Shown one piece after another: positions 1-64,000 of a stretch of DNA of 64,000 bases. Under the pieces are notes generated by a model. It was not told the DNA's origin, searched no databases, and saw only the letters and a list, made by a program, of their open reading frames with translations. Positions within the stretch are counted from its first letter, which is position 1. Each line of letters begins with the position of its first letter. Position numbers and translations under genes: made by a program. This DNA comes from a virus (taxonomy: Duplodnaviria; Caudoviricetes), in the IMG/VR virus record IMGVR_UViG_3300044614_001923; one strand, 5' to 3'.

Positions 1-290
1 TTAACTGCTTTCTTTTCAACAGCATTCATTGAAGTATTTGACATGTACTGATTGAATGCTTGCTCTAGAGGAACATCCTCTCTTCTTGCTCTATATCTAA
101 TATCATAAACTGCTTGGCGTACTCTCTTCATTTCACCTTCTTCACCACCGCCAGATGGAGCAGCACCTCCTTTCTTTTCTGGTCCAGATGGACTCGCTGG
201 TGCTGATGCAGATGCCTTTCCAAGCTGTGGTTTAAACACCTCCTCAACGTAAATAGAAGAGATGTCATTAAAAATATTATTGGTTGTCAT
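1..290 (-). CDS. Hypothetical protein (3'-truncated by window edge), MTTNNIFNDISSIYVEEVFKPQLGK...
   Basis: Translated by hand: ATG at 290, open to position 1; ATAAATA late-promoter core at 324-330; not in ORF track. Confidence 0.75.
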   Translation of the reverse strand, partial: MTTNNIFNDISSIYVEEVFKPQLGKASASAPASPSGPEKKGGAAPSGGGEEGEMKRVRQAVYDIRYRARREDVPLEQAFNQYMSNTSMNAVEKKAV

Positions 291-306
291 TGTTGTAGAA
301 TTCGTA

Positions 307-1572
307 CTATTTCTTCTTATACTTATTTATGAAATTCTTAATTTCTTTTGTTCCCGTCATTTTCATTGTATATTCACGATATGCATCCGTTCCAACTTCT
401 CTTTGGTCGGCAGGAACTCCAGATTTGTTAGTAAATCCACTTTGAATATTTCTTGTTTGAGGGACAAATGCTCCGTATGATACGGGTTTATGATCCTCTT
501 TATCTGCTGCTTTTTTAGATTCCACCACATCTTTAATCCAACATTTAAACATAATACTATCTTCAGTAACGCAAATCAAATAATTTGTTCCTCTACGAAT
601 AATACGTCCAACTAGTCCAGTATTAAGATTTTCAACAATATCTCCAATTCTAAAAATGTTTTCTTGGATATAATTTTCACGAAGGTTTTTCCAATCCAAC
701 TTAGGAGCAATTTCCCAAAGATTCCATCCCTCTTTAATATTCATTGCAGCACGAATGGTATTATAGAGTTCTTTTGCTTGTTTCTCATTGAATGTGGAAG
801 GAACTCCTTTTCTAAAGGTTTTAAAATCTCCTTCTGCTGCGGCCTTTCTTTGCTTAGATGCAGACATACCAGACACATCATCTTCAGAATCAGGATCCCT
901 TTCCCCAGCAGAACGAACTTCTAAATTATCAAATTGATAGAGTTTACCATTATAATTATTGGAAAGTTTTTCAAACTCATTAACTCTATCAGCACCACCT
1001 ACAATTCTTACGTTAGTATATCCATCCATATGTGCCTTTTTAAGAACATCGAAGATGGTACGATTTGCCTGATCATTTATAATTCTTTCACTATGCTGAG
1101 GAAACATTTGCCTCATAACAGAAACTTTAGTATCAGCATCTAATGGATTCTTTTTCTTATCCTGACTTCTTGATGGAACAATAATATAATCACCATCATC
1201 AGAAGATGTTGCTACGGTATTTAAAAGTTTTTCATGTCCAGTTGTTGGTGGATTGAACCGCCCAAAAGCAATAGTTAAAGTTCCTTTTGTTTTTGGTACT
1301 GGAGGTGGACCTTCCACTTGAGGTTCTTGCTGAGACTGAACTTCTTTTGGAATTTCTTGATCCTTTACTTTTTTTTCTTGAGGAGGGTCTTGCTTTCCAA
1401 TTTTTTGATTTTTATTATAAAACTTAAGTTTTCCACCCTCAGTCTTCGCTGTAAATTCTCCATTTTTATCGTACCATCCACCATGCCCATCTCCAGTTAA
1501 ACCGAGACGAGATGCTTGCTGAACAGCAAGAGACTTTGATGCTTCAGAAAGAAATTGTAAAAAACTTTTCAT
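307..1572 (-). CDS. Cytidyltransferase-like (HIGH-superfamily) nucleotidyltransferase with N-terminal CTS-like leader
   Basis: FGRFNPPTTGHEKL (TxGH motif) and GMSASK (KMSKS-like); start reassigned to ATG 1572 (MKSFLQFLSE), downstream of ATAAATA at 1593-1599. Confidence 0.8.
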   Translation of the reverse strand: MKSFLQFLSEASKSLAVQQASRLGLTGDGHGGWYDKNGEFTAKTEGGKLKFYNKNQKIGKQDPPQEKKVKDQEIPKEVQSQQEPQVEGPPPVPKTKGTLTIAFGRFNPPTTGHEKLLNTVATSSDDGDYIIVPSRSQDKKKNPLDADTKVSVMRQMFPQHSERIINDQANRTIFDVLKKAHMDGYTNVRIVGGADRVNEFEKLSNNYNGKLYQFDNLEVRSAGERDPDSEDDVSGMSASKQRKAAAEGDFKTFRKGVPSTFNEKQAKELYNTIRAAMNIKEGWNLWEIAPKLDWKNLRENYIQENIFRIGDIVENLNTGLVGRIIRRGTNYLICVTEDSIMFKCWIKDVVESKKAADKEDHKPVSYGAFVPQTRNIQSGFTNKSGVPADQREVGTDAYREYTMKMTGTKEIKNFINKYKKK

Positions 1573-1601
1573 TTTTTGTGTTGATATACTTATATTTATG
1601 T

Positions 1602-3122
1602 TTATGTTCCGCCCCAAAGTCTGGGATCGATTCCTAGAGCATCTTGTAAATTACCAAGATTGTTTTTACTTCTTAACTTCATCCAATTTCCTTTCAACTT
1701 ACTCCAATTATTTTTCGACATAATATCAAAATATAGACGAGTAGATCCTCTACTTGGATTAACATTTTCTTTAGAAGTAACATAGACAACTTGCTCATTC
1801 AAAATTGCTCTATCATAAAACATCTCTTTAAAATTTAAAGAATTATTTGGTTCTGATGCTTTAGTAAATCCCTTTTCAAAAAATAAACTTAATGCTCCAA
1901 CATTGGGTCTATAGTCTCTTCTACTACTTCTATTAATAACCGTATTGGTTAAAAGATCATTTAACTGTGGCATTACTTGTCCAACAGAATTTCTATTTTT
2001 AAGTAAAGAAGTTAAATCATCATTTTGAGACAGAGATGCTTTTTTAATTTTAGATGGATCACAATTTTTAAAATAATTAACTAAAGTTGTTATTGCAGCA
2101 TTTTTATTTCCAGAATATCTATGATGATCTAAGGCATAACGACATATTTCTCTAAATTGACTTTCTTTAGATTTTGCAAGTATAGCAGCGGAGTACAATG
2201 GATATAAAGAAGATGTTTTTGATGCTTGAGGAGATGCTTTAGTAACTCCCCCCAGCATAGTGTAATATTCTCCAATATTTCCCTGACCCTTTGACCTTTT
2301 CCATTGATTTATTTCTCTAACGTTAGAAAATAAATCTTTTGGTTTTACGACATTTGGTGATGAACCAAATGCAGCATTCTTAACAGATACTTTTATTGAA
2401 TTTCCCTCAACCTGCCTAACGCCTGGAGGAACTAGAAAATAATCAACTAAAGGATAGTTTGCACCTACTGGAAAATAAACAGTCCACTTTGCAACTCCTC
2501 CTGGAATGTTTTCAACTCCAATCATTTTTCTTAGAGATGCCGATCCCGATAATCTTTTAAGTAAAGCATAAGCGGAAAATATTTCTATAGCTTCACTACC
2601 AAATTCTAAAATTCCATGAAAAGTAGTTGATAAATTTTTATCAAATTCGTCAAATGCTTTAGATACAACTGAGTTCCATATTACACTATCCTCACCAATA
2701 TATTTCTTAACTGCATCTTTAATAGCTGCTGGAGTCAGTCTTTTTCCCTCAATACCAATATCTTTTGGCTTCATCTTCCTGACTCTTTCAGATGAAGAAG
2801 TTCCTGGTTTTAAGACCAACCCATATGTTTTAGTTTGATCTACAAGAATTCCAACTTCACTTGATATTCTATTTCCAGATATTGTTGCTGACTTTTTCTT
2901 TGAAAAAACATAATTCTCAAGATATAGATTTTCTAAAATTCCATCAAATATAACTTGTCTCACACTTCTACTTCTTGGCATATTTGAAACTTCATAAACA
3001 AATGTGCCATTTTCATTTATTTCAACAATACTATCTTCAGTGACGGAAATACTCCCCATATTATTCTGAGATAAGACAGAACTTAAGATTGCAAAAATAT
3101 TACTCTTTATAGAGTTTGCCAT
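1602..3122 (-). CDS. Hypothetical protein, possible PD-(D/E)xK nuclease-like fold
   Basis: 506-aa ORF; FPVGANYPLVDY...KVSVK segment resembles degenerate PD...(D/E/S)xK motif. Confidence 0.45.
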   Translation of the reverse strand: MANSIKSNIFAILSSVLSQNNMGSISVTEDSIVEINENGTFVYEVSNMPRSRSVRQVIFDGILENLYLENYVFSKKKSATISGNRISSEVGILVDQTKTYGLVLKPGTSSSERVRKMKPKDIGIEGKRLTPAAIKDAVKKYIGEDSVIWNSVVSKAFDEFDKNLSTTFHGILEFGSEAIEIFSAYALLKRLSGSASLRKMIGVENIPGGVAKWTVYFPVGANYPLVDYFLVPPGVRQVEGNSIKVSVKNAAFGSSPNVVKPKDLFSNVREINQWKRSKGQGNIGEYYTMLGGVTKASPQASKTSSLYPLYSAAILAKSKESQFREICRYALDHHRYSGNKNAAITTLVNYFKNCDPSKIKKASLSQNDDLTSLLKNRNSVGQVMPQLNDLLTNTVINRSSRRDYRPNVGALSLFFEKGFTKASEPNNSLNFKEMFYDRAILNEQVVYVTSKENVNPSRGSTRLYFDIMSKNNWSKLKGNWMKLRSKNNLGNLQDALGIDPRLWGGT

Positions 3123-3156
3123 AAAACTAAAAGGTTACGCTTTTAGATATTTAGAA

Positions 3157-3229
3157 TGGAGAATAGGAGACTCGAACTCCTGACACCCGCCTTGCAAAGG
3201 CGATGCTCTACCAACTGAGCTAATTCCCC
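3157..3229 (-). tRNA. tRNA-Ala(UGC), CCA not encoded
   Basis: GGGGAATTAGCTCAGTTGGTAGAGCATCGCCTTTGCAAGGCGGGTGTCAGGAGTTCGAGTCTCCTATTCTCCA: cloverleaf, anticodon TGC, G3:U70 alanine identity pair, TTCGA T-loop. Confidence 0.96.
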
Positions 3230-3291
3230 AGATGGATTAAGTGTGATATATCTCATAAGGACATAACAGGGACTTAACCTCTATCTTATAT

Positions 3292-3320
3292 AGTATAAAA
3301 CCCCTCAACTAAAAAGTCAA
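3292..3320 (-). promoter_or_regulatory. Sigma70-type promoter for tRNA-Ala
   Basis: TTGACT-17 nt-TATACT, overlapping an imperfect CCCCT...AGGGG hairpin. Confidence 0.75.
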
Positions 3321-3349
3321 GGGGTCGGACTAACTTCCTGATTTAGTTA

Positions 3350-4819
3350 TCAGTGCTTTTCGTCACCACTAGGTGGTTTTGCCTTTGCCATTCTAGTTCC
3401 AGCAGCATCGCCAAACTTATCTCTTAGAGAAATTTTTTCTCTTCTTGGAGATACATATCCAACTCCAGGAACTACACCTGTCTTACCAGCATCTCTTGCA
3501 GCATTTCTTGCTTCTGCTCTTGCTGCTGCTCTCTTACGATTTTTCTCGTAAGAACTCATTGCCTCATCAAGCCACGCTTCAAACTGTTCCTTAGCAATCT
3601 CACCCATTGCTTTTTGCTTACGGAGTTTCTTAGGATTCTTGGTTACGCCGCCAGGACCCTCTGAAGGATAGTCATGATCTTGAGTTCTTCCAACACCATG
3701 AACAGCACCAGATCTTGCTCTTTCTCTATCATTGGCAGTCATTTCACCTCTTCCGTAATGAGGACCACCTCTAAGAGATCTCCACATATGCTTCTCAGCG
3801 GACTTCACTTTTTTAGTTTTTTCTCCTCTTTGAGAATACTCAGATGCTGGTTTATTAGTTCTCTTACTAACAAGTTTTCCGTATGCTGCAGATGCTTTTG
3901 GAGTTTTACCGTAGGAACCTTCTGCTTCATCAAGATAAAACTCATACATATCATCCCAGGTGTAATCAGAAAGGTCATAACCTTCTTCTACCAGAGCATC
4001 TACCCAGAACTCAAACTCTTCTTTATTAATTTCTGCTGCTCTTCTTGCTGCTTTGCTTCCCTTTCCAACATTAGAATATGATTTTGGCCAATTGGAACCT
4101 GCTACTTTGCGATTGGGAGGAGTTCCCAGAAGTCCATCTTTATTAGAGCGTCTGATGTGCTTGATTAATGCAACATTATCACCTTGACCTGCTTTTGCTC
4201 TACCAGAAGCATGAGTACGGTTAGCAATCATTTCTGCTGCTTTTGCTTTACCCTTTTCACTGGTAATTGCTTCATCAAGTTCTTCCTCACCGAGAATAAT
4301 ATTAATCGCTTCCTCATCAATCAGATTTGCCATCATCCACTCAGCATCTTCAAAAGTTTCTGCATATCCCTCAACATAGAGAAACTCAAGAATAGTATCA
4401 AACAGATCAAAAGACTCATCTCCCATATTGAGTTGCTTTTTCTCATTAGGAGTCAATGCTGCAGATCCTCTCTGTGCTCCTCTTGCTGCCTGCTTTGCTT
4501 TTACTGCAGGGTCTGTAGACTTATGGGCATAACCATGTAGACCAGGACTTGAAGAAGTAGTCTTACGGAAATCTCCTCTTTGCTTTCTAGCAAGATTTTC
4601 CCTTGCTTTTTGCTTTTCACTATCTCCGTAAGTTGGTTTGTCTGCAAGTTTAGTTGCTCTATCTGCTGCTGCACCACCACCAGTTGACTTAGCAATTTTT
4701 TGGCGAATAGGTGCCTCATCATAACCACGCTTTGCCATCGCAGTTGCTTCATCAACTTCTTGAGGAGTATGCACTTCAGCATACGCTTCCATTATGCCCT
4801 TAAAATCTTTGATGTCCAT
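3350..4819 (-). CDS. Modular acidic/basic protein, candidate gp21-processed internal head polyprotein
   Basis: 489 aa; Lys/Arg-rich blocks separated by acidic EGY-containing spacers ending in LDEA/VDEA; TATAAATA upstream. Confidence 0.6.
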   Translation of the reverse strand: MDIKDFKGIMEAYAEVHTPQEVDEATAMAKRGYDEAPIRQKIAKSTGGGAAADRATKLADKPTYGDSEKQKARENLARKQRGDFRKTTSSSPGLHGYAHKSTDPAVKAKQAARGAQRGSAALTPNEKKQLNMGDESFDLFDTILEFLYVEGYAETFEDAEWMMANLIDEEAINIILGEEELDEAITSEKGKAKAAEMIANRTHASGRAKAGQGDNVALIKHIRRSNKDGLLGTPPNRKVAGSNWPKSYSNVGKGSKAARRAAEINKEEFEFWVDALVEEGYDLSDYTWDDMYEFYLDEAEGSYGKTPKASAAYGKLVSKRTNKPASEYSQRGEKTKKVKSAEKHMWRSLRGGPHYGRGEMTANDRERARSGAVHGVGRTQDHDYPSEGPGGVTKNPKKLRKQKAMGEIAKEQFEAWLDEAMSSYEKNRKRAAARAEARNAARDAGKTGVVPGVGYVSPRREKISLRDKFGDAAGTRMAKAKPPSGDEKH

Positions 4820-4838
4820 TTTACAAATACTTTTTAGT

Positions 4839-4846
4839 TATTTATA
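4839..4846 (-). promoter_or_regulatory. T4-type late promoter (gp55) TATAAATA
   Basis: Exact T4 late consensus 20 nt upstream of ATG 4819. Confidence 0.8.
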
Positions 4847-4862
4847 AAAATACCATATAGAG

Positions 4863-5036
4863 TCACTCAACTACTTGACTAATTGCATCATCAAGATCAG
4901 CAATCACTTCACGAAGTTCAAAGATACGAGGTGGAGTACTAATAGGATCTGTAGTATAACCCTTCTGAGCATCAAACAAAACCTGACGAACTGCTGCAGC
5001 AGAACGTATATCCATTTCAACGGTTACTTTACTCAT
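4863..5036 (-). CDS. Small hypothetical protein (57 aa, MSKVTVEMDIRSAAAVRQVLF...)
   Basis: Translated by hand; ATGA overlap with upstream stop at 5033; not in ORF track. Confidence 0.75.
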   Translation of the reverse strand: MSKVTVEMDIRSAAAVRQVLFDAQKGYTTDPISTPPRIFELREVIADLDDAISQVVE

Positions 5037-5248
5037 GATTCTTCCTCAACTTGCTTATTAAATCCAGTAGATACTTTTTTCTTTTCTGCTCTTTTTTTGA
5101 GCACTAATCCAGAAAGAGATTCCATTACTTTAAGAATGTCTTCTGTTTTGCACCCTTCTCCAAGTTCAGATGCTACAAAATGATATTTTGGAAAGAACTC
5201 TTCTGAAACTTCTTTATAATCTTCTAGAGTAATTGGTTTATCACTCAT
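5033..5248 (-). CDS. Hypothetical protein
   Basis: 71-aa ORF coupled by overlaps to mazG and to the downstream ORF. Confidence 0.75.
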   Translation of the reverse strand: MSDKPITLEDYKEVSEEFFPKYHFVASELGEGCKTEDILKVMESLSGLVLKKRAEKKKVSTGFNKQVEEES

Positions 5249-5661
5249 ACATCTCCCTCAACGCGATTCTCGGAACGATAGATATCAAAAGTTCCATTAG
5301 GATAACGAGCACTCAGTTTTTCATAGTTCATCTGAAGAACTTCTTCAAAATTAGTATCAAGAGCCATACATGCTTGAGCGAGATACCAACAAATATCTCC
5401 TAGTTCTCGTTTCAGATGAAAAATATTTTCTTCATTATATGGTTTTCCTTGAAGGAGAATTTTCTTTACAACTTCAGTAAACTCACCTGCCTCAGCACTC
5501 ATACCCAGAGCAGCGGTTACTAGACGAGGAACATCGGCATCATCACTTGCTTCAAGTTCACTAATACGAGCAAGAAGTTGTGCAACATCACTACTTGCAG
5601 GACTCGTTGTTTGACGTACAAAATCAATATACTTATTAGTGTCAATCACTTTATTAGTCAT
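5245..5661 (-). CDS. mazG: MazG nucleoside triphosphate pyrophosphohydrolase
   Basis: EAGEFTEVVKK and ELGDICWY motifs; typical position after gp41 in cyanomyoviruses. Confidence 0.9.
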   Translation of the reverse strand: MTNKVIDTNKYIDFVRQTTSPASSDVAQLLARISELEASDDADVPRLVTAALGMSAEAGEFTEVVKKILLQGKPYNEENIFHLKRELGDICWYLAQACMALDTNFEEVLQMNYEKLSARYPNGTFDIYRSENRVEGDV

Positions 5662-7034
5662 CAGAATTTAAATCCCTCAAATGTTTTTTTAGGTTTTTTA
5701 TCTTCATAATCATACTCTTCATCTTTTCCGTTGTCAAGGATATCATTCTGAGCAGATTGTTCGCAATCATAAAGACGCATTTTAGCGCGGTCAATACCAA
5801 TCACAAAACGCTTATGGATGGTTGGATCATTATAACGGTTCTTAAGTTGTTTTACAAGAATTTGTCCAAGTTCTTCTAGTTCTTCTGTAGAAATTAGAGC
5901 AAACATTAAGTCAGCAGTTGCAGGAAGACCAAATGATTCAGAAGTATCAGTCAGTTCAACATCAGAAGAACCATAACCAGAACGAGTGGTCTGAGTGGCA
6001 CTTACAATAGGAACATTAAATTCTACAGCAAGACCACGAAGTTCTTCAGCGATTGCTTTCACAAAAGTATAAGAATTGATATTACTATTTCCTTTATACC
6101 TACTGGAAGCACAAATATTCAGATAATCAATGAAAATAATATCTGGTTTAAATGATTTCTTTAGAGCAAGTTCATTCAAAAGAGACTTGAAATGACCAGA
6201 GTGTGCTGATGCAGTTGGATACTCTTTAATGATTAATGTTCCCTGCGTCTTCTTTGCAATATTTGTGACTTTATTCTCAAATACAGATTTGGGAAGATCT
6301 ACAATATCTCGAATATTAACATTCAATAAGTTTGCATCAATTCGTTCAGCAATCTTTTCTTCTGCCATCTCCATTGTAATGTAGAGAACGTTCCTCCCTT
6401 GCAGCAACACGGAGCTAGCGACGTGGCACATGAATAGAGATTTGCCGACACCTGTACCAGCAAGCGCGATATTAAGAGTCTTACAAGGTAACCCACCTTT
6501 TGTAATTTTGTTAAAGTAATCAAGATCAAATTCAATTTTCTCCTCTGTTCTGTGATAAGATTCATATCTTGTTTCATAATCTTGTAGATAATCATGCCCA
6601 ACGTGATTGTCAAATGAAACTGCAAGAGCATCTTGTAGGATGGAAGGAATAGCATCCCTACTCTTACTTCCATTACCATCAACTAGTTGGATTGATTCCA
6701 TAAGTGCCAAATAAATGGCACGATCACGACACCACTTTTCAGTAGTATCAATCAACCAAGTTAGTTCTACAGGAACATTTTCAAGAGTGCTGACCAAATG
6801 GACAAGTTTTTGAAACTGCTCTTGAGTAACATCATTTCTTCTCTCAACTTCAATACACAGAATGTCTTTAGTTGGAATTGTATTATATTCTAAAAGAAAT
6901 TTATTAATTTCTTGATATATAATTTTTTGTTCTGGATCTTCAAAGTATTCTTCTTTTAAGAATGGTAAAACTTTTCTTACATAATCCTCATTAAATAACA
7001 GGTTTCTAAGAATTAGAAACTCAACTTTCTCCAT
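5661..7034 (-). CDS. gp41: Replicative DNA helicase gp41
   Basis: Walker A AGTGVGKS, IFIDYLNI, KQLKNRY; synteny with uvsX/gp43. Confidence 0.95.
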   Translation of the reverse strand: MEKVEFLILRNLLFNEDYVRKVLPFLKEEYFEDPEQKIIYQEINKFLLEYNTIPTKDILCIEVERRNDVTQEQFQKLVHLVSTLENVPVELTWLIDTTEKWCRDRAIYLALMESIQLVDGNGSKSRDAIPSILQDALAVSFDNHVGHDYLQDYETRYESYHRTEEKIEFDLDYFNKITKGGLPCKTLNIALAGTGVGKSLFMCHVASSVLLQGRNVLYITMEMAEEKIAERIDANLLNVNIRDIVDLPKSVFENKVTNIAKKTQGTLIIKEYPTASAHSGHFKSLLNELALKKSFKPDIIFIDYLNICASSRYKGNSNINSYTFVKAIAEELRGLAVEFNVPIVSATQTTRSGYGSSDVELTDTSESFGLPATADLMFALISTEELEELGQILVKQLKNRYNDPTIHKRFVIGIDRAKMRLYDCEQSAQNDILDNGKDEEYDYEDKKPKKTFEGFKF

Positions 7035-8028
7035 AACTAAATTCCTTACGTGCGATTTGATCTAGTTGTTGCATTACTTCTTCAGTGAAATACACTTCAG
7101 GTTCTTTCAGAATCTGCTTAGCATAAATCTTCTTACCATCAATTTCATAGCGTCCCGCTACATTCTTCCAGAGTCCACCAATCTCACCAAGTTCCAGAAG
7201 ACCATAGTAACGATCAAGACCGCGCTCATCATAATACAAACGGACTTCAACATCTTTATTCTCCTTACTCAAACGCGATTTAGCAGTCTTAGCCTTGATA
7301 ATATTTCCGACCACTTCCGTTCCATCCTTCTCTTTCTTTTTGCTGAGATAGATAATCGTACTTGCTGCGTACTTGAGTCCAGAACCTCCCCCCATTTCTT
7401 TCGTTGGTACATAAGCTCCGATGACATCGTATGTATGATTTGTGACAATGAGTGGTACATTTGCTTGTCCTAATTTAAGAGTTAACATTCTGAAAGCGCC
7501 TTTGATAAGTTGCGATTTAGTCATATCACGAACTTCTTTATCATTCAGAACATCATTAATCTCCTTACTCGTAGAAAGCATCCCCAAAGAGTCTAGCACA
7601 AACATGCAAGGATTGCGCTCTCCTTCAGGTTTTTTCATGTACAGATCTACCGCTTTGAGTGCTTTGTTACGAAACTCTTCAATTGTAACAACATTAACAA
7701 CAACAAGACGAGAAGTATCAATTCCACGAGATTCTAATAGAGATTTAGTGATAGCAGCTTCAGTATCAAAATAGAGACAATAACCATCGGGATTGGTATC
7801 AAGAAAATTCTTAACAACGGCGAGGCTGAAGAAAGTTTTTCCAGTAGAAGACTCTCCAGCAATAGCAGTAATCTTATTGCCAGATACACCACCAAATATG
7901 CTACCTGAAACCAGTGCATTAAAAATGTATGAACCCGTGTCAACATAAGTTTCTGTTTCATCAATATCTGAGGCAAGTTTGGTGTAATCATCACCAATTT
8001 CTTTTACAATATCCTTTAAGAAGTCCAT
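7021..8028 (-). CDS. uvsX: UvsX RecA-like recombinase
   Basis: GESSTGKT Walker A, YFDTE, MGGGSGLKY motifs. Confidence 0.95.
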   Translation of the reverse strand: MDFLKDIVKEIGDDYTKLASDIDETETYVDTGSYIFNALVSGSIFGGVSGNKITAIAGESSTGKTFFSLAVVKNFLDTNPDGYCLYFDTEAAITKSLLESRGIDTSRLVVVNVVTIEEFRNKALKAVDLYMKKPEGERNPCMFVLDSLGMLSTSKEINDVLNDKEVRDMTKSQLIKGAFRMLTLKLGQANVPLIVTNHTYDVIGAYVPTKEMGGGSGLKYAASTIIYLSKKKEKDGTEVVGNIIKAKTAKSRLSKENKDVEVRLYYDERGLDRYYGLLELGEIGGLWKNVAGRYEIDGKKIYAKQILKEPEVYFTEEVMQQLDQIARKEFSYGES

Positions 8029-8058
8029 AATATTTTTCCAATTAGTAACAGTATAGCA

Positions 8059-10554
8059 TTAGATAAAGAAAGCATCAAGGGTGCTAGTTCTTTCAGAAGA
8101 CCATCCGATTGCATTAAGAATGATTTTTAAAGGTTCAAGAAACCCTTTATCAAATTGCAACTCATAATCAACATATTTTTCTAATCCAAGTTCTCTTGGG
8201 AAGTCTTGAATGAAAGAGATAACATTTTCATGAATAATATTTGGTTTTTTGAGATAGCAAAACTTGACTTTTTCTCCATTTTGAATGAGAGAATACTTAT
8301 TCGTAAGTTTTTTGTCCTTAATATAGTAATTAAAGAGCAATGCTCCCCTAACATGCATTGGAGTTTTGGGAGCATATATGTTTGAAAATGATTGATATTT
8401 CTGAATATCAGAAGCAGATCTTGGAAAAGAAACTTCCTCTGGAGAAAGTTTTTTAAACTTAGTCCTACATTCTTCAATGTAATTTATCACATCATCTTCA
8501 GTCCCATTCATCATAAGTTTAAGTGCATCCTTAATCATTTGACGACAAGGAGCTGGAGTTGATGATTTAACTGCTTCAATTCCCATGATCTTCAGTTTGG
8601 GTTCAGAGTAACGAACACCTTCACTGTCCCAGACATTCATAATATAACGTTTCTTAGCAGTCCAAATTCCACGATCAGCAATATTCTCACGCTTCATCTG
8701 CATCTTCTGCTCATAAGCATTCATGTATTCTGCCAATTCTTGGTAAGAACTTTCAATATATTTTTCAAGTTCCACCTTAGCGACCTTATCAAGGAAATTG
8801 ACAACGCTCTCAGTAGTTTTCTCTCTGCCTTCGTATACACGGTCAACCAAAGGACCCATATGCATATAAATGGAATCAGTATCAGAAGCAATGACATAAT
8901 CAACACCCTCAGTTTTAAGAAGTTTGTTCATATAGTTATTCAACTTTTCTTCAATCCACCTAATAGCAACTTGACCAGAAAGAGTAATTGCTTCAGCATT
9001 TTCAAGTTTGTAATAACGGAAATATTGATTACCAATAGCACCATAAGCAGAGTTCAAAGAAATCTTCTTTGCCATCTGAATATTGTTGCAGCGAGCAATT
9101 TCTTTTACAAGTTCTTTATTCTTGGTTTTCTCATACTGTTTCTTTGCCTCAATCATCTTCTTCTTAAAGATAACACGGTCCCCATACATTTTTTCCATAA
9201 GTTCTGGAAGGATTCCACGTATATCTTTTCGAAACATAGCTCCATTTGGGCACACTGCATAATCCTTATACATCTCAAGAGTAATTTCTTTCTTTAAGAT
9301 TTTTTCTACAGATACATTTGGGCAACGTTCATCTACCAGAGTTTCTGGACTGATGTTTGATTGCATAATCAAATGTGGATATAGGGAGTTAAGGTCAAAG
9401 TTGACAATCCAATCATATACACCAGGAATTGGTTCTTTTACATAAGCACCCGCATACTTATCATTTTTTTCAGATTTGTCTTTTGGGGGAATAACGACGT
9501 TTCTTTTTTTCAAATAATTATAAATGATGTTATCCCACATACGGACTTGATAAAACACATCAACAAAGTTAACTTTTGCATCAAATGCCATCGTAACTGC
9601 AAGTTCAATCAGTTTCATCTTGTCTTCCAAACGGTCAACAAGTTCTACGTCAATGATGTTGTACTCTACAAACTTTTGCCAACCTTTGGTATAAAAGTCC
9701 TTAAAAGTATCAAACTCAGAGTGATCCAGTTTCTTCTGACCCAATTCAACACTTGCAATATGATCTAGACGATATGATTCTTGAGCAGAATAAGTAAATT
9801 TTTTATAAAGATCAAGGTAATCCAGTTGAGTAATGCCACCAACATCAAAACAAATTTGTTGTCGGTTATTGACCCATACTTCATTTTGTGTTATGAGTCC
9901 CCATGGAGAAAAACTCTTCATTCTTTTCTCACCGAGAACGCGAGAAAGTCTGCCACAAATATATGGAATATCATAAAATTGAATGTTCCATCCAGTAACA
10001 ACCTCAGGAACATTATTTTCCCAATAAAACAAAAACTTATTTAAAAGTTCATACTCGGAAGAACACTGAATATAATTAACATTACTCTGAGTATTTTTAA
10101 ATGGACCATTTCCCCAAGTAATAATATTTTTTGTGGAATAATCCTGAATTGTAATCAGAAGTATTTCTTGGTCACATGACTTTGGATCTGGGAATCCATT
10201 TTCAGAGGCAACCTCAATGTCAAGAGTTACCAACTTAATTTTATTGATATCAAATTTAATTTCATCCTCAGGATACTTATCAGAAATGTATTGATAAACA
10301 TACCTATCATTCCCGTAGATTTTAAATCCATCTACGCTATCATACTTTTTGTAGAACTCTCTACAATCTTTTACTAATCCTGGTTTTATTGCTTCAACGT
10401 ATTCACCTTCAAGTGTTTTATATTTTGTTTCTTTATTTGATTTTACAAATAAAGTTGGAGAGTATTCCTCCTTAAACATTACATGTTGCCCATTCTCATA
10501 TCCGCGAACAAGAAACTTGTTCCCGATCATTTGTACGTTGGTATAAAATCTCAT
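8059..10554 (-). CDS. gp43: Family B DNA polymerase gp43
   Basis: DIEV exonuclease motif, DLNSLYPH, KISLNSAYG, ASDTDS; uninterrupted 831 aa. Confidence 0.97.
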   Translation of the reverse strand: MRFYTNVQMIGNKFLVRGYENGQHVMFKEEYSPTLFVKSNKETKYKTLEGEYVEAIKPGLVKDCREFYKKYDSVDGFKIYGNDRYVYQYISDKYPEDEIKFDINKIKLVTLDIEVASENGFPDPKSCDQEILLITIQDYSTKNIITWGNGPFKNTQSNVNYIQCSSEYELLNKFLFYWENNVPEVVTGWNIQFYDIPYICGRLSRVLGEKRMKSFSPWGLITQNEVWVNNRQQICFDVGGITQLDYLDLYKKFTYSAQESYRLDHIASVELGQKKLDHSEFDTFKDFYTKGWQKFVEYNIIDVELVDRLEDKMKLIELAVTMAFDAKVNFVDVFYQVRMWDNIIYNYLKKRNVVIPPKDKSEKNDKYAGAYVKEPIPGVYDWIVNFDLNSLYPHLIMQSNISPETLVDERCPNVSVEKILKKEITLEMYKDYAVCPNGAMFRKDIRGILPELMEKMYGDRVIFKKKMIEAKKQYEKTKNKELVKEIARCNNIQMAKKISLNSAYGAIGNQYFRYYKLENAEAITLSGQVAIRWIEEKLNNYMNKLLKTEGVDYVIASDTDSIYMHMGPLVDRVYEGREKTTESVVNFLDKVAKVELEKYIESSYQELAEYMNAYEQKMQMKRENIADRGIWTAKKRYIMNVWDSEGVRYSEPKLKIMGIEAVKSSTPAPCRQMIKDALKLMMNGTEDDVINYIEECRTKFKKLSPEEVSFPRSASDIQKYQSFSNIYAPKTPMHVRGALLFNYYIKDKKLTNKYSLIQNGEKVKFCYLKKPNIIHENVISFIQDFPRELGLEKYVDYELQFDKGFLEPLKIILNAIGWSSERTSTLDAFFI

Positions 10555-10829
10555 TTAGTTAAAGACTGGTACTTTTCAAGTAGTGTGGGTTTTGGATCTG
10601 ATAGTGTAAGAATTTTATCAGAGTGTATCATAAAGATATCCTGACTGGTAAAATCTGACAACCATGCTTCTAAAGTGGGGGGAAGACCTTGTATTGGCGT
10701 AGCAAATTGATATGGTTTAGTCAATTTGCAATCGGGTTCTCCAATATCAGCAGAGACTTCTTCAATTGAGGATATTAATTTTGTGCCATCTAAAAGGCAG
10801 ATTAGTTTTATATTTTCCATCATCTGCAA
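10551..10829 (-). CDS. Hypothetical protein upstream of gp43
   Basis: 92-aa ORF overlapping gp43 start. Confidence 0.7.
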   Translation of the reverse strand: MQMMENIKLICLLDGTKLISSIEEVSADIGEPDCKLTKPYQFATPIQGLPPTLEAWLSDFTSQDIFMIHSDKILTLSDPKPTLLEKYQSLTK

Positions 10830-11227
10830 GTCTTACAATCGTAGTTATCATCTTCCTTTGCTGCTGATTCTTCAGGGGGATGATTCATTCCTTCGTTCCA
10901 ATCCCTAGTTGAATTGATAACATCATTCTCATACATTTCAGCTAGCATATCTACTGGATCAGTAAACGTTACCACCCAATCAGATACAACAGGAACTCGT
11001 GTGCCTTTTGCAAGTGGAATCCAAGGAAAAAGACTAATGTTAAAGGAAGTTTTTCCTGGAGTTAGTTGAGTTGGTCCCTGAGGATTTTGTTCCGTTTCAG
11101 GATCAATAATATTAACAAGACAAGGTTTATAAAAATAAAATCCCGCCAAGCGATCATCAACTATCATTTCTTGAACATCAGCAATGACAAATTGACCCGT
11201 TTTAATCAATGCAATTTTTACAGACAT
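10820..11227 (-). CDS. Hypothetical protein (MSVKIALIKTGQFVIADVQE...)
   Basis: Start reassigned to ATG 11227, which has a GGAGG RBS and lies downstream of the promoter at 11249-11277. Confidence 0.75.
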   Translation of the reverse strand: MSVKIALIKTGQFVIADVQEMIVDDRLAGFYFYKPCLVNIIDPETEQNPQGPTQLTPGKTSFNISLFPWIPLAKGTRVPVVSDWVVTFTDPVDMLAEMYENDVINSTRDWNEGMNHPPEESAAKEDDNYDCKTCR

Positions 11228-11248
11228 AATTCCTCCAATCTTAAACTC

Positions 11249-11300
11249 AGTATAGCAATAAAAAAGAGGGGAGTCAACTGGATTTTGCCAGTTTCCCCTC
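11249..11300 (-). terminator. Rho-independent terminator after hsp20, overlapping a sigma70 promoter
   Basis: GAGGGGA-AACTGG-CAAAAT-CCAGTT-GAC-TCCCCTC-TTTTTT; TTGACT(11272-77)-17-TATACT(11249-54). Confidence 0.7.
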
Positions 11301-11332
11301 CGTGGCAGAGCGCCGACGATATTCAATACTAT

Positions 11333-11767
11333 TTAGAACCAAACTTTTCTCTTATGATGCTCTGGAACAATCTTTCCTAACTTAACTATAAGCATTCCGT
11401 TTTCAAATTTTACATCTCTTACTTCAACATCATCAGAAATAGTCCAAGAACGGTTAAACGCTCTTGTTGCTAGTCCTCTGTGCAAATACTCCGTCTCATT
11501 ATTTGTTTCTTTTTGTCCCTCCACAAAAAGTTTATTGTTTTCAGTATATACAACAACTTCTTTTGGACTAAATCCTGCTAAGGCAACTTCCAAACGAAAA
11601 TCTACATTCGTTTCTTTTACCAAGTTGTATGGAGGATAGTTAGTTTCTGTTTGATGTAGTGACCCAAATCTATGAAACCACTCATCCATCCCAATAGAAT
11701 ATTTTTCTACATCATTTAAAAATTTTTCAATGTTTGCGACTTCGTATCTTGCTAAAGTTGGATACAT
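11333..11767 (-). CDS. hsp20: Small heat-shock protein Hsp20
   Basis: NYPPYNL, LEVALAGF, HRGLATRAF, FENGMLIV alpha-crystallin motifs. Confidence 0.93.
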   Translation of the reverse strand: MYPTLARYEVANIEKFLNDVEKYSIGMDEWFHRFGSLHQTETNYPPYNLVKETNVDFRLEVALAGFSPKEVVVYTENNKLFVEGQKETNNETEYLHRGLATRAFNRSWTISDDVEVRDVKFENGMLIVKLGKIVPEHHKRKVWF

Positions 11768-11793
11768 GTTTTTTCTCCTTTAAAAGCGAGTTT

Positions 11794-11828
11794 ATTAGTA
11801 ATGGACCCTTACGGCATCCACTACTAAT
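11794..11828 (-). promoter_or_regulatory. Stem-loop in the hsp20 5' leader
   Basis: ATTAGTAGTGGAT-G-CC-GTAA-GG-GTCCATTACTAAT: 13-bp stem plus GNRA loop, upstream of AAGGAG RBS. Confidence 0.55.
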
Positions 11829-11841
11829 TATACAAGAATAC

Positions 11842-11867
11842 AAAAAAAGCGAGGTAATGAACCCCGC
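11842..11867 (-). terminator. Rho-independent terminator after regA
   Basis: GCGGGG-TTCATTA-CCTCGC followed by T7. Confidence 0.7.
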
Positions 11868-11890
11868 ACATTTTTGTATTGTTTTCCGTA

Positions 11891-12328
11891 CTATTTTGCA
11901 GTAGTTTCCTTCTTAGATCCAATATTATATTTTTGCTCTAAGATCCATTCTCCCTTATCCTTATAAGATAGAACTTTAATTTGATTTAGAGGTGCAATAT
12001 CTGCGATTGATTCTTCATTTACAATTCCAATAAGTCCCCAATCAGCTAAAAGACGAGCAATTCTATTTCTGCGCTGAACATCATTTACAGTAAGATTAGC
12101 ATGTTTACCATCAAGAGCAAACAATTCTTTAAAGTGGACAATATAGTACTTACCTTGCTTATGAAGAATGTGGCAAGATTGATAGAGTTTTTTCTCCTTT
12201 CTAGATGCAACTCCAATGCGAGTCAAAGTTTCACGAACTTTTAGGAAGTCATCTGGTTCGTTAAGAAGAACTTCCACCATCATATTGGGAGACCAATTTA
12301 CTTGGGGTTCAATTGTTTGATTAGTCAT
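11891..12328 (-). CDS. regA: RegA translational repressor
   Basis: DDFLKVRETLTRIGVAS, LYQSCHILHKQGKYYIVHFKELF. Confidence 0.95.
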   Translation of the reverse strand: MTNQTIEPQVNWSPNMMVEVLLNEPDDFLKVRETLTRIGVASRKEKKLYQSCHILHKQGKYYIVHFKELFALDGKHANLTVNDVQRRNRIARLLADWGLIGIVNEESIADIAPLNQIKVLSYKDKGEWILEQKYNIGSKKETTAK

Positions 12329-12705
12329 TTTTTTCCGCCAGTTTCAAGTCGTTGTTTAATAAAATCGAGTTGTTGTCTTGATAAAATTTTCAAACTTTGC
12401 AATGCTTTTTCATTACTATATCCATAGTACTGCTTAACGCATTCTAAATCTTTAACTTTATCTTTACGGAGCCAAGGAGAAAATCTCTTACGCTTCCTCA
12501 GTGTATTTATATAAAACAAATATTGCATGTCCTTATCCAGATGATGATTCATATTCATTTCATTAGCAAAAAGAATACAATCAATATGACCAGATAAACA
12601 TTTATTAACAATATATGGCGGATATTCTTTCTTACAATTTGGGTCAACATCAATCAAATTTTCTTTAGTAAAATTAATTGAGTTCAACCAGTCCTTCAAT
12701 TCCAT
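12325..12705 (-). CDS. gp62: Clamp loader small subunit gp62
   Basis: LKDWLNSIN, YPPYIVNKCLS, LRKRKRFSPW; start reassigned to MELKDW. Confidence 0.9.
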   Translation of the reverse strand: MELKDWLNSINFTKENLIDVDPNCKKEYPPYIVNKCLSGHIDCILFANEMNMNHHLDKDMQYLFYINTLRKRKRFSPWLRKDKVKDLECVKQYYGYSNEKALQSLKILSRQQLDFIKQRLETGGKK

Positions 12706-13522
12706 AATTAAAAAGCAGTAGTTCTTTACGTTGTTTTTGCTCACGCATATATTCACCAACAGAACGCATCGTATAAGTTAAATCAAACTCAGCAGCATTC
12801 CAGTTCTTAAATCGATCCTTCACAAGTTGATCAGAATTATAACTAATCAATTGATCCATATTGTTAGCATCGCAATTAGTAGCAAACTTATCGTGATCAA
12901 ATCTTTTGTGCATTGATCCCTTATTCCCATAGAGATTATCCTTAATATCATAAGGAGGATCGAGATACATAAAAGCACTCCTTTCTCCATCCATCAGATA
13001 ATCGTAAGAGTAATTAGTTATACGCCAATTGGAAATTAGTTTTGCATACTCTGGCAGTTTCTCAATTCCTCGCATTGAAAAGTTGCTTTGTGATGCTTGA
13101 GCAGAAAATGATGAACTTTCTGTGAGACCAGAGAATGAACATTTATTGACAATATAGAAAGCAACAGCACGATCAAGACTTGATAGATCTTTGGCATTCA
13201 CATGTTCCTTTGATTTAAGAAAAAGTTCTCTCGCAAGTTCGGGAGTATTGTAAGCAAGTTTACAATCAACCAATTCATTCTTCAAATCATTTCCAAACAT
13301 CTGGAGTTGTTGCCAGAAGTTTACAAGTGGTTCATAAAGATCATTTACCCAAATTTTAAGGTTTGGATATTTTTTAGTAATATAGATTGCAACACTTCCA
13401 CCACCAAGAAATGGTTCACGGAATTCATCATAATTGCGAAGGTCTGGAAAATATGGTCCCATCTTTTCACAAGCACGGGATTTTCCGCCAGGATATCTAA
13501 GGGGTGTTTTGAGAGATTTCAT
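12674..13522 (-). CDS. dam: DNA adenine methyltransferase (Dam/D12 class)
   Basis: LRYPGGKS, EPFLGGGSV, YLDPPY motifs. Confidence 0.9.
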   Translation of the reverse strand: MKSLKTPLRYPGGKSRACEKMGPYFPDLRNYDEFREPFLGGGSVAIYITKKYPNLKIWVNDLYEPLVNFWQQLQMFGNDLKNELVDCKLAYNTPELARELFLKSKEHVNAKDLSSLDRAVAFYIVNKCSFSGLTESSSFSAQASQSNFSMRGIEKLPEYAKLISNWRITNYSYDYLMDGERSAFMYLDPPYDIKDNLYGNKGSMHKRFDHDKFATNCDANNMDQLISYNSDQLVKDRFKNWNAAEFDLTYTMRSVGEYMREQKQRKELLLFNYGIEGLVELN

Positions 13523-13718
13523 AATCAGGTTTGTTGTACTTCAAATATTCAAAAAAGGTAAGTTTCATTTCTTTATGAGTCATACCACAGTGCTTTGCTG
13601 CTTGTGGTAGATTCATTTTAGAATAAAAGAGACCCTCATTTGCTTCACGCACATTTTCAGGAGTTGTTTTTACGGGAACTTCAATAAGAGATGCTTTATT
13701 GATCTTAAAAGGATTCAT
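13497..13718 (-). CDS. Hypothetical protein
   Basis: 73-aa ORF overlapping neighbours. Confidence 0.7.
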   Translation of the reverse strand: MNPFKINKASLIEVPVKTTPENVREANEGLFYSKMNLPQAAKHCGMTHKEMKLTFFEYLKYNKPDYEISQNTP

Positions 13719-14002
13719 TCAAATTCTCCAACTTTATTTGATTTAACATGAGGAGGTGTTGTATATTTTGGCACACAAGAAACCGTAATACTTGTCGATT
13801 TAGTTGCTTGTGCCATTTCTCGATATCCAGTACCAACATAAATCTGCCCACCAACTACAGCAACTGCCATAGTTCCCCAGAAAATATAATACCATCTGGA
13901 CTTGACTTGATGCTTTTTGAGTTGATCAAGTTCTTCATGAATATCCTGATGATGAAACCTTAAAGGTTTTTGAATCAATTCTTTTAATTTTTTGTTTTTC
14001 AC
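13715..14002 (-). CDS. Hypothetical protein with one predicted hydrophobic segment
   Basis: WYYIFWGTMAVAVVGGQIYVG; stop/start overlaps on both sides. Confidence 0.65.
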   Translation of the reverse strand: MKNKKLKELIQKPLRFHHQDIHEELDQLKKHQVKSRWYYIFWGTMAVAVVGGQIYVGTGYREMAQATKSTSITVSCVPKYTTPPHVKSNKVGEFE

Positions 14003-14946
14003 TTGAATTCACATTCGCACATAAGTTCAGTAAGAGCAGCAAGAATATTAATTTCTTGATCCGCAACAAAAGCAACTTGATACTGATATTTTGCAATAAT
14101 CAGTACAGCAGCAGGAATAGATGCTGGAATCAAATTCTCATAACAAGCATCATAAACACGGCGTAACAATACAGAAGAATCATTATCCATATTATTAACT
14201 ACCCATTTACGTACTTCAGTAAAGTTCTTATCTTTAAGACTTTTGATAAGTTCATTTACTGCAATATCAGCAAAGGATGCAAGAATTGCAGAGTCAATTT
14301 TTCCACCAACAGAATACCTCTGACATTCATTCAGAACTCGCCTCCAGTCTGGAAAATGCTTGTTGATCAACTCAGCAATTACTTTTTGATCATATTGAAC
14401 ACCTTCCTTATCCAAGATTGATTGAATTCTTTGGAAGAAACTTCCTGCAAGTAAGACTTTTTCTTTACCTTGAATTTTGAATTCAACCACAGCACACCTG
14501 GAATGTAGTGGTTCGATAATTTTATTTTTGTAGTTACAGGTGAAGATGAATCTGCAGTTACCACTAAATTCCTCAGTAAACGCCCGTAGGAGGAGTTGTA
14601 CGTCGTTGGTTGTGTTATCTGCCTCATCAATGATGACGACTTTGTGTTTAGCAGTTGACGAAAGCGATACGGTCGAAGCGAAGTTCTTCGCATTGTTTCT
14701 GACAGTATCAAGGAATCTACCTTCGTCGGATCCGTTAATGACATAAAAATCTACTCCCAATTCATTACAAAGTGCTTTTGCTACAGTAGTCTTACCGCAT
14801 CCAGCAGGACCAGCAAGAAGTAGATTCGGCACTTCTCCAGTATTTAGAAAGTCAATAAAGGTTTTCTTAATATTCTCAGGGAGAATACAGTCTTCAATTG
14901 TTTTGGGGCGATACTTCTCCACCCACAGAAATTCATCACGACTCAT
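13999..14946 (-). CDS. gp44: Clamp loader large subunit gp44
   Basis: LWVEKYRP, GPAGCGKTT, IIDEAD, SRC sensor motif. Confidence 0.95.
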   Translation of the reverse strand: MSRDEFLWVEKYRPKTIEDCILPENIKKTFIDFLNTGEVPNLLLAGPAGCGKTTVAKALCNELGVDFYVINGSDEGRFLDTVRNNAKNFASTVSLSSTAKHKVVIIDEADNTTNDVQLLLRAFTEEFSGNCRFIFTCNYKNKIIEPLHSRCAVVEFKIQGKEKVLLAGSFFQRIQSILDKEGVQYDQKVIAELINKHFPDWRRVLNECQRYSVGGKIDSAILASFADIAVNELIKSLKDKNFTEVRKWVVNNMDNDSSVLLRRVYDACYENLIPASIPAAVLIIAKYQYQVAFVADQEINILAALTELMCECEFK

Positions 14947-14951
14947 AATTT

Positions 14952-15464
14952 TTATACCCAATCAGGTTTTCGTTCTGGCATACGAAGATAATTAGATGCA
15001 ACCCAAGGTTTGGATGCAATATACATCTTGTAAGCAGTAAAAGTGTCAATGCTTGTGTCAAGTTTATACTCATCTGGCATAGCACGGGCAAATGAAGTTA
15101 CTTCTGTAATTTTTCCCTTTGGAAAAAGGTAATAAGCATCCACAAGTGTTTTGTAACAAGCATGTATCTTATTATAGCGCAAAGCATACTCATCGCACAA
15201 ATTAAGTCCGTGCTTAATCAACCAATAGGCATTATGGATATTTTCCATTGCCCATTTGGTGCAGGGATGATTACGAAAAGCACCTTTTTCAGTCCTGTAA
15301 GGAGTGTTATCAGTCTTATAAAGAAAACCATACCCATGACCCCAATTATCAGATGCCACAATAGAGAGCATCTGACAGCACTCTAGGGGCATTTTAACAA
15401 CGTGTTTGTCGGGTAGGCAGATAGCACTCTCAGCTGGCCAAGGAGAAGTTGCAAAAATGTTCAT
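14952..15464 (-). CDS. Pyrimidine-dimer DNA glycosylase/EndoV-like family protein
   Basis: MNIF...DKHVVKMPLECCQML...HPCTKW pattern typical of this phage family. Confidence 0.55.
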   Translation of the reverse strand: MNIFATSPWPAESAICLPDKHVVKMPLECCQMLSIVASDNWGHGYGFLYKTDNTPYRTEKGAFRNHPCTKWAMENIHNAYWLIKHGLNLCDEYALRYNKIHACYKTLVDAYYLFPKGKITEVTSFARAMPDEYKLDTSIDTFTAYKMYIASKPWVASNYLRMPERKPDWV

Positions 15465-15610
15465 TATAAGGGTTGCGGACCACCAACAATTATAGCAGAA
15501 GGAACTTGTGCCTGAGCAATTTTTTTTGCTTGAGATTGACTTGTTGCATCAACCACAAGTTCTAGATATCTAGAATCTCCAGGAAGTTTGTATCTAACAG
15601 TGTATTTCAT
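15464..15610 (-). CDS. Small hypothetical protein (48 aa, MKYTVRYKLPGDSRYLELVV...)
   Basis: Translated by hand; ATGA overlap with gp45 stop and TAATG overlap with next ORF; not in ORF track. Confidence 0.7.
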   Translation of the reverse strand: MKYTVRYKLPGDSRYLELVVDATSQSQAKKIAQAQVPSAIIVGGPQPL

Positions 15611-16272
15611 TCAAAGCTAGAATCGGGTTCCAAAGCAATATAATATGTCAGATCATAATCAGTACTCTTAAAGCGTGAAAGAAGTTTTTTAGAGACAACG
15701 ACTTCATACTTTCCAGGAAGAATCTTGATATTTTCAACCTTAAAGTTGAAAATAAACTGATCATCAGTTTCACCAACTATAATAGAGAAATCATTCGAAG
15801 TGTCATTCTTCTTATCTCGAACAACAAGTTTAACAACACCCGCTTCCCCAACAGCAGAAAGGTCAGGAAGTTGATATACAGATGCTGCTTTAAGTAGTTT
15901 GTCAAGTTGCTGAGTACTCAGTTCAAAACAAACATCTTCAGAGGGAAGAACAATTGATTTTTCTGGAGGGGTAACAATAACAGAAGGATCTGCAAAGAAA
16001 TATTTGGACCTCATTTTACCTTCACGAATAACAGCGAAACTGCCATTATCAAAATCAAGTTCTGCATTTTGATGTAGAGCAAGTCCATTAAGGAATTGGT
16101 TCAAATCATAAATTCCAAAATCTTTAGGAATTTCTTCATCAATAATTGCTTCTGCAAGAATATTCTTCATCACAGAGATAGTGCGAAGAGAGTTGCCTTC
16201 CTTAAAAAGAATAGACTGATTGATGGAAGAAAAGTTCTTTAGGAGAGTCAGAGTTTTATCAGAAAGTTTCAT
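15607..16272 (-). CDS. gp45: Sliding clamp gp45
   Basis: MKLS..TL.LLKNFSSINQSILF, FGIYDLNQFL, YYIALE. Confidence 0.95.
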   Translation of the reverse strand: MKLSDKTLTLLKNFSSINQSILFKEGNSLRTISVMKNILAEAIIDEEIPKDFGIYDLNQFLNGLALHQNAELDFDNGSFAVIREGKMRSKYFFADPSVIVTPPEKSIVLPSEDVCFELSTQQLDKLLKAASVYQLPDLSAVGEAGVVKLVVRDKKNDTSNDFSIIVGETDDQFIFNFKVENIKILPGKYEVVVSKKLLSRFKSTDYDLTYYIALEPDSSFE

Positions 16273-16277
16273 AATAA

Positions 16278-16757
16278 TCAGCGAGAGAATTCGGTAAGAC
16301 CGTTATTTTGACGGGAATAGTGTCCATCAAAGTGGAGAAGGAGCATAGCATAGTGGATCACTTTAAGCAAATCACGCTTATTACGTCCATCCTTATCGCC
16401 ATAGCGACTGCCATACTTCAGGATATTTGCCTGACAGAAACCTGCTGCCAGTTTCTTTGCTGCCATCAGGTCAATAGTTTGAATGTCATCATAACCAGAT
16501 TCATCACCACAATAATGACCGTGATAAGTGCTGGTTACATAATCCTGAATATCTTTCAGGATTTTATCTTCGTTGTATTTCCAAAGATGATTTTTAGATT
16601 CACTCATAGTAAGTTTAATTTCGTCAACAGAATGAATAGAAGGAATTTTTGAAAGGTTTAGTGTTCCATCTCCACCCTCAGATAAGGTGAATTTGAAACT
16701 ATCGGAATAAGGATACTCGTCCATAATAAAGGGAAGGTCATAGTTTACCTTCCCCAA
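16278..16757 (-). CDS. DUF3310-like protein
   Basis: HY...IQTID...FCQANILKYGSRYGDKDG...DLLKVIHYAMLL pattern. Confidence 0.6.
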   Translation of the reverse strand: MGKVNYDLPFIMDEYPYSDSFKFTLSEGGDGTLNLSKIPSIHSVDEIKLTMSESKNHLWKYNEDKILKDIQDYVTSTYHGHYCGDESGYDDIQTIDLMAAKKLAAGFCQANILKYGSRYGDKDGRNKRDLLKVIHYAMLLLHFDGHYSRQNNGLTEFSR

Positions 16758-16762
16758 TTATA

Positions 16763-17881
16763 TCAGAACGGAGCGGGTTGGTCAACGTATTCTACGGTCA
16801 GTTCAGGTTGAGACGGCATTTGAAAATCGGCATCCACTTTGTCATAGAGTTCCAGGAAAGACTGTTTGGTTTCGTCATCAAAGCGGTTCACGCACACTTG
16901 GATTGCCTTTGCCTTGTCTTGGAAGATGCTGTAAGCACGGATGATATGAACCAGACGGCGGGTGCTGATGATTTCTTCAATACCTCCATCATAGAAGGTC
17001 TTACGGATAATATCTGCCCAGTCAACCAGGCGCTTACAGAAATCGCGGTCTTCTACCTGCAGATCCAGAGCAACGCCTTCCAGGATCTTCTGCTCAGTAG
17101 CAGGGGCAGGATAGGACTGCTCAAAGGTCACAGGGAAACGCTCAAGGAATGCTTCATTGAGCACGTTGGTGCCAATAAAACGTCCATCATCAGAACCCTT
17201 ACCCTTTGTGTTGGCGGTGGCGATTACATTGAAACCAGCAGCAGGTTTTACCCACCGACCAATCTTCTTCAGGAAGACACCTTTTCCTTCAAGGATGGAT
17301 TGGAGACACAGAATCTTGTTGCTAGCGAGGTCGATTTCATCAAGAAGCAGGATTGCTCCTCGCTCCAGTGCCTCAATGACGGGACCGTTGTGCCAAGCAG
17401 TATTCCCATCAACAAGGCGGAAACCCCCGATAAGGTCGTCTTCATCAGTTTCAATGGTAATGTTTACACGGATTAGTTCACGCTTAAGTTGAGCACACGC
17501 TTGCTCCACACTGAACGTTTTACCATTACCCGACAGACCCGTAATGAACGTTGGATAAAAAAGACGGGACTGAATAATTTTTTTAATATCGTTAAAATTA
17601 CCAAACTTGACGAAGGTATCATCTTTATCAGGAATGAGGTTTTGTTCCACAGCGGGGATGGCAGCAGGTGCTTGAAAAGTACGTTCGATTTCTTCTACTT
17701 TTTGTTGTGTCACTTCAAGATTCCATTTGCCACGAGAAGTTTTATATTGAGAAAGTTTGTTAGTCACCGTTTGATAATTAGTATCATTCATTGCACACCA
17801 AGCACGAATATCACCAGAAGTGACACTGTTGCCATAAAGTGCTTGAAGTGAAGTACGAATGTAATCGGTGGAGACGGACAT
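16763..17881 (-). CDS. cobS: MoxR-type AAA+ ATPase (usually annotated CobS)
   Basis: GLSGNGKT Walker A, LLDEID Walker B, ANTKG, AFLERF, ISTRRL. Confidence 0.88.
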   Translation of the reverse strand: MSVSTDYIRTSLQALYGNSVTSGDIRAWCAMNDTNYQTVTNKLSQYKTSRGKWNLEVTQQKVEEIERTFQAPAAIPAVEQNLIPDKDDTFVKFGNFNDIKKIIQSRLFYPTFITGLSGNGKTFSVEQACAQLKRELIRVNITIETDEDDLIGGFRLVDGNTAWHNGPVIEALERGAILLLDEIDLASNKILCLQSILEGKGVFLKKIGRWVKPAAGFNVIATANTKGKGSDDGRFIGTNVLNEAFLERFPVTFEQSYPAPATEQKILEGVALDLQVEDRDFCKRLVDWADIIRKTFYDGGIEEIISTRRLVHIIRAYSIFQDKAKAIQVCVNRFDDETKQSFLELYDKVDADFQMPSQPELTVEYVDQPAPF

Positions 17882-17909
17882 GATTAAGTGGTTTGTTTCA
17901 ACTGAAGTT

Positions 17910-17965
17910 ATTATAGGGCAAAAAGAGGGGGGGTCTGAACCCCCCTGTGTCAGTTTGCCAACTGG
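17910..17965 (-). promoter_or_regulatory. Promoter with CCAGTT-N4-AACTGACACA upstream motif and hairpin/T-tract in spacer
   Basis: TATAAT at 17910-15; 30 nt to AACTGACACA (17946-55); GGGGGG-TTCAGA-CCCCCC hairpin. Confidence 0.6.
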
Positions 17966-18153
17966 TTCTTAAGACTTTCAAAGTAATCTTTTTTGGCAAT
18001 CTTTCCTTTATATCCAGGATAATATTTTTCAACAAGTTTAGGCAAACCCATTGCTGCAATAGATCCAATTTCAGTCACCCAAATTTCTTTGGTATCAAAT
18101 TTAATAACATGCTCGTAAGGAAATTTAGTCTTCATAATTAATTTTATTTTCAA
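17950..18153 (-). CDS. Small hypothetical protein
   Basis: 67-aa ORF between CobS-like gene and Lys-rich ORF. Confidence 0.65.
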   Translation of the reverse strand: MKIKLIMKTKFPYEHVIKFDTKEIWVTEIGSIAAMGLPKLVEKYYPGYKGKIAKKDYFESLKNQLAN

Positions 18154-18808
18154 TAATAGAATGACATTCTACCATAAATTGATGAAATGTTTTACCTGAG
18201 TAATTAAAAGAATCGTTCAACTTTGCCATCTGAACGCCTGTTTTTGAATTTCTCTCCCCCATTCCCAACTTTTTATAAATTCTACCTCTTTGTTCTGCCC
18301 CCTCCTCATCACTTCTCTTTCTTTTCTTTCCAGTAGAACTGATTGCAGTAGGAGTATTTGTAGCAACTCCTTTTTTCTCTTTCATCTTAGATGCAACATC
18401 CTTTAGAGCACCAACAAATGCTCTAGCTTTCTGTCCAGGTTCTTTAATGCTTCTTTTTGGAGAACCTACAGTAATATCATGAACCTCAGAATCTTTTTTA
18501 GCTCCAGTTTTATGAAACTGTTTTTTTAATTCTTTGGCATCAACTTTTTCACCCTCTTTATGTTTTTGTTTTGCAGTATGAGCAGCATAATCTCCAGGAG
18601 ACTTATGAGTTCTTACCCAAACAGGAACATCCTTTCCACTCTTTTCTACTTTTGGATCTTGAATGGGACCCTTTTTTCTAAATCCAGCTCTTGCAACATC
18701 TTTTCTTGCAGCACCTTCAGATCCAGGAATTGGCATAGTGCCAGATTTCCCAGATCCTTTCATTTTCATTAATGTTCTCTCATCAAGGATTTCTTCCTGA
18801 AAGTGCAT
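18125..18808 (-). CDS. Lys-rich hypothetical protein, candidate internal head protein
   Basis: 227 aa; ILDE near N-terminus, GKTFHQFMVE near C-terminus; CTAAATA at 18829-35. Confidence 0.65.
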   Translation of the reverse strand: MHFQEEILDERTLMKMKGSGKSGTMPIPGSEGAARKDVARAGFRKKGPIQDPKVEKSGKDVPVWVRTHKSPGDYAAHTAKQKHKEGEKVDAKELKKQFHKTGAKKDSEVHDITVGSPKRSIKEPGQKARAFVGALKDVASKMKEKKGVATNTPTAISSTGKKRKRSDEEGAEQRGRIYKKLGMGERNSKTGVQMAKLNDSFNYSGKTFHQFMVECHSIIENKINYED

Positions 18809-18831
18809 CTTTATAAGTTCTTTTTATGTAT

Positions 18832-21015
18832 TTAGACTACAAGAGAAATAAACTCTCCAAGAACTTTTTTGTTTAGTTTTTTAGTTTTGAGAGATTTTAC
18901 AAAAGCAGACTTGATTTGCGCTTTGGTTGCACATTCATGAACATCAAACTCAGTATCCTGAGAAAGCGCAGTTGCAGACATTCCAAAGTAAGCATCATAT
19001 CCAGATTTAGTAATAGTAAAACTCTTCAGTTTTTTCCAATCATTCTGAATTTTATCATATTCCTTACTATAGTTTTCATGATACATGTTTACAAAACGTC
19101 CGAAGTTACGACCTTCAAGAACACGAATCCCAATAAAATTCATAGAAGAAAACTTATCTTTCAAGTTCCGAAGAAGAACATCAGTAAAATTATGATATCC
19201 ATAATCAAACATGTAAGTTGTTCCAATCTTTCGATCCCTAAGAAATGTATTCTGAGGATAGACACTAGCAATGCCCAGATAAGGTTCTTTCTCCCAACGA
19301 CGATTAACTTCCCTATGATAAGCAAGTTGATTTGCTTCACCATCAGTCAGAACAATACACTGAACCTTTTGCAGTTTATTTTCTTTCTGAAACTTAGGAA
19401 GAATTTGGTGAAGAGTGATTAGTGCTTCATTTAGTGGGGTTCCAGACAGACACAAACGATTAGGATATGTGTAAGGGCATCGATAGGTATCACTAAAGCA
19501 ATAGGCAAGACGCCAAATATTAAGCATTTGATTTTCCAATTCTTTACCAGAAACTTTACTGGTAAGAATATTCATCATAGAAAATGTCTCATCTACACAA
19601 AGCAAACTTTCCCTTTTCTGATAATGGGGAGTACGATCTGCCGCAAAATACTTTCCAGTTTCATAATCATACTCACCACGCCTCCACTCATTAGTGAAAG
19701 CATAAACCTCAAAGGGAATGGAAACTTTCTTACAGAACCAAACAAGGTTGAAGAGTTGCTTACAAGTATCAAGCATCACATCGGACATAGAACCGCTCCA
19801 ATCCAATACAAACACAAGTCCATGATTCTTACCATCAGGAATCACAGAAACTTTCTTAAAAAGGTCCTCATTGTATTTGTATGTATGCAGGCGAGTAGTA
19901 TCAAGAACACCTGTACGAGCAGTAGAGGAGCGGGCATACTGATCTGCTGCTTTACGGCACTCAAATTCTTTCACCAGATAATTGACTTCTTTCTGAGCAG
20001 AAGATTTAAATTTTTTAAATTCAATGTCAGTCTCTTTATAGAGATCTGTAGGAACAATTCCTCTTTCCTCTGCAGTATTATTTTGGATTTTTTGCTGATG
20101 AGCAAATGAGTCATTAATATCTTTATGAATATCAAAATTCATTCCAATAACCGTATCAAGATTTACCTGAGGAACTTCCACATAAACATTATCATATCCA
20201 CCCTCCTTTACAAGATCACGAATCTTATCTTGCAAAGAATCTGCGGTACGAACTTCTGGTTCATCCTCTTTACCTACAGAATTTACTTGAGTTTGATCAC
20301 CATGAGCAGTTCCACCATAAGAAGTGTCAGATTCTAGAGGTTGAGAGTTGTCACTATTCCCCTCTTGCTCAGAAGAAGAGTCATTGCTCTCCACAGATTC
20401 ATTTCCAGAAGACTCAGAATTTCCTTGAGTTTCTTGATAATCAAGGTCGGAAACTTTTTGTTGCTCCTGTTCTTTCTTACAGTACTTATAAAGTTCTTCT
20501 GCCGCAATCAGAGTATCTGCAAAAGTTTCAGACGCATCAATCAAATTAATGATTTCTTTCTCTTCTACATTAAAATTAAGAGGAATAAAATTCCCAATCT
20601 TAAAGTAAAGATTTACACGGTCGGCAAGATTAAAAGTAGAAATATTCTCATCAGCAATCTGAAAGAAATCATCTTCATTCAGTTCTTTATATCCATTGAA
20701 AAAAGTCTTTGCAAGACCAGCATATTTACGCTTCATCAGTTTCTCAATACGAGCATCCTCAACAACGTTTACAAACTGTGCAGGAACTTTTACATTTTCC
20801 GTCCAGTCCTCATCGGGAGTGAAGAGTGCATGTCCAACCTCGTGACCCACCAGAAGGTCATAGACGGTGTTGCTTGCCTTATCCCACATTGGCAGGGTCA
20901 GCACACGAGTATGAACGTTAAAGCAGGCAGTCTCCACCTTCTTGTGCTCAACCACAAGGTCTTCGGTGGCAAGAAGTTTAGCAAGTTGGGACTTGATTTC
21001 GTGGCGGACGGTCAT
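18832..21015 (-). CDS. HExxH metallopeptidase-like plus VWA (CobT-like) domain protein
   Basis: HEVGH and EDARIE at N-terminus; DWSGSMS MIDAS, GTPL, VLTDGE; start at MTVRHEI because the promoter overlaps the longer start. Confidence 0.8.
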   Translation of the reverse strand: MTVRHEIKSQLAKLLATEDLVVEHKKVETACFNVHTRVLTLPMWDKASNTVYDLLVGHEVGHALFTPDEDWTENVKVPAQFVNVVEDARIEKLMKRKYAGLAKTFFNGYKELNEDDFFQIADENISTFNLADRVNLYFKIGNFIPLNFNVEEKEIINLIDASETFADTLIAAEELYKYCKKEQEQQKVSDLDYQETQGNSESSGNESVESNDSSSEQEGNSDNSQPLESDTSYGGTAHGDQTQVNSVGKEDEPEVRTADSLQDKIRDLVKEGGYDNVYVEVPQVNLDTVIGMNFDIHKDINDSFAHQQKIQNNTAEERGIVPTDLYKETDIEFKKFKSSAQKEVNYLVKEFECRKAADQYARSSTARTGVLDTTRLHTYKYNEDLFKKVSVIPDGKNHGLVFVLDWSGSMSDVMLDTCKQLFNLVWFCKKVSIPFEVYAFTNEWRRGEYDYETGKYFAADRTPHYQKRESLLCVDETFSMMNILTSKVSGKELENQMLNIWRLAYCFSDTYRCPYTYPNRLCLSGTPLNEALITLHQILPKFQKENKLQKVQCIVLTDGEANQLAYHREVNRRWEKEPYLGIASVYPQNTFLRDRKIGTTYMFDYGYHNFTDVLLRNLKDKFSSMNFIGIRVLEGRNFGRFVNMYHENYSKEYDKIQNDWKKLKSFTITKSGYDAYFGMSATALSQDTEFDVHECATKAQIKSAFVKSLKTKKLNKKVLGEFISLVV

Positions 21016-21036
21016 AGGTTTGATTCGTATGAACTC

Positions 21037-21091
21037 ATGATACAAAAAAAGAGGGTGGTTAAACCCTCTGATGTGCCAGTTTAAAAAGTGG
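21037..21091 (-). promoter_or_regulatory. Promoter with CCACTT-N4-AACTGGCACA upstream motif and hairpin/T-tract in spacer
   Basis: TATCAT at 21037-42; 29 nt to AACTGGCACA (21072-81); GAGGGT-TTAACC-ACCCTC hairpin followed by T7. Confidence 0.55.
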
Positions 21092-21093
21092 AC

Positions 21094-21627
21094 TCAAACT
21101 CCTTTTACAGGCATTCCTGGTTTTGAAAGTATTTTATTATTAAGTTCTATCCCCTTTCTTTTCTGTGCATTTGTTTTTGGACCCTTATTAACAAACTTCT
21201 CAAAATCATCTAGAGGATCTTCAGCATTATATCCAAAAGTTGCATGTTTTTCAACAATACTCTGCTTCCACTCTCCACTCATATTTGCCATAATAGCAAG
21301 TGCTGCCTTGTTGGTATCTGCGTAACCTTCGGCAACTAGATGCTCAAGAATATGGTCGAAGAGGTCGGTTTCTACTTCTTCTTTGTTGAGTTCTGCAGCT
21401 CTCCTTTTTGCTTTGTTTCCTGCACCCCTATCTCTATTTGCTCCCTGAGTGTCTGCCCAATAATCCTTATTTCTTCTATTCATTTCACCACCAACACTAC
21501 GTTCTTCTGGAGGAGCACTTCTTCCACCACGTTTTCTCATTGATCCAAATTTAGGATCTAATGCTTCATCAAGTTCACAAACCTGATTATAAGCTTCTTG
21601 AAGGGCACGAAGTTCTTGCGAGTTCAT
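21094..21627 (-). CDS. Modular acidic/basic protein related to 3350..4819
   Basis: LQEAY leader, LDEA site, DLFDHILEHLVAEGYADT spacer; TATAAATA at 21647-54. Confidence 0.7.
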   Translation of the reverse strand: MNSQELRALQEAYNQVCELDEALDPKFGSMRKRGGRSAPPEERSVGGEMNRRNKDYWADTQGANRDRGAGNKAKRRAAELNKEEVETDLFDHILEHLVAEGYADTNKAALAIMANMSGEWKQSIVEKHATFGYNAEDPLDDFEKFVNKGPKTNAQKRKGIELNNKILSKPGMPVKGV

Positions 21628-21641
21628 TTTACAACTACTTT

Positions 21642-21788
21642 TTAGATATTTATAAAATAAGAAGCGTCCCCGTGTTGGAGACGCTTCTTGAGTGCTTGGC
21701 GACGTGCCTTTGCTTGTCGGAGTGCTTGCGGTTTTAGTTTCCGCTTTTGCTCCTTCTTGGAATGATGGTAGCGGTTGGGGACTTGCAT
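21642..21788 (-). CDS. Small highly basic protein (48 aa, MQVPNRYHHSKKEQKRKLKPQALRQAKARRQALKKR...)
   Basis: Translated by hand; TAATG overlap with gp46 stop; not in ORF track. Confidence 0.6.
   Translation of the reverse strand: MQVPNRYHHSKKEQKRKLKPQALRQAKARRQALKKRLQHGDASYFINI
21647..21654 (-). promoter_or_regulatory. T4-type late promoter upstream of the 21094..21627 ORF
   Basis: TATAAATA exact match 20 nt upstream of ATG. Confidence 0.75.
21655..21687 (-). terminator. Probable terminator hairpin
   Basis: GAAGCGTCTCC-AACAC-GGGGACGCTTC followed by TTATTTT. Confidence 0.55.
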
Positions 21789-23515
21789 TAGTCTTGTGCT
21801 GATGTGGACATCATACGTGAAAAACCTTTGACTTTCTCGAACCTTATGACACTTTCAAATTTGTCATGCAGTTCAGACTTATGAGAAATGACAAATATAT
21901 TAGCATCCTTAATAACATAACGTATAATTTTAAGAAACTCTTCAGTTCCATATCCATCCAAAGAAGAATCAAAAACTTCATCCATAATCAAAAGATTTGT
22001 ATTGGTTGAATTTTTAAACTTTGCAACTTCTCTCCAGGTAAAAAGAAGTGCTAAGTCAATTCTTTGCTTTTCTCCCTCACTAAAAGAACTATAAGAAAAG
22101 TCTTCATGAATTGGAGATTGAATGGTTTCGTTAAACTCTTCATCCAGAGTAAAGTTGATGTAAAAATCCATCATCTGAAGATATCTATTAACTTGTTTAT
22201 TAATTAGTGGTAGATACTTTTTGATGATTTTTGTTTTTACTCCTCCATCTTTTAAAAGACTATATGAAAAATCGTAGTAATTAATTAATTCTTTTTTTGA
22301 TGCGAGATCATCAAATACTTTTTGAAGATCTTTTTTAAAGGATTCTAACTTCTCATGTTCAGAATTTCGGTTTGCAAGGTTCTCGGTAAGAACTTGAATT
22401 TCATGTTCAAGTTTTCGGATTTGTCTCTGTAATCCGTTAATCTTAATATTGTTTTGAGAAATGCCATTCGTTAATTTTGAAATCTCCTTAGAAAGAGTAG
22501 TGAATTGACGCTCTCGCTCCTCTTCCTCTTTAATTGCCTCCTCCAGTTCTTTATAACCAGATTGCAACTCCTTTGCTTTAGATTGAGCGTCGTTAATTCT
22601 ATTTATTCTGAAAACCTCCTCGATAGACTGGGTACAGGTGGGGCATACCGTATTCTCAGTGAAGAACTTATGTTCTTTAGTAATTGTCGATACCTTCTGA
22701 GAGATTTTACCCTTTAGATTTCCCAACTTACGAAGTTTTTCTGCGTACCCAACCAGATTGTCTTGCTTTCTAATGTACTCACGAAGAGGTTCTTCTGTAG
22801 AAGAGTTTTCTTCAATCAAGTATTCAACTTCTTCCGACAAAGACTTGATAGAAACGTTTTTGTCGTCAATATCCTTCTTACCTCTATTTTCAAGTTCTTC
22901 AATAAAACTTTGCTGCATCTGAACTTTATCTTTTACCGACTCTTTCTTCAATTCAAATGTTCTAATCTCTTCCTTTGAAGACCGAATTTTTTCTTTGATA
23001 ATGCTGTTCATTGAAGAAAAAATCTTAATATCTAAAAGATCTTCAATAACTTCTCTACGGTTTGATGCAGTAAGTTGCATGAAAGGAACAAAATTACTGC
23101 TGCCAAGAATTACAATCTGAGTAAATGACCTGTAATTCATTTTCAAAACAGTTTGTTCAAACCATTTCTGCTGATCAACAGATGAAGCGTTTTGATCTAT
23201 GAGAGAATCATTCTTGTATATCTCAAAAATATTTGGTTTGATTCCTCTACGTACTTTCCATTTAGTTTTGCCAATTGTAAATTCAATTTCAACTAAGCAA
23301 TCTTTTTCATTGGTAGAATTTACAAGTTGAGGTTTATTGATACCCCTAAAAGACTTACTAAAAAGAACGAATGTTAGTGCATCGAGAACAGTACTTTTTC
23401 CTGCTCCATTCGATCCGATAATTAAAGTAGTTGTATTTTTCTGAAAATTAACTTCTGTAAATTGATTGCCAGTAGAAAGAAAATTTTTCCAACGAATTTT
23501 TTCAAATAAAATCAT
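21788..23515 (-). CDS. gp46: Recombination endonuclease ATPase subunit gp46 (Rad50/SbcC-like)
   Basis: GSNGAGKS, CPTC zinc hook, FSEGEK signature, MDEVFD. Confidence 0.95.
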   Translation of the reverse strand: MILFEKIRWKNFLSTGNQFTEVNFQKNTTTLIIGSNGAGKSTVLDALTFVLFSKSFRGINKPQLVNSTNEKDCLVEIEFTIGKTKWKVRRGIKPNIFEIYKNDSLIDQNASSVDQQKWFEQTVLKMNYRSFTQIVILGSSNFVPFMQLTASNRREVIEDLLDIKIFSSMNSIIKEKIRSSKEEIRTFELKKESVKDKVQMQQSFIEELENRGKKDIDDKNVSIKSLSEEVEYLIEENSSTEEPLREYIRKQDNLVGYAEKLRKLGNLKGKISQKVSTITKEHKFFTENTVCPTCTQSIEEVFRINRINDAQSKAKELQSGYKELEEAIKEEEERERQFTTLSKEISKLTNGISQNNIKINGLQRQIRKLEHEIQVLTENLANRNSEHEKLESFKKDLQKVFDDLASKKELINYYDFSYSLLKDGGVKTKIIKKYLPLINKQVNRYLQMMDFYINFTLDEEFNETIQSPIHEDFSYSSFSEGEKQRIDLALLFTWREVAKFKNSTNTNLLIMDEVFDSSLDGYGTEEFLKIIRYVIKDANIFVISHKSELHDKFESVIRFEKVKGFSRMMSTSAQD

Positions 23516-23780
23516 GTTCTTCTATGTCATCAGGAGGTATAATAATATCGTCTGGAGTAATTACGGCATATTGGTAATCATGAGATTCACATGCTTTAAG
23601 TATCAGATCATCATCAACTTCAATAACATGCATTTCTGGGTAACTTCTATCCTCAAGCATCATTGCGAATCTTGCGGCGTCATCCTCTTCTTGGAAGATA
23701 TAAAGAACTTGTTCTCCATCTTCATTGGTGACGGAATAAGCTCCCTCTTCTTCTTTACCATCTACCGTAATTATAAACAT
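23502..23780 (-). CDS. Hypothetical protein between gp47 and gp46
   Basis: Acidic 92-aa ORF in a typical position. Confidence 0.7.
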   Translation of the reverse strand: MFIITVDGKEEEGAYSVTNEDGEQVLYIFQEEDDAARFAMMLEDRSYPEMHVIEVDDDLILKACESHDYQYAVITPDDIIIPPDDIEEHDFI

Positions 23781-23782
23781 GT

Positions 23783-24817
23783 TTATACCATTTCGCAAGC
23801 TTCTTGATAAATTTCTCGAATAAGTCTTTGGACTATAGATTTGTCCAAATTAATTTCAGACTCTGTAATATATCTATCTAGAATTGAAATGGTATTTTCG
23901 GATTCAAATGCTTCAAATTCTTCAGATTCTTGAATTTGGAAATTTTCAACTACTTTTAATTCGAAAACATTTGAAGAATATAATTTATCAATAAACTTTT
24001 CAAAATTTTTTTGACTTGTTTTCTTTCTTACAATAACTCTAACTATTTTATTTTCATATTCTCGTGCATCAAAAGTTTGATGGGGAGTATCTTCATAATA
24101 AATGTTATAAAACATTCTGTATGGATTATCAATTGAAACGTGATCTAAAGTTTCGGTATCAAATATTGTAAATCCTCTAGAATCATTAACATCATTCCAA
24201 TATATTTCGTATGGATTACCTAGATAGAAAATTTTTCCATCATCCGATCTAGTGTGATAGTGTCCAGAGAAAACACGGTAGAACTTCTCAAATAATTTAC
24301 TGTCCATACCATCTTCCATAATGTGCCCTTTATGAGCTCTAAATCCGTTGAGCTCAAGGTGCCCCATCACACACTTGCAAGTTGTATTTTTAACAAGTTT
24401 AGTAGTCTCTTCCTCATTCTCTTGATTAATCCATGGTAAAAGTAAAATATCTAACCCACCAACATTAATTTGTGTTGCTTTATCATAAGTTTTAATATTA
24501 TCAAATGATTTTAACAGAAGACTTGGAGAATTTACGTTGTTGGTATTCTTATAATAACAATCATGATTTCCAACAATCATATGAACATCATATTTTTTGA
24601 GTGGTTCAAAAACTACACGCTTTGCCCACTCTAAACTTTGATAATCTATTGACTTGCGGCTATCAAAAGCATCTCCCATGTGTATTACAGTAGTAATACC
24701 TTCTTTTTCTAATGTAGGAAAAAATACATTAGCGTAAAACTGCTCAAAATAGTCATGAAAAAGTTTTGATCCCTTTCTACAACCGTAGTGGGTATCTGTA
24801 ATAATTGCGACTTTCAT
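23783..24817 (-). CDS. gp47: Recombination endonuclease nuclease subunit gp47 (Mre11/SbcD-like)
   Basis: DTHYG, GDAFD, GNHD, GHLE, SGHYH phosphoesterase motifs. Confidence 0.95.
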   Translation of the reverse strand: MKVAIITDTHYGCRKGSKLFHDYFEQFYANVFFPTLEKEGITTVIHMGDAFDSRKSIDYQSLEWAKRVVFEPLKKYDVHMIVGNHDCYYKNTNNVNSPSLLLKSFDNIKTYDKATQINVGGLDILLLPWINQENEEETTKLVKNTTCKCVMGHLELNGFRAHKGHIMEDGMDSKLFEKFYRVFSGHYHTRSDDGKIFYLGNPYEIYWNDVNDSRGFTIFDTETLDHVSIDNPYRMFYNIYYEDTPHQTFDAREYENKIVRVIVRKKTSQKNFEKFIDKLYSSNVFELKVVENFQIQESEEFEAFESENTISILDRYITESEINLDKSIVQRLIREIYQEACEMV

Positions 24818-25357
24818 TCAGTAGCGAAGTTTGGTGTATACGTTATCCTTAATAGAATTATATTCGCTATGGGTCATTCCGTCAATACCACTGTCATCAA
24901 AGAAAACTTCATCATAACCCGTTCTTTCTAAGATTTTATTTTTAATCTCTAACTGCTTCTTTTCTCTTTGGATTCTCCTCAGAAATGCGTAGTGAATAAT
25001 CTGAGTGAAATAAGCAAAAGGATTTTGTGATTTCTCGGGATTAAAATTGTGAATGTATTGAACACAGTTTTCAATGCCATCGGAAATCATATCATCCTTA
25101 AACATGTAATTGACAAAATTTGGTTTAAATGATAGATGAGTTGCAATTTTTAAAAAACACTCTCCAATATAATTGGTAATTTGAGGTTTTGTATCCCAAT
25201 GTTTGGAACGGTCATCTTTTGTAGGTATTCTACCATACTTTTGAATAAAGGTCCTTTCTACCTCGCCATGATATGCGATTAGTGCCGCAAGAAAGTCCTT
25301 GTTATTTACATAGTGTTCTGATCTTCTTCTTTTAGTCATTACCGTCGTTGTTATCAT
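24818..25357 (-). CDS. gp55: Late sigma factor gp55
   Basis: HYVNNKDF, YIGECFLKIA, NPFAYFTQI. Confidence 0.95.
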   Translation of the reverse strand: MITTTVMTKRRRSEHYVNNKDFLAALIAYHGEVERTFIQKYGRIPTKDDRSKHWDTKPQITNYIGECFLKIATHLSFKPNFVNYMFKDDMISDGIENCVQYIHNFNPEKSQNPFAYFTQIIHYAFLRRIQREKKQLEIKNKILERTGYDEVFFDDSGIDGMTHSEYNSIKDNVYTKLRY

Positions 25358-25416
25358 TAGAATACCTAATTTATTATGTAGATATTATAACATTTACAGT
25401 TGAAAATAACAACAAC

Positions 25417-25446
25417 TTGACACTACCCTTCAAACTCCGTTATAAT
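25417..25446 (+). promoter_or_regulatory. Consensus sigma70 promoter on the + (antisense) strand
   Basis: TTGACA-18 nt-TATAAT, divergent from an extended -10 (TGTTATAAT) on the minus strand upstream of gp55. Confidence 0.6.
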
Positions 25447-25474
25447 GTCTTTGTCAAAGATGATAAGAATTATA

Positions 25475-25867
25475 TTAACTATTTTTATAGAGCTTTTCTA
25501 ATAGCTCTTTAGCATCATTTACATTAGCAAGATATCCCATTTTCCTAGAGACAACAGTTTTGTTGCTTTTTATACTGTTTGTTTTTCTAACATAAGTTTG
25601 GTACATCATAATCATTTCAATATTTTTAGATTCGCTTACTGTAAGTACGTCATTCATATTGATAATAAACATATCTTCTGATGATGTTTTTAACCATGGT
25701 TCAATCTTGTATCCAGCAACTCCTGATCTTCCTTTAATCTCACAAATGATTATTGGATTTGTGACTAAAAGCATAATTGAACCATTTTCAGTATTGGGAG
25801 CAATCTTTGCAAAGATTTCTTCTCCTGTTTTCAACTTGACTGTTGCATAGAAATCGTCTTCGATCAT
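25475..25867 (-). CDS. Hypothetical protein downstream of uvsW
   Basis: 130-aa ORF, ATGA overlap with uvsW stop. Confidence 0.75.
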   Translation of the reverse strand: MIEDDFYATVKLKTGEEIFAKIAPNTENGSIMLLVTNPIIICEIKGRSGVAGYKIEPWLKTSSEDMFIINMNDVLTVSESKNIEMIMMYQTYVRKTNSIKSNKTVVSRKMGYLANVNDAKELLEKLYKNS

Positions 25868-27327
25868 TTCTTTAAATTAATAGTAATTATTTCGTAATTA
25901 AAATTCTCTTCATTGTAAATTTTTATTCTTTCAATAAAATGATTTAAAGTATAATTTTTTCTTGAGTTATAAGTACAATCATCAGCAATATCATATAGTA
26001 TTGCTTTTGTTTTATTAGCACCTTTCCTTAAAACTCTACCAATGGATTGTAAATTTCTAACTCTAGATTTGCTTGGAGATGCAAATATTACATTATGAAG
26101 ATTTTTTATATTAATACCCGTTGAGAAAACTCCATAAGATGCAACAATAACTGCATCACTTTCCCTTTCTGTAATTTCTCTAACTTGTTCTCTCTCTGCG
26201 GTTGCAACTCCACCATGAACAAAAAACACTTTTCTATTATTGTGTTTGCTATTATTTATTAGATTAAATAATGGCTCACCATGAGTTTCAATTCTCGAGA
26301 ATAAAACTAATGTATTTCCCTTTAGATCTAATACAAGATTTTTAATAAAGTTATTTCTTTTTTCATGAGTAATTATAAATTGAGTTTCATCTTCAAATGT
26401 TTCAAACTTTTTAGGTGGATGTTTTAATACTAGGCAACGAATATCCAACTTTGAAAGATGACCTTTCTCCATTAGTTCTGCAGTTTTTGTAACTTTATAT
26501 GATGGACCAAATAGTCCTTCCAAAACCCACTTATGCGTTTGAGATCCATCTAATGTTCCAGTAAATCCAAATCTATATTTTGCAGAATGAAGTTTTGACA
26601 TAATCCCAATTAAAGATTTGCTCTTGAAAAGGTGAGCTTCATCTCCAATCACAACATCAAATTCTTCGAAGAACTTTCTTTCTAGTTTATAGATAGATTG
26701 CCAGGTAGTAATTACAACAGGAAAATTATTAGTTTTTTCTCTACCAGAATAAATACGGTGGCAATATGTCTCAGCATCCCAACCATAATCCTGAAAATCC
26801 TTATACATCTGCTCTACAAGAGATGTCGTTGGAACAACTAAAAGGATTTTTTTCTGTTTATCTACAAAATATCTTACTATTGAATAAATCATCAGAGATT
26901 TGCCTGAGGCAGTTGGTGATATCAATAGTTTTCGATTATATTTTAATGCATCGTATACTCCCTCTACTTGATAATCTCTCGGAGTATGGGAGCAAATAAA
27001 TTTCATATAATCTTTTACGCCTTCATATGAAATATCTTCATTCACTTCATATGGAAGACCATAAAATTTATTTTCTTTAAATTCATAAGAATAATTATGA
27101 AGATTTAATTTGTCAATTACTTTTGGCAACAATCCAACATATATCTCTCCCGTATGTACTGACAGAAGGCGAATAAGTCCATCCCAGTGCTTACTTCTCA
27201 TCTGGGGCATGAATTTTGCTCCTGGAACTTCAAACGTAAAATATTGTTGAAGTTCATACAAAACATGAGGTTCACATTCTAACTTAATGTAAACCTCATT
27301 CTTTTTATGGATTATTACATCACTCAT
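25864..27327 (-). CDS. uvsW: UvsW SF2 helicase
   Basis: PTASGKS, GDEAH, QSIGRVLR. Confidence 0.95.
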   Translation of the reverse strand: MSDVIIHKKNEVYIKLECEPHVLYELQQYFTFEVPGAKFMPQMRSKHWDGLIRLLSVHTGEIYVGLLPKVIDKLNLHNYSYEFKENKFYGLPYEVNEDISYEGVKDYMKFICSHTPRDYQVEGVYDALKYNRKLLISPTASGKSLMIYSIVRYFVDKQKKILLVVPTTSLVEQMYKDFQDYGWDAETYCHRIYSGREKTNNFPVVITTWQSIYKLERKFFEEFDVVIGDEAHLFKSKSLIGIMSKLHSAKYRFGFTGTLDGSQTHKWVLEGLFGPSYKVTKTAELMEKGHLSKLDIRCLVLKHPPKKFETFEDETQFIITHEKRNNFIKNLVLDLKGNTLVLFSRIETHGEPLFNLINNSKHNNRKVFFVHGGVATAEREQVREITERESDAVIVASYGVFSTGINIKNLHNVIFASPSKSRVRNLQSIGRVLRKGANKTKAILYDIADDCTYNSRKNYTLNHFIERIKIYNEENFNYEIITINLKK

Positions 27328-27355
27328 AGTTAATAATAATAACTATGAATATTTA

Positions 27356-27793
27356 TTACCCCAATCCAGACTGGAATCTCATATATTCAATTGAATTTTT
27401 AATTTGATATGTTCTATTATGAATCATTTTTAATATGTCTTCAATATATTTTAGCATTACATCATAATAATCTACCTTAAGACCAACCTGTGATAATTTA
27501 TCATCAGCATCCAAATAATTCTGCATGTCACTTTTATCTCTTACTTTTTTGGGAAAGGGATTCTCAACATAGACTTCAGGATCTGCTCTTCCAGAATAAT
27601 ACTGATGCCTTTCGTGTTTTATTTTTCTTTTTTGCTGATCGGCTCTTTTTCTCAAAAGAAGGATATTATTATAAAGATCAAAATATTTTGCATGAAGTGC
27701 GGGTGTATTTAAAGACTCTGTATGTAAGTTGTCAATATCTATTTTTGAGTCTTTCTCCCACATTTTTTGGATCATTTCCAAATCAATACTCAT
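27356..27793 (-). CDS. uvsY: UvsY recombination mediator
   Basis: Synteny gp3-uvsY-uvsW; YLDAD and IHNRTYQIKNSIEY helical pattern. Confidence 0.85.
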   Translation of the reverse strand: MSIDLEMIQKMWEKDSKIDIDNLHTESLNTPALHAKYFDLYNNILLLRKRADQQKRKIKHERHQYYSGRADPEVYVENPFPKKVRDKSDMQNYLDADDKLSQVGLKVDYYDVMLKYIEDILKMIHNRTYQIKNSIEYMRFQSGLG

Positions 27794-28359
27794 AATGGAT
27801 TGCCTTTCCTGTCAAGTATATTATACATCATATATTTAAAAGTTACATCTGCTGTGAAATATTCAATGTCATTTGCTGTTGCGTCAAACTGGAGAGTTGA
27901 CAAATAAGATGGAAACATAGATCTAAATCTTACTTGAAAGTTTGTATTTTGATTACTATTCAGTACAAGTAAAGTTCCATCTGAATAAAGATTCATTTGA
28001 GATTTTGGTTGATCCTCAAAGTCTTTATTGTTATTTTGAAATTTATAAATTTCATTTAAACTTTCTGGAAATCCAATTCCTCTCATCCAATTTTGAATTT
28101 CCATGTAATTTGTCAAGTCCTCATCGACTAAAAACCGTAATGTAAAATCTTCAAATATTATCTTTTCTCCAGGAACAGGTATATCAGTTAGATATGTTGG
28201 TTGATTAGCAACTCCCAAATTCATAGATGGGATATTTGCAGAGTTTGAAAAGAATGCAACCTTAGATGCTCTATTTAAGGTAAATCTAAACCCTATAGGA
28301 GCAAGGAAATTTCTATTTGATATCTGCTTATTTACAAATGAAGTGAATTCTTCTGCCAT
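27790..28359 (-). CDS. gp3: Tail completion/tube terminator gp3
   Basis: NRNFLAPIGF, LRFLVDEDLTNY; position after gp23. Confidence 0.85.
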   Translation of the reverse strand: MAEEFTSFVNKQISNRNFLAPIGFRFTLNRASKVAFFSNSANIPSMNLGVANQPTYLTDIPVPGEKIIFEDFTLRFLVDEDLTNYMEIQNWMRGIGFPESLNEIYKFQNNNKDFEDQPKSQMNLYSDGTLLVLNSNQNTNFQVRFRSMFPSYLSTLQFDATANDIEYFTADVTFKYMMYNILDRKGNPL

Positions 28360-28380
28360 CTTTTTCTAATTATTTAGATA

Positions 28381-28406
28381 AAAAAAGGGTGCCTTTCGGC
28401 ACCCCC
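28381..28406 (-). terminator. Terminator after gp23
   Basis: GGGTGCC-GAAA-GGCACCC followed by T-run. Confidence 0.85.
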
Positions 28407-28426
28407 TGAAACCTTTGTGAAATGGA

Positions 28427-29842
28427 TCACATGAGGTTCTTGATTTGTACTCTTCTGTAGTAACGGTTCTTGTTGACAGTGAGAGCACCCAGACCCTGAT
28501 CTGAAGCATCGCCATGTGCAAATGGGTTTGCAACCAGACCATAACGGGTCTTGAAGCCAATCTTTGGCTGGAAGGTGTTTTCTCCAACTGCACGTACCAT
28601 CTGGAGAGGTACATAAGGGCAGTAGAAGAGACCTGCGTCGTAAGGTGAAGAACCCTTGTAACCAGCAACGTAGTACTGAGTTGCAGCACTGTTTGCTGAA
28701 TAAGGATCGATATAGACGCGGAACTTGCCCATCAGAACGCCAGCAAAAGTATTGCCAGTGTCATCAACGTTCAGGTTAGCGTTGAGTGCAGGGGTGTAAT
28801 CTAGAACACCAGCCATGCTCAGTGCTGAAGCAACGTCAGCGGAGCAAAGGATGATGTTGCCCTTTCCTCTACGAGTTCTTTGTGCGATTGCGTTAGCATC
28901 ACGCTCGATTTGGAACAGGAGACCCTTGAACTTCTCAACACTCCAACGTCCGTTTGAATCAACGTCAAGGTCAAAGATACCCTGAGTTGCAACGTTAGTA
29001 GCAGCGCCTTGCTCAGCAACCTTATAGATGGTTCTGATGACTTCGCGGTTGATTTCAGCAAGAATTTCGCTAGACAGAATGTTAGCGAGTTCTGCTTCAG
29101 CATTAAGACCATGAATTGCCTTCAGGTCTTGTGCAAGCTCAAGGCTGTACTCTGCTTTCAGAGCGCGTGACTTTGCTTCAACAAGAACTTTCTCGATTGA
29201 GAATGCCATCTCGTTGAACTGAGGACCACCATCAACGCCAAGATTCTCAGCGTCTCCAGTTCTCATACCCTGACCAACGTTATACAGGGCTTGGTCTTGG
29301 GTTGAAGTTGGGTTCAGAATACCTGGATTTGATCCAAGTTGACCGCTGGTAGTACCCATACCTACGTTAGGTGCAGTTGAACCTGCGGTATTACCAACAC
29401 CAGTGAAGGAACCAGCGAATGAAGTATCTGCTTCGTTGAACAGTGCTTCAGTTCCGCTCTGGCTATTGTAGCGTGAACGCATTGCGAAGATGAGTCCAGT
29501 AGGACCGTTCATTGGTTGAACGCCTGCGAGGTCATAAGCGACCAGATTAGGCATTGAACGTCTGATCAGTGAGATCAGAACAGGATCGAAACCTGCAACA
29601 GGACCACCTGCAACAGCACCACCACCATATCCACCACCACCAGCAGCGCCGTTAGCAGCATTGGTTGGGGTTTCGGTGAGGAATCCTTGCTGAGCAAAGG
29701 ATTGCTCTTCTCTTAGAAATCTTTCTTGGTTTTCGAGCAGGACAGCGGTTACGGCTCTTCTGTGTGAATCCTTGATTGGATCAAGACCTTCATAGTTCAG
29801 AAGGGGTGCCCACTTTTCCTGCAGATGCTCGGAATGGAACAT
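28427..29842 (-). CDS. gp23: Major capsid protein gp23
   Basis: KWAPLL, GVQPMNGPTGLIFAMRSRY, RALKAEYSLELAQDLKAIHG, FKTRYG. Confidence 0.98.
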   Translation of the reverse strand: MFHSEHLQEKWAPLLNYEGLDPIKDSHRRAVTAVLLENQERFLREEQSFAQQGFLTETPTNAANGAAGGGGYGGGAVAGGPVAGFDPVLISLIRRSMPNLVAYDLAGVQPMNGPTGLIFAMRSRYNSQSGTEALFNEADTSFAGSFTGVGNTAGSTAPNVGMGTTSGQLGSNPGILNPTSTQDQALYNVGQGMRTGDAENLGVDGGPQFNEMAFSIEKVLVEAKSRALKAEYSLELAQDLKAIHGLNAEAELANILSSEILAEINREVIRTIYKVAEQGAATNVATQGIFDLDVDSNGRWSVEKFKGLLFQIERDANAIAQRTRRGKGNIILCSADVASALSMAGVLDYTPALNANLNVDDTGNTFAGVLMGKFRVYIDPYSANSAATQYYVAGYKGSSPYDAGLFYCPYVPLQMVRAVGENTFQPKIGFKTRYGLVANPFAHGDASDQGLGALTVNKNRYYRRVQIKNLM

Positions 29843-29895
29843 TTGCTTTTACCTCTTTTAAAAAAGTGTGTTTTTGGGTTTGATTAATATTAAAT

Positions 29896-31068
29896 TCAGT
29901 TTTTGGCAACAACTGAAAGAGCTTTCAGATAAGCATTCATTGAATCTGAGTGATACTCAGTTGCAACGTCTACTCCTTCAGAAAGAGTTTCAGATTTTGC
30001 TGATTGAGTTGTTGATTTTGAAGGGAAATATGATTCCTTCAAAGTCTCCAGTTTCTCACGATATTGTGACTCACTTTCAAACTCAACACTTTCGGCAAGT
30101 GAAGCGAGCTTTTCCTTCTGAGAAAGTGCTAGACCCTCAGAAATTTCATCAAAGATTCCATCAGCAACCGACTCGGAGAGACGCTTGTTGAGTGAAATGT
30201 TCTTCTCAATTTGCTCGTTGAGTTTTGTCTCCATATCATCAAGTTTTTCTACCATGCTCTCAAGCACATCATATTTATCTTCAGGGATTGATACATAATG
30301 ATCTTCAAAAAGTCCTTTCAGACCAGTCATGAAGGACTCACTGAGTTCTTCCTTCAGACCGCTTTGAACGGAAAGTTGATTTTCTGAAATCCATTCGTCA
30401 GCAACGTATTCCAGATAAGCGTCAACACGCTCCTGGAGTTCTGACTTAATTGATTCTACAGTTTCAACTAATCTCTGCTCATAAGCAGACTCATATTCTT
30501 CTTCTAGAGTTTCGCGGATTTCAGCAACTTTTGATCTCAGAGCAGATTCAAAGATAGTTTTTGCTTTATCTTTGAATTCCTCTGAAAGATCTGCCTCATC
30601 TCCAGCATTGAGGAGAGCATTTACGTCATCTTCAATATCAAATGACTCTTCAATCTCTTCCTCTTCCTCTTCCTCTTCCTCTTCTTCCTCTACTTCTTCA
30701 ATTTCTTCAGTAGATTCGGAATCATCTTCGAGTTCTTGCTCTTCATCAAGAAGATCTTCGTCATCAACTTCCTCTTCCTCTTTAACAGCACCAGACAGTT
30801 TCTGCATAGAATCTGCACCTTTGGCGCCACGAGTAACTACATCACTAACAGTCTTTAGTGATGGTTCTTTAAGTTTTGATGAATCATCATCAGACTTATA
30901 GTTTTCTGGAGTAGGTCCACCAAGATCTTCCCAACTACCTGTTTGTCCAGGAGCAATACCTGTAGTTAGCTTTGGCATAGCTTCTGCAGGTTTTGCACCA
31001 GAATTTACGGCAGTTTTGGATTGCTTAGTGCCTGCTTCCATTTCTTGTAATTGATTGCCACGAGACAT
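29896..31068 (-). CDS. gp22: Prohead core scaffold protein gp22
   Basis: Highly acidic; FKDKAKTIFESA and VDAYLEYVADEW; position between gp21 and gp23. Confidence 0.9.
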   Translation of the reverse strand: MSRGNQLQEMEAGTKQSKTAVNSGAKPAEAMPKLTTGIAPGQTGSWEDLGGPTPENYKSDDDSSKLKEPSLKTVSDVVTRGAKGADSMQKLSGAVKEEEEVDDEDLLDEEQELEDDSESTEEIEEVEEEEEEEEEEEEIEESFDIEDDVNALLNAGDEADLSEEFKDKAKTIFESALRSKVAEIRETLEEEYESAYEQRLVETVESIKSELQERVDAYLEYVADEWISENQLSVQSGLKEELSESFMTGLKGLFEDHYVSIPEDKYDVLESMVEKLDDMETKLNEQIEKNISLNKRLSESVADGIFDEISEGLALSQKEKLASLAESVEFESESQYREKLETLKESYFPSKSTTQSAKSETLSEGVDVATEYHSDSMNAYLKALSVVAKN

Positions 31069-31106
31069 TTGAACTCTCCGATTTACCTTTGTATTAAATC
31101 TATATT

Positions 31107-31114
31107 TATTTATA
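31107..31114 (-). promoter_or_regulatory. T4-type late promoter upstream of gp22
   Basis: TATAAATA exact match. Confidence 0.75.
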
Positions 31115-31133
31115 ATTTGAAGAATTACACCAC

Positions 31134-31787
31134 TTATAGTGAATTTAAGAAGTCGTTGAAAAGATTAATCTTATTTTCTTCAAGTTGTTTTTGATCTACT
31201 AAACTATTGATTTTTTTATATGCTTGAGAAGCATACTTCTCACGAAGAATACCTCCATCCCATACCCATTCTTTACCTTCCATGATTCCCTGAACAAAAG
31301 CATCAGGTGCAGAAGGATCTGCAACAATATCTGCTGCAGTTGCAAGCATAAAGTCTTCACCGACTTCTTTATATCCTTCTCTATGATTTTCTTTCAGAGA
31401 TCCGATTCCCCGAGAAGATACGCCAAGAGTAACTCCGTCCTTGAGAAGTGACTCTGCAATTTTACCCATTGGAGTGGATAGAATTTGTGCTTTACCGATA
31501 AAATTATTTCCTTCACGATAGAGTTCAATAATTTTATGTGATACTCTATCCAGATTTATAGTTGGACCATCAGGATGTCCAAGTTCACCAAGAGCACGTC
31601 CTTTTTCAACATATTGTTCAGTATAACGCTTTACTTCACGTTCCATAATGGACATAGGATACATCCTTCCATTACGGTTAACACATTCTGCTTGAAGAAA
31701 AGGACCCTTAACGAAAAGTTTTTGTTGTTTTCCAGTTCCTTCTGTAAGAACTTCTACCTTTTCGATTTCTTCTCTGATTAGTTTCAT
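31134..31787 (-). CDS. gp21: Prohead protease gp21
   Basis: ALGELGHP, RVSH, GVSSRGIGS, DIVADPSAP. Confidence 0.96.
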   Translation of the reverse strand: MKLIREEIEKVEVLTEGTGKQQKLFVKGPFLQAECVNRNGRMYPMSIMEREVKRYTEQYVEKGRALGELGHPDGPTINLDRVSHKIIELYREGNNFIGKAQILSTPMGKIAESLLKDGVTLGVSSRGIGSLKENHREGYKEVGEDFMLATAADIVADPSAPDAFVQGIMEGKEWVWDGGILREKYASQAYKKINSLVDQKQLEENKINLFNDFLNSL

Positions 31788-31793
31788 TTTTTC

Positions 31794-32063
31794 TTAGTTA
31801 GTAAGTCCTACTTTAGCGGCTTTCACAGAAGCAGACGATGCCCAGATAACATATGATGGGGGTTTTTCTAAAAATTCTACAGTTGCATTTGGCATAGTAA
31901 ATGTTGCAGTGTCTGCTGCTCCAACTGTACTAGCAATACTAACTGTAGCTACACCACCAGATCCGTTATATAGTCTTACGCAAGTTGCGTCAGAAATACT
32001 TGAACCTGCTCCAGCACTTGTACCAAGAGCAACTTCAGTTGCTATTACCTTTGTCCTTTGCAT
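31794..32063 (-). CDS. Small hypothetical protein in head cluster
   Basis: 89-aa ORF; ATAAATA at 32089-95. Confidence 0.7.
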   Translation of the reverse strand: MQRTKVIATEVALGTSAGAGSSISDATCVRLYNGSGGVATVSIASTVGAADTATFTMPNATVEFLEKPPSYVIWASSASVKAAKVGLTN

Positions 32064-32115
32064 CGTTATAATAAAGTCTTATAGTAGTTATTTATTACTT
32101 ATTTAACTTGAGGTA

Positions 32116-32307
32116 TTATTCCTCATCAATAATCTCTTCTTCTTCATCTCCCACATCTCCTGCAGGATCTCCAAAAAGTTCATTAGCAACTTCAGGTCTA
32201 AGACCATCAACTCTATCTGCTGCCTTTGCAAATAACATTTCTTTAATTTTATCGCTAATGCTTGATGGGGACTCATCAGCAATAATCATGTCCATAAGTT
32301 CGTCCAT
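32116..32307 (-). CDS. Small acidic protein, possibly gp67/68-like prohead core component
   Basis: Acidic ORF between gp20 and gp21; TATAAATA at 32336-43. Confidence 0.55.
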   Translation of the reverse strand: MDELMDMIIADESPSSISDKIKEMLFAKAADRVDGLRPEVANELFGDPAGDVGDEEEEIIDEE

Positions 32308-32338
32308 TTTAATTACCAAGTTAATTAATTTCTATTAT

Positions 32339-33997
32339 TTATATTTCCCCTCCAGAAGGAGGTTCTACTGCAGATGCATCAATTTCTGGTTCGACTGGAA
32401 CTTGTCCAGATTGTCCATCTATAGAATCGCTAATAGGTTCTCCTGTTTCTGGATCAACTGGAGCATTTGGATCTGGAATAATTCCCTCTTCAATTTCTTT
32501 TTGAATGATCATATCTTGCTCAACTATTTCTTGATCAGTTTGACGTAGAATTTTACGTCTAACATAATCTTGTGAGTAATATTTTCCAATATATGGTTCC
32601 GCAGTTGCTGCAAGGTTCAATCTTTCTGTAAGAAGTTCTGCTTCTTTTAACTCTGAGAAATGATTATCATATAAGAAATCATATTGAATATGTTGGGACA
32701 TTTTATCCCAATCTTCTAGAGTAATAATATTCTTGAGAATTAATTGAGTTTTTAACATGTCATTAAACATGTTAGAGAATCTCTTTCTTAAGCGTCCTAC
32801 AAATTTTGTGAATTTAAGTTCATCTCTAAGAATTTCTGATGAACGTCCGAGATTAAATCCACCCTCTCCCTCCATTCTTGATGGGGGAACGTTTAATGAC
32901 CTATAAAGTTTGCTTTGAAAATACTTAATATCAGTAATCTCTCCAAGATTTTGACCACCTGGAAGTGTAGTAATTTCTGTTCCTCTTCCACCTTCTCTAC
33001 GTGGTAACCAAAAATCTTCAAGCATACTCATAAACTTCTTATCATCACGAACTTCCCCAGTTGATGCATCGTATACTAACTTGTTACGATAGCGCATCAT
33101 AACATCACGTAAATATTGTTCTGCTTTTGCTTTAGGGAGATTTCCAACATCAATATAGAAAATACGACGCTCTGGTGCGCGAGATAATCTGTAGATAACA
33201 AGAGAATCTTCAATCATACGAAGTTGATTGAGAGACTTAATTGCTTTGTGCAAATATGAAAGCACTGTTCCCTTATTTCTATCTAAAAGTCCAGAATTGC
33301 AATATGTAATTGCATCTTTTGCAATTTTTATTCCACCACCAGAACTGGAACCCGAATTATTTGCACTACCAATCTGTCCTGCAGTTTTTGGTAAATATAG
33401 AAAATATTCATCAATTTCAGGAAAATCCAGATCAGTTGTATTTTCTTGAGTTTTTTTCGCAATGGCAAATCTATCATCATCAGTCTTTCTTTGTTGTCTT
33501 ACATAACGCATTTTCATTGCGTCAATATATCTTAGCTCTTGTATTCCTTCTTGTGGATTTTTAATATCAATTACTTTATGATAGTAAAGTCTTCCATCAA
33601 CGTACCAATTTCTATAAATTTCATGAGATTTTTTATTAAAATCTAATAGTTCTAAGATTCTTTTAAATTCTTCTCTTATTTTTCTTTTTATTCCATCACT
33701 AGCATTTAAGTTTGAAAGTTCAATTTCTACTGGAGTATCATACGTATCCGATACAATTGCCTCGCTAATAATATCTTCAATTGCACTATCAACTTCTGGA
33801 TGAAGTGCCATTTCACGATATCTTTTAATTAGATCAAATTCTGTCCTATAAACACCTTCTATATCTACATACGAACCAAAAAACCCACTAGTCAGATAAT
33901 GGTCAACCCCATCCTCATTATTAGGTGGAACGGGGGAGACTATGTTATCTGACTGTTGGGCCTTATCCTCAATAGAGAATCCAAATAATTTTGCCAT
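32339..33997 (-). CDS. gp20: Portal protein gp20
   Basis: RAPERRIFYIDVGNLPKAKAEQY, MLEDFWLPRREGGRGTEI. Confidence 0.97.
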   Translation of the reverse strand: MAKLFGFSIEDKAQQSDNIVSPVPPNNEDGVDHYLTSGFFGSYVDIEGVYRTEFDLIKRYREMALHPEVDSAIEDIISEAIVSDTYDTPVEIELSNLNASDGIKRKIREEFKRILELLDFNKKSHEIYRNWYVDGRLYYHKVIDIKNPQEGIQELRYIDAMKMRYVRQQRKTDDDRFAIAKKTQENTTDLDFPEIDEYFLYLPKTAGQIGSANNSGSSSGGGIKIAKDAITYCNSGLLDRNKGTVLSYLHKAIKSLNQLRMIEDSLVIYRLSRAPERRIFYIDVGNLPKAKAEQYLRDVMMRYRNKLVYDASTGEVRDDKKFMSMLEDFWLPRREGGRGTEITTLPGGQNLGEITDIKYFQSKLYRSLNVPPSRMEGEGGFNLGRSSEILRDELKFTKFVGRLRKRFSNMFNDMLKTQLILKNIITLEDWDKMSQHIQYDFLYDNHFSELKEAELLTERLNLAATAEPYIGKYYSQDYVRRKILRQTDQEIVEQDMIIQKEIEEGIIPDPNAPVDPETGEPISDSIDGQSGQVPVEPEIDASAVEPPSGGEI

Positions 33998-34033
33998 GAA
34001 TAAAGATTAGGTTTCTTTCTACTGTCCTATTTA

Positions 34034-34690
34034 TTAGAGTAGTGAAGAAGGACCATCATTGATTTCAAAATACTGAACTTGGAATTCAACAGTGAATTCT
34101 TCAATAGTATCTGAACTATCATATGATAGATCGATCTGAGATACGTTTGTTGGGAAAATATCATACATTTTGTATGATCTAAGAACAGTCGCTTGACCGT
34201 CTCCAGTAGCACTAAATCCAGGACCCTGAGCAGAAATGCTATTTACAACTTTGGTCCCTTCCTTCGCATTGCTTCTTCCCAGTTGATAAACAATCGCATT
34301 CTTCATGTAAGAAGTTGGATTTGATGCTCCAGTAGCGTTATCTAACTTGCTGAGGAGATTCATCCATGCCTCGAAAGCATGTCTGATCTTAAAGTCCTCA
34401 TCGTTAATAACGGTAACTGTCCAAGTATCAAAGGTTCTATCACCAGCAACCTTAAGAATTCTTCCTCTGAAGGGAACATCAATAGGAGCAACGTTTGAAG
34501 CTGGCAGAGCAGCTGCTTTACAAAGGAATCTAAAGTCTACCTTTGACTCACTATCCCACTGAGATTGAACTTCTGCGGGGAAATCATCAAGGGCAACTTC
34601 AAATAAGTTTGGTCTTGCACCACCACCAGCTAGTCTATTTTTGAATGATGATATATTCTTTATAGATGGTTTGTTAGTGGAATCAGCCAT
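34034..34690 (-). CDS. gp19: Tail tube protein gp19
   Basis: GGARPNLFEV, VPFRGR, WTVTVINDEDF, IEEFTVEFQ. Confidence 0.95.
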   Translation of the reverse strand: MADSTNKPSIKNISSFKNRLAGGGARPNLFEVALDDFPAEVQSQWDSESKVDFRFLCKAAALPASNVAPIDVPFRGRILKVAGDRTFDTWTVTVINDEDFKIRHAFEAWMNLLSKLDNATGASNPTSYMKNAIVYQLGRSNAKEGTKVVNSISAQGPGFSATGDGQATVLRSYKMYDIFPTNVSQIDLSYDSSDTIEEFTVEFQVQYFEINDGPSSLL

Positions 34691-34728
34691 TTTTTAATCC
34701 TCCTTTCCGTTTTAGTTATTGGTTAAAA

Positions 34729-37236
34729 TTAAACTCTACCAGCCACTTCTTCAAAGCTGACTCCAGTTCTGGTAGCAACAAATGTTAGAGTGACATAGTT
34801 AATAGATTTAGCTGGTTTCAGATAAATGTCAGCTCTAAATTCATTATTATCAATAATGTCAGGAGTGTTATTTGTTTCATCACAAACAACTAGGAATCCG
34901 TAGAGACCTCTCTTTGCCTGAACCTCACGTAGATATGGTTCAACAATGTTGATGAAGTTAGCTCTTGTAATTTCATCGTTGAGTTCGAAGAGTTGTGCTT
35001 GTGCGCTTCTCTCCAGTGCTTGCTCAACAGTGAGGAACAGTCTACGGACGTTAATTCTATCAAATGCTGATGCATAACCAAGACCTGTTTTATCGCCAAA
35101 GAGAAGAGTTCCAATTCCTGGTTGAGTAACAATTGCGTTGATTCTCTGAGGATAGAGTTGATCTCTTTGTGCCTTATTTGGATTATATGCAAGTTTAATT
35201 GCATTATTCAGAATACCTCTTTGCTGTCCTGCAGGTGAGAACCAAGGATATGCAAAGATTGAAGTTCTTACGCAAAGACCAGCAATGTCTCCATTTGTTG
35301 GAATATAGCGGAACTTATTATTGAATCTATCATAAGTGTACTTATAACCAGTATCAAATACTGCATATGATGATGATGGCATTGAACTATAGAATTCAAT
35401 GATATTATCTGTCTGAGTATCTGAGTTTGTAATGTCAACAACATCCGCCCTATGAGGAGAAATCATTGCCATGCAATCTTTTCTATCTTCAGCAATTGCA
35501 ATCAATTCTTGAGCTTTTGCTTGAGATTCAAACTTATTGCCAAGACCAGGACCCATGAGAAGATAATCTAGAGGTACATCATCTCTATTTTCAAATGTTC
35601 TATATGCACTGATAAGATCTCCTAGAGTTGCTGCAAGACCACCTTCGTTATTTTCTCCAGAATAATCTTTTCCACCACCTAAGGTATAGGAAACATTACC
35701 CATTACACTAAATGTAATGTCTTGTGCTGGTTGGTTCCAAAGTTGATCAGCAAGGTCTCCTAAGGTGTACTGAGCACCTCCAGAAGCTCCCATTTCTACA
35801 GTATCACTGAATCCAGATCTATATACTGTTTCAGAAACAACTCCGTTATCTGATGGGTTATCTCCAGCATAAAGATATCTTGAATAACGTGCAAGGTAAT
35901 CCTTCCACCAAATTTTCTGAGGAGCATTTACTGCTGATGTTGCATCACTTGCTTTAGATAGAGAAACATGCTTCTCGAGAAGAGCTCCTTTAATTCCAGT
36001 TACTGTTCCTAAATCATCAATAACTGCAATATGCATTGCATCATTTCTAGAGTTTCTCTCTTGTGCCCAACGGGTTGTTGTTGGTTTTGGTGCAATAGAT
36101 CTCCAGAGAATATTTGTATTCTGAAGTCTAATATACTGCTGATCATACCAGTCTTTTGCACTTTCAATATTGAAAGTTGAAATTCCACTAATTGAAGTGG
36201 TTCCCTCTCCAACTTGTGTAAGAGTTACTCTGTTTCCTGGTCTAAATGCAGTTGTCTGATTCTTATCTGCATAGTTAATGAAGATCTCGGACGCTCCAAT
36301 AGCAATCTGACGAGTGAAACTTACTGCAATACCAGTTCTGATATTTGCAACAGTTGATCCAATAGTGACAAATGTGCCACCAACAGAAACAACAGATGCT
36401 GATCCATAAAAATCAGATGTTGTTGATCCAAGACCAGCAACGGAAATTACATCATTTGGAGATACATCAAGAGTTGAATTTACATAAACTCTATTTGTTA
36501 CTCCAACTCCAGATGCTCCCTCATTATATGCAGTAGTAGTCTGTCTTACATTCTGAATATCAGTGTAAGGGTCTCTTACGCGGGATACAATCTTAACTTC
36601 AAGATCGGTTCTTTCTACAGTTGTTGTAATACCAGTAATGATTCCTTTGAGGACACCATCAAATGTAGCTGCTTGTCCTCTTCCTGGTAGTTTTTGATCT
36701 TCCAGTTTAAAACTAATTCCAGCTCCTACTGAAATTGCAACTCCAACCTGCCTGAGATTAGTAGTCTTGATTCCAATAATCTGATCTGCTTTATCGTCAA
36801 TAAAAGCAATTTTCAGATTATTTGCCCATGTTCCTGGGTTTTTAGCAACAAAGATGTAATCGGCAATATCGTCTGCCCAATTTGCATCATAATCTTCAAA
36901 GTTCTTGATGATTACATCATCAGTTCCAATTCCTGTGCTAATAGCGTTAGCATTGTTTAGGTTATCTCCAGAACATCTGGTAACCTTTAGAACGCCGCCA
37001 TATGAAAGGAAGGATGATGCGGTCATCCAAAATTCGTACTGACCATCTGTAGTTTGTGGTTCTCCAAATACATCAATCAGTTCACTTTCGGTTGTAATAT
37101 CTACTGGTTCTTCAACTGGACCTTTAGGGAAAGGTCCAGCAATAGCACCAATATTGTCAAGTACATTATCAGCTCTTCCTACAGTTAAATCAACCTCCCT
37201 GATTAGTACTCCAGGAGATAATTGAGGAGTCGCCAT
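34729..37236 (-). CDS. gp18: Tail sheath protein gp18
   Basis: SPGVLIREVD, PWFSPAG, FDRINVRRLF, IYLKPAKSINYVTLTF. Confidence 0.96.
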   Translation of the reverse strand: MATPQLSPGVLIREVDLTVGRADNVLDNIGAIAGPFPKGPVEEPVDITTESELIDVFGEPQTTDGQYEFWMTASSFLSYGGVLKVTRCSGDNLNNANAISTGIGTDDVIIKNFEDYDANWADDIADYIFVAKNPGTWANNLKIAFIDDKADQIIGIKTTNLRQVGVAISVGAGISFKLEDQKLPGRGQAATFDGVLKGIITGITTTVERTDLEVKIVSRVRDPYTDIQNVRQTTTAYNEGASGVGVTNRVYVNSTLDVSPNDVISVAGLGSTTSDFYGSASVVSVGGTFVTIGSTVANIRTGIAVSFTRQIAIGASEIFINYADKNQTTAFRPGNRVTLTQVGEGTTSISGISTFNIESAKDWYDQQYIRLQNTNILWRSIAPKPTTTRWAQERNSRNDAMHIAVIDDLGTVTGIKGALLEKHVSLSKASDATSAVNAPQKIWWKDYLARYSRYLYAGDNPSDNGVVSETVYRSGFSDTVEMGASGGAQYTLGDLADQLWNQPAQDITFSVMGNVSYTLGGGKDYSGENNEGGLAATLGDLISAYRTFENRDDVPLDYLLMGPGLGNKFESQAKAQELIAIAEDRKDCMAMISPHRADVVDITNSDTQTDNIIEFYSSMPSSSYAVFDTGYKYTYDRFNNKFRYIPTNGDIAGLCVRTSIFAYPWFSPAGQQRGILNNAIKLAYNPNKAQRDQLYPQRINAIVTQPGIGTLLFGDKTGLGYASAFDRINVRRLFLTVEQALERSAQAQLFELNDEITRANFINIVEPYLREVQAKRGLYGFLVVCDETNNTPDIIDNNEFRADIYLKPAKSINYVTLTFVATRTGVSFEEVAGRV

Positions 37237-37268
37237 GTTTTTCTCCGTAATCTCAGTTTATCTGAAAA

Positions 37269-37275
37269 TATTTAT
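37269..37275 (-). promoter_or_regulatory. T4-type late promoter upstream of gp18
   Basis: ATAAATA about 33 nt upstream of ATG; similar cores at 27350, 28371, 32089, 32336, 34028 and 56591. Confidence 0.7.
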
Positions 37276-37315
37276 TAAAAAGTATATTTTCAATGGGGAA
37301 ACGATGCATGAACAC

Positions 37316-37561
37316 TTACCAATCTGGATATTCCCAAACTGTGTTATCTAATGCTGATTTTTGTGGGTATAATTTTCTACTTTTTTTGATTCTTTTTATG
37401 GTACATTCTTTGCATTCATAAGAATATGATGAAGGAACAGATCCTCTATCTTTTCTAGTTCTATAAAAAGAGTCGATTAAATTTTTTATTTGACCGCAAG
37501 ATCTACACTTTCTATCGTTTAATAGAAGATGACCTAATCTTATTTGTCCATCTAAGTCCAT
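37316..37561 (-). CDS. Small CxxC...CxxC zinc-finger-like protein
   Basis: CRSC and CKEC; TAATG overlap with gp17 stop. Confidence 0.65.
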   Translation of the reverse strand: MDLDGQIRLGHLLLNDRKCRSCGQIKNLIDSFYRTRKDRGSVPSSYSYECKECTIKRIKKSRKLYPQKSALDNTVWEYPDW

Positions 37562-39207
37562 TAGACATAATCCCACATATAGGACATATCACCATATTCA
37601 TCAGAAAACCATCTGTCTCCATCAGAATCTACAAAACTAGAATTATCTAATCCATCAACAACAAAACCAAATGGTGACATATCTTGTTCTATTTGATTTT
37701 TTTGCTCTTCATACAATCTCTTTCTAATATCTTGATCAGTGAGTTCTTTAAAGTAATCTTGTGCAACTAGCCATGCATAAATTACAAGACACATTGCAAG
37801 GTCATCATTACATCCATCTTCAGCTTCAAATGAATTGTTTTTCTGTATAAAGGTTGTTAACTCTGCTATGATTTCATAATCATTAAAAATAAGTTTATCT
37901 TCCTCAATTAAAGTTTTTAAATTCAGTGAACCAACTTTTTTTACAGTTTTGGACATCTTAACGCCAAGTTGCGTTTTCTTACCAGAAAATCCTTGCCCAA
38001 CAATTTGACCAGCTCTACCTCTCATAGAACACATGAGGACATTTTGATATTCTAAATCATAATGCAATAAAGATGCTACCTGATCACCTATATCATTTAC
38101 CTCACAAAGAATGTATGCGCGGTTATAATTTTTTGCTACTTCATAAATGATATTTGGAAATAGCATTGGTTTAATCTCATTGTTTCTATATTTTGCGACA
38201 ACTTTATGTGGAAATTCAGTTATATCAACTACGACAAAAGCTGAATAGTCCTCACTGACTCCTCTTGCAACGTCAACTGTAATAATATAGTCGTGTCCTT
38301 GAACCACGTCCTCATAAACATCTAGACCAGCATTCCTTTTTATTGGATTATCATACACTAAATTTCTCAATTTGCTTGGCGCAATTAGTGTATCGACTGA
38401 TCCTAAGAATTCACATTCAAACTCAATTTTGAATTGTTGTTCTGAAGTGTTGTTAATTGTTTGTTCTTTCCAGGCAGCGTCTCTTCCAGGAACTTCTGAC
38501 CAATGAACATCAGTTGGTACGTATTCATTTTTTCCCTTTTCCGCATCATGCCACATTCGGTAGAAATGATTCATACCGTGTGGCGTAGATACTACAATAA
38601 CCTTAGTATTTTTACCAGATGAAATTGTTGGGTATACGGATGCAAAGAAATCGTCAGCAATATGATTTGGAACGAAAGCAAATTCGTCCAAGAACAAGAT
38701 ATTAAATGACATACCTCTTACTGCTGATGCAGAAGTTGAAGCAGCAAGTATTTTTGATCCGTTTTCTAATTCAATATTTCCTTTATTCCAAGCAATAATT
38801 CCCTGCTGCATCCATTTTGGTAAATTTTCATATGCTGTTGCAAGTCTACTTAAAAGTTCTCTAGCAGTTGCAGCCTTGTTTGCAAGAATACCAATATTGA
38901 CACTATCGTTAAAAATTAGATAATGTAAGAGATAAGAAACTACAGTTGTAGATTTGCCTGTCTGGCGAGGCATTTTACAAATGTTAAATCTATGTTTATG
39001 AAAGTTATTAATTAACTTTTCTTGAAAGTGGTATGGATGAAATTGAGTTAATCCCTCATCAAGAGAAACAATTTTAATATAATTATTTGCAAAATAAACT
39101 GGATCATCTTTACACTTAACAAATTCTAAAATTTGTTCCTGACTAAATTCAATTTGAGTATTTGCTCTTTTTAAATTTGGATTGCCAAGATATACATTAT
39201 CAGTCAT
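37561..39207 (-). CDS. gp17: Terminase large subunit gp17
   Basis: PRQTGKS, LFLDEFAF, VSTPHG, DDLAM; no intein-size insertion. Confidence 0.97.
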   Translation of the reverse strand: MTDNVYLGNPNLKRANTQIEFSQEQILEFVKCKDDPVYFANNYIKIVSLDEGLTQFHPYHFQEKLINNFHKHRFNICKMPRQTGKSTTVVSYLLHYLIFNDSVNIGILANKAATARELLSRLATAYENLPKWMQQGIIAWNKGNIELENGSKILAASTSASAVRGMSFNILFLDEFAFVPNHIADDFFASVYPTISSGKNTKVIVVSTPHGMNHFYRMWHDAEKGKNEYVPTDVHWSEVPGRDAAWKEQTINNTSEQQFKIEFECEFLGSVDTLIAPSKLRNLVYDNPIKRNAGLDVYEDVVQGHDYIITVDVARGVSEDYSAFVVVDITEFPHKVVAKYRNNEIKPMLFPNIIYEVAKNYNRAYILCEVNDIGDQVASLLHYDLEYQNVLMCSMRGRAGQIVGQGFSGKKTQLGVKMSKTVKKVGSLNLKTLIEEDKLIFNDYEIIAELTTFIQKNNSFEAEDGCNDDLAMCLVIYAWLVAQDYFKELTDQDIRKRLYEEQKNQIEQDMSPFGFVVDGLDNSSFVDSDGDRWFSDEYGDMSYMWDYV

Positions 39208-39212
39208 AAAAG

Positions 39213-40487
39213 TTACCTTTGTTCAATCCAGTTCAATACTGCAAGTGCTTTTTTGTTGGTATTTGGAGATGCACAAGCAAGTGTATAAGTGTCACTAATT
39301 GTTCCAATGCCACTTCTACCTAACTGAAGTGCTGCTTTAATATCAAGATCAACTAACGCACCACTACCATTAATTACAAAACCACTCAAAAGATCACTTC
39401 CACCAGATACTGCAGTTTGAGTGATATTATACTGCATAAAGGAGTTTGGATCGGGATGATTTACCCAAGTTCCTCCAGTCAGTGTTGCATTTTGTAGAAG
39501 TTGCCAATAAACATTCGTATTGTCATCAGTTGCTGCCTGTAATGATCTCAAGAGCATTACACCAGTTAGATTATTGGATTTTAAACGAATGCTTATAATT
39601 GGATAGAATGTATTTGCTGATGCCATCGTTGTCCCTGTGATGGGATTTGATATGCTCAAAAGAGTTCCGAGTTTTTCTGGTTCTCCTTCCTGAATAAGAG
39701 AATTAGAACCCTGATACATGTAATGAGTTCCTGCAACACCAGTTACATTTTCTATCTCAAGTCTAATAGGCAAGAAAGGAGTGGAACACCAAACTCCTGG
39801 GTTGGTATTTGCATTATCAAAAGTATGAGATGCAACAGTCTCATTCTTCATTAACCAAGCAAATTGAATTATACCTGCACCATACCATTCATAATTGATG
39901 GAAATCATTTGTTGTTTTGTTGGATCTGCAGTTACTCCAGTCCACCCATTACCATCAAACTTCTCACCATTCCATTCATCTCTGTATACTCTGGTTTCTG
40001 TAACAATTCCAGTTACACTACTACGGAGCACATAAGAATATGTTCCTCCATCATCCTCAAAATAAACACCGTTGTTTTCATCAAACAATCCAAATCTTCT
40101 ACGAATACCTACTTTTGGTTGTTCTAGACGAACTGCGAATGCGAGTGTTGCACCTCTGCCAGGAATGTATCTCATCACATTCTTGGTTTGGCGAATTACT
40201 TTGCTTCCTGTAGTGGAACCAACTTGCATTATAACATTACTGGCATTTGCATTAAATGTTGCAGTTCCAACTCCAACTACTCTTTCATCCCATACATCAG
40301 TCTCTTTACCATACTGGAAGGTGTTGAAGAATACTGTTTGATAAGGAGATATTTTGAATCTGTTGTTGTTGGTAAATTGAGGTCTCCAGTCTGTCTGGTT
40401 TCCCCAGTGATCTGCGATATTATAAACTTCAAATAAAGATCTTTCTTGATTTAGAAAGTCTTGTTCGTTCTTATTCCATATAGCCAT
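39213..40487 (-). CDS. Hypothetical beta-rich protein, likely virion-associated
   Basis: 424-aa ORF, Thr/Gly/aromatic-rich, in the late cluster between gp16 and gp17. Confidence 0.6.
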   Translation of the reverse strand: MAIWNKNEQDFLNQERSLFEVYNIADHWGNQTDWRPQFTNNNRFKISPYQTVFFNTFQYGKETDVWDERVVGVGTATFNANASNVIMQVGSTTGSKVIRQTKNVMRYIPGRGATLAFAVRLEQPKVGIRRRFGLFDENNGVYFEDDGGTYSYVLRSSVTGIVTETRVYRDEWNGEKFDGNGWTGVTADPTKQQMISINYEWYGAGIIQFAWLMKNETVASHTFDNANTNPGVWCSTPFLPIRLEIENVTGVAGTHYMYQGSNSLIQEGEPEKLGTLLSISNPITGTTMASANTFYPIISIRLKSNNLTGVMLLRSLQAATDDNTNVYWQLLQNATLTGGTWVNHPDPNSFMQYNITQTAVSGGSDLLSGFVINGSGALVDLDIKAALQLGRSGIGTISDTYTLACASPNTNKKALAVLNWIEQR

Positions 40488-40490
40488 AAA

Positions 40491-40808
40491 TTAAATCCAC
40501 TCTAATTTTCCTGGATGATATCGTTTTGCGTTTTGAATATTAAAATTCTTTTCTTCCGCAGGATAGATATTATGGACAATTGCTCCAGGATAGTTTCCTT
40601 GAAGTTGTTCTCCTAATTCCTGTTTAGATGGAACTCCTGTTTTTGTGACAAGTTCAAGTCTATATATGCTGCCTTGCCACATAACATCGGCAACGTAACT
40701 TTCCCCCACTTGCTGAGGTTGTTCTGGTTGTGAGTTGATGTAGAGATTTCCGTTGAAATCTCCTGAGATGTTTACTGACTCAGATAGAAACTGTTTGAAA
40801 CTTTTCAT
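40491..40808 (-). CDS. Small protein with CTS-like leader (MKSFKQFLSE)
   Basis: Start reassigned to ATG 40808; body similar to a module of the 759-aa ORF. Confidence 0.7.
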   Translation of the reverse strand: MKSFKQFLSESVNISGDFNGNLYINSQPEQPQQVGESYVADVMWQGSIYRLELVTKTGVPSKQELGEQLQGNYPGAIVHNIYPAEEKNFNIQNAKRYHPGKLEWI

Positions 40809-40813
40809 TTTAA

Positions 40814-43093
40814 TCACCACTTAACCTTGTTTGCCCAGTATGCTGCAGACATTGGACCTTTATCAATGTTTTTTGCATGTCTTGTTTTAAATCTTTTACG
40901 TCGACTTGCATATTCTTTAGATTCTCCTTCTTTTTTGGGGGAACCTTTTACACCTCTTTGCCCAAAACGAATAATTTTTTCTTTTCCATCTGAACATGCC
41001 TTGACAACATGAGATTTGCCAGTCAGAGAATCACCAACTGCTTGTGCTTTTGGTTTATTGCATTTCATTTTATCTTTATCAATTGATTCTGCAAATGCTT
41101 GGAGAATTTGCTCGCCTGGCATAATATTATCTGCTTTAAAGTAAGTTACCTTACCTCCTGGATAGATCTTATTAATTTGATCTTGAACTTCCCCTCTATT
41201 AGGCATTTTTGAATTTGGGAAGAAGATCTTTAATGAGTAAAAAGATCCTTTCCAGGAAACATAAACTAATAAAAGATTTCCGCGTGCAGATTTTAGGGAT
41301 ACTGCCTCTTCAATTTGCTCTCCCATTGGTTTCACATAATTTTTATTTGGGCCTGGTTTTGCTGCACTTCCTCCAGCTGGTTTTTCATGATGGTCTTCTC
41401 CACAGGTTATGCAAGGAGACTGTCCACACTTACAATTACACTCTTTCTTTTCTTCTTTTACTAGAGGATCTGGTTTGATAAGATCTACAAATTCTACGAA
41501 AGGATTTCCATTTGCATCAGTAACAACAACACTTTCATTTGCAGATTTCCATCCACCACCTGCTTTCTTATATTCTTTAGCAGCCCAACCATTTGCATAA
41601 GCAGAAGGATATACATCAAACTTTGCTTTTGCCTTTGCCTTCATCTTAGACCAAAGTGAAGGATTAGTGGGAACGTTCTTTTCATTAAGAACTTCTGCTT
41701 CCATCTCAAGTAAAATTTTATCTACTAAAGAAGGTTCATAACCAGCATTAACGACTCCTGTTTTAATGCTTCCTTTTGCTAATGATGGTCCAGTTGTTTT
41801 TCTTTCCGCTGCTGCTCTCTCACCCTCAGTAGATCCTCTCTGAGCAAGAGTTCTAATCTTAGCAGCACGATTTTGTTCTCTATGCTTTTTGGGATCAATT
41901 GCCGCTGGAATTGCACTTTCAGGAACACAATTAGGAACTTCTTTCTTACCCTTCTTCTTCATCCCCACTTGCTTGTAACCTTTCCAACACGCTTCTTCAA
42001 TCTCGGATTCCCCGCTTTCAAGATAGTCCGCTGCAGTATCAATATAATCTGCCGCTTTGGTAATCTTTGATTGCACCCATGCCTCTAAATCACCTTCGCC
42101 TTTATTAACTTTATTCTTCAGTCTCGAAACTGCTTTAGAAATAGTTTCAAGTTCAGATCTTGCCATTGAATATTCTTCATCTTTAATTGAAACTTTATCC
42201 CATGCTTTTTCGCCATAAGCACATTCTGAACGGATTTCTCTCTTATCACAAAGCGGACAATATCTTTCCTCTTCACCACTCATATCATGCTCATGTTCTT
42301 CTGTTCTTGCTGCTCTCATATCCTGCCTTGCTCTCATCACATCATCTCTAGAAATAGCACCCCTAGTCCATGGATCCTCTGCAGCGGCTTTAACTGCTTG
42401 TGATCTTGTTAATGGTTTTGGTTTTACCGCATTTGGTTTATCCTCACCATACTTCGCAGTGGATTTTTTAGATCTGGTTGGTACATAAACCTTCCCTCCA
42501 CTACCAGTTGTTCCAATCTGCTTTCTTCCTTTTATTTTATCAACTAGATCACCGACTAAACCTTCTTCAATATTATTAGAAGACATGATTGGTTTTCCTC
42601 CCTTTCCTTTGCGATTTGCTACAGGATCTGCTTTTCTTTTTCTTTTTACTGAAGCAGCAATCTCACTCTTAGACATTTTTTCTGCCTTTTCATTTGAAAG
42701 ACATTTTGGTTTTGGTTCTCCAGGTTCACGCGCACATGGTCCAATTGCTTCACCTTTAGTGTTATATCTCTTCCAATTTCCTTCGGGATGATCTTTATCA
42801 AACCAGTTTCTTAGATCTTCATATGCTATTTTCTTTTTACTATGTTTAATTTCCCCTTTTTGTTTAGCAATCAATTTATTTGAATATTCCTGAGCATGGG
42901 ATGTGCTAGAAACATTCTCATCTGGAATTCCTTTTTTAGCAGTATCATAAATGTCAATATCACCATCAGCATCACGATCAACATACTGAACTGTTGCATG
43001 ATGAACCAACTGCTTTAAATCCAGATTTGGATCCAGCTGATGTTGTTTTTTTGGAAGATGGGGTGTTTTGTGAGAAAATTTTGGAGTTTTCAT
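40814..43093 (-). CDS. Multi-module basic/Cys-containing protein, candidate gp21-processed polyprotein
   Basis: 759 aa of short Lys-rich modules separated by Glu sites; ATAAATA at 43202-08. Confidence 0.7.
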   Translation of the reverse strand: MKTPKFSHKTPHLPKKQHQLDPNLDLKQLVHHATVQYVDRDADGDIDIYDTAKKGIPDENVSSTSHAQEYSNKLIAKQKGEIKHSKKKIAYEDLRNWFDKDHPEGNWKRYNTKGEAIGPCAREPGEPKPKCLSNEKAEKMSKSEIAASVKRKRKADPVANRKGKGGKPIMSSNNIEEGLVGDLVDKIKGRKQIGTTGSGGKVYVPTRSKKSTAKYGEDKPNAVKPKPLTRSQAVKAAAEDPWTRGAISRDDVMRARQDMRAARTEEHEHDMSGEEERYCPLCDKREIRSECAYGEKAWDKVSIKDEEYSMARSELETISKAVSRLKNKVNKGEGDLEAWVQSKITKAADYIDTAADYLESGESEIEEACWKGYKQVGMKKKGKKEVPNCVPESAIPAAIDPKKHREQNRAAKIRTLAQRGSTEGERAAAERKTTGPSLAKGSIKTGVVNAGYEPSLVDKILLEMEAEVLNEKNVPTNPSLWSKMKAKAKAKFDVYPSAYANGWAAKEYKKAGGGWKSANESVVVTDANGNPFVEFVDLIKPDPLVKEEKKECNCKCGQSPCITCGEDHHEKPAGGSAAKPGPNKNYVKPMGEQIEEAVSLKSARGNLLLVYVSWKGSFYSLKIFFPNSKMPNRGEVQDQINKIYPGGKVTYFKADNIMPGEQILQAFAESIDKDKMKCNKPKAQAVGDSLTGKSHVVKACSDGKEKIIRFGQRGVKGSPKKEGESKEYASRRKRFKTRHAKNIDKGPMSAAYWANKVKW

Positions 43094-43245
43094 TCAACTG
43101 GTTTTGATTTTGTCTTTTCACCTTTTGCTCTCTTTTTTCTCGCAGCGCAATGGGCACGTTGAGAAAATCCTTTTGGATTTGAGCAATCAATACTCTTTTT
43201 ATATTTATTAGACCAATCTTCTTGAAATTGTTTAAATGTCTTCAT
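43090..43245 (-). CDS. Small basic protein (51 aa, MKTFKQFQEDWSNKYKKSIDCSNPKGFSQRAHCAARKKR...)
   Basis: Translated by hand; overlaps gp16 stop; ATGA overlap with 759-aa ORF; not in ORF track. Confidence 0.75.
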   Translation of the reverse strand: MKTFKQFQEDWSNKYKKSIDCSNPKGFSQRAHCAARKKRAKGEKTKSKPVE

Positions 43246-43681
43246 TTTTTGTTTGTTGTTTAAGAAGTTTTGCTAATTCTGCAGTTGAACCAACAAATAA
43301 TGCATTTGTTACATTAGTTGGACCTTTTGATTGCTTTTCTTCTTCAATATCTTTTAGTTTTTTCTGTAAATCCATTAACTTATCTGTAGCATCTGCTACA
43401 TTTTTAATTAATTGTCCAGCAACTTCATATGCTCTGGGCATTTCACTTTCTTGAGCAAGTTCAAGAATTCCATTAATTGCCTCTTGACCTTTTTCTATTA
43501 AAGAATATAAATTACCTCTAGTATATTCATAGTCTTTTTTTATGTGATCAGATTCTGTAGACTTTGATATTTTTTCAATCTTCTCAACAGAAGTCTCAGA
43601 AACTTCCACTGGAGAAATTTCTGAAACCTCATCATTGGAAAGTCCAAATGTTTGATTTAGGCTGTCAAAATTTTTTTTCAT
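43232..43681 (-). CDS. gp16: Terminase small subunit gp16
   Basis: DYEYTRGNLYSLIEKG, PRAYEVAGQLIK, NALFVGSTAEL. Confidence 0.92.
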   Translation of the reverse strand: MKKNFDSLNQTFGLSNDEVSEISPVEVSETSVEKIEKISKSTESDHIKKDYEYTRGNLYSLIEKGQEAINGILELAQESEMPRAYEVAGQLIKNVADATDKLMDLQKKLKDIEEEKQSKGPTNVTNALFVGSTAELAKLLKQQTKNEDI

Positions 43682-43682
43682 A

Positions 43683-44678
43683 TCAGAAAGATGAATTGAA
43701 TCCAAAATCATCACCGTAACTTACAAGCGCATCATCAGCTGCTGTTATCTTATAAATTTGCGATCCAAGTAGATGATTTGTTATTCTTGTTCCATAAGAA
43801 CCTCTTGTAACATTCAATTTGTTTCCTGTTTTACTAGTTACAAATAATGTCTCATTGTCTATGGAAATGTATGATTTAACTGGAATATTTGTAGCATCGG
43901 ATACTTCAAAGACTGCATCTGAAATTTGAATATCTGTCTCTAGAACCGCAACAGTTTGATTTGCGAGTGAAGTAGTTGCTTTTGGTTCTGAAGTATAAGT
44001 AACATCTCTGTTTGTAGAATTTGCACCTCCAGAAAGATATCCAATAGAAACTTTTTTGATGATATCTTTTTCGACACCAGTTGCAATTGGGCCAAACAGA
44101 TAAGTTTTTGCATTGAACTTTAAAGTATAAATTAATGCTCTTCGAGTTGAAAAATCTCCCTCATAGTCATCTTCCATTGTAATACCTTCAAGGGTTATTG
44201 GAATATCTCTTTTTTCTCCAATAGTATCAAGTAAATCAACCGTAAGAGTATATGATGGTTGAAAATAAGGAACAATTTGTTCAATAATTTGCAACATATC
44301 ATCATTTAATTTTGTCATTATACTCATTTCAAATTGCATGGTGTATGGAACAGGCATGTATGCCTTTCTTAAATCACCTTCAGAAGTTTTTGAAATAAAT
44401 GTTTGAGTTGTTTGTAGTTTTCTAGAAACGTCATAAAATAATCCGTTAAATTCAAATGACATTCTTGGCAATGTAATTTGAACTGGATTGTTTAAATCAT
44501 CTGGAGACTCTCTAAGTCTTGATAAAAACTTTTGAGTGGGACCATATGCTAAAGGAACCTTAACAACTTCGACAACATTACCACTATTGTCTGTTTTCTT
44601 TATCTGTATATTATTAAATAAGGTTCCAAAAGTTACAATAGTTCTTCTTAGAGTCTCGTGATAAAAATATTCAAACAT
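43683..44678 (-). CDS. gp15: Tail sheath terminator gp15
   Basis: FGTLFNNI, VPLAYGP, LPRMSFE, QIVPYFQP. Confidence 0.92.
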   Translation of the reverse strand: MFEYFYHETLRRTIVTFGTLFNNIQIKKTDNSGNVVEVVKVPLAYGPTQKFLSRLRESPDDLNNPVQITLPRMSFEFNGLFYDVSRKLQTTQTFISKTSEGDLRKAYMPVPYTMQFEMSIMTKLNDDMLQIIEQIVPYFQPSYTLTVDLLDTIGEKRDIPITLEGITMEDDYEGDFSTRRALIYTLKFNAKTYLFGPIATGVEKDIIKKVSIGYLSGGANSTNRDVTYTSEPKATTSLANQTVAVLETDIQISDAVFEVSDATNIPVKSYISIDNETLFVTSKTGNKLNVTRGSYGTRITNHLLGSQIYKITAADDALVSYGDDFGFNSSF

Positions 44679-44711
44679 AATTCTTAACTTATTATTTACT
44701 ATTTAACAAAT

Positions 44712-46115
44712 TTATGGTGTTCCAAATGGATTTTTCTCACTGAAATCCAGTATTTCATTAGCTGCAATTTGAATCTCATCATTTGCAGCATAAATATCTG
44801 CTCTATTTAGTTCATCCTCTGGGTCTGCAAGATTTTGCAGGGCATCTTCTGAAATAACATATGTTGCCCCAGAATCTTGTCCTATTAAAGTTTCTCCAAC
44901 AATAAACTCTCCAGTAATATTTGAAACTTCAAGAAATCTTGAAATTGCATTCCAAGATTTTACTCTTGCTAATGTACTACTAATACTTCCTACAATAACT
45001 TCATTATATTCATATTTTCCAGATCCAATTAATACTGGCGATCCTATCGCAATAGTTGGTATTGCACTGTATCCCAATCCTGCATTAATAATCCTAATTT
45101 CACGTACAGATCCATTTTCAATAATGGCTCTAGCTTGTGCGGATACTGAAGATATTCCTGTAAAAGTTACAGATGGTGCATTTGCGTATCCAGATCCCCC
45201 ACTAGTAACTGTAATAACACCTACAATTCCATCTCCTATAGTAGATGTTGCAGCAGCTCCAACTCCACTGTCACTGTAGAATGCAATACCTGGAGCAACT
45301 GTATATCCAGATCCTACATTAATCATTTCTATTCCCTGAACTCTTCCAAGAGTTTCGTCAACCTCACAGAAATCAACAATACCATAAATCATAGTTGCAA
45401 TTCCAGATGCTGTTCTGCCTCCTGTAGGAGCAGATGAGAATCCAATAGTTGGAACTGAAGAGTAACCACTTCCTCTATTTGTCACTGTTGCAAATCTGAT
45501 ACCACCATTGACAATGCTTGTTATTGCAGTTGCAGTCGAACCAATGCCAATCATTTTAAGAGTTCTAATACTTGCAATATCTTCAGTATTATCGTCTATT
45601 TCTTGAATTCCAGTATCAATTACTTCATCTCCATATCTAAAGAGTTCGCACTGTAATTCATAGACATAATTTTTTTGAAGTTGATAAAAAGGTTTTTCAT
45701 GCTCAACATATTTAATTTCAAAAATTCTATCTCCAAGAGGAAACCATATCAAATCTCCTTCTTTTGGTCTCTTAGATGTTTTAATATTTGGTAAACCAGA
45801 AATCAAAGGAGTTATATAAGTTTCAAATCTTTCTTTAGATATTATAAGAGTTAGGTCATCAAGTTCTTGAATTCCAAATTTAGATAAAATAGTACCTTGT
45901 CCGCCATATCCGTTAAAATTATCTACATATGCTTCTAAAGGATATGCATTTTTAAACTCAGATTCTATAACTTCTCTTATTACAGTTCTTTCTGTAATAA
46001 ATTGTCTTGGTATGTAATAAACTTCAACTCCATACATTCTAAGTTGTTCATTAATAAGATCTTGTACTAGGTTCTGCTCACCCTTTGAACCCTGAAGAAA
46101 GAATGGATTTAACAT
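44712..46115 (-). CDS. gp14: Neck protein gp14 with GSGY-repeat insertion
   Basis: GVEVYYIPR, RPKEGDLIWFP, FYQLQKNYVYELQCELF, FSEKNPFG. Confidence 0.92.
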   Translation of the reverse strand: MLNPFFLQGSKGEQNLVQDLINEQLRMYGVEVYYIPRQFITERTVIREVIESEFKNAYPLEAYVDNFNGYGGQGTILSKFGIQELDDLTLIISKERFETYITPLISGLPNIKTSKRPKEGDLIWFPLGDRIFEIKYVEHEKPFYQLQKNYVYELQCELFRYGDEVIDTGIQEIDDNTEDIASIRTLKMIGIGSTATAITSIVNGGIRFATVTNRGSGYSSVPTIGFSSAPTGGRTASGIATMIYGIVDFCEVDETLGRVQGIEMINVGSGYTVAPGIAFYSDSGVGAAATSTIGDGIVGVITVTSGGSGYANAPSVTFTGISSVSAQARAIIENGSVREIRIINAGLGYSAIPTIAIGSPVLIGSGKYEYNEVIVGSISSTLARVKSWNAISRFLEVSNITGEFIVGETLIGQDSGATYVISEDALQNLADPEDELNRADIYAANDEIQIAANEILDFSEKNPFGTP

Positions 46116-46119
46116 ATTA

Positions 46120-46962
46120 TTATCCGATCATGTCTAGAGGTGGAAGTTCGTATGTTGATGACATCTTATCCATGATGACATCAATTTCTCTTTGTCCATC
46201 GTCAAACAATTGTCTTCCATTCAATTCAACTCCACCAGGAAGTTTAACTCCCTGAAATTTAATAAGATTTTGTCCCCATTGTCTTTTAATTAATGCGGTT
46301 AAATATGGTTTTAAAAATGAATCATTCCAAACTCTAGAATAATCTCCAGGATCCATCATTCTATAACAGTCTATAATAATATAATGACCAACTTGTAAAC
46401 TAGACCAATCAATATCAAGATATAATCTATCCTGCCTCTTATTAAAACGTATTTGCTTCTGTGTAGTTAATAACCAATCAATATCTTCAAGATATCTTTT
46501 TACCATTGAATATGAAAGTAATTCAGTCGAACCCCAATAGTAAATATCATTTAAGAACAATTGATATTTAATACCAAACATTCCACTTGATACTGAATTA
46601 GATCCTTCAAAATGAAATATTTTATTTACTCCTATTACATGAGAAGGAACTTGTAAATAATTACTATTTTCGTAGTAATTGAAAGTTACTGTTGTTGTAC
46701 CTATACCAGCACTAGCTGATGTTGATGCTATGCCAACCCCAGTGATTCCTTTTGCCCTACCTCTATCAATATCTTCTTGTCTGACTTGATATTTTAAATA
46801 TGTTTGATAAACCCCATCAAAATGTCTTTCTTGAAAGAGTTGTAGGGCATCATCGACAAGATCGTCAATTTGCTCATCAGCAATATTAATCTCTAATACT
46901 GGAGCTCCCAATTTTCTTAAACAATAATCGACAAGTTCTTGTCTTGAAGATGGTTGTGCCAT
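46120..46962 (-). CDS. gp13: Neck protein gp13
   Basis: YCLRKLGAPV, QWGQNLIKF, LPGGVELNG. Confidence 0.94.
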   Translation of the reverse strand: MAQPSSRQELVDYCLRKLGAPVLEINIADEQIDDLVDDALQLFQERHFDGVYQTYLKYQVRQEDIDRGRAKGITGVGIASTSASAGIGTTTVTFNYYENSNYLQVPSHVIGVNKIFHFEGSNSVSSGMFGIKYQLFLNDIYYWGSTELLSYSMVKRYLEDIDWLLTTQKQIRFNKRQDRLYLDIDWSSLQVGHYIIIDCYRMMDPGDYSRVWNDSFLKPYLTALIKRQWGQNLIKFQGVKLPGGVELNGRQLFDDGQREIDVIMDKMSSTYELPPLDMIG

Positions 46963-47013
46963 GTTACAACTTGATTATAGGACTACAATTTAAAAATCAA
47001 TATACTATCTATA

Positions 47014-47280
47014 TTATTTCAATAGGTTCCTTAGGAGAGATTTAATTTCATCCAAGTCATCCTTAAGATTTGTAATATTAGACTCAATGGATTCTATTCG
47101 TTTGGTTTCTGATTCTTTAATTTTTTTCAATTCAATATAAGTTTTATATTCATCATAATTTGTATTTAAAATGGCATTTGTCCTCTCATCTCTTACTAAG
47201 TTTGGATGCCCTTCAACAAAACTGAAGTTTAATAATTCAGGAGGAAGTTGACCTTCCTCACTGTTACTAATGTTATTCAT
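47014..47280 (-). CDS. Small hypothetical protein with C-terminal coiled coil
   Basis: VEGHPNLVRD...LKDDLDEIKSLL. Confidence 0.7.
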   Translation of the reverse strand: MNNISNSEEGQLPPELLNFSFVEGHPNLVRDERTNAILNTNYDEYKTYIELKKIKESETKRIESIESNITNLKDDLDEIKSLLRNLLK

Positions 47281-47286
47281 AGATTA

Positions 47287-50200
47287 TTATGCAAGTGATA
47301 TAATTCTCAGATCTCTCAATCTGGGTGGATATGCTTGATTGGAAGAAGAACCAATTAATTTAATACTATAATATTTAAAGTTTGGTAGATTATCAATTGT
47401 AAACTCATAATCTTTGTAAATGATTTCATTACTCAAGAAACCAGTTGATTCTGCGTATGCAACTTTATCATCTGGAGTTCCATCGCTGTTTTCAAGATTA
47501 ATAACCTGACCAGATTTGATTTTGTTATTAAATCCTGGGAATGGATAATAAACGGGCTCTTCAGTAGGTTCATCCATAATTGCATATAAAGCTCTTAAAT
47601 CAGCAAAAGAATTAATGTGTGCAGTGAGTAGAACCTTAATTGAAGATGCTGGAACTTCCAGTGTTATTGGGTTTGTAGCATAAACAAAGGCAGATGGATC
47701 ATTAGCGAGAGTAGAAACTCTAAAATCTTGAGTATAATTTTGAATTGGTTTGTTAACCCTATTACTGATGAAAATCATTCCAACTCTATCAAGATCAATT
47801 ACTGGAGAGATGTTTTGATCAGAGCTATTTAATGTCATTTCAAGTGTAAATGACTTATTTCCAGGCATATCACTGAGATATTGAAGTTCATTTTGCTTAG
47901 ATGCAACAATTCTTGGCGTTGAAAGATAAGTATTATTGTCTAAACTAATATCTTCATACCCAACATCAAGGTAAGGAGATTCAATTCCATCGACACTTGA
48001 ACCAGTTACTGTTCTAATCTTAGCAGTTACAGAAGTATCTGCTGGTTTCATTACCTGAACAATAGGTTTAACAATTTCAAAAGGAATATTTTGTGTAGCA
48101 AAGATGTTAGATCCTCCAGCACTCTTCTTAGCAAATGGATATAATGCAGGAAGTACTCCAGATCCGCTTCTATCAACTTGACCCTGAGGTAAAGATGATG
48201 TTTTTCCTGCTTGAGAAGTATCAATCTTAATATAATAAGAATCAATATCTACAGTTCTGGTAATTGTAGAATCTTGTAGAGTGTGTATCTTATTAATTCT
48301 TCTCAGAGAAATGCCATTCACCTCATACTTCATAACATTTGTTCCAGATTGATAAGTAAATGATAGAGTATCATCAATTCCTCTGGTAATACCAGTTAAA
48401 GTATTATCATCAACTCCAGTATATGCAATTATTTCTTGATCAATTTTTACATAACCTGGATTTGATTCGCTAACTGGAAGTCCCTCAAATTTTAAGAATG
48501 CACTTTCTCCAGTATCTGGATTTATAATCATATCTGTTAGTATAATATCACCAGTTGATGCTCTATCATATTCAAAATCTAAATTGGAAGCATCAATATC
48601 AGAGTAGCATCCTGTAATTGAAACGCTGCTGGACTTGAAGTGCATTCCGTGATTTTTGTGATTTACCAAAACATGGAGACCATCGCTATCTTCATAATCT
48701 GGAGTAATTGATTGAATTGTCACTCCACCACCAAGGGTTGAATTTAAATCAGTACTTCCGATTCCTGCAGCAATGAATCTAATAGTATTTCCAACTCCAG
48801 TTAAGAATGTTCCTTGAACTTGATCTAAAATAATCTCATTAAAACCACTAATATTGGAAATTGATAGTCTTAGATTTCTTCCTAAAGTTGATCCACCAAG
48901 AGATGATATTGTTACAACATCTCCAACTTTATATCCAGTTCCTCCAGAATTGATAGTTGCTCCTAAAGCAACTACTTCTCCACCAGAAATAGTAATATTT
49001 GCAGTAGCATTTTTTCCAGTTCCAGTTACACTAACCAAACTTACATTTGAATAGTATCCATTAACATATCCTGTTCCATTATTGATAATGCTCAGGGTGC
49101 TACTTGCAACACCAGCTTTAGCGACATAATTGCCAGTTCCATTAGAACTTCTTTGAATGACTGTGTTGCCAAATTGCAAATTATTATCCTGAACAGTAGA
49201 TCCTAAACCAACTCTAATTCTTCTTGAATTGAAGACCAGAGAATCTGTCAAGAGATTGGCAATCTGCTTGTTACCAACATTTAAATCTGGGTTATAGAAG
49301 TTAACCTTTCCTACTGTTGAGGTAAATTTAGCTTTGAATAGGGTAAATTTAAGATCTTCATATTGACTTGCATCCCAAGTACTTCCATTTTGTGATTTAA
49401 ATAGAGATCCTAGTAATGGTTGTTGAGTGACAACAATTTGCTGAGACTGTGGTAGTGATAATGTACTCACATCAATCTCTCCCATTCTAGAGATCCAAAC
49501 ATTATACTCATTTGATTCTGACATTAGAACCAGAGCATGTTCTGCTCCACCCTTTAGATATACTGGTGATGGGAAAGTAATTGTTGTTGCAACACTTCCA
49601 TCTTCAGATAAGTTAATATCCTTCGGTTGAATAATAACTTCACTAAAAGGATATACATCAGTTTGTGGTAATCCAAGTTGCATTGGACGCAACTGAACAA
49701 CAACTGGTAATTTTGCATCCTTTGTTCTAAAGAATACTTCAACTTTGGTTACATAAATTCCATTTTCTTCTTCAACAAAGAAAGATTGTGCAAGAGGGTC
49801 AAAACGGCACCATCCCCATTTTCCATATCTATATTTCCATGAATATGGCCATCCATACCAACCTCTCACTGAGGTTGAAACTGTGGTTGTCGTTTCAGAA
49901 ACCTGCTTAGATTCTGTTAAAGTCTCAGAAGTAATCTTTGCATTTCTAGTAGTCTGAATAGTTTCTTGGATAGTTTCAAGTTTTCCACTTGCTTCATAAA
50001 TTTCTTCACCACTGGTCTGAGTTACTCCAGGTATTTGTGAGTTAACAGAACTACTAGTCAGTCTAAACGTTTTCTTTCCAGTTTCAAAAGTTGGATTCGA
50101 TGGAACGTTTGGATTTGGAATGAAATAAGAACCATAGACTGCTCCAACAGCATCTGTTACCAACTTAACATCTGTTATTCTAGCTTCTGCACCACTTGTT

Positions 50201-53200
50201 TGTCCTCTTAATATCATTCCTGGACTTACATATCCATAATAATTTCCAAGTGCTTGTTCAGCAAGACTACGAACGTCGACATTCAGAATTGTAGAAGTTG
50301 TAGAATATTGTTCCTGTATTAATGTATTATTATCTTTATCGTATGGATTTACGTTAAAGATATCAGTTGGCGAATTAAATGGACCAGTTCTATGATTTGA
50401 AGATGCTAATCTAAATTTGATTTGAACATCAGTAATTCCTGGAGTTGGGTCTGTAGATAAAGATGTTGTCTGAACAATACCAGTAACTGTTTCTCCAACT
50501 TGGAATACTCCAGAGCTCATTTGAACTTGAAGAAGTTTTGGAATAACAAATTTATTAAGATCTTGACCATCAAAGAAAGCATATACTCTTGTAAATGGTT
50601 TAAATCTACTTCCAATAAATTCAACGTTCCTAGATCTCATAAATGGAACAACTTCTGTAGAAATTACAGAATCCCCAAGAGATACTGTTTTTACTTCTTC
50701 TGTAAGTTTTTGCTGAGTACCTGTTCTTGTTGAAGTACCTGTCTTTGTAGTTGTTGTTGCAACCTGAGTTGCAACACGTCCCCAATATCCACCATACCAA
50801 GGATATCCCCAATAGTATCTGTTATAATTCCAACCATGCCAACCATAATAATGTCCCCAATAACCATTATAGTATGGGAATCTATTCCAATTCCATCCAT
50901 AATAACCTCTATTCCACCACTTACTGCCCCACCACCAACGTCCTCCATAATAACGACGACTGCTAACCGTAGTTGTAGTTGTTTCTCCAGTCCAAGTTGT
51001 TTCCCATGCTCCCCAACTTACTGGACTTAATCCAGTTTGAGGGTCCCAACCCTGAGCAATAAGTTGTTGCTGTGTCTGGGTAAAATTATCAATCTCAACA
51101 TTCTTGGCATCAACTCTAACTTGATCTACCCAAGTATCTGATGATGGGAATAGTATTATTGTACCAGTATATGAAACTACAAGGAACGGAGTTATATTTT
51201 CTGTTCTCGTTGCATATGGATTTTCAACTTTAACAACATCTTCATAGTCAAGAGATATAAGTTGACCTGTTCTCTTAGATCCATTGCCAATGAGATCTGT
51301 TACATATTGAGCATCTGCAAGTGGATTTAGGGTTGAACCAATTCCAACTAAAGATTTTGATCCAATAATGAGGTCAATCTGTGTAGTATATGGTGCTGGT
51401 CTCAACTCGGAATTTTTAGTATCGATACTATTTTTTACAATAGTACTCTTATTTTGAGAACTTGTTGTTGTAAAATCATCTACAAAGAATCCAGACTTAA
51501 ATCTATCAAGACCGTTAGAATCCTTAATCTTAAGATTTTCAGTTGCAGACTCAAGTAAGTTTAGTGAAGTATATTTTTCAAGATTTCTTACTCTTTCTTC
51601 AAGTTTTGCAATATCTCTCATTCTAAAGCGTTTATGATCGGTTAGATCAATTGAAACTCTAGATGCATCGCAGAGATATGGTTGAATTGAAATGGTTGCA
51701 ACTTCCATTGCTCCATCTACAGATGCTGGTTCTTCAGGCATCTCCGCTGGAGTTCCTTTATTTAATTGGAAAACACCATCTTTTGTTAGATATATTTTAT
51801 CAATTCTTGGTAAATAATATGAATATGATGCGACAAATGATTCATCACTTGCTAAAACGTGCTTGGTGCAATTGTTTATTTCATTAAATGATCTTCCTAA
51901 AAATTCAAATGGAGATCTATCAGTAATATTAATATCGAATGGTTTTACTCTTAAACGTCCATCAATAATATCTGCATTGTTTACAGTTTCTTTCGCAAAT
52001 GTAATTGTACAATAATCAAACTGACTGTAAGAGTTTGCAGTTACAATATCACCAGTATCTGAAGGTGAGAATTCTGCAGTCTCATAAATTACCCTCAGTT
52101 TTCCTTTTGGTTCTGGAGAATTTGCATTTCTCCTTAAAGATGTATAATCATATAAAGTATCTCTTTGTCCATAATCGAATGAGAAATTAGCAATAATATT
52201 TCTACTACCAGCGTTTACTGCTTGAGATACTGCAGTTACTCCAGATTCTTTAAATCTTATTGGTTCTAATTCTTGTAGTATATTTTCATTTAGATAACTA
52301 AACTCTACTCTAACGTCATCAATCTTAGAAACAACAACTCCAACAGCTCCACTTATTTCTCCTATAAATTCTTCTCCAACTATAAGTTCCTGAGTTGTTG
52401 CTGAAGATCCACTAAGATTTGATAGGATTATTGTAGGTAAAATAGGATCATTTGTATTTGTTGATTCTAAAATAGAGTATACCTTTGTTACATCTGGAAC
52501 TAATAGGCAAAGATCTTCATCCTGAATTCGAGTTCCGTATGGATAACTTGTACCATATGAAAGACCATCATTAAGAGTTGTGGTTCCTATTCCAGATGAG
52601 ATATCTCTAGATCTATCAAATACAAGACTGTTAATTCTTTTTTTAGATTTTGTCTTGCTGGTAACATTAATTTTTCTCAAAGTAGCAATTAATCTGCAAT
52701 TTGAAGCACTAGTATTTGCTAGACCAACTATAGTTAATTGTTTTTGTCCACTTTCAAAGACAAATCTATCTGGGGTTAGGACTTCAAATTGACCAGAAGA
52801 AGTTGTTAAAACATATCTTTCCTCATCAAAAGGTAGGAATGTTTCATTATCTCCTGCTGTAATTGTATTGGTTTGATTTGCACTGATTGTAATTGGGAAT
52901 TCTTTTCTAACTGTTAGATTTGATTCTGTTAAATCTACGTTAGCTATAAATGGTCGCGGAAGGTTTGTATATAAAGTATTATCTCCAGAAGGTAAGAATC
53001 TTGAGGAGAGTAGAGCAAAATCCTTAATATCCATTTGTGACTGTGGCAATCCACCATCACAAATATTTGTCACTGTAGTTATACCAGCGACTATAATTTC
53101 TTTTTCGTTTACTGTAAGTACTTTAGATAAAGTTTGAGCAGTGTGTCCAACTTTAGTATATGAAACTAAATTTCCAGGTTTTACAATATTTGTAAATATA

Positions 53201-54996
53201 ATATCTTGACTATCTGTTACTCTAACTGTCGAAATTCCTACTCCACTACCATTATTTCTTTCTTGAGTTATAAGTACATCTCCAAAAAATTGCTTAACAT
53301 CGGGAATAATATCTGCATTAAAAATAGTCGATGATGTGCCTACATTAGAGATGGACTGAACATCGTCAACATTATATTGAGTAACTGCTATAGCAACTCT
53401 ACTATCTGTTTCTGTACCATTGAAAACAAATTTTTCTCCTTTTGAGAACGTACCTTTTGTTCCATACAACGTTAGTAACTTAGAGTTACTAACGTTTGTT
53501 CTAAGGTATCCTGTCGCCCCGCTAGACTTCCCTTTAATGAATTTGGGGGTAGTTAGTGTTATAGGTTCATTTAATGAAATTTCAGTATATGTTTGAATAT
53601 CGAATAAAGAAATATCCCATTGATTTGAATTTGGATCTGCTGCTAGATAAGAACCAGATTCTAACGAAAAGTCATATACTCTTGCTAGACCAATTTCCTT
53701 TCCTGCAGATGTTGTATGAATTCCTCCAATTCTAGAATCTCTTAAACTTACCGTAAATGGTGCGGCTAAGTTAATAGATGGAGATCCATATACCCTATTC
53801 AAAGTATACGTTGATCCAGTTTGATATACAATTTCTTGATTAAGATTAGTATTTGTGGTTCTTGGTTTTTCAAAATCAATATATGTTGTAGATAAAGTTT
53901 CTACCTCATATCCTTGTACATATGCTTTTCCAGGAGAAATTTTATATACGCCCAAAGAATTACTTGGAACATTATTTGAGTATGTTAATTGATTACTGTT
54001 AAATACTCCATTATTCCCAAGATTGTTATTTAAAGACTCTTTTGCTGTTATTGAGAAAGGTCTTACATAATAATCTCCTGATTCATCATAAGTTCTTCTT
54101 GCAATTTCATCTTGCAGAATATTATATGTTGATTCCTTTTTCTTACCAGATATTAAAATACCTTCCCTTATTTCTAAGAGGCTAATAAAACTCTGATTAT
54201 CAGAACTATTAAGTGGTTTTTTGGATAATATTGCTCTTATTCTAAATCTATCTGCACCAGAAGCTGCATAATTTGCAAAACCTCTTGCATTATCATATAG
54301 TGTAGGATCATCATCTGCAGATATAACTTCTTCAACTATATCAAAACCTACTTTATATGATGGGAAATTTGAATGTGCGTCTAAAATTAAAGTTTGACTG
54401 TCAACATTTACAAAAGTTCCTCTAATAAAATAAACACCCTCAGAAAGAATGACAGCAGAACCTATTGAAGTTGCACTAACTCCTGCAGTATTTGCAAATC
54501 CCTCTCCACTCTGAATAACAAATTGTCCCTTAACTAAGTTTTCTTCAAGTAAAAGAGTTTCTGCATCAGAAAAAACTGCCTGATTATCTACCCCAGCTCC
54601 CTGATAAGAAAGATAAAGTGTAATATATGATCTCTCAGAAAAAGAAGTGTCAAGTACTTTTATAATTTTTGCTTGAACGTTAGACGTAGCCCCTTTAATT
54701 GTCTTTCCTACTAAATCGTCCAAATAGTATGAAAGAGATATTCCTGCATAAGAATCTTCAACTTCAACTGCAAAAAATTGATTATTATAATTTATTTGGC
54801 CAGGAATTACTACAGAACCTTCTTTAAATACATGATTTCCAAACTGTTCAATCTGATTTTGCAGAATTGACTGTAATCCAGTTAGTTCTCTTGCTTGAAC
54901 TGGATAACCTGGCTTGAAAAGAACCTTATAAAAATTCTTATTTGGATCAAAATCGTCAAAATATGGAGAAATATTTAAATTAGTTTCTTGGGGCAT
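47287..54996 (-). CDS. Giant virion structural protein (DUF4815/VrlC-like)
   Basis: 2569 aa; SPYFDDF...VLFKPGYPVQARELT N-terminus, GFFVDDF, DPLAQSF; located after gp8. Confidence 0.8.
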   Translation of the reverse strand: MPQETNLNISPYFDDFDPNKNFYKVLFKPGYPVQARELTGLQSILQNQIEQFGNHVFKEGSVVIPGQINYNNQFFAVEVEDSYAGISLSYYLDDLVGKTIKGATSNVQAKIIKVLDTSFSERSYITLYLSYQGAGVDNQAVFSDAETLLLEENLVKGQFVIQSGEGFANTAGVSATSIGSAVILSEGVYFIRGTFVNVDSQTLILDAHSNFPSYKVGFDIVEEVISADDDPTLYDNARGFANYAASGADRFRIRAILSKKPLNSSDNQSFISLLEIREGILISGKKKESTYNILQDEIARRTYDESGDYYVRPFSITAKESLNNNLGNNGVFNSNQLTYSNNVPSNSLGVYKISPGKAYVQGYEVETLSTTYIDFEKPRTTNTNLNQEIVYQTGSTYTLNRVYGSPSINLAAPFTVSLRDSRIGGIHTTSAGKEIGLARVYDFSLESGSYLAADPNSNQWDISLFDIQTYTEISLNEPITLTTPKFIKGKSSGATGYLRTNVSNSKLLTLYGTKGTFSKGEKFVFNGTETDSRVAIAVTQYNVDDVQSISNVGTSSTIFNADIIPDVKQFFGDVLITQERNNGSGVGISTVRVTDSQDIIFTNIVKPGNLVSYTKVGHTAQTLSKVLTVNEKEIIVAGITTVTNICDGGLPQSQMDIKDFALLSSRFLPSGDNTLYTNLPRPFIANVDLTESNLTVRKEFPITISANQTNTITAGDNETFLPFDEERYVLTTSSGQFEVLTPDRFVFESGQKQLTIVGLANTSASNCRLIATLRKINVTSKTKSKKRINSLVFDRSRDISSGIGTTTLNDGLSYGTSYPYGTRIQDEDLCLLVPDVTKVYSILESTNTNDPILPTIILSNLSGSSATTQELIVGEEFIGEISGAVGVVVSKIDDVRVEFSYLNENILQELEPIRFKESGVTAVSQAVNAGSRNIIANFSFDYGQRDTLYDYTSLRRNANSPEPKGKLRVIYETAEFSPSDTGDIVTANSYSQFDYCTITFAKETVNNADIIDGRLRVKPFDINITDRSPFEFLGRSFNEINNCTKHVLASDESFVASYSYYLPRIDKIYLTKDGVFQLNKGTPAEMPEEPASVDGAMEVATISIQPYLCDASRVSIDLTDHKRFRMRDIAKLEERVRNLEKYTSLNLLESATENLKIKDSNGLDRFKSGFFVDDFTTTSSQNKSTIVKNSIDTKNSELRPAPYTTQIDLIIGSKSLVGIGSTLNPLADAQYVTDLIGNGSKRTGQLISLDYEDVVKVENPYATRTENITPFLVVSYTGTIILFPSSDTWVDQVRVDAKNVEIDNFTQTQQQLIAQGWDPQTGLSPVSWGAWETTWTGETTTTTVSSRRYYGGRWWWGSKWWNRGYYGWNWNRFPYYNGYWGHYYGWHGWNYNRYYWGYPWYGGYWGRVATQVATTTTKTGTSTRTGTQQKLTEEVKTVSLGDSVISTEVVPFMRSRNVEFIGSRFKPFTRVYAFFDGQDLNKFVIPKLLQVQMSSGVFQVGETVTGIVQTTSLSTDPTPGITDVQIKFRLASSNHRTGPFNSPTDIFNVNPYDKDNNTLIQEQYSTTSTILNVDVRSLAEQALGNYYGYVSPGMILRGQTSGAEARITDVKLVTDAVGAVYGSYFIPNPNVPSNPTFETGKKTFRLTSSSVNSQIPGVTQTSGEEIYEASGKLETIQETIQTTRNAKITSETLTESKQVSETTTTVSTSVRGWYGWPYSWKYRYGKWGWCRFDPLAQSFFVEEENGIYVTKVEVFFRTKDAKLPVVVQLRPMQLGLPQTDVYPFSEVIIQPKDINLSEDGSVATTITFPSPVYLKGGAEHALVLMSESNEYNVWISRMGEIDVSTLSLPQSQQIVVTQQPLLGSLFKSQNGSTWDASQYEDLKFTLFKAKFTSTVGKVNFYNPDLNVGNKQIANLLTDSLVFNSRRIRVGLGSTVQDNNLQFGNTVIQRSSNGTGNYVAKAGVASSTLSIINNGTGYVNGYYSNVSLVSVTGTGKNATANITISGGEVVALGATINSGGTGYKVGDVVTISSLGGSTLGRNLRLSISNISGFNEIILDQVQGTFLTGVGNTIRFIAAGIGSTDLNSTLGGGVTIQSITPDYEDSDGLHVLVNHKNHGMHFKSSSVSITGCYSDIDASNLDFEYDRASTGDIILTDMIINPDTGESAFLKFEGLPVSESNPGYVKIDQEIIAYTGVDDNTLTGITRGIDDTLSFTYQSGTNVMKYEVNGISLRRINKIHTLQDSTITRTVDIDSYYIKIDTSQAGKTSSLPQGQVDRSGSGVLPALYPFAKKSAGGSNIFATQNIPFEIVKPIVQVMKPADTSVTAKIRTVTGSSVDGIESPYLDVGYEDISLDNNTYLSTPRIVASKQNELQYLSDMPGNKSFTLEMTLNSSDQNISPVIDLDRVGMIFISNRVNKPIQNYTQDFRVSTLANDPSAFVYATNPITLEVPASSIKVLLTAHINSFADLRALYAIMDEPTEEPVYYPFPGFNNKIKSGQVINLENSDGTPDDKVAYAESTGFLSNEIIYKDYEFTIDNLPNFKYYSIKLIGSSSNQAYPPRLRDLRIISLA

Positions 54997-55002
54997 GATT
55001 TT

Positions 55003-56574
55003 TTAGAACTGCAAAATGACTTTGATATCTTCTTTTTGTGACTTTGATCTGGTGATCGCTGGTCTATTATCAACATATAATGTTGTTCCAGAATATTTTT
55101 GTACTTCTGGATTTGCTATTCCATCGACAAAAGTTTGTCCCAGATAGTAAGTTTTGAAATTACCTGCATTATTTATTGTAGTTGATATACCACTGAATCC
55201 AGTATCAATGTCTAAATTAATTGAACCGCCAGTAATTGTTAAGCTTCCTCCAATATCTGGTGTTGATGTGAATGAATTTAATACAAATCCATATGGTGGA
55301 TTTGTAGTTCTAGATCCACTTGTACTAAAACCAGCAAAAGTTCTATCTTGCCATAGTTTTAAAACTCCAGTTTGGGGGTCATAAGAAACAACCCTACCAA
55401 CAGCAGTAACACCTAAACCTATAGTTTGATAAACAAAACTATTTTGTTCAAATACTGCAGTTTGAACAGATCCTGTAGATCCTGTCAAACGAATCCCGTA
55501 TAATGCACTTGCTTTTTCCACATTCAAAATAACAGAAGAATTATATGAAGTTGGATTTTCAATAATTCCAAGTCTTGCAATTTTATTTCCAGTTATGAAA
55601 TCTGGATTCAATTCGTCATTATCAATTCTAGTATATAGAAGAACATTAAATGCACCTAGTTCACTATATAAATCTGCTCCATGACCTCCCTTTGGTGGAA
55701 TTACCACATCAAATGTTGGGTTTGTTGTTCCAGATGGGACATTACCAGCAACTAAGTTTATTGTGCCAAAAGTATATCCACTACCACCTTTTGAAACAGT
55801 AATAGACTCAACCTTTGAATCATTATCAATTACAATAGTTGCTTCAGCACCCTCACCATCCCCAGAAATTGGAACATTTGTATAAACTGCATTTGCAGTT
55901 CCAATTCCAGCACCTCTGTTTGTAATTGTTACTATCTTTAATTGTCCACTACTTGAAGCATTATTTCTAATAGAAGCATATTCATCATTTGTACTCCAAT
56001 TTGGGGGAGTGGGTACAAAATCAATCGAATCAAACTTAACAATGTCCGCTGGTTTAACAGTATAAAGATATTTCCAAATATAACCATCTCCACTTGTTCC
56101 AGCTTCTCTTGGTTCCAAATCAGTAAATGTTGGTTCATCTAATGAAGGTGAACCATCTGGAGTTTCTGGAGTTGTTCCATTTTGTAGACAAATATAAACT
56201 CTATAATCTTGATTTATTACGTAAAATGGAGCTCTGTATAGAGTTGTTGATTTTGATGGTCTAGAAAGGTTAGTCCTTGACACATCATGACGATACATAT
56301 CATAAACTGTTCCACTTTGCCATTGATATTTTCTGATCGCCAATCTAACATTATCAGAAGTAATTTTTTTCAATGCTATAGTTGTATCCCAATAATTATT
56401 TTCTTCATCTAAACAATCTTTTGGAGCAGGAGGATTTGTATCCCAAGTTGATAAAATATCAGTTGGGTTTGGTAATCCAATAAAACTATAATATGAATTA
56501 TTGGGATCAGTTGCATTGTCTACAAATAACTTTGCAGTCAACACTCTTAATTGATCCGTTATTATTGCTGCCAT
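55003..56574 (-). CDS. gp8: Baseplate wedge subunit gp8
   Basis: WQSGTVYDMYRHD, DGYIWKYLY, PKGGHG, EDIKVILQF. Confidence 0.9.
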   Translation of the reverse strand: MAAIITDQLRVLTAKLFVDNATDPNNSYYSFIGLPNPTDILSTWDTNPPAPKDCLDEENNYWDTTIALKKITSDNVRLAIRKYQWQSGTVYDMYRHDVSRTNLSRPSKSTTLYRAPFYVINQDYRVYICLQNGTTPETPDGSPSLDEPTFTDLEPREAGTSGDGYIWKYLYTVKPADIVKFDSIDFVPTPPNWSTNDEYASIRNNASSSGQLKIVTITNRGAGIGTANAVYTNVPISGDGEGAEATIVIDNDSKVESITVSKGGSGYTFGTINLVAGNVPSGTTNPTFDVVIPPKGGHGADLYSELGAFNVLLYTRIDNDELNPDFITGNKIARLGIIENPTSYNSSVILNVEKASALYGIRLTGSTGSVQTAVFEQNSFVYQTIGLGVTAVGRVVSYDPQTGVLKLWQDRTFAGFSTSGSRTTNPPYGFVLNSFTSTPDIGGSLTITGGSINLDIDTGFSGISTTINNAGNFKTYYLGQTFVDGIANPEVQKYSGTTLYVDNRPAITRSKSQKEDIKVILQF

Positions 56575-56593
56575 TTTAAACTTTTTTATTTAT

Positions 56594-59500
56594 TTATGAA
56601 ATATAATCGAAGTAATTTAATGGATTGACTCTTCTAACAAATGCAGAAGTTTCCAATCCAACAACTCCTCTTTGCGTGTATGCTACGAAAGATTTTGGAG
56701 ATTTTCTTGATGTTGTTTGTATTTTACCCCAAGAATAATCTGCATAGAATAATGTTGGCGCTAGAGTACTGATACTTGGATAAACTTCCGCAACTCTAAC
56801 TGTTACATTTGTAGTTGAAAAGTCATCAATAACCAATATCGCGTCATCATCTACAGTTATAGTTACTCCCTCATTAATTAAACCTGGACTATTATATATT
56901 TCAAATCCACTTATGATATCTGTAGTGGTGAAAACTTTACTCTCAAACGTTGAAGAATATACTTGATAGACATTATCTATTCCTGTTGTTGCTATTCCAA
57001 TAATATTTCCACTAAGATCCAGTGAAGTTATTCCTTGTCCTACATATGAATTTCGAAGAACAAAGTAATCGCCTTGACGGAGTTGACTTGAAGTAATTGC
57101 AGTTCCAGTTATTGAAACATCTCTTATAGTTGATCCTTCAGGAACATACAAACTAAAAATTAATCCTGTAGATCCAACTCCAACTGCTGTAGTTGCAATT
57201 CCTGTAACTACTCCATAATCCCCACTATAAGTTACATTTGAAATCTTTTCTCTATTTCCAATTGGTTGTTCGATAAGAACATCTGGAGGAGTAGTATATC
57301 CATATCCAGGATTTGTAATTGTTATTGAACTTATTCTTCCAGCAGCATTAACATTTGCGTATCCTCTTGCTCTACCAGTAGATCCGATACCAATAGGACT
57401 AGTCATTGAGACTGATGGATTGGTTCCCACTGTATATCCAAAACCTCTATCAATAAAAACAAAAGAAGTTACAATACCAGAAGAAATAAGTGCAGTTGCT
57501 CTTGCTCTTATTTTTTCCGCTTGATCGATTATTTCAATATCACCAAATCTATCTCCACTAATATCTTCTTTATAGTTGTCAAATGATGTTTTAACATTTT
57601 CAACATATATTGATGTTGATAAAGCAGTTCCAACATTTTTAATAATGTTAGTTATTGGGTTTATCTTTGGTTCATATAAAGGTCTATCTTTAGTTACCTC
57701 TAAACCTCCAATAAATAAATCTTCTTTTTGCTTACTCCAATATAGCGATCTCTGCAAAGTAGTATCCGATACAATTCCTACACCAGCATATAAATTGGTC
57801 AAAATGCGAGTCGTTGAAGTTATATCATGAACCAGTCTACTATCTTGCTTTAATTTATCATCAGTATCAAGTAATCTAACACTATCACCCTTTTTAATAC
57901 TTTCTAAAATATCAACATCGGTAACATCAACATTTTTTGTCCCCTTATAGAACATTATCTGACAAGTATCTCCAGTATTTTGTGTTCCTGCCAAAGGTCC
58001 ATTTGGAGCTTCTGTAAAGGTTATAGTGCTCCCTCCAGTAAAAGTATACCCCTCTCCTGGAATTTGAAGGATTCCATTAACAAATACTAATAAAGCAGAT
58101 TGTAAATCTAATCTAGAATCTCCAATGATTGATTTTGATACTCCATTTATTGTTAGTGGGAATATTCTTCTAGTTCCATTAAATAATCTTTCTGGAGAAT
58201 CAAATACTTCCAATTCGCCAAATGACCATGCACTAAAATCATCCTTGTATACAGCATCAATATATATTTGAAATTCTTCTAATATTGAAACATATTTATT
58301 ATCTCCAATTATTAATGTTCCTGTATCATCAACATATACCAATACTCCATCATCAACTACAGTTGGACTATCAAAAGTTGTAGTAATACCTGGATTTATA
58401 CTTTGGTTTACAGTTAAAATATTATAATCATAATCAATTAAACCTTCTACTCCTCCAGAATCATATCCGAATGGTAAAGTTAGAATATCTCCTGGTTTAT
58501 ATCCATAACCATATTCTTTCATCTCAAATGCAATAATATTAGAATCTTCCCCAACAACAACATCTATCTTAGCACCAGTTCCGATGCCTGCCTGAGAAGA
58601 TGCACTATAAACTAAAGGAATACCAGTGTAATTTAGTGGTTCGTCTATAAGTATTTCTGGTGAATTTTCTGTAGAATATCCCGATCCAAAATTACTAATA
58701 TTAACCGAAACTACTTTTCCTCTAGTTTCAATATCAGAACCTATTACTGCTTCTCCAATTTTTTCAATTAATTGATTTAGAAAATTACCAGTTTTTGCAT
58801 ATACATTAATAGGAGTTTGAATATTTGGTCTATAACCAGAACCTGGATCATTTATTTGTATAGACTGAATTGACCCAGATGGACTTAAGGTTGCTGATAA
58901 TCCAGCTTTTTTTAATTTTTGATATCCAGATCCCTCAGAAGATCCAATTGAGGAAATAACACCACCGACAGGAACACCTGAACTATTAACATCTTCTTGT
59001 AAAAATGGAACCAATCCAGTAAAGTTTAGTGAAACTGAACTTACGCCAATATTAATTTCATAATTTCCAGAGCTGGAATTATTGTACGTTACTTTGGGAT
59101 TTTGGAATACATTTCTTACTAAAAGAATAGCCGAATCTAAATCAAAATTAGAAATATTTGTTTTATTTGATCTTAGATAAAAATCGGATGCGACCCCACT
59201 AAATCCTTCAGATATATCATCAAAAATGTAATTGTCATAGTAAGCTTTTCTAGTGTCTCCAGGGATAGATGATCTTATAAAACATCTCCCACTAAATTTT
59301 GAAGAAGTGTTGATTCCAGCATAATCAAAATCGTTATATGAAAACCCTTCTGATGATCCCAGTGCTACTGGATTCACTCCAAACGGAGCTCCTGTAAAGT
59401 TTACAGTACTACCAGTAATAGTATAATTTCCAGATAGTTTTTCAACAATATTTCCGATTGTATGAACTCCAAGATTTGTTCCAACAACTGGTCTTTTTAC

Positions 59501-60142
59501 TAAAAGATAGTTAGAACTTGTAAATCCTACAGTTCTTATTTGCATAATTTCATCATTAATTTTGATGAAATCACCATTATATAAGTTTACGGTTGTGCTT
59601 ACTCCAATAATGTCAGTAATAGTATTAATTGAAGTTACTAGAGACGATGTGACACCTGTGCCTACAATAGGCGATTGAATTACATTGTCAATAGAAAATA
59701 AAGTTCTACTCTCCGTGTTTTTGGACAGTATTCTATGCAAAGTTCCGACACCAACACTATTAATATCAAGAACTGTTGGAAATTCTACATTTGCATCTGA
59801 AGGAGAAGATGCAAATCTTACATAAAGATCATCATCTTTAACAATATAAAGAGTTGAAGGTAGTATATCAGTTGATCCTACTCCAGGTATGTTTGTCGTT
59901 ACTATTCCTATTGGACGATGTAAAAAATCATAGTTATAATCATATTCAACCTCTTCCCCTGTAACAAAATTATGATTTGGGATAGCTATTCTATTTGTTG
60001 CAATATCAATTGTTACAGAACTTTCTCCATTAAAATATCTTTCGAATATTGGATTTCCCTTATGGAGCAAATCAAACGAAGTTTTAACGGCATTTGAAGT
60101 TGCCTCATATGCGCCAATACCACTATTGATTAAAGCACCCAT
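56594..60142 (-). CDS. Baseplate wedge initiator gp7-like protein, distal part
   Basis: 1182 aa; GSGY repeats; position before gp8; in frame with upstream ORF after one TAA. Confidence 0.65.
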   Translation of the reverse strand: MGALINSGIGAYEATSNAVKTSFDLLHKGNPIFERYFNGESSVTIDIATNRIAIPNHNFVTGEEVEYDYNYDFLHRPIGIVTTNIPGVGSTDILPSTLYIVKDDDLYVRFASSPSDANVEFPTVLDINSVGVGTLHRILSKNTESRTLFSIDNVIQSPIVGTGVTSSLVTSINTITDIIGVSTTVNLYNGDFIKINDEIMQIRTVGFTSSNYLLVKRPVVGTNLGVHTIGNIVEKLSGNYTITGSTVNFTGAPFGVNPVALGSSEGFSYNDFDYAGINTSSKFSGRCFIRSSIPGDTRKAYYDNYIFDDISEGFSGVASDFYLRSNKTNISNFDLDSAILLVRNVFQNPKVTYNNSSSGNYEINIGVSSVSLNFTGLVPFLQEDVNSSGVPVGGVISSIGSSEGSGYQKLKKAGLSATLSPSGSIQSIQINDPGSGYRPNIQTPINVYAKTGNFLNQLIEKIGEAVIGSDIETRGKVVSVNISNFGSGYSTENSPEILIDEPLNYTGIPLVYSASSQAGIGTGAKIDVVVGEDSNIIAFEMKEYGYGYKPGDILTLPFGYDSGGVEGLIDYDYNILTVNQSINPGITTTFDSPTVVDDGVLVYVDDTGTLIIGDNKYVSILEEFQIYIDAVYKDDFSAWSFGELEVFDSPERLFNGTRRIFPLTINGVSKSIIGDSRLDLQSALLVFVNGILQIPGEGYTFTGGSTITFTEAPNGPLAGTQNTGDTCQIMFYKGTKNVDVTDVDILESIKKGDSVRLLDTDDKLKQDSRLVHDITSTTRILTNLYAGVGIVSDTTLQRSLYWSKQKEDLFIGGLEVTKDRPLYEPKINPITNIIKNVGTALSTSIYVENVKTSFDNYKEDISGDRFGDIEIIDQAEKIRARATALISSGIVTSFVFIDRGFGYTVGTNPSVSMTSPIGIGSTGRARGYANVNAAGRISSITITNPGYGYTTPPDVLIEQPIGNREKISNVTYSGDYGVVTGIATTAVGVGSTGLIFSLYVPEGSTIRDVSITGTAITSSQLRQGDYFVLRNSYVGQGITSLDLSGNIIGIATTGIDNVYQVYSSTFESKVFTTTDIISGFEIYNSPGLINEGVTITVDDDAILVIDDFSTTNVTVRVAEVYPSISTLAPTLFYADYSWGKIQTTSRKSPKSFVAYTQRGVVGLETSAFVRRVNPLNYFDYIS

Positions 60143-60157
60143 TTCTTGTTTTACCTT

Positions 60158-63100
60158 TTAAATATCTATACTGGTTTCATCATAGAATGTTGTAGGGATT
60201 CTCACTGATGATTGGAAAATAGTAACCTTTACATTTATGTTTGGAATTGGTGTGAATTTCACATAAGTATTTGTTCCGTCAGAATCTGAGTCAAATACCC
60301 CTAATTTATCCCCCGATGATGATTGTAATAATGCAAATTCTGTAATAGATGAATACAAATCTTCACTTGTAAGACATAATTCAGATACCTCATAGCGAGA
60401 GTTTGTAGTATCAGATACACATGCAAATAAGTAAGCTCCCATCCCTTCAGAACTAACTCCAGATGGATAATTATAGTATTGAGCAACTACATTAGATGTT
60501 GGAGCAGTGGAAGATGCTATACTTGTCTGGAATGATCTTACTGTTCCCGTATTTACGGATGTTGATCCAACTCCACTCAAAGTATCTGATACATTAACTG
60601 CCAAATAATCAACGCGAATATTTTCTGTTGTGTTATTTAAAATTAAATCTAATTTAACATTAGACCCACTGATATATGGACGATATGTTCCAAAACCAAC
60701 TCCAGAATAAGAAGATGATGATTGCTCATTACTGATCTGACCATACTCTATCAATTGAACGTCTGTTCCATTGTGAATCAATGAGATCTCATCAAATTCA
60801 TACTTTCCTGAAGTCTTAGCATATCCAACAATAATTTTAGATGCTCTTCTAGAAGTTGGCATTGAGAAGATAGTTGTGCTGCCAATTCCAGAAGATATTG
60901 TAGAAACATTATTTACAATTTCAATAGAATTGCCTAATGAAAGTGTTCCAGTATCTTCAGTTAAATCTAAATCAAATGAGAGGAATGATGTTTGATAATC
61001 ATTAAACTCAAATTTATTTGGATAGAATAAAAGTAAAACTTCATCTCCAATTATTTGAGTATCAAAATAACCTAGATCACCAACTGTATCAATTCTTCCA
61101 TATTGATTTAAATAAATTTCTCCAGTTGACTGAAAAATACTAATTAATAAAATTTGTTTCTCTGCAGTAAAACGCCTGTCGCGAACTGCCATGATATATT
61201 TTCTCGATCTTAAGTCACTCAATCTAAATCTATTAACTATACTGTATTTTGTAAATCTCGGTTCACTACTAAATTGCTCTGATATGTCATCAACAAGTAG
61301 TACTTTATTGCCAACAGATCTTTGATAGTCCTGAATAATTTGAGAATTTAGATTAATATTTTCAGAGATATTTCTTCCAGCAATAGTAATTGCATCTTCA
61401 GTTGCCAAATCAAAATCATAAATTGCTTGCGTGTCAACAACTTCGCTTAAGATAACTTGTGATGTAAAATCGCTAAAATTCTGAACAGAAGAAATTCCAG
61501 AAATAGAATTAGTTTCGACTGATAAATCGCTAAATTTCTTAAATCCAGATGGATGTAACAAGGTACTAACTGCATCGTCCCATTGATCCATAGATACAGT
61601 TGATTTTATTGCATAAGATAATGCTTGATAATAATCATTATCATGTATTTTTTGAAGTGAATCATTTAAAAATCCATCTTCTGTCAACCATCCTCTTTCA
61701 ATACTTGAATAAGAATTGACTAAGTAATTTCCAGTATAATCTAATGTGCTAGTGATTACAGCTTTTGCGTTTGAAGATTTTCCTTTAATAGTATGTCCAA
61801 CATTAAAAAATGTATTTGAGGAAATTTTAATGTATTGATTATCAAGATCCCAATCTTCAACTTGCCCTTTCTTGAGAGTAATATTTTTAAATCTTAAATT
61901 CAATTCATTTTTTTTGAGAATTTTTTCCGTAGTTGAGCGTAAATTATCGCCATAAATTCTAGTCAATATACTACTAGGATCCTGAGGAACTGTTTCCACA
62001 TTTTCGCCAATAAGAAAATTATTTCTCTTCAGTTTTGCACTAAAAACTGGAAAATAACTTTCTGGAATAATTCTAGCAAACTCATTTTCTGTAGAATAGA
62101 TTCCAGGAGATTCTGTAGTTTTAATGATAAAATCGTTCATATTGAAAACAATAGAACCATTAGATCCTCCAATATTTGGGTCTATACTCTTAACAGTAAA
62201 TAATTTATATTCATATCCAGAACTGCTATAACCAGTATTTTTATATCCAACTTCATCAGTTGTTGTAATATTTTCCAATAAGAATCTTGATCCCACTGGG
62301 AAAGGGAAATCATCAATATCACTATAATCTGGATCCAAGAATAATCTTGCATCATTTGTTTCCCTATCATATACAATATTCGTAATTTTAATACCATTAC
62401 TATTATTAATAGGTATGAATATTGGTGTTACGTCATAAATTCCAGTAGTATTTTCAATAATTTCCACTTTACGTGAACCTGTTGCATATGAGAGGGTTAC
62501 ATCATCTACTACTTTCAGTGTAAATCCATCTATAACAACTAACGATGGCGCAATAGAATAATTAATTCCTTCACTTGTAACATCAATACTTACAAATGAG
62601 GATAATGGATCTACTTTAATGATTTGTGGGAATTTTGCTTGAGGCTTTAGAGTTCCGTCTGATGGATAATCATATCCAGGATCTCCACCCAGTTTAGTGT
62701 TTAATACTTTTCCTATTGTCTTAGAAGTTGGAAATAGAAGAGCATCTTTTCCAGAAGTTGTCAATATTCTTTCGATGTATGGCAATTTCTTATATCTTTG
62801 ACCATTTGATAAGAATTTAACATCACTAATGCCCCCATGAGCTGATTCTGATCTTGTAAAATATTCTATAAATCCTTCATTTTTCTGATATTGACTTTCT
62901 TCTGGTGCTTTAGTAGTAGTATATGAGAAGGAAGTTGATGATATTCCTACAATATTCTGAAGTCCAGAGAATATACTATTAACTTTGGATATTTTACTAT
63001 GCTCTGGATTAGACTCATCGCTTATAATAATTCCTTTTTTCGCTTCAGGTAAAGATGCCGAATCGAAAACTGGAGTTAATTTATAGAACAAATCAACTGG

Positions 63101-64000
63101 AAGAGATTCTGTTGCTCTTATAGTAAGTCTTGCATTTGCAGAAACGCCAATAGTACCATATCTAGCAACTTCAAAATTTCCTGTACCTAATGAAGAAGAG
63201 AATGTAGATTTAAATTGACTATCGGTAAAAATATCAAATGTAAATGCAGGTAGTCTCTTATTTCCTTTAAAATACGATAATGAAGAATCTGAAAGATTAA
63301 ATGTTAGCAACTTACCTTTTGTCAGTTCAATTTTTGGATTGATTGATGAAATTGTGCCATAAGATTCGCTGTTTAATGATACAATAGTGTTTGCTCTGTC
63401 AAAGTATGAAGTAGATAATCTAATTCTATCAGAGTCCAACACTGTTATATAATAAATTTTATTATCCTGCAATCCACTAATTGGCGCTGCTGAAGTATGA
63501 AGAATTTTTTCACCATCATAATATCCATGATTTCCAATTGTTATCGTTGATTTTACTACGTTAACATTGGGCGCTGAAAAATTCCTTTGCTTTGTCAGTA
63601 ATACTCTATTTGCGTCGTTGTAAACAATATTATAATCTTCATTGATATTTGGTATGCATGAAATATTAACACTATCCCCTATCAATAATTCATGATCTTC
63701 ATCAGTATATACTGTAGCTAAATGTTGGTTTATATCTACGGTTACTATATCCTCTGGTACATTTTTAAAACTATTGTAAGTTCCTGTCCCAAATCCTACA
63801 AAATATAACAAATTAGAAGAAGTTGTACCTAAACCAACAAAATTTCCATCAGTTCCAACCCCGATTGCGACTGTTGATAGACCAATAATATCATCATTAT
63901 ATTTTGCAACATATACATTTTGTCCAGATTCTAAAACAAATTGAGATATTCCATCTTTGGATACTGTTATTCCAGTTCCAACATTTGCGTCATATACAAG
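60158..64000 (-). CDS. Baseplate wedge initiator gp7-like protein, proximal part (5'-truncated by window edge)
   Basis: Frame is open to position 64000 (63 codons beyond the track's TTG start); QDNDYYQ-like HDNDYYQALSY and LLHPSGFKKF motifs. Confidence 0.7.
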   Translation of the reverse strand, partial: LVYDANVGTGITVSKDGISQFVLESGQNVYVAKYNDDIIGLSTVAIGVGTDGNFVGLGTTSSNLLYFVGFGTGTYNSFKNVPEDIVTVDINQHLATVYTDEDHELLIGDSVNISCIPNINEDYNIVYNDANRVLLTKQRNFSAPNVNVVKSTITIGNHGYYDGEKILHTSAAPISGLQDNKIYYITVLDSDRIRLSTSYFDRANTIVSLNSESYGTISSINPKIELTKGKLLTFNLSDSSLSYFKGNKRLPAFTFDIFTDSQFKSTFSSSLGTGNFEVARYGTIGVSANARLTIRATESLPVDLFYKLTPVFDSASLPEAKKGIIISDESNPEHSKISKVNSIFSGLQNIVGISSTSFSYTTTKAPEESQYQKNEGFIEYFTRSESAHGGISDVKFLSNGQRYKKLPYIERILTTSGKDALLFPTSKTIGKVLNTKLGGDPGYDYPSDGTLKPQAKFPQIIKVDPLSSFVSIDVTSEGINYSIAPSLVVIDGFTLKVVDDVTLSYATGSRKVEIIENTTGIYDVTPIFIPINNSNGIKITNIVYDRETNDARLFLDPDYSDIDDFPFPVGSRFLLENITTTDEVGYKNTGYSSSGYEYKLFTVKSIDPNIGGSNGSIVFNMNDFIIKTTESPGIYSTENEFARIIPESYFPVFSAKLKRNNFLIGENVETVPQDPSSILTRIYGDNLRSTTEKILKKNELNLRFKNITLKKGQVEDWDLDNQYIKISSNTFFNVGHTIKGKSSNAKAVITSTLDYTGNYLVNSYSSIERGWLTEDGFLNDSLQKIHDNDYYQALSYAIKSTVSMDQWDDAVSTLLHPSGFKKFSDLSVETNSISGISSVQNFSDFTSQVILSEVVDTQAIYDFDLATEDAITIAGRNISENINLNSQIIQDYQRSVGNKVLLVDDISEQFSSEPRFTKYSIVNRFRLSDLRSRKYIMAVRDRRFTAEKQILLISIFQSTGEIYLNQYGRIDTVGDLGYFDTQIIGDEVLLLFYPNKFEFNDYQTSFLSFDLDLTEDTGTLSLGNSIEIVNNVSTISSGIGSTTIFSMPTSRRASKIIVGYAKTSGKYEFDEISLIHNGTDVQLIEYGQISNEQSSSSYSGVGFGTYRPYISGSNVKLDLILNNTTENIRVDYLAVNVSDTLSGVGSTSVNTGTVRSFQTSIASSTAPTSNVVAQYYNYPSGVSSEGMGAYLFACVSDTTNSRYEVSELCLTSEDLYSSITEFALLQSSSGDKLGVFDSDSDGTNTYVKFTPIPNINVKVTIFQSSVRIPTTFYDETSIDI

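Follow-up and report, generated by a model that had tools for sequence, protein, structure and literature searches.

T4-like cyanomyoviruses rank with the most abundant of ocean viruses, and the majority of their small genes still lack an assigned role. Two such genes in the window (the whole 64,000-nucleotide stretch of viral DNA analysed here, IMG/VR record IMGVR_UViG_3300044614_001923) raise the question of what a short, shared N-terminal leader is doing on small proteins encoded between the terminase genes. The window contains the structural module of a T4-like cyanomyovirus, with every gene on the minus strand. An earlier note, made from the letters alone, had reported two ORFs with the same type of leader, MKSFKQFLSES (40808) and MKTFKQFQED (43245), and had read them as an internal-protein locus. 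Both ORFs lie where the note placed them, on the minus strand between gp16 and gp17, and their coordinates (40491-40808 and 43090-43245, against 40814-43093) confirm that they flank a large modular ORF. The features considered here are the following.

307..1572, minus strand: 421-aa cytidylyltransferase/NMNAT-like protein (T4-GC190), with the window's third leader, MKSFLQFLSE↓A (↓, predicted cut)
31134..31787, minus strand: gp21 prohead protease, 42% identical to T4 gp21, presumed cutter of the leaders
32116..32307, minus strand: 63-aa acidic ORF, pI 4.05, directly after the portal gene gp20
37561..39207, minus strand: gp17, large terminase subunit, downstream bound of the cluster
39213..40487, minus strand: 424-aa virion structural protein (phrog_1645), the 105-aa gene's downstream partner
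40491..40808, minus strand: 105-aa protein (phrog_1742), leader MKSFKQFLSE, ATG start
40814..43093, minus strand: 759-aa basic modular protein of the T4-GC119 type, built as a chain of mini-modules
43090..43245, minus strand: 51-aa protein, leader MKTFKQFQE, without a Pfam family
43232..43714, minus strand: gp16, small terminase subunit, ending 14 nt inside the 51-aa gene

Both small ORFs are real genes. The 51-aa family comprises 76 full-length stand-alone copies with a pN/pS of 0.12, and variable sites are distributed 19/18/46 over the three codon positions (n = 76). Its 14-nt overlap with gp16 is common to most of the 76 related loci, and its stop codon overlaps the start of the 759-aa gene as ATGA. 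We weighed and rejected a fusion of the 51-aa ORF and the modular gene by programmed frameshifting, the junction offset being 0 or -3 across loci, without a conserved slippery site. For the 105-aa gene, the leader is kept in every relative examined; an upstream GTG at 40820 would extend the protein to 109 aa, and 114 of 120 close homologs begin at MKSF. Among cultured phages, the 51-aa gene is present in Synechococcus phage Bellamy, and the 105-aa gene in S-SCSM1, S-T4 and S-RIM8. Pfam and PHROG scans of the two proteins returned phrog_1742 as the sole match, and searches with the 51-aa peptide against Pfam at E up to 1 and against PDB sequences gave no match. The T4 late-promoter box TATAAATA does not occur between 37 and 44 kb, indicating that transcription from structural genes further upstream probably extends through the cluster.

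The T4 capsid-targeting sequence (CTS) is MKTYQEFIAE (PMC8442874). Genetic mapping has assigned its residues 4 and 7 to targeting and residues 8 and 10 to processing, the T4 cleavage motif is L/I-x-E, and an Asp at position 10 of IPIII blocks processing (PMC9026906, which also reviews the work on IPII and IPIII by Mullaney and Black 1996). We compared the leaders with the IPII and IPIII sequences read directly from the T4 record. The 105-aa leader carries F4, F7, L8 and E10, the positions mapped in T4 for both functions, and a complete gp21 site (L/I-x-E plus a small residue) in L-S-E10↓S. The 51-aa leader likewise has F4 and F7, so that both proteins combine the aromatic residue 4 and Phe7 of T4-type CTS proteins, and it matches the gp21 site only in part (F-Q-E9↓[D/E/S]), with Phe rather than Leu or Ile at P3. 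The resemblance to IPII and IPIII thus takes in the ten-residue leader M-K-[ST]-[FY]-x-x-F-[LI]-x-E and the small residue after it, the small size and late class of the proteins, and the use of one leader on unrelated cargo.

At the DNA level, a pattern for M-K-x-F-x-Q-F occurs three times in the window, each time at the start of a minus-strand ORF (1572, 40808 and 43245). This is far above chance: shuffling gave an expectation of 0.04 ± 0.20, and none of 100 shuffles reached three. As a positive control, the leader DNA pattern applied to T4 finds only ipII, ipIII and gp61.1; four cyanophages yield a single gene each, and the control with the reversed pattern has no matches. The third occurrence in the window opens the cytidylyltransferase, in whose family M1, K2 and F7 never vary, L or I occupies position 8 in 80/80 sequences and E10 is present in 79/80.

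The leader is conserved within the two small families as well. It is kept in 120/120 close homologs of the 105-aa protein, with F4 and F7 conserved, and the diverged full-length members examined also retain it; in the family alignment E10 is invariant in 21/21 sequences, including three fused forms with an internal site, and position 8 is I, L or M. Synonymous codon variation within this leader indicates that selection acts on the peptide. Among the 76 copies of the 51-aa protein M1, K2, F7, E9, W11 and both Cys are invariant, and F4 is conserved; Asp, which blocks processing at position 10 of IPIII, stands there in half of the copies, a point that, like the Phe at P3, speaks against processing. 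As the earlier note's reading requires, the leader is conserved as an N-terminal 9- to 10-mer in homologs, here in the 105-aa, 51-aa and cytidylyltransferase families. It occurs on these three unrelated cargo families independently of the cargo.

The predicted cut in the 105-aa protein falls after Glu10. For the 51-aa protein, comparison with internal copies of the module, bordered by V-S-E↓D and V-T-E↓D, places the boundary after Glu9 (x-x-E↓[D/E/S]-W-[S/T]), which predicts a 42-aa mature peptide. The earlier note's description of this product as a very basic peptide with a Cys pair holds for residues 10-51 (pI 10.1, 13 Lys plus Arg, and Cys21 and Cys33 as its two Cys), and its start is corrected to DWSNKYKK.

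As in T4, the genome encodes a gp21-type protease together with a conserved L-x-E site in gp23. At 42% identity between the window's gp21 and that of T4, His85 and Ser140, the catalytic residues in T4 gp21, lie in invariant columns. T4 and the window phage share F-L-T-E↓ as an invariant maturation site of gp23, so the specificity of the protease is conserved as well.

Published virion data from relatives bear on other leader-bearing and neighbouring proteins. The cytidylyltransferase ortholog of cyanophage S-SM1, SSM1_190, starts MKKFSAFLNE, and no other S-SM1 gene fits the strict leader pattern; mass spectrometry found this protein (GC190) in S-SM1 virions with 25 peptide counts, and the modular family GC119 with 13 (PMC3037559 Table S8). 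The virion proteome of S-SCSM1 likewise includes an NMNAT, which its authors noted and could not explain (PMC9602691), and the modular protein is flagged 'virion protein' in the S-SCSM1 GenBank record. With these enzymes (S-SM1 GC190, S-SCSM1 ORF91), and with T4 Alt, the two small proteins would share carriage in the particle after N-terminal processing, and with the cyanophage cytidylyltransferase they share the leader itself; unlike them, they have no recognisable catalytic domain and are far smaller. In the literature searched for 'capsid targeting sequence' together with 'cyanophage', both terms occurred only in a T4 review that has a cyanophage paper among its references and draws no link between the two.

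Together, sequence, conservation and the virion proteomics of relatives lend good support to the capsid-targeting reading of the earlier note: the leaders are probably a T4-type tag for head loading and cutting, which would make both small proteins cargo of head assembly. In its specific form, in which the proteins are late precursors with a CTS-like leader that gp21 cuts and that are freed inside the head, we consider this model reasonably likely. Both proteins would be made as late precursors, and their first 9-10 residues, MK[ST]F[KQ][QE]F..E, would act like the T4 CTS, keeping each precursor within the scaffolding core during closure of the gp23 shell. gp21 would cut after the Glu of hydrophobic-x-Glu, at L-S-E10↓S in the larger protein and at F-Q-E9↓D in the smaller, and so release two products in the head, an acidic beta-beta-alpha-beta domain of 95 residues and a very basic Cys-pair peptide of 42. 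We infer targeting and cleavage, and likewise what becomes of the products after maturation (retention, injection or expulsion) and any role that they have in the next host.

Contrary to the proposal of the earlier note, the genomic setting of the two genes is not that of a dedicated locus like the ip genes. The order gp16, 51-aa gene, modular gene, gp17 is usual in relatives, and the 51-aa gene is linked to gp16 and the modular gene. For the 105-aa gene the link is instead to the 424-aa gene: a gene of this type lies directly downstream in 56/56 evaluable loci, and the pair moves as a unit between two genome positions. In 47 of 61 related loci the order is portal, acidic ORF, 105-aa gene, 424-aa-type gene, a further ORF and gp21; the 105-aa gene thus sits between gp20 and gp21 in most relatives, whereas in the window the pair lies before gp17. 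The earlier claim of an insertion between gp16 and gp17 therefore survives for the 105-aa/424-aa pair, which alone looks relocated in this window, and not for the rest of the cluster.

This constant pairing invites an alternative in which the 105-aa protein is not cargo and instead assists or chaperones assembly of the 424-aa protein, for example into a fibre, decoration or receptor-binding component, the leader being no more than a shared N-terminal helix. Adjacency and joint movement fit such a role, as do the two ConA/lectin-like beta-sandwich domains of the 424-aa protein, which are typical of surface or receptor-binding proteins. In S-SCSM1, moreover, ORF30, the 105-aa homolog at 82% identity, carries no virion-protein flag, whereas both flanking genes, including the 424-aa partner, have one. 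A chaperone role, however, leaves unexplained the same leader on the unrelated 51-aa peptide and on the cytidylyltransferase, as well as the fused relatives described below, in which the N-terminal leader and a separate hydrophobic-x-Glu before the domain both persist. The pair also sits in the head-gene block near gp21 in most relatives, and the disordered N-terminus of the 424-aa protein itself has an invariant L18-F19-E20. A complex prediction for the two proteins returned 'no answer' (score 0.00) and counts neither way. We consider this alternative unlikely.

A second alternative would keep the cleavage and discard the targeting: the leader would serve only as a signal for gp21 cleavage or as a propeptide, or would be left over from module shuffling, and entry into the prohead would depend on other contacts or would not occur. 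Its appeal lies in the modular proteins. Residues 612-662 of the 759-aa protein are a second copy of the domain of the 105-aa protein, and both small-protein modules also occur inside neighbouring modular proteins, which makes the stand-alone genes single-module versions of the kit. The internal copies have x-x-Glu boundaries without MK..F..F, and the modular proteins detected in virions have N-termini of their own without such a leader; the small proteins thus resemble the T4-GC119/DUF6321 modular virion proteins as stand-alone copies of their modules and differ from them in that only the stand-alone forms carry the N-terminal leader. Several modules of the 759-aa protein are found in podoviruses and siphoviruses that are not T4-like, and those modules therefore cannot depend on this packaging route.

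The residues upstream of the cleavage determinants nevertheless argue for targeting, since M1, K2, F4 and F7 are conserved like the Glu in all three families and are the residues that T4 needs for targeting (PMC9026906). Furthermore, in the fused relatives of the 105-aa protein (P0134, P0137 and P0138) MKSF..F stays at the extreme N-terminus, far from the internal site, and V-N-E↓, L-G-E↓ or L-N-E↓ abuts the SVNISGDFNG domain 40-160 residues downstream, so that these forms separate the two putative functions of the leader, targeting and cleavage. With this evidence, a leader without any targeting role appears doubtful.

A separate test, on cleavage of the modular proteins themselves at module junctions, as a polyprotein, was dropped as proof. 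The 759-aa protein has ten hydrophobic-x-Glu sites, five of them at homology breakpoints (177, 367, 392, 596 and 669). Over 57 modular proteins this motif was enriched 2.2-fold at breakpoints, any Glu 1.5-fold, and the reversed motif, E-x-hydrophobic, 2.3-fold; equal enrichment of the reversed motif renders the test unspecific.

If head loading is accepted as the preferred reading, the two proteins need not be cargo of the same kind. The 105-aa protein is disordered to about residue 33 and has a beta-beta-alpha-beta domain at 34-105 (pLDDT above 85 in the AF2 model). Against the PDB this domain has no significant match: the best Foldseek hit, T7 Gp2, has an E of 0.27 (Z 3.9, a weak likeness of fold), the best VIA-align wide hit a Z of 4.2, and a PDB profile search with the family found no match. 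The BFVD search returned only the same domain inside cyanophage modular proteins, and the BFVD entries named 'RNA polymerase inhibitor' match at an E of about 0.05, below a meaningful threshold. The S-SCSM1 homolog apparently went undetected in virions; its mature protein would give good tryptic peptides, and an abundant, IP-like copy number is therefore unlikely. This and the acidic mature protein (pI 5.2) make the 105-aa protein less like an abundant basic internal protein and more like a prohead-core or low-copy component. We lean towards a component of this kind linked to the 424-aa virion protein and, for the 51-aa peptide, towards a DNA-associated internal peptide.

T4 carries gp67, with its acidic tail, and gp68 between the portal gene and gp21. 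Its core proteins are gp21 substrates that for the most part disappear from the head after cleavage, a fate that would fit the unflagged S-SCSM1 homolog. Most relatives of the window phage place the 105-aa gene in the same interval, after a small, very acidic ORF. Homology of the window's 63-aa acidic ORF to T4 gp67 is unsupported (BLASTP E 52; hhalign probability 1%), and the two have in common a weak match to phrog_683 (E about 1e-3); the 105-aa protein and T4 gp68 belong to different PHROG families. Cyanophage heads also differ from the T4 system in being isometric. In reviews, cyanophages are described as lacking gp67 and gp68 (PMC2984593, PMC1079782).

That the two are true analogues of the T4 internal proteins, which would be plentiful, stay in the head, enter the host together with the DNA and act against host defences such as restriction enzymes, is improbable despite the strong similarity of the leader, the basic 51-aa mature peptide and the weak resemblance of the 105-aa domain to small phage-encoded inhibitors (T7 Gp2, BFVD 'RNA polymerase inhibitor'), because those fold matches lie under any meaningful threshold, the mature parts show no visible resemblance to IPII and IPIII (compared by eye only), the 105-aa homolog is unflagged in the S-SCSM1 virion proteome, and both genes are strongly conserved and embedded in structural operons, whereas conservation of T4-type IP genes between relatives is described as not high (PMC9026906). 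T4 internal proteins are injected with the DNA from heads that hold hundreds of copies, and they are basic, unlike the mature 105-aa protein. Restriction inhibition by the small proteins, which the earlier note had raised, is an analogy with T4 only.

A more far-reaching version, which we hold to be a long shot, is that T4-like cyanophages, described in reviews as without prohead-core and internal proteins, do run a T4-style tag and protease that load a conserved kit of small proteins delivered with the DNA onto a host target. The kit would consist of the 42-residue peptide, encoded beside the terminase in hundreds of ocean phage contigs, and the acidic domain at the gp67/gp68 slot; the faint T7 Gp2-like fold makes the transcription machinery a candidate target.

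A conserved T4-type tag would explain the recurrent NMNAT/cytidylyltransferase-like enzyme in cyanophage virion proteomes and would allow the proteins that enter the head to be predicted from sequence by a simple rule, and two very widespread small proteins are nominated here as candidate head cargo.

The structural module of this T4-like cyanomyovirus, in which every gene lies on the minus strand, contains the two leader-bearing ORFs described in the earlier note, encoding proteins of 105 aa (MKSFKQFLSES) and 51 aa (MKTFKQFQEDW). The closest cultured relatives are Synechococcus phages, e.g. Sf-CH8, DSL-LC02, S-SCSM1 and Bellamy, at a DNA identity of ~70-75%.

Features of the window. Identities of gp16, gp17, gp18, the endonuclease VII-like gene and the 424-aa protein rest on matches in Pfam, in PHROG and, by BLAST, in phage records; a slash, here and in the text, marks a known or predicted cut.
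307-1572, 421-aa cytidylyltransferase-like enzyme, leader MKSFLQFLSE/A
31134-31787, minus, gp21
34729-37236, minus, gp18
37316-37576, minus, endonuclease VII-like gene
37561-39207, minus, gp17
39213-40487, minus, 424-aa 'virion structural protein' (phrog_1645)
40491-40808, minus, 105-aa ORF (phrog_1742)
40814-43093, minus, 759-aa modular ORF
43090-43245, minus, 51-aa ORF
43232-43714, minus, gp16

The MKSF methionine is the start in 114 of 120 close homologs of the 105-aa protein, whose family counts over 2000 relatives when clustered at 90% but just 51 clusters at 50% identity and, in named records, is found without exception in Synechococcus or Prochlorococcus phages. The 51-aa ORF, annotated as gene 122 in phage Bellamy, shares its first 14 nt with the end of gp16, and its stop overlaps the start of the 759-aa gene. 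A relative is encoded in at least 568 of the 600 IMG/VR stretches listed, with at least 76 full-length stand-alone copies among the loci listed, and among these matches gp16 almost always lies directly before it and a modular gene of 412-923 aa directly after. Over the 76 copies, pN/pS is 0.12 and variable sites number 19, 18 and 46 at the three codon positions; the 51-aa ORF is a strongly constrained protein-coding gene.

The T4 internal proteins IPII and IPIII begin with MKTYQEFIAE/A in the T4 record, and this ten-mer is the T4 capsid-targeting sequence (CTS; PMC8442874), in which residues 4 and 7 act in targeting and residues 8 and 10 in processing by the prohead protease gp21 (cleavage motif L/I-x-E), and in which Asp at position 10 prevents processing (PMC9026906). 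The 105-aa leader has F4, F7, L8 and E10, followed by Ser, and a third leader of the same kind in the window is that of the cytidylyltransferase-like enzyme. As a DNA pattern, M-K-x-F-x-Q-F has three matches in 64 kb, all at the starts of these three leader genes, versus 0.04 ± 0.2 expected by chance from shuffled window sequence. Searched for as DNA, the one pattern M-K-x-[FY]-x-x-F-x-x-E matched only ipII, ipIII and gp61.1 in T4 and one gene per genome in four cyanophages, while the same pattern reversed, used as control, had zero matches in T4 or the four cyanophage genomes. T4 gp61.1 (NC_000866, 18966-19130; 367-531, minus strand, of analysed locus L175) is a 54-aa hypothetical protein with the CTS-type leader MKTFKEFIKE/D, close in size to the cyanophage 51-aa protein.

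The leader is conserved across three unrelated cargo families (105-aa, 51-aa and cytidylyltransferase) and is kept as an N-terminal ~10-mer in homologs of both small proteins. E10 is invariant in 21 of 21 aligned sequences of the 105-aa family; M1, K2, F7 and E9 are invariant in the 76 copies of the 51-aa family among the matches listed; and the cytidylyltransferase leader has invariant M1, K2 and F7, L or I at position 8 in 80 of 80 loci and E10 in 79 of 80. According to codon tables, leader codons vary synonymously, with both serine codon families in use, and selection therefore acts on the peptide, not the RNA. In three relatives of the 105-aa protein, 40-160 extra residues separate leader from domain; all three still begin with MKSF[KQ][EQ]F and carry V-N-E/, L-G-E/ or L-N-E/ immediately before the domain start, SVNISGDFNG. 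In S-SM2, a 142-aa protein (SSM2_108; 4695-5123 of analysed locus L003) ends in the 51-aa module and has its own leader, MKTLKQFLKE/T, and an internal K-T-F-E-E-F-R-E/S preceding the module; in one IMG/VR modular protein an internal 51-aa module is bounded by V-S-E/D and V-T-E/D. Compared in this way, the 51-aa protein has its boundary after Glu9, and the sequences suggest that targeting by the N-terminus and cleavage at the Glu are features that can be separated.

The window's gp21 is 42% identical to T4 gp21, and T4 and the window phage share without change the gp23 maturation site F-L-T-E/, which in the latter reads FLTE/TPTNAANGAAGGGGY. Cleavage of T4 gp23 after Glu65 is established. The N-terminus of SSM2_108, MKTLKQFLKE/TPTNSVGNGGY, closely resembles this site (FLKE/TPTN versus FLTE/TPTN), which suggests that some leaders imitate the sequence around the cleavage site of the capsid protein itself.

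In related loci, a phrog_1645 gene (424 to 640 aa) lies directly downstream of the 105-aa gene in all 56 evaluable cases, and in 47 of 61 the pair follows the portal gene and a very acidic ORF of 50-63 aa and precedes an 88- or 183-aa ORF and then gp21, the gp67/gp68 position of T4. One contig carries both common units apart (gp16-51aa-modular-gp17 and portal-acidic ORF-105aa-455aa-ORF-gp21). In the window, an acidic ORF (32116-32307, minus) and an 89-aa ORF still lie between gp20 and gp21, with the 105-aa and 424-aa pair before gp17 instead. Since this pair usually resides elsewhere in relatives, its juxtaposition with the 51-aa gene is secondary: both ORFs of the proposed cluster between gp16 and gp17 stand, but their proximity does not define one locus. 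The acidic ORF (63 aa, pI 4.05, phrog_14164), conserved in relatives, comes immediately after the portal gene; hhalign found no homology to T4 gp67 (probability 1%), a weak phrog_683 match common to both being the sole link, and reviews describe cyanophages as lacking gp67 and gp68 (PMC2984593, PMC1079782). The 89-aa ORF (31794-32063, minus; phrog_19805; MQRTKVIATEV…) directly precedes gp21, a position occupied in relatives by an 89-aa-type ORF or a 183-aa ORF (MAHRPVG…).

The predicted mature 105-aa product has 95 residues and a pI of 5.2. In the AF2 model of the protein, the N-terminal third is disordered and residues 34-105 form a confident beta-beta-alpha-beta domain, for which structure searches returned no significant match; the domain recurs in the 759-aa protein (residues 612-662; E 2e-5) and in other modular proteins. 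In P0151, a 118-aa relative of this domain, a lipoprotein-type signal peptide (…LFSCKSG) replaces the phage leader. In the 759-aa protein, the module at the C-terminus (residues 668-759, phrog_7595) has counterparts at ~60% identity in Roseobacter podovirus SIO1, pelagiphages and cyanosiphoviruses, so that the spread of the mini-modules extends far outside the T4-like phages. The predicted mature 51-aa product has 42 residues, a pI of 10.1 and two invariant Cys, with no family in Pfam and no solved relative in PDB sequence searches. Two ConA/lectin-like beta-sandwiches are predicted in the 424-aa partner, whose disordered first 56 residues contain an invariant L18-F19-E20, a candidate site at which gp21 may trim this protein too.

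In the virion proteome of S-SM1, the cytidylyltransferase T4-GC190 has 25 peptide counts and the modular family T4-GC119 has 13 (PMC3037559, Table S8), the latter assigned from the GenBank notes of SSM1_115 and SSM2_109; T4-GC190 (MKKFSAFLNE) is the sole S-SM1 gene fitting the strict leader pattern. Mass spectrometry of S-SCSM1 identified 45 virion proteins, including an NMNAT-like enzyme of a type that, according to its authors, is found repeatedly in cyanophage virions (PMC9602691). The S-SCSM1 record annotates ORF29 (modular protein) and ORF31 (phrog_1645 protein) as 'virion protein' and ORF30, 82% identical to the 105-aa protein, just as 'hypothetical protein'; from this annotation ORF30 was apparently not detected in virions.

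For these two proteins we infer, as the best supported reading and a fairly probable one, that both leaders are CTS. That the proteins are simple analogues of the T4 internal proteins, as the earlier note had it, fares less well: the S-SCSM1 homolog lacks the 'virion protein' flag, the mature 105-aa product is acidic, the 51-aa leader has Phe at the third residue before the cut (P3), and Asp occupies position 10 in about half (34/76) of the 51-aa leaders among the matches listed. A prohead-core-like or low-copy role would fit the usual gene position and apparent non-detection of the 105-aa protein, and the 51-aa product would fit an internal basic peptide. Nothing supports the putative inhibition of restriction by either small protein. 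The literature searched yielded no link between CTS and cyanophages; the one paper in it with both terms, a T4 review (PMC9026906), uses 'cyanophage' just in a cited title.

What the first reader, a model, noticed from the sequence alone, without database searches (positions are those of the whole stretch)
40491..41290. Same domain occurs both stand-alone with a CTS leader and as an internal polyprotein module
Seen: YVADVMWQGSIYRLELVTKTGVPSKQELGEQLQGNYPGAIV (small ORF) aligns by eye with LLVYVSWKGSFYSLKIFFPNSKMPNRGEVQDQINKIYPGGKV (759-aa ORF), sharing VxWxGSxYxL...P...E...Q....YPG..V. Inference: a module can be delivered either by its own leader or by fusion into the polyprotein, which supports the modular cargo model.
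Basis: seen in the sequence. Interest (0 to 1): 0.6.

Follow-up and report, generated by a model that had tools for sequence, protein, structure and literature searches.

The report
Shared mini-domain in cyanophage head-cargo genes
A T4-like ocean cyanophage carries the same small protein domain twice, once as a short gene that starts with the tag phage T4 uses to load proteins into its head, and once inside a long chain of shuffled modules right after a head-protease-type cutting motif, so the virus probably packs this domain into its capsid by two routes, although no cut or packaging has been measured.

Summary
The 105-aa ORF (true start ATG 40808) and residues ~600-657 of the 759-aa ORF share one domain. 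Evidence: BLASTP E 1e-5; profile-profile 97.4%, E 1.3e-11; the same strand-strand-helix-strand topology in both AlphaFold models; reciprocal Foldseek hits.

The window is a T4-like cyanomyovirus, in the known g15-g18 hyperplastic region.

The small ORF starts MKSFKQFLSE. This fits T4's capsid targeting sequence MKTYQEFIAE at the four positions shown to matter in T4. Two unrelated genes in the window carry a similar leader.

In 118 of 125 cluster representatives the internal copy follows [LIVMF]-x-E (the T4-type protease motif), usually then Ala or Ser. In some stand-alone forms the leader's Glu sits at or near that position.

A gp21-type protease is encoded at 31134-31787. A homologue of the long protein is annotated "virion protein" in phage S-SCSM1.

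The "two delivery formats" reading is therefore supported by sequence, but packaging and cleavage are inferred. The long protein has no such leader.

The two copies are old paralogues, not a recent duplication.

The fold has no convincing solved relative, and the function is unknown.

This scan noted the same pattern on other cyanophage genomes. I found no paper describing it.

The parts
40491..40808 (-). Small ORF, 105 aa (P0002), member of phrog_1742. It consists of a leader MKSFKQFLSE, a conserved SVNISGDFNGNLYIN segment, a variable linker, a strand-strand-helix-strand domain and a conserved tail RYHPGKLEWI.
   Evidence: phrog_1742, E 3.4e-46; 137 phage records, alignments start at residue 5 of the GTG-started ORF; >2000 clusters
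40779..40808 (-). CTS-like leader MKSFKQFLSE (residues 1-10), ending in the L-S-E protease-type motif and followed by Ser.
   Evidence: Sequence. M1 K2 F7 E10 S11 are invariant in 19 homologues. The peptide is conserved while codons vary synonymously. T4 CTS is MKTYQEFIAE (PMC8442874); roles of residues 4, 7, 8 and 10 are from PMC9026906.
40560..40703 (-). Strand-strand-helix-strand domain of the small ORF (residues 36-83).
   Evidence: AF2 model; hhalign; Foldseek BFVD
40814..43093 (-). 759-aa mosaic protein (P0001): a chain of at least ten small modules that are shuffled among cyanomyoviruses. This gene lies upstream of gp17 in the fetched relatives and varies from 367 to 759 aa.
   Evidence: (ten different PHROGs on different segments)
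41090..41305 (-). Embedded copy of the domain (residues 597-668; strands 605-614 and 617-625, helix 633-643, strand 648-657).
41306..41314 (-). Junction I-E-E directly before the embedded domain (residues 594-596; predicted cut after E596, next residue Ala).
   Evidence: Sequence. Across 125 representatives, P3 is L/I/V/M/F in 119, P1 is Glu in 119, both together in 118, and P1' is A/S in 102.
43090..43245 (-). 51-aa ORF with leader MKTFKQFQED plus a basic WSNKYKKSIDC module. Its stop overlaps the start of the 759-aa ORF (ATGA).
31134..31787 (-). gp21-type prohead protease (Peptidase_S77), the candidate enzyme for the predicted cuts.
   Evidence: E 2.6e-36
307..1572 (-). Unrelated 421-aa gene that also starts with the leader (MKSFLQFLSE), showing that the leader is portable.

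Best explanation
The small ORF and residues ~600-657 of the 759-aa protein are paralogous copies of one ~55-residue strand-strand-helix-strand domain (shown). Both genes belong to a head-cargo set that T4-like cyanophages keep in the g16-g17 gap. The inferred mechanism has three steps. (1) The small protein is carried into the assembling prohead by its ten-residue T4-type capsid targeting leader. (2) The phage's gp21-type protease removes that leader after Glu10. (3) The embedded copy reaches the head as part of the long mosaic protein and is released by the same protease at the I-E-E|A junction. The mature pieces would stay in the capsid with the DNA and probably enter the next host with it, as T4 internal proteins do. 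The module's biochemical role is unknown.
For: Homology. Leader: MKSFKQFLSE against T4 MKTYQEFIAE has an aromatic residue at 4, Phe at 7, an aliphatic residue at 8 and Glu at 10. These are the positions that T4 genetics ties to targeting (4, 7) and processing (8, 10) (PMC9026906). It is conserved as a peptide despite synonymous codon changes. A similar leader heads three unrelated genes in this window and at least 8 payload families in related loci, always at the first Met on the gene strand. Junction: [LIVMF]-x-E precedes the embedded module in 118 of 125 representatives, against a background of 2.1% per position, while P4-P6 and the upstream module vary. In the stand-alone Sf-FS3 gene 117 the leader's Glu10 is in exactly the register of the internal junction Glu; in P0250 and S-SSM7 gene 139 it lies within one or two residues of it. 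All eight [LIVM]xE sites of the 759-aa protein, as I placed the modules by eye, lie at module borders. A gp21 homologue is encoded in the window. The major capsid protein has L-T-E|T where T4 gp23 is cut (the T4 position is from my own knowledge). The S-SCSM1 homologue of the long protein is annotated 'virion protein' in a record whose paper detected virion proteins by mass spectrometry. Stand-alone and fused states have interchanged several times.
Against: No experiment shows packaging or cleavage in any cyanophage. The 759-aa protein, and long relatives that begin with the WSxKYK module, lack the leader, so their targeting is unexplained. The total number of [LIVM]xE sites in the 759-aa protein is not above shuffled expectation (8 against 10.6). 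The C-terminal border of the module fits the motif only in part. The small ORF's S-SCSM1 orthologue is annotated only 'hypothetical protein', not 'virion protein'. The mature small protein is acidic (pI 5.2), unlike the basic T4 internal proteins. The [LIVMF]xE|A motif could be a structural cap of the domain. The T4 consensus L/I-x-E is quoted from my own knowledge, apart from the CTS sequence itself.
Confidence: 0.6

Rival explanations
1. The domain is shared by descent, but the long protein is an uncleaved multidomain virion or accessory protein. On this view the [LIVMF]xE|A motif is part of the domain or of acidic linkers, not a cutting site, and only gene-level domain shuffling is real.
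For: The overall motif count in the 759-aa protein is not enriched. There is no leader on the long protein. The C-terminal border fits the motif only partly. No cleavage data exist.
Against: P3 and P1 are held in 118 of 125 representatives while the neighbouring positions and the upstream module vary. AF2 models the residues just after the junction, the first 8 of the module, as coil with low confidence. The small family folds the same domain without the motif directly in front of it. In stand-alone forms the motif is supplied by the leader.
Confidence: 0.25
2. The MKSFKQFLSE start is not a capsid address. The small ORF would then be a non-virion late or regulatory protein whose N-terminus merely resembles the T4 tag.
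For: The S-SCSM1 orthologue is not annotated as a virion protein. The mature part is acidic. Ten residues make a short match.
Against: The leader matches T4 at all four functionally mapped positions. The same leader sits on unrelated payloads within the structural gene block. Selection acts on the peptide. Small proteins are often missed by shotgun proteomics (my own knowledge).
Confidence: 0.12
3. The resemblance between the two segments is a chance match of short motifs.
For: Only 17 identities over 51 residues in the pair itself.
Against: Profile-profile E 1.3e-11, identical predicted topology and reciprocal structural hits.
Confidence: 0.01

Closest known systems
[quoted passage not shown]
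   Same: There is a ten-residue N-terminal leader with an aromatic residue at 4, Phe at 7, an aliphatic residue at 8 and Glu at 10. The leader is portable across unrelated payloads. A gp21-family protease is encoded by the same phage. The genes sit in a hypervariable region.
   Different: The mature parts show no sequence similarity to T4 internal proteins. The small protein is acidic. The cyanophage set also includes a long chain of modules with internal protease-type motifs and no leader, which T4 internal proteins (cut once) do not have. The location is between g16 and g17. Nothing has been tested experimentally.
Multiply cleaved head and inner-body proteins of giant phages phiKZ, 201phi2-1 and SPN3US (gp21-like protease, cuts after Glu at S/A-x-E)
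   Same: One gene product would be cut at several x-x-Glu sites by a T4-gp21-related protease, with fragments kept in the head (PMC9026906).
   Different: The motif differs (hydrophobic at P3 here, small residues there). The proteins are unrelated. There the cuts mostly remove propeptides, whereas here each piece is a separate shuffled module that also exists as a free gene.
phrog_1742 (small ORF) and the DUF6321/DUF5872-containing 'hypothetical/virion protein' genes upstream of gp17 in Kyanoviridae (T4-like gene cluster 119 in the S-SM2 record)
   Same: The small ORF is a plain member of phrog_1742. The 759-aa ORF is the gene at the same position next to gp17 and shares many modules with these genes.
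   Different: These families carry no functional description. The window's long protein ends in a phrog_7595-type module rather than the DUF6321-type tail of the fetched named phages; that tail has no Pfam hit here.

Membership tests
T4-type CTS-bearing capsid internal proteins | N-terminal ~10-residue capsid targeting sequence with the residues needed for targeting (positions 4 and 7) | tested here: met
   MKSFKQFLSE has F4 and F7, against Y4 and F7 in MKTYQEFIAE. F7 is invariant and position 4 is F or Y in homologues.
T4-type CTS-bearing capsid internal proteins | gp21 processing site at the end of the leader (aliphatic residue at 8, Glu at 10) | tested here: met
   L8 and E10 are followed by Ser. 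E10 and S11 are invariant. This is a sequence criterion only.
T4-type CTS-bearing capsid internal proteins | gp21-family prohead protease and gp22-type scaffold encoded by the same phage | tested here: met
   Peptidase_S77 E 2.6e-36 at 31134-31787; T4_CASP E 1.1e-74 at 29896-31068.
T4-type CTS-bearing capsid internal proteins | Physical presence in the capsid, removal of the leader, ejection with the DNA | not testable with these tools
   The only indirect hint is that the long protein's S-SCSM1 homologue is annotated 'virion protein'.
T4-type CTS-bearing capsid internal proteins | Small, highly basic mature protein | tested here: not met
   The mature small ORF has pI 5.2. The embedded copy (pI 9.8) and the 51-aa ORF (pI 10.1) are basic.
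Prohead-protease-processed polyprotein (as in phiKZ-type head proteins) | Protease-type motif at the borders of the pieces | tested here: met
   [LIVMF]xE precedes the module in 118 of 125 representatives. Similar motifs precede other modules. By my own placement of the modules, all 8 sites of the 759-aa protein lie at module borders.
Prohead-protease-processed polyprotein (as in phiKZ-type head proteins) | Observed fragments or neo-N-termini in virions | not testable with these tools
   No peptide-level data were reachable. The S-SCSM1 supplement lists only gene annotation.
phrog_1742 | Full-length match to the family profile | tested here: met
   E 3.4e-46, residues 5-103 of the GTG-started ORF against profile positions 1-98 of 108.
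Known solved folds (T7 Gp2, phi29 p6 or p56, archaeal/eukaryotic ribosomal proteins) | Structural match clearly above background | tested here: inconclusive
   Best Foldseek PDB E is 0.33. Best VIA-align Z is 5.9, below the tool's stated typical best of 7-8 for unmatched models.

The most novel reading that the evidence does not exclude
T4-like cyanophages run a T4-type 'address tag plus head protease' system on a combinatorial library of mini-domains. The same domain is loaded into the capsid either as its own tagged gene or as a bead on a cuttable chain. Beads and free genes interconvert over evolution by gaining or losing the tag at the very residue where the protease cuts. The acidic free copy and the basic chain copy of this domain would then be two specialised, injected effectors, for example against host defences.
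Probability: 0.35. Interest if true: 0.75.

Novelty: new variant of a known kind. Interest (0 to 1): 0.55.

Why it matters
T4-like cyanophages are among the most abundant viruses in the ocean, yet what they carry inside the capsid besides DNA is essentially unknown. If the leader and the junction motif work as in T4, then a large and very common set of 'hypothetical' genes becomes a defined class of capsid-delivered proteins. That set includes more than 2000 clusters at 90% identity for the small ORF and 475 clusters at 50% identity for the domain. The interchange between a free gene and a bead on a chain would show how such cargo evolves. It also gives clear targets for virion N-terminomics and for the search for injected anti-defence factors.

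Tried and rejected
- The search for related loci with the 15-sequence module alignment found no conserved stretch to search with. A 6-sequence subset worked.
- The search for homologous proteins on residues 590-670 of the long protein gave only two near-identical hits, so diversity came from tblastn on phage records and from IMG/VR loci.
- PDB fold searches gave nothing above background, so no function is claimed from the fold.
- The protein-atlas feature search only returned the small ORF's own unnamed clusters.
- No whole genome is held for this window, so leaders were counted in the window only.
- The S-SCSM1 supplement has no peptide-level table.
- A simple enrichment test of [LIVM]xE in the 759-aa protein was negative (8 observed against 10.6 expected). 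Only the placement and conservation of the sites carry weight.
- No T4 late-promoter box TATAAATA lies in or near the g16-g17 cluster, so the genes are presumably read within the late structural operon.
- A frameshift fusion of the 51-aa ORF to the long ORF was considered. It was set aside because the 51-aa ORF with its own stop is conserved in many loci.
- Literature searches for a cyanophage CTS, DUF6321 or gp21 propeptides in cyanophage found no description.

Full report
**Context.** The window is part of a T4-like cyanomyovirus (Kyanoviridae-type). On the minus strand lie, in order:
- gp15, 43683-44678
- gp16, the small terminase, 43232-43714
- a 51-aa ORF, 43090-43245
- a 759-aa ORF, 40814-43093
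- a small ORF, 40491-40808
- a 424-aa virion structural protein, 39213-40487
- gp17, 37561-39207
- an endonuclease VII-like gene
- gp18

Further on come gp19, gp20, the gp21 protease (31134-31787), the gp22 scaffold and the gp23 capsid protein. The g15-g18 interval is a known hypervariable region of cyanomyoviruses (PMC2984593).

**The observation.** Both quoted peptides are present. tblastn hits in 137 phage records begin at residue 5 of the GTG-started ORF. The real start is therefore ATG 40808, five bases after the TGA of the 759-aa ORF, and the product is 105 aa beginning MKSFKQFLSE.

The similarity is real:
- BLASTP of the two window proteins gives E 1e-5.
- hhalign of a small-ORF family alignment against 16 copies of the polyprotein-type module gives 97.4% probability, E 1.3e-11 over 55 columns.
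- AlphaFold2 models show the same strand-strand-helix-strand order in both.
- Each model retrieves the other family from the BFVD library of viral models.
- The ESM-Atlas shape search finds the module at TM 0.71-0.81 in viral clusters of 80 to 575 aa with different domain partners (DUF192, DUF6321, DUF5872, DUF5661).

**What the long protein is.** Its counterparts in other cyanophages occupy the same position but range from 367 to 759 aa and contain the same small modules in different orders and numbers. Ten different PHROG families hit separate segments of the window's protein. The S-SCSM1 homologue is annotated 'virion protein' in a record whose paper identified 45 virion proteins by mass spectrometry. 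That this particular protein was among them is my inference from the annotation.

**Stand-alone versus fused forms.** A profile of the domain finds 475 representative clusters (50% identity level) among 1.84 billion proteins. Of the 149 retrieved of the 150 best, 91 are longer than 300 aa, 42 are 141-300 aa and 16 are 140 aa or shorter. The module sits at the start, the middle or the end. Some short ones may be gene fragments.

In complete phage genomes, the polyprotein-type module stands alone between gp16 and gp17 as Sf-FS3 gene 117 (82 aa, MKSFQKFLGE|GVERIAQYGN...) and S-SSM7 gene 139 (83 aa).

A tree of 42 copies has few columns and many open forks. It puts the small-ORF family in one clade (100/100) on a long branch. 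The other stand-alone copies are scattered among embedded ones, with at least five changes forced by well-supported branches. The window's two copies are therefore old paralogues, and the free/fused switch has happened repeatedly elsewhere in the family.

**The leader.** T4's capsid targeting sequence is MKTYQEFIAE (PMC8442874). T4 genetics places targeting mainly at residues 4 and 7 and processing at residues 8 and 10 (PMC9026906). The small ORF has F4, F7, L8 and E10.
- In 19 homologues M1, K2, F7, E10 and S11 are invariant.
- Nineteen distinct DNA versions show free synonymous variation (three to six codons at Ser3, Leu8, Ser9 and Ser11), so the peptide is what is conserved.
- In this window a similar leader also heads the 51-aa ORF (MKTFKQFQED) and a 421-aa gene at 307-1572 (MKSFLQFLSE).
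- In the fetched loci it heads at least eight unrelated payloads, always at the first Met on the gene strand.

**The junction.** Immediately before the embedded module, 119 of 125 representatives have Glu at P1 and 119 have L/I/V/M/F at P3. Both occur together in 118, and 102 have Ala or Ser at P1'. P4-P6 and the preceding module vary. The background frequency of [LIVMF]xE is 2.1% per position. The window has I-E-E|A (residues 594-597).
- AlphaFold models the residues just after the junction, the first eight of the module, as low-confidence coil.
- The small family folds the same domain without the motif directly in front of it, so the motif is not needed for the fold.
- In Sf-FS3 gene 117 the leader's Glu10 lies in exactly the register of the internal junction Glu; in P0250 (MKDFKQFISE|AP...) and S-SSM7 gene 139 it lies within one or two residues of it. 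This is the strongest argument that the leader end and the internal junction are the same kind of site.
- Similar hydrophobic-x-Glu motifs precede several other modules (CWxGY, WFGK, AAWTKK/DWQKVN, and some copies of the YCPxC and DACYHK modules).
- All eight [LIVM]xE sites of the 759-aa protein fall, by my own reading of where the modules begin and end, at module borders, although their total number is not above shuffled expectation.
- The capsid protein has L-T-E|T 28 residues before the conserved core, where T4 gp23 is cut. The T4 position and the L/I-x-E consensus are from my own knowledge.

**Mechanism proposed.**
- Shown: the homology, the leader, the junction motif, the protease gene, and the natural occurrence of free and embedded forms.
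- Inferred: the small protein is targeted to the prohead core by its leader and trimmed after Glu10. The long protein is incorporated by an unknown route, since it has no leader, and cut by the gp21 homologue at its junctions, releasing the basic embedded copy (pI 9.8). The pieces stay with the DNA and are probably ejected into the host.
- The function of the domain is unknown. PDB searches give only background-level matches (Foldseek E at best 0.33; VIA-align Z at best 5.9).

**What speaks against this.** There is no measurement of packaging or cutting. The long protein has no leader. The mature small protein is acidic (pI 5.2). The C-terminal border fits the motif only in part. The small ORF's S-SCSM1 orthologue lacks the 'virion protein' label.

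**Comparison with known systems and novelty.** It works like the T4 internal-protein/CTS/gp21 system, and in the multiple-cut aspect like the processed head proteins of phiKZ-type phages. It is not homologous to those cargo proteins. The chain-of-shuffled-modules format with free/fused interchange is not described in the papers I could search. I class it as a new variant of a known kind.

**Earlier notes of this scan.** Other first-reader notes record the same free/embedded domain pair on other cyanophage genomes. Follow-up reports on other genomes reached a similar reading of the polyprotein. I used these as leads only.

Noticed in passing
window 43090-43245 (minus strand); L004 1466-1621; L008 1352-1471; L005 923-1351: The 51-aa ORF (leader plus WSNKYKKSIDC module) is conserved, and its stop overlaps (ATGA) or abuts the long ORF's start in about half of the related loci. 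The same module is fused at the N-terminus of, or lies inside, the long protein in other phages. In S-SM2 gene 108 it follows a vestigial internal leader (KTFEEFRES). Its position 10 is often Asp, which in T4 allows targeting but blocks processing.
   Followed up: partly
window 28427-29842 (minus strand), residues 53-62 of gp23: The major capsid protein has GFLTE|TPTNAANG at the position expected for the gp21 cut. S-SM2 gene 108 has its leader followed by the similar TPTNSVGNGG.
   Followed up: no
Fold search atlas, row 9: The domain model also matches a 181-aa viral cluster in which 80% of members carry the S-AdoMet lyase family (PF23780). I could not tell whether this is a fusion with the module or a partial likeness of folds.
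   Followed up: no
L004 1618-3474, L005 1348-3474, L008 1468-3465: The long proteins of Bellamy, S-SM2 and SynMITS9220M01 contain a stretch (FVTLPLNIEIP...ALEVNRGWF) that I take to be the DUF192 domain seen on atlas clusters of such proteins. It is preceded by V-K-E|S in Bellamy and S-SM2 and followed by I-x-I-E-E|G in all three, so folded domains as well as mini-modules ride in the chain.
   Followed up: no
window, residues 38-50 of the 759-aa ORF (about nt 42944-42982, minus strand): A DRDADGDIDIYD stretch resembles a calcium-binding loop. Sf-CH8's long protein has DHDADGDVDNND.
   Followed up: no
L009 3500-6142 (Synechococcus phage B23): The gene annotated as terminase is 880 aa, against about 548 aa elsewhere. 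This may be an insertion such as an intein. In L022 and L023 the ORF that starts like gp17 is only 293 aa.
   Followed up: no
window 39213-40487 (minus strand): A 424-aa 'virion structural protein' (phrog_1645, E 6e-181) follows the small ORF in several relatives (Sf-CH8, DSL-LC02, S-CAM9). It is replaced by other proteins in S-SCSM1 and S-B43.
   Followed up: no

What the first reader, a model, noticed from the sequence alone, without database searches (positions are those of the whole stretch)
40814..43093. 759-aa protein looks like a gp21-cleaved polyprotein of unrelated mini-domains
Seen: short basic, often Cys-paired modules are each preceded by Glu sites. Examples: AYE|DLRNWF...GPCAREPGEPKPKC, NIEE|GLV, GEEE|RYCPLC, KDEE|YSMARSEL, EIEE|ACWKGY...VPNC, LNE|KNVPTNPSLWSK, VKEE|KKECNCKCGQSPCITC, QIEE|AVSLK, FAE|SIDKDKMKCNK...YWANKVKW. 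Established: T4 gp21 cleaves after (I/L)xE. Inference: one ORF delivers about ten small peptides into the head, which could be DNA-condensing peptides or injected effectors. A polyprotein-based effector delivery strategy of this kind is not captured by standard annotation.
Basis: partly seen in the sequence, partly recalled or inferred. Interest (0 to 1): 0.78.

Follow-up and report, generated by a model that had tools for sequence, protein, structure and literature searches.

The report
Cyanophage head-cargo chain of shuffled mini-modules
This 759-residue late protein of a T4-like ocean cyanophage is a chain of about twelve small, mostly basic modules. Most modules follow the short signal that the T4-type head protease cuts, so the phage probably loads the chain into its capsid and chops it into small proteins, but no cut has been measured.

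Summary
The ORF (40814-43093, minus strand, 759 aa) and all nine quoted Glu junctions are real. The window is a T4-like cyanomyovirus. The gene sits between g16 and g17, and gp21, gp22 and gp23 lie nearby.

It belongs to the length-variable T4-GC119 family. Members were found by mass spectrometry in purified S-SM1 virions, and the S-SCSM1 member is recorded as a virion protein.

Relatives reuse the same modules in a different order and number. Several modules are separate small genes in phages that are not T4-like.

- **Junction motif:** 72% of 293 distinct 10-mers before modules carry [LIVMF]-x-Glu. Random 10-mers give 13% and shuffled junctions give 32%.
- **This protein:** it has only ten such motifs, no more than chance, but nine lie at module junctions.
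- **Address tags:** T4-like capsid-targeting leaders start three ORFs in the window (MKSFKQFLSE|S, MKTFKQFQED, MKSFLQFLSE|A). Similar tags occur inside 56 of 159 family proteins.
- **Protease specificity:** the gp23 cleavage site FLTE| matches T4's.

The polyprotein reading is well supported by comparison but unproven.

This scan has already flagged the same family in at least nine other genomes, with the same verdict. I rate it a new variant of a known kind.

The parts
40814..43093 (-). 759-aa modular ORF (84 kDa, pI 9.4), member of the T4-GC119 family. The stop codon is included.
42818..43093 (-). Residues 1-92: N-terminal module (FSHKTPHL...DRDADGDIDIYD, an EF-hand-like loop) ending in KKIAYE|D. 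This is a non-canonical site with Ala at P3 and Ile at P4.
   Evidence: (site lies in low-pLDDT segment 80-93)
42563..42817 (-). Residues 93-177: Cys-pair module DLRNWF...GPCAREPGEPKPKC, ending in NNIEE|G (canonical site).
   Evidence: (77-aa stand-alone relative in phage C72C1)
42266..42562 (-). Residues 178-276: basic, mostly disordered segment with few relatives, ending in SGEEE|R (no hydrophobic P3).
41993..42265 (-). Residues 277-367: RYCPLC zinc-ribbon-like unit plus the helical YSMARSE...ADYLESGE unit, probably one piece. It is the only clearly acidic fragment (pI 4.8) and ends in SEIEE|A.
   Evidence: motif rare before SMARSE; present in 24 of 29 complete relatives
41918..41992 (-). 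Residues 368-392: 25-aa ACWKGYKQVGMKKKGKKEVPNCVPE beta-hairpin module with a Cys pair, ending in VPE|S.
   Evidence: (55 of 65 upstream contexts carry the motif)
41681..41917 (-). Residues 393-471: helical module (HREQNRAAKIRTLA...), ending in EVLNE|K.
41453..41680 (-). Residues 472-547: DUF5872-like module (KNVPTNPSLW...YPSAYANGWAAKEY) plus the DANGNPFVEFVDLIKP unit, ending in LVKE|E.
   Evidence: (57-aa stand-alone relative)
41306..41452 (-). Residues 548-596: five-Cys segment (CNCKCGQSPCITC) plus KPGPNKNYVKPMGE, ending in QIEE|A.
   Evidence: (low-pLDDT segment 564-600)
41087..41305 (-). Residues 597-669: beta-rich module paralogous to the downstream 109-aa ORF, ending in QAFAE|S.
   Evidence: (E 1e-6, 33% identity over 51 aa)
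40817..41086 (-). Residues 670-759: very basic C-terminal module (pI 10.2, phrog_7595) SIDKDKMKCNKP...AAYWANKVKW. It is a stand-alone gene in pelagiphage, roseophage and other phages, and their N-termini align to the residue after E669.
43090..43245 (-). 51-aa ORF with the leader MKTFKQFQED followed by WSNKYKKSIDC.... It overlaps the 759-aa ORF by ATGA. The same module is fused in frame to the N-terminus of the family protein in many relatives.
40491..40808 (-). 105-aa ORF (phrog_1742) starting MKSFKQFLSE|S. This T4-like capsid-targeting leader is conserved in all homologs retrieved.
31134..31787 (-). gp21 prohead protease homolog, the proposed processing enzyme.
28427..29842 (-). gp23 major capsid protein. 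Its propeptide site ...QQGFLTE|T aligns with the T4 site ...GSFLTE|A.
307..1572 (-). 421-aa nucleotidyltransferase-like protein with the leader MKSFLQFLSE|A. Its family (T4-GC190) is found in S-SM1, S-SCSM1 and S-CREM2 virions.

Best explanation
The ORF is a member of the hypervariable T4-GC119 virion-protein family of T4-like cyanophages. It is a late-expressed chain of about twelve small modules that fold independently and are mostly lysine-rich.

Most modules are preceded by a hydrophobic-x-Glu site of the kind cut by the T4-type prohead protease gp21. The chain probably arose by in-frame fusion of separate small genes, some of which resemble T4 internal proteins and carried their own capsid-targeting leader.

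**Proposed mechanism (inferred, not shown)**
1. The protein is built into the prohead core.
2. gp21 cuts it at E177, E367, E392, E471, E547, E596 and E669, and perhaps at E92 and E276.
3. This gives 8-10 pieces of 3-11 kDa, mostly with pI 9-10.
4. Those that stay in the head lie with the DNA and enter the host with it, as T4 IPI-III do.

What the individual modules do is unknown.
For: **Shown by tools**
- Gene context is g15-g16-[51 aa]-[759 aa]-[105 aa]-[424-aa virion protein]-g17, with gp20, gp21, gp22 and gp23 downstream.
- Orthologs carry the same modules in a different order and number, and range from 175 to 1013 aa.
- Flanking genes that are 95-97% identical go with family proteins only about 30% identical.
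- 72% of 293 distinct upstream 10-mers carry [LIVMF]xE. Random 10-mers give 13% and shuffled junction 10-mers give 32% with a maximum of 38%.
- At automatically called homology breakpoints the motif is present in 49%, against 16% for random positions. None of 1000 randomisations reached that value. Control motifs ending in K are not enriched and those ending in D only weakly.
- Nine of the ten motifs in this protein lie at junctions. Seven lie inside low-pLDDT linkers and two at their edge.
- The T4 record gives ipII and ipIII MKTYQEFIAE|A, and ipI MKTFKEF.... The window has MKSFKQFLSE|S, MKTFKQFQED and MKSFLQFLSE|A at ORF starts.
- Internal CTS-like motifs occur 57 times in 159 family proteins, against 1.6 in shuffles. 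Most sit directly before the C-terminal module type of this protein.
- The stand-alone pelagiphage gp30 (MAIDKSKMKCN...) aligns with FAE|SIDKDKMKCN.
- The 51-aa ORF ends ...PVE, at the point where relatives are fused in frame (...PFSE|A).
- gp21 is 41% identical to T4 gp21, and the gp23 site FLTE| is conserved.

**From papers**
- CTS positions 4 and 7 target the protein to the capsid. Positions 8 and 10 direct processing (PMC9026906).
- gp21 cuts after Glu, for example at ITE-6 and LTE-619 in Alt (PMC5694885).
- T4-GC119 was detected in S-SM1 virions with 13 peptide counts (PMC3037559 Table S8). That protein, SSM1_115, has the same modules and junctions.
- S-SCSM1 ORF29 is recorded as a virion protein.
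Against: - No cleavage product has been observed for any family member. Published virion proteomics gives no fragment sizes or Glu-terminated peptides.
- The 759-aa protein starts MKTPKFSHKT. That is not a T4-type leader, and it holds no full internal CTS-like motif, so how it would be targeted is unknown.
- The family protein was annotated but not detected in Syn9 virions.
- Several modules are stand-alone genes in podoviruses and siphoviruses, among small genes of unknown function and, in pelagiphage HTVC106P, next to an M15A peptidase gene. They are therefore not inherently head cargo.
- Apparent depletion of the motif inside module cores (ratio 0.40) rests on a few families. A reversed-motif control also drops, to 0.63, so this test is inconclusive.
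- In T4, most small cleavage fragments leave the capsid, so retention and injection are open questions.
- The junction contexts counted are related by descent, so the statistics overstate independence.
Confidence: 0.55

Rival explanations
1. It is an uncleaved multidomain virion protein. The modules stay tethered as beads on a string, for example as a decoration, internal or neck-associated protein. The acidic, Glu-rich linkers are only flexible spacers. Their hydrophobic-x-Glu pattern is a relic of the gene fusions, or of former leaders, that built the protein.
For: - Family members are detected in virions with no evidence of fragments.
- There is no N-terminal targeting leader.
- The linkers are Glu-rich, so 97% of junction 10-mers hold a Glu, and shuffled junctions still give the motif in 32%.
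- Internal Met relics such as ...EMI|RYCPKC show fusion of once separate genes.
Against: - The motif is 2.2 times more frequent than in composition-matched shuffles of the same junctions. Control motifs ending in Lys are not enriched and those ending in Asp only weakly.
- Complete T4-like leaders with the processing residues (positions 8 and 10) are kept inside relatives.
- Modules function as separate genes elsewhere.
- The phage encodes the Glu-specific protease, which would meet any such exposed linker inside the prohead.
Confidence: 0.25
2. It is an accessory prohead-core or scaffold component, comparable to T4 gp67, gp68 and gp22. It is loaded into the core and cut by gp21, but most fragments leave the capsid. 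The role would then be in assembly and not in delivery of cargo to the host.
For: - In some relatives the neighbouring 105-aa and 424-aa genes follow g20 and the g67-like gene directly.
- T4 core proteins are cut at many L/I-x-E sites and expelled (PMC5694885).
- The helical acidic unit at residues 307-367 is among the most widely kept modules.
Against: - The family is extremely plastic next to nearly identical flanking genes, which is unlike an assembly scaffold.
- Most pieces are basic, folded and Cys-paired, and occur as independent genes in phages without a T4-type head.
- Peptides of the family are present in mature virions.
Confidence: 0.1
3. It is not packaged in this phage. It acts inside the infected cell as a tethered set of small host-takeover or nucleic-acid-binding domains, and the junction motif has nothing to do with gp21.
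For: - Stand-alone module genes in other phage types lie among small non-structural genes.
- The family protein was not detected in Syn9 virions.
Against: - The gene lies inside the late structural operon, with overlapping stop and start codons.
- Two cultured relatives have the protein in, or recorded as part of, CsCl-purified virions.
Confidence: 0.07

Closest known systems
Phage T4 internal proteins IPI, IPII, IPIII and Alt, with their capsid-targeting sequence and gp21 processing
   Same: - Neighbouring genes and many relatives carry a leader almost identical to T4's. Compare MKSFKQFLSE|S with MKTYQEFIAE|A, which share the aromatic residues at positions 4 and 7, I/L at 8 and Glu at 10.
- The predicted products are small and basic.
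- The locus is hyperplastic, as the T-even IP locus is.
- The protease and the gp23 site are conserved.
   Different: - In T4 each internal protein is a separate gene with one N-terminal leader. Here about twelve modules are joined in one ORF with internal sites.
- This ORF itself has no N-terminal leader.
- There is no sequence similarity between the modules and IPI-III.
- Packaging, cleavage and injection are untested.
T4 prohead core proteins gp22, gp67 and gp68, which are cut at many sites and yield internal peptides II and VII
   Same: One precursor is cut at several hydrophobic-x-Glu sites by gp21, and some small peptides stay in the head.
   Different: Those proteins are acidic or helical assembly proteins that are conserved in sequence. 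This protein is a shuffled set of basic folded modules and has no scaffold homology.
Polyvalent proteins of phages and conjugative elements (Iyer, Burroughs, Anand, de Souza, Aravind 2017, PMC5512222)
   Same: Many unrelated domains sit in one polypeptide that is encoded next to virion genes. The proposal is that the protein is packaged, injected and cut into separate functional units.
   Different: - Polyvalent proteins are large, rich in enzymes, and usually carry their own zincin-like peptidase for processing.
- This protein has only small domains of unknown function and no peptidase domain, and would rely on the prohead protease acting in trans.
- Cyanophages are not mentioned in that paper.
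Head and inner-body proteins of giant phages phiKZ, 201phi2-1 and SPN3US, cut at (S/A/G)-x-Glu by a gp21-like protease
   Same: Cargo proteins are cut after Glu at several sites by a T4-related prohead protease. The AYE|D junction would fit their motif better than T4's.
   Different: Those are separate large proteins with propeptides, not chains of shuffled mini-modules, and they share no sequence with this protein.
T4-GC119 'structural protein' of cyanomyoviruses (Sullivan et al. 2010), annotated in GenBank as a DUF6321 domain-containing protein
   Same: - Same position after g16, and the same module repertoire (S-BM3, Sf-CH8, S-SM1, S-SCSM1).
- Very variable length (276-2985 nt).
- Presence in virions.
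   Different: This member ends with the phrog_7595 module where most others have DUF6321, and it has an extra basic segment at residues 178-276. The published description gives no function, no modular analysis and no link to gp21 or the CTS.

Membership tests
T4-GC119 cyanomyovirus virion-protein family | Gene located directly after g16 (small terminase) in a T4-like cyanophage | tested here: met
   g16 lies at 43232-43714, followed by the 51-aa ORF and the 759-aa ORF. S-BM3, Sf-CH8 and S-SM1 have the same arrangement.
T4-GC119 cyanomyovirus virion-protein family | Sequence similarity to annotated family members | tested here: met
   Modules are 70-73% identical to the S-BM3 T4-GC_119 protein. 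S-SM1 SSM1_115 (GC119) contains the LRxWF, RYCxxC and CWxGY module types that this protein also has.
T4-GC119 cyanomyovirus virion-protein family | C-terminal DUF6321 domain, the usual database label for the family | tested here: not met
   Pfam finds no DUF6321 in this protein. It ends with a phrog_7595 module, as do 2 other of the 29 complete relatives.
T4-GC119 cyanomyovirus virion-protein family | Presence in purified virions | not testable with these tools
   Shown only for relatives: S-SM1 with 13 peptide counts and S-SCSM1 ORF29, recorded as a virion protein.
T4-type internal (capsid-targeted) proteins | N-terminal capsid-targeting sequence: about 10 residues with aromatic residues at positions 4 and 7, I/L at 8 and Glu at 10 | tested here: not met
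   The 759-aa ORF starts MKTPKFSHKT. The leader is present on the flanking 51-aa and 105-aa ORFs and on ORF 307-1572. It is also found inside 56 of 159 relatives.
T4-type internal (capsid-targeted) proteins | gp21 cleavage motif (L/I-x-Glu) at the boundary of the mature part | tested here: met
   Seven junctions carry [LIVMF]xE, four of them the strict [LI]xE. Family-wide enrichment is shown.
T4-type internal (capsid-targeted) proteins | A gp21-type prohead protease encoded in the same genome | tested here: met
   ORF 31134-31787 matches phrog_207 at E 2.9e-81 and is 41% identical to T4 gp21.
T4-type internal (capsid-targeted) proteins | Actual processing, retention in the head and injection with the DNA | not testable with these tools
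   No fragment-level proteomics was found in the papers read.
Polyvalent proteins (Iyer et al. 2017) | Several effector or enzymatic domains plus, typically, an in-cis zincin-like peptidase | tested here: not met
   Pfam and PHROGs find only domains of unknown function, with no peptidase or enzyme domain. Foldseek against the PDB finds nothing significant.

The most novel reading that the evidence does not exclude
T4-like cyanophages, among the most abundant viruses in the ocean, use a capsid-loading system inherited from the common ancestor with coliphage T4. It has the same 10-residue address tag and the same Glu-specific protease.

They would have extended it into a combinatorial 'polyprotein cassette'. 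One hypervariable late gene strings together interchangeable small basic proteins. gp21 releases these inside the head, and they are injected with the DNA as a fast-evolving set of anti-defence or host-takeover factors.
Probability: 0.3. Interest if true: 0.8.

Novelty: new variant of a known kind. Interest (0 to 1): 0.62.

Why it matters
T4-like cyanophages kill a sizeable share of marine Synechococcus and Prochlorococcus. What they carry into the cell besides DNA is almost unknown.

If this gene family is a protease-released set of head cargo, three things follow:
- A very common, very variable 'hypothetical virion protein' (hits in 505 cultured-phage records and thousands of metagenomic proteins) would gain a mechanism.
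- A dozen domains of unknown function, including DUF5872, DUF5661 and DUF6321, would gain a working context.
- The T4 capsid-targeting system would be shown to be conserved across a very deep split in the family.

The idea is directly testable with phages and mass-spectrometry data that already exist.

Tried and rejected
- **Motif excess in this protein:** rejected. There are 10 motifs against 11.6 expected.
- **Motif depletion inside module cores as a sign of selection against internal cutting:** the ratio is 0.40. It rests on a few conserved families, and the reversed-motif control also falls, to 0.63, so I do not count it.
- **Similarity of the 51-aa ORF to the Cys-pair module at residues 93-177:** none.
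- **Alignment of FLSE|SVNISG in the 105-aa ORF with IEE|AVSLKS:** not supported. Only the core of 51 residues aligns.
- **Function from fold:** Foldseek against the PDB gave nothing at E <= 0.001. The weak rows (YkzG, phi29 p6) are not used.
- **Pfam on single segments:** only DUF5872, below its cut-off.
- **Peptide-level data in the S-SCSM1 and Sullivan 2010 supplements:** none held.
- **T4 late promoter TATAAATA upstream of the gene:** absent. The gene appears to be co-transcribed with g13-g17.
- **Whole genome of the window:** not held.
- **Breakpoint calling from ungapped HSPs:** noisy, because many breaks are indels inside modules. Only well-supported breakpoints are informative.
Full report
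**What is there**

The window is a T4-like cyanomyovirus. On the minus strand the gene order is:
- g15 (43683-44678)
- g16 small terminase (43232-43714)
- a 51-aa ORF (43090-43245)
- the 759-aa ORF
- a 105/109-aa ORF (40491-40820)
- a 424-aa virion structural protein (39213-40487)
- g17 large terminase (37561-39207)
- then g18, g19, g20, a g67-like ORF, g21 protease (31134-31787), g22 and g23

Stop and start codons overlap: g16 with the 51-aa ORF, and an ATGA between the 51-aa and 759-aa ORFs. The gene is therefore part of the late structural operon. No TATAAATA lies directly upstream.

**It is a chain of real modules**

No cultured phage has a full-length homolog. Different stretches match different small proteins in unrelated phages.

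Positional orthologs in Sf-CH8 (402 aa) and S-BM3 (337 aa) hold the same modules in another order. In 80 IMG/VR loci taken around the conserved 424-aa gene, the gene just upstream of the 105-aa ORF ranges from 175 to 1013 aa. Its modules are gained, lost and reordered.

Phages whose flanking 424-aa protein is 95-97% identical have a family protein only about 30% identical and of different length.

In many relatives the module of the 51-aa ORF (WSxKYKKSIDC) is fused to the N-terminus of the chain. In this window the 51-aa ORF ends ...PVE, at the point where the fused forms read ...PFSE|A.

In phages that are not T4-like, the modules are separate genes. Pelagiphage HTVC106P gp30 is 79 aa. Phage C72C1 has a 57-aa DUF5872 protein with a 77-aa Cys-pair protein next to it.

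AlphaFold2 with a fragment alignment gives confident islands (pLDDT 75-96) at about residues 100-160, 270-360, 370-430, 470-520 and 600-660. These are joined by low-confidence linkers. The pTM of 0.29 indicates no fixed arrangement between domains.

Pfam recognises only DUF5872 here. Relatives also carry DUF5661 and DUF6321. A database search found more than 2000 shorter proteins that share modules, and 505 cultured-phage records hold a relative.

**Are the Glu junctions more than chance?**

Within this protein alone they are not, by count. There are 10 [LIVMF]xE motifs against 11.6 expected from shuffles.

Their placement is not random. Nine of the ten lie at module junctions, at E177, E367, E392, E463/471, E547, E592/596 and E669. 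Only E534 is internal.

Across the family the signal is strong:
- **Upstream contexts.** I took 293 distinct 10-mers directly upstream of 13 module types in 159 proteins. Of these, 72% contain [LIVMF]xE and 97% contain a Glu. Random 10-mers from the same proteins give 13% (sd 2). Composition-preserving shuffles of the junction 10-mers give 32% (sd 2.4, maximum 38%).
- **Blind breakpoints.** An analysis of homology breakpoints that did not use my module calls gives 49% against 16% for well-supported breakpoints. None of 1000 randomisations reached that value. Controls ending in K are not enriched and those ending in D only weakly.
- **The exception.** The helical SMARSE module has the motif upstream in only 8 of 39 contexts. 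It probably forms one unit with the RYCPxC module before it.

One caveat applies: the contexts are related by descent, so these figures overstate independence.

In the model, seven candidate Glu residues lie in segments with pLDDT below 50, two lie at the edge of such segments, and one (E367) lies in a loop.

**Link to the T4 head-loading system**

From the T4 record itself:
- ipII and ipIII start MKTYQEFIAE|A
- ipI starts MKTFKEF...
- gp23 is cut at ...GSFLTE|A

Published genetics places capsid targeting at leader positions 4 and 7, and processing at positions 8 and 10. Asp at position 10 blocks processing (PMC9026906).

In the window, three ORFs start with the same pattern:
- MKSFKQFLSE|S (the 105-aa ORF)
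- MKTFKQFQED (the 51-aa ORF)
- MKSFLQFLSE|A (the 421-aa nucleotidyltransferase-like ORF at 307-1572)

In a six-frame scan the pattern occurs only six times. Three of these are these starts. All homologs of the 105-aa ORF retrieved keep the leader.

The nucleotidyltransferase family (T4-GC190) is found in virions of S-SM1, S-SCSM1 and S-CREM2. That fits a working address tag.

Inside family proteins, strict leader-like motifs occur 57 times in 56 of 159 proteins, against 1.6 in shuffles. Most read KTFVQFVSE|AKKSEMKC, directly before the module type that ends this protein. A second motif, SNWRxxF...E|, precedes the DUF6321 module.

In this protein the matching junction is a weakened form, ILQAFAE|SIDKDKMKCN. 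The stand-alone pelagiphage protein starts at that same point, MAIDKSKMKCN.

The window's gp21 is 41% identical to T4 gp21 and keeps the His and Ser motifs. The window's gp23 has FLTE| aligned with the T4 cleavage site.

**Virion evidence**

Sullivan et al. 2010 list T4-GC119 as a structural protein:
- detected in S-SM1 virions with 13 peptide counts
- annotated but not detected in Syn9
- absent from S-PM2
- gene sizes of 276-2985 nt across 16 phages

I read the S-SM1 protein (SSM1_115, 495 aa). It carries the RYCxxC, LRxWF, DACY, CWxGY and DUF6321 modules behind VVAE|, AVLE|, EIQE|, SFQDFQE| and TQNE|.

S-SCSM1 ORF29 (517 aa) has the same kind of architecture. It is recorded as a virion protein in a study that used mass spectrometry of CsCl-purified particles.

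None of these sources reports fragment sizes or Glu-terminated peptides.

**Reading**

The most likely account, at about 55%, is that the protein is a fusion of internal-protein-like units. It would be loaded into the prohead and cut by gp21 into 8-10 pieces of 3-11 kDa, mostly with pI 9-10.

The cutting itself, the route into the head, retention and injection are all inferred. This ORF has no N-terminal leader.

The rivals, with my probability for each, are:
- an uncleaved tethered virion protein (0.25)
- a core or scaffold accessory whose fragments are expelled (0.10)
- an intracellular protein that is not packaged (0.07)

**Novelty**

The parts are known:
- the T4 capsid-targeting sequence
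- gp21 specificity
- the polyvalent-protein idea (PMC5512222, which does not mention cyanophages)
- T4-GC119 as a virion protein of unknown function

I did not find a paper that links cyanophages to the capsid-targeting sequence, or that reads this family as a protease-released chain.

Within this scan, the same family has already been flagged in at least nine other genomes. Follow-up agents reached the same verdict there. Those are unchecked AI notes, and I tested the claims independently here.

I rate it a new variant of a known kind, with interest 0.62.

Noticed in passing
window 18125-18808 (minus): A 227-aa very basic ORF starts MHFQEEILDE|R and carries a leader-like motif near its C-terminus, SGKTFHQFMVE|CHSIIENKINYED. 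It may be another capsid-targeted or fused cargo gene.
   Followed up: partly
window 307-1572 (minus): A nucleotidyltransferase-like protein (phrog_395) has the leader MKSFLQFLSE|A. Its family (T4-GC190) is in virions of three cultured cyanophages. In loci L006 and L045 it lies directly upstream of a 938-1013-aa family protein that starts MASWEEFSRIVAE|A.
   Followed up: partly
P0001 residues 40-48 (window about 42950-42976): DRDADGDID is an EF-hand-like DxDxDG loop. Similar loops recur in relatives (Sf-CH8 VDHDADGDVD; L045 has two DNDGD copies).
   Followed up: no
loci L007, L015, L024-L028, L039, L047 and others: In many related phages the 105-aa leader-bearing gene and the 424-aa virion protein directly follow g20 and the g67-like gene, not the g16 gene as here. 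This pair of genes therefore moves between the packaging and head modules.
   Followed up: no
DUF6321 module in relatives (e.g. L014 protein residues about 530-540): The module core holds a conserved ...KLQTAVTE|KKP... motif. This is a candidate internal cleavage site inside a Pfam domain.
   Followed up: no
window 4839, 21647, 31107, 32336 (minus): Four of the five TATAAATA matches lie just upstream of ORF starts on the coding strand: the ORF at 3350-4819, the ORF at 21094-21627, g22, and the g67-like ORF. They look like T4-type late promoters, although the total count is not above chance.
   Followed up: no
window 39213-40487 (minus): The 424-aa virion structural protein (phrog_1645) starts MAIWNKNEQDFLNQE. 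By size it is probably T4-GC15, a cyanophage core protein detected in S-SM1 and Syn9 virions.
   Followed up: no
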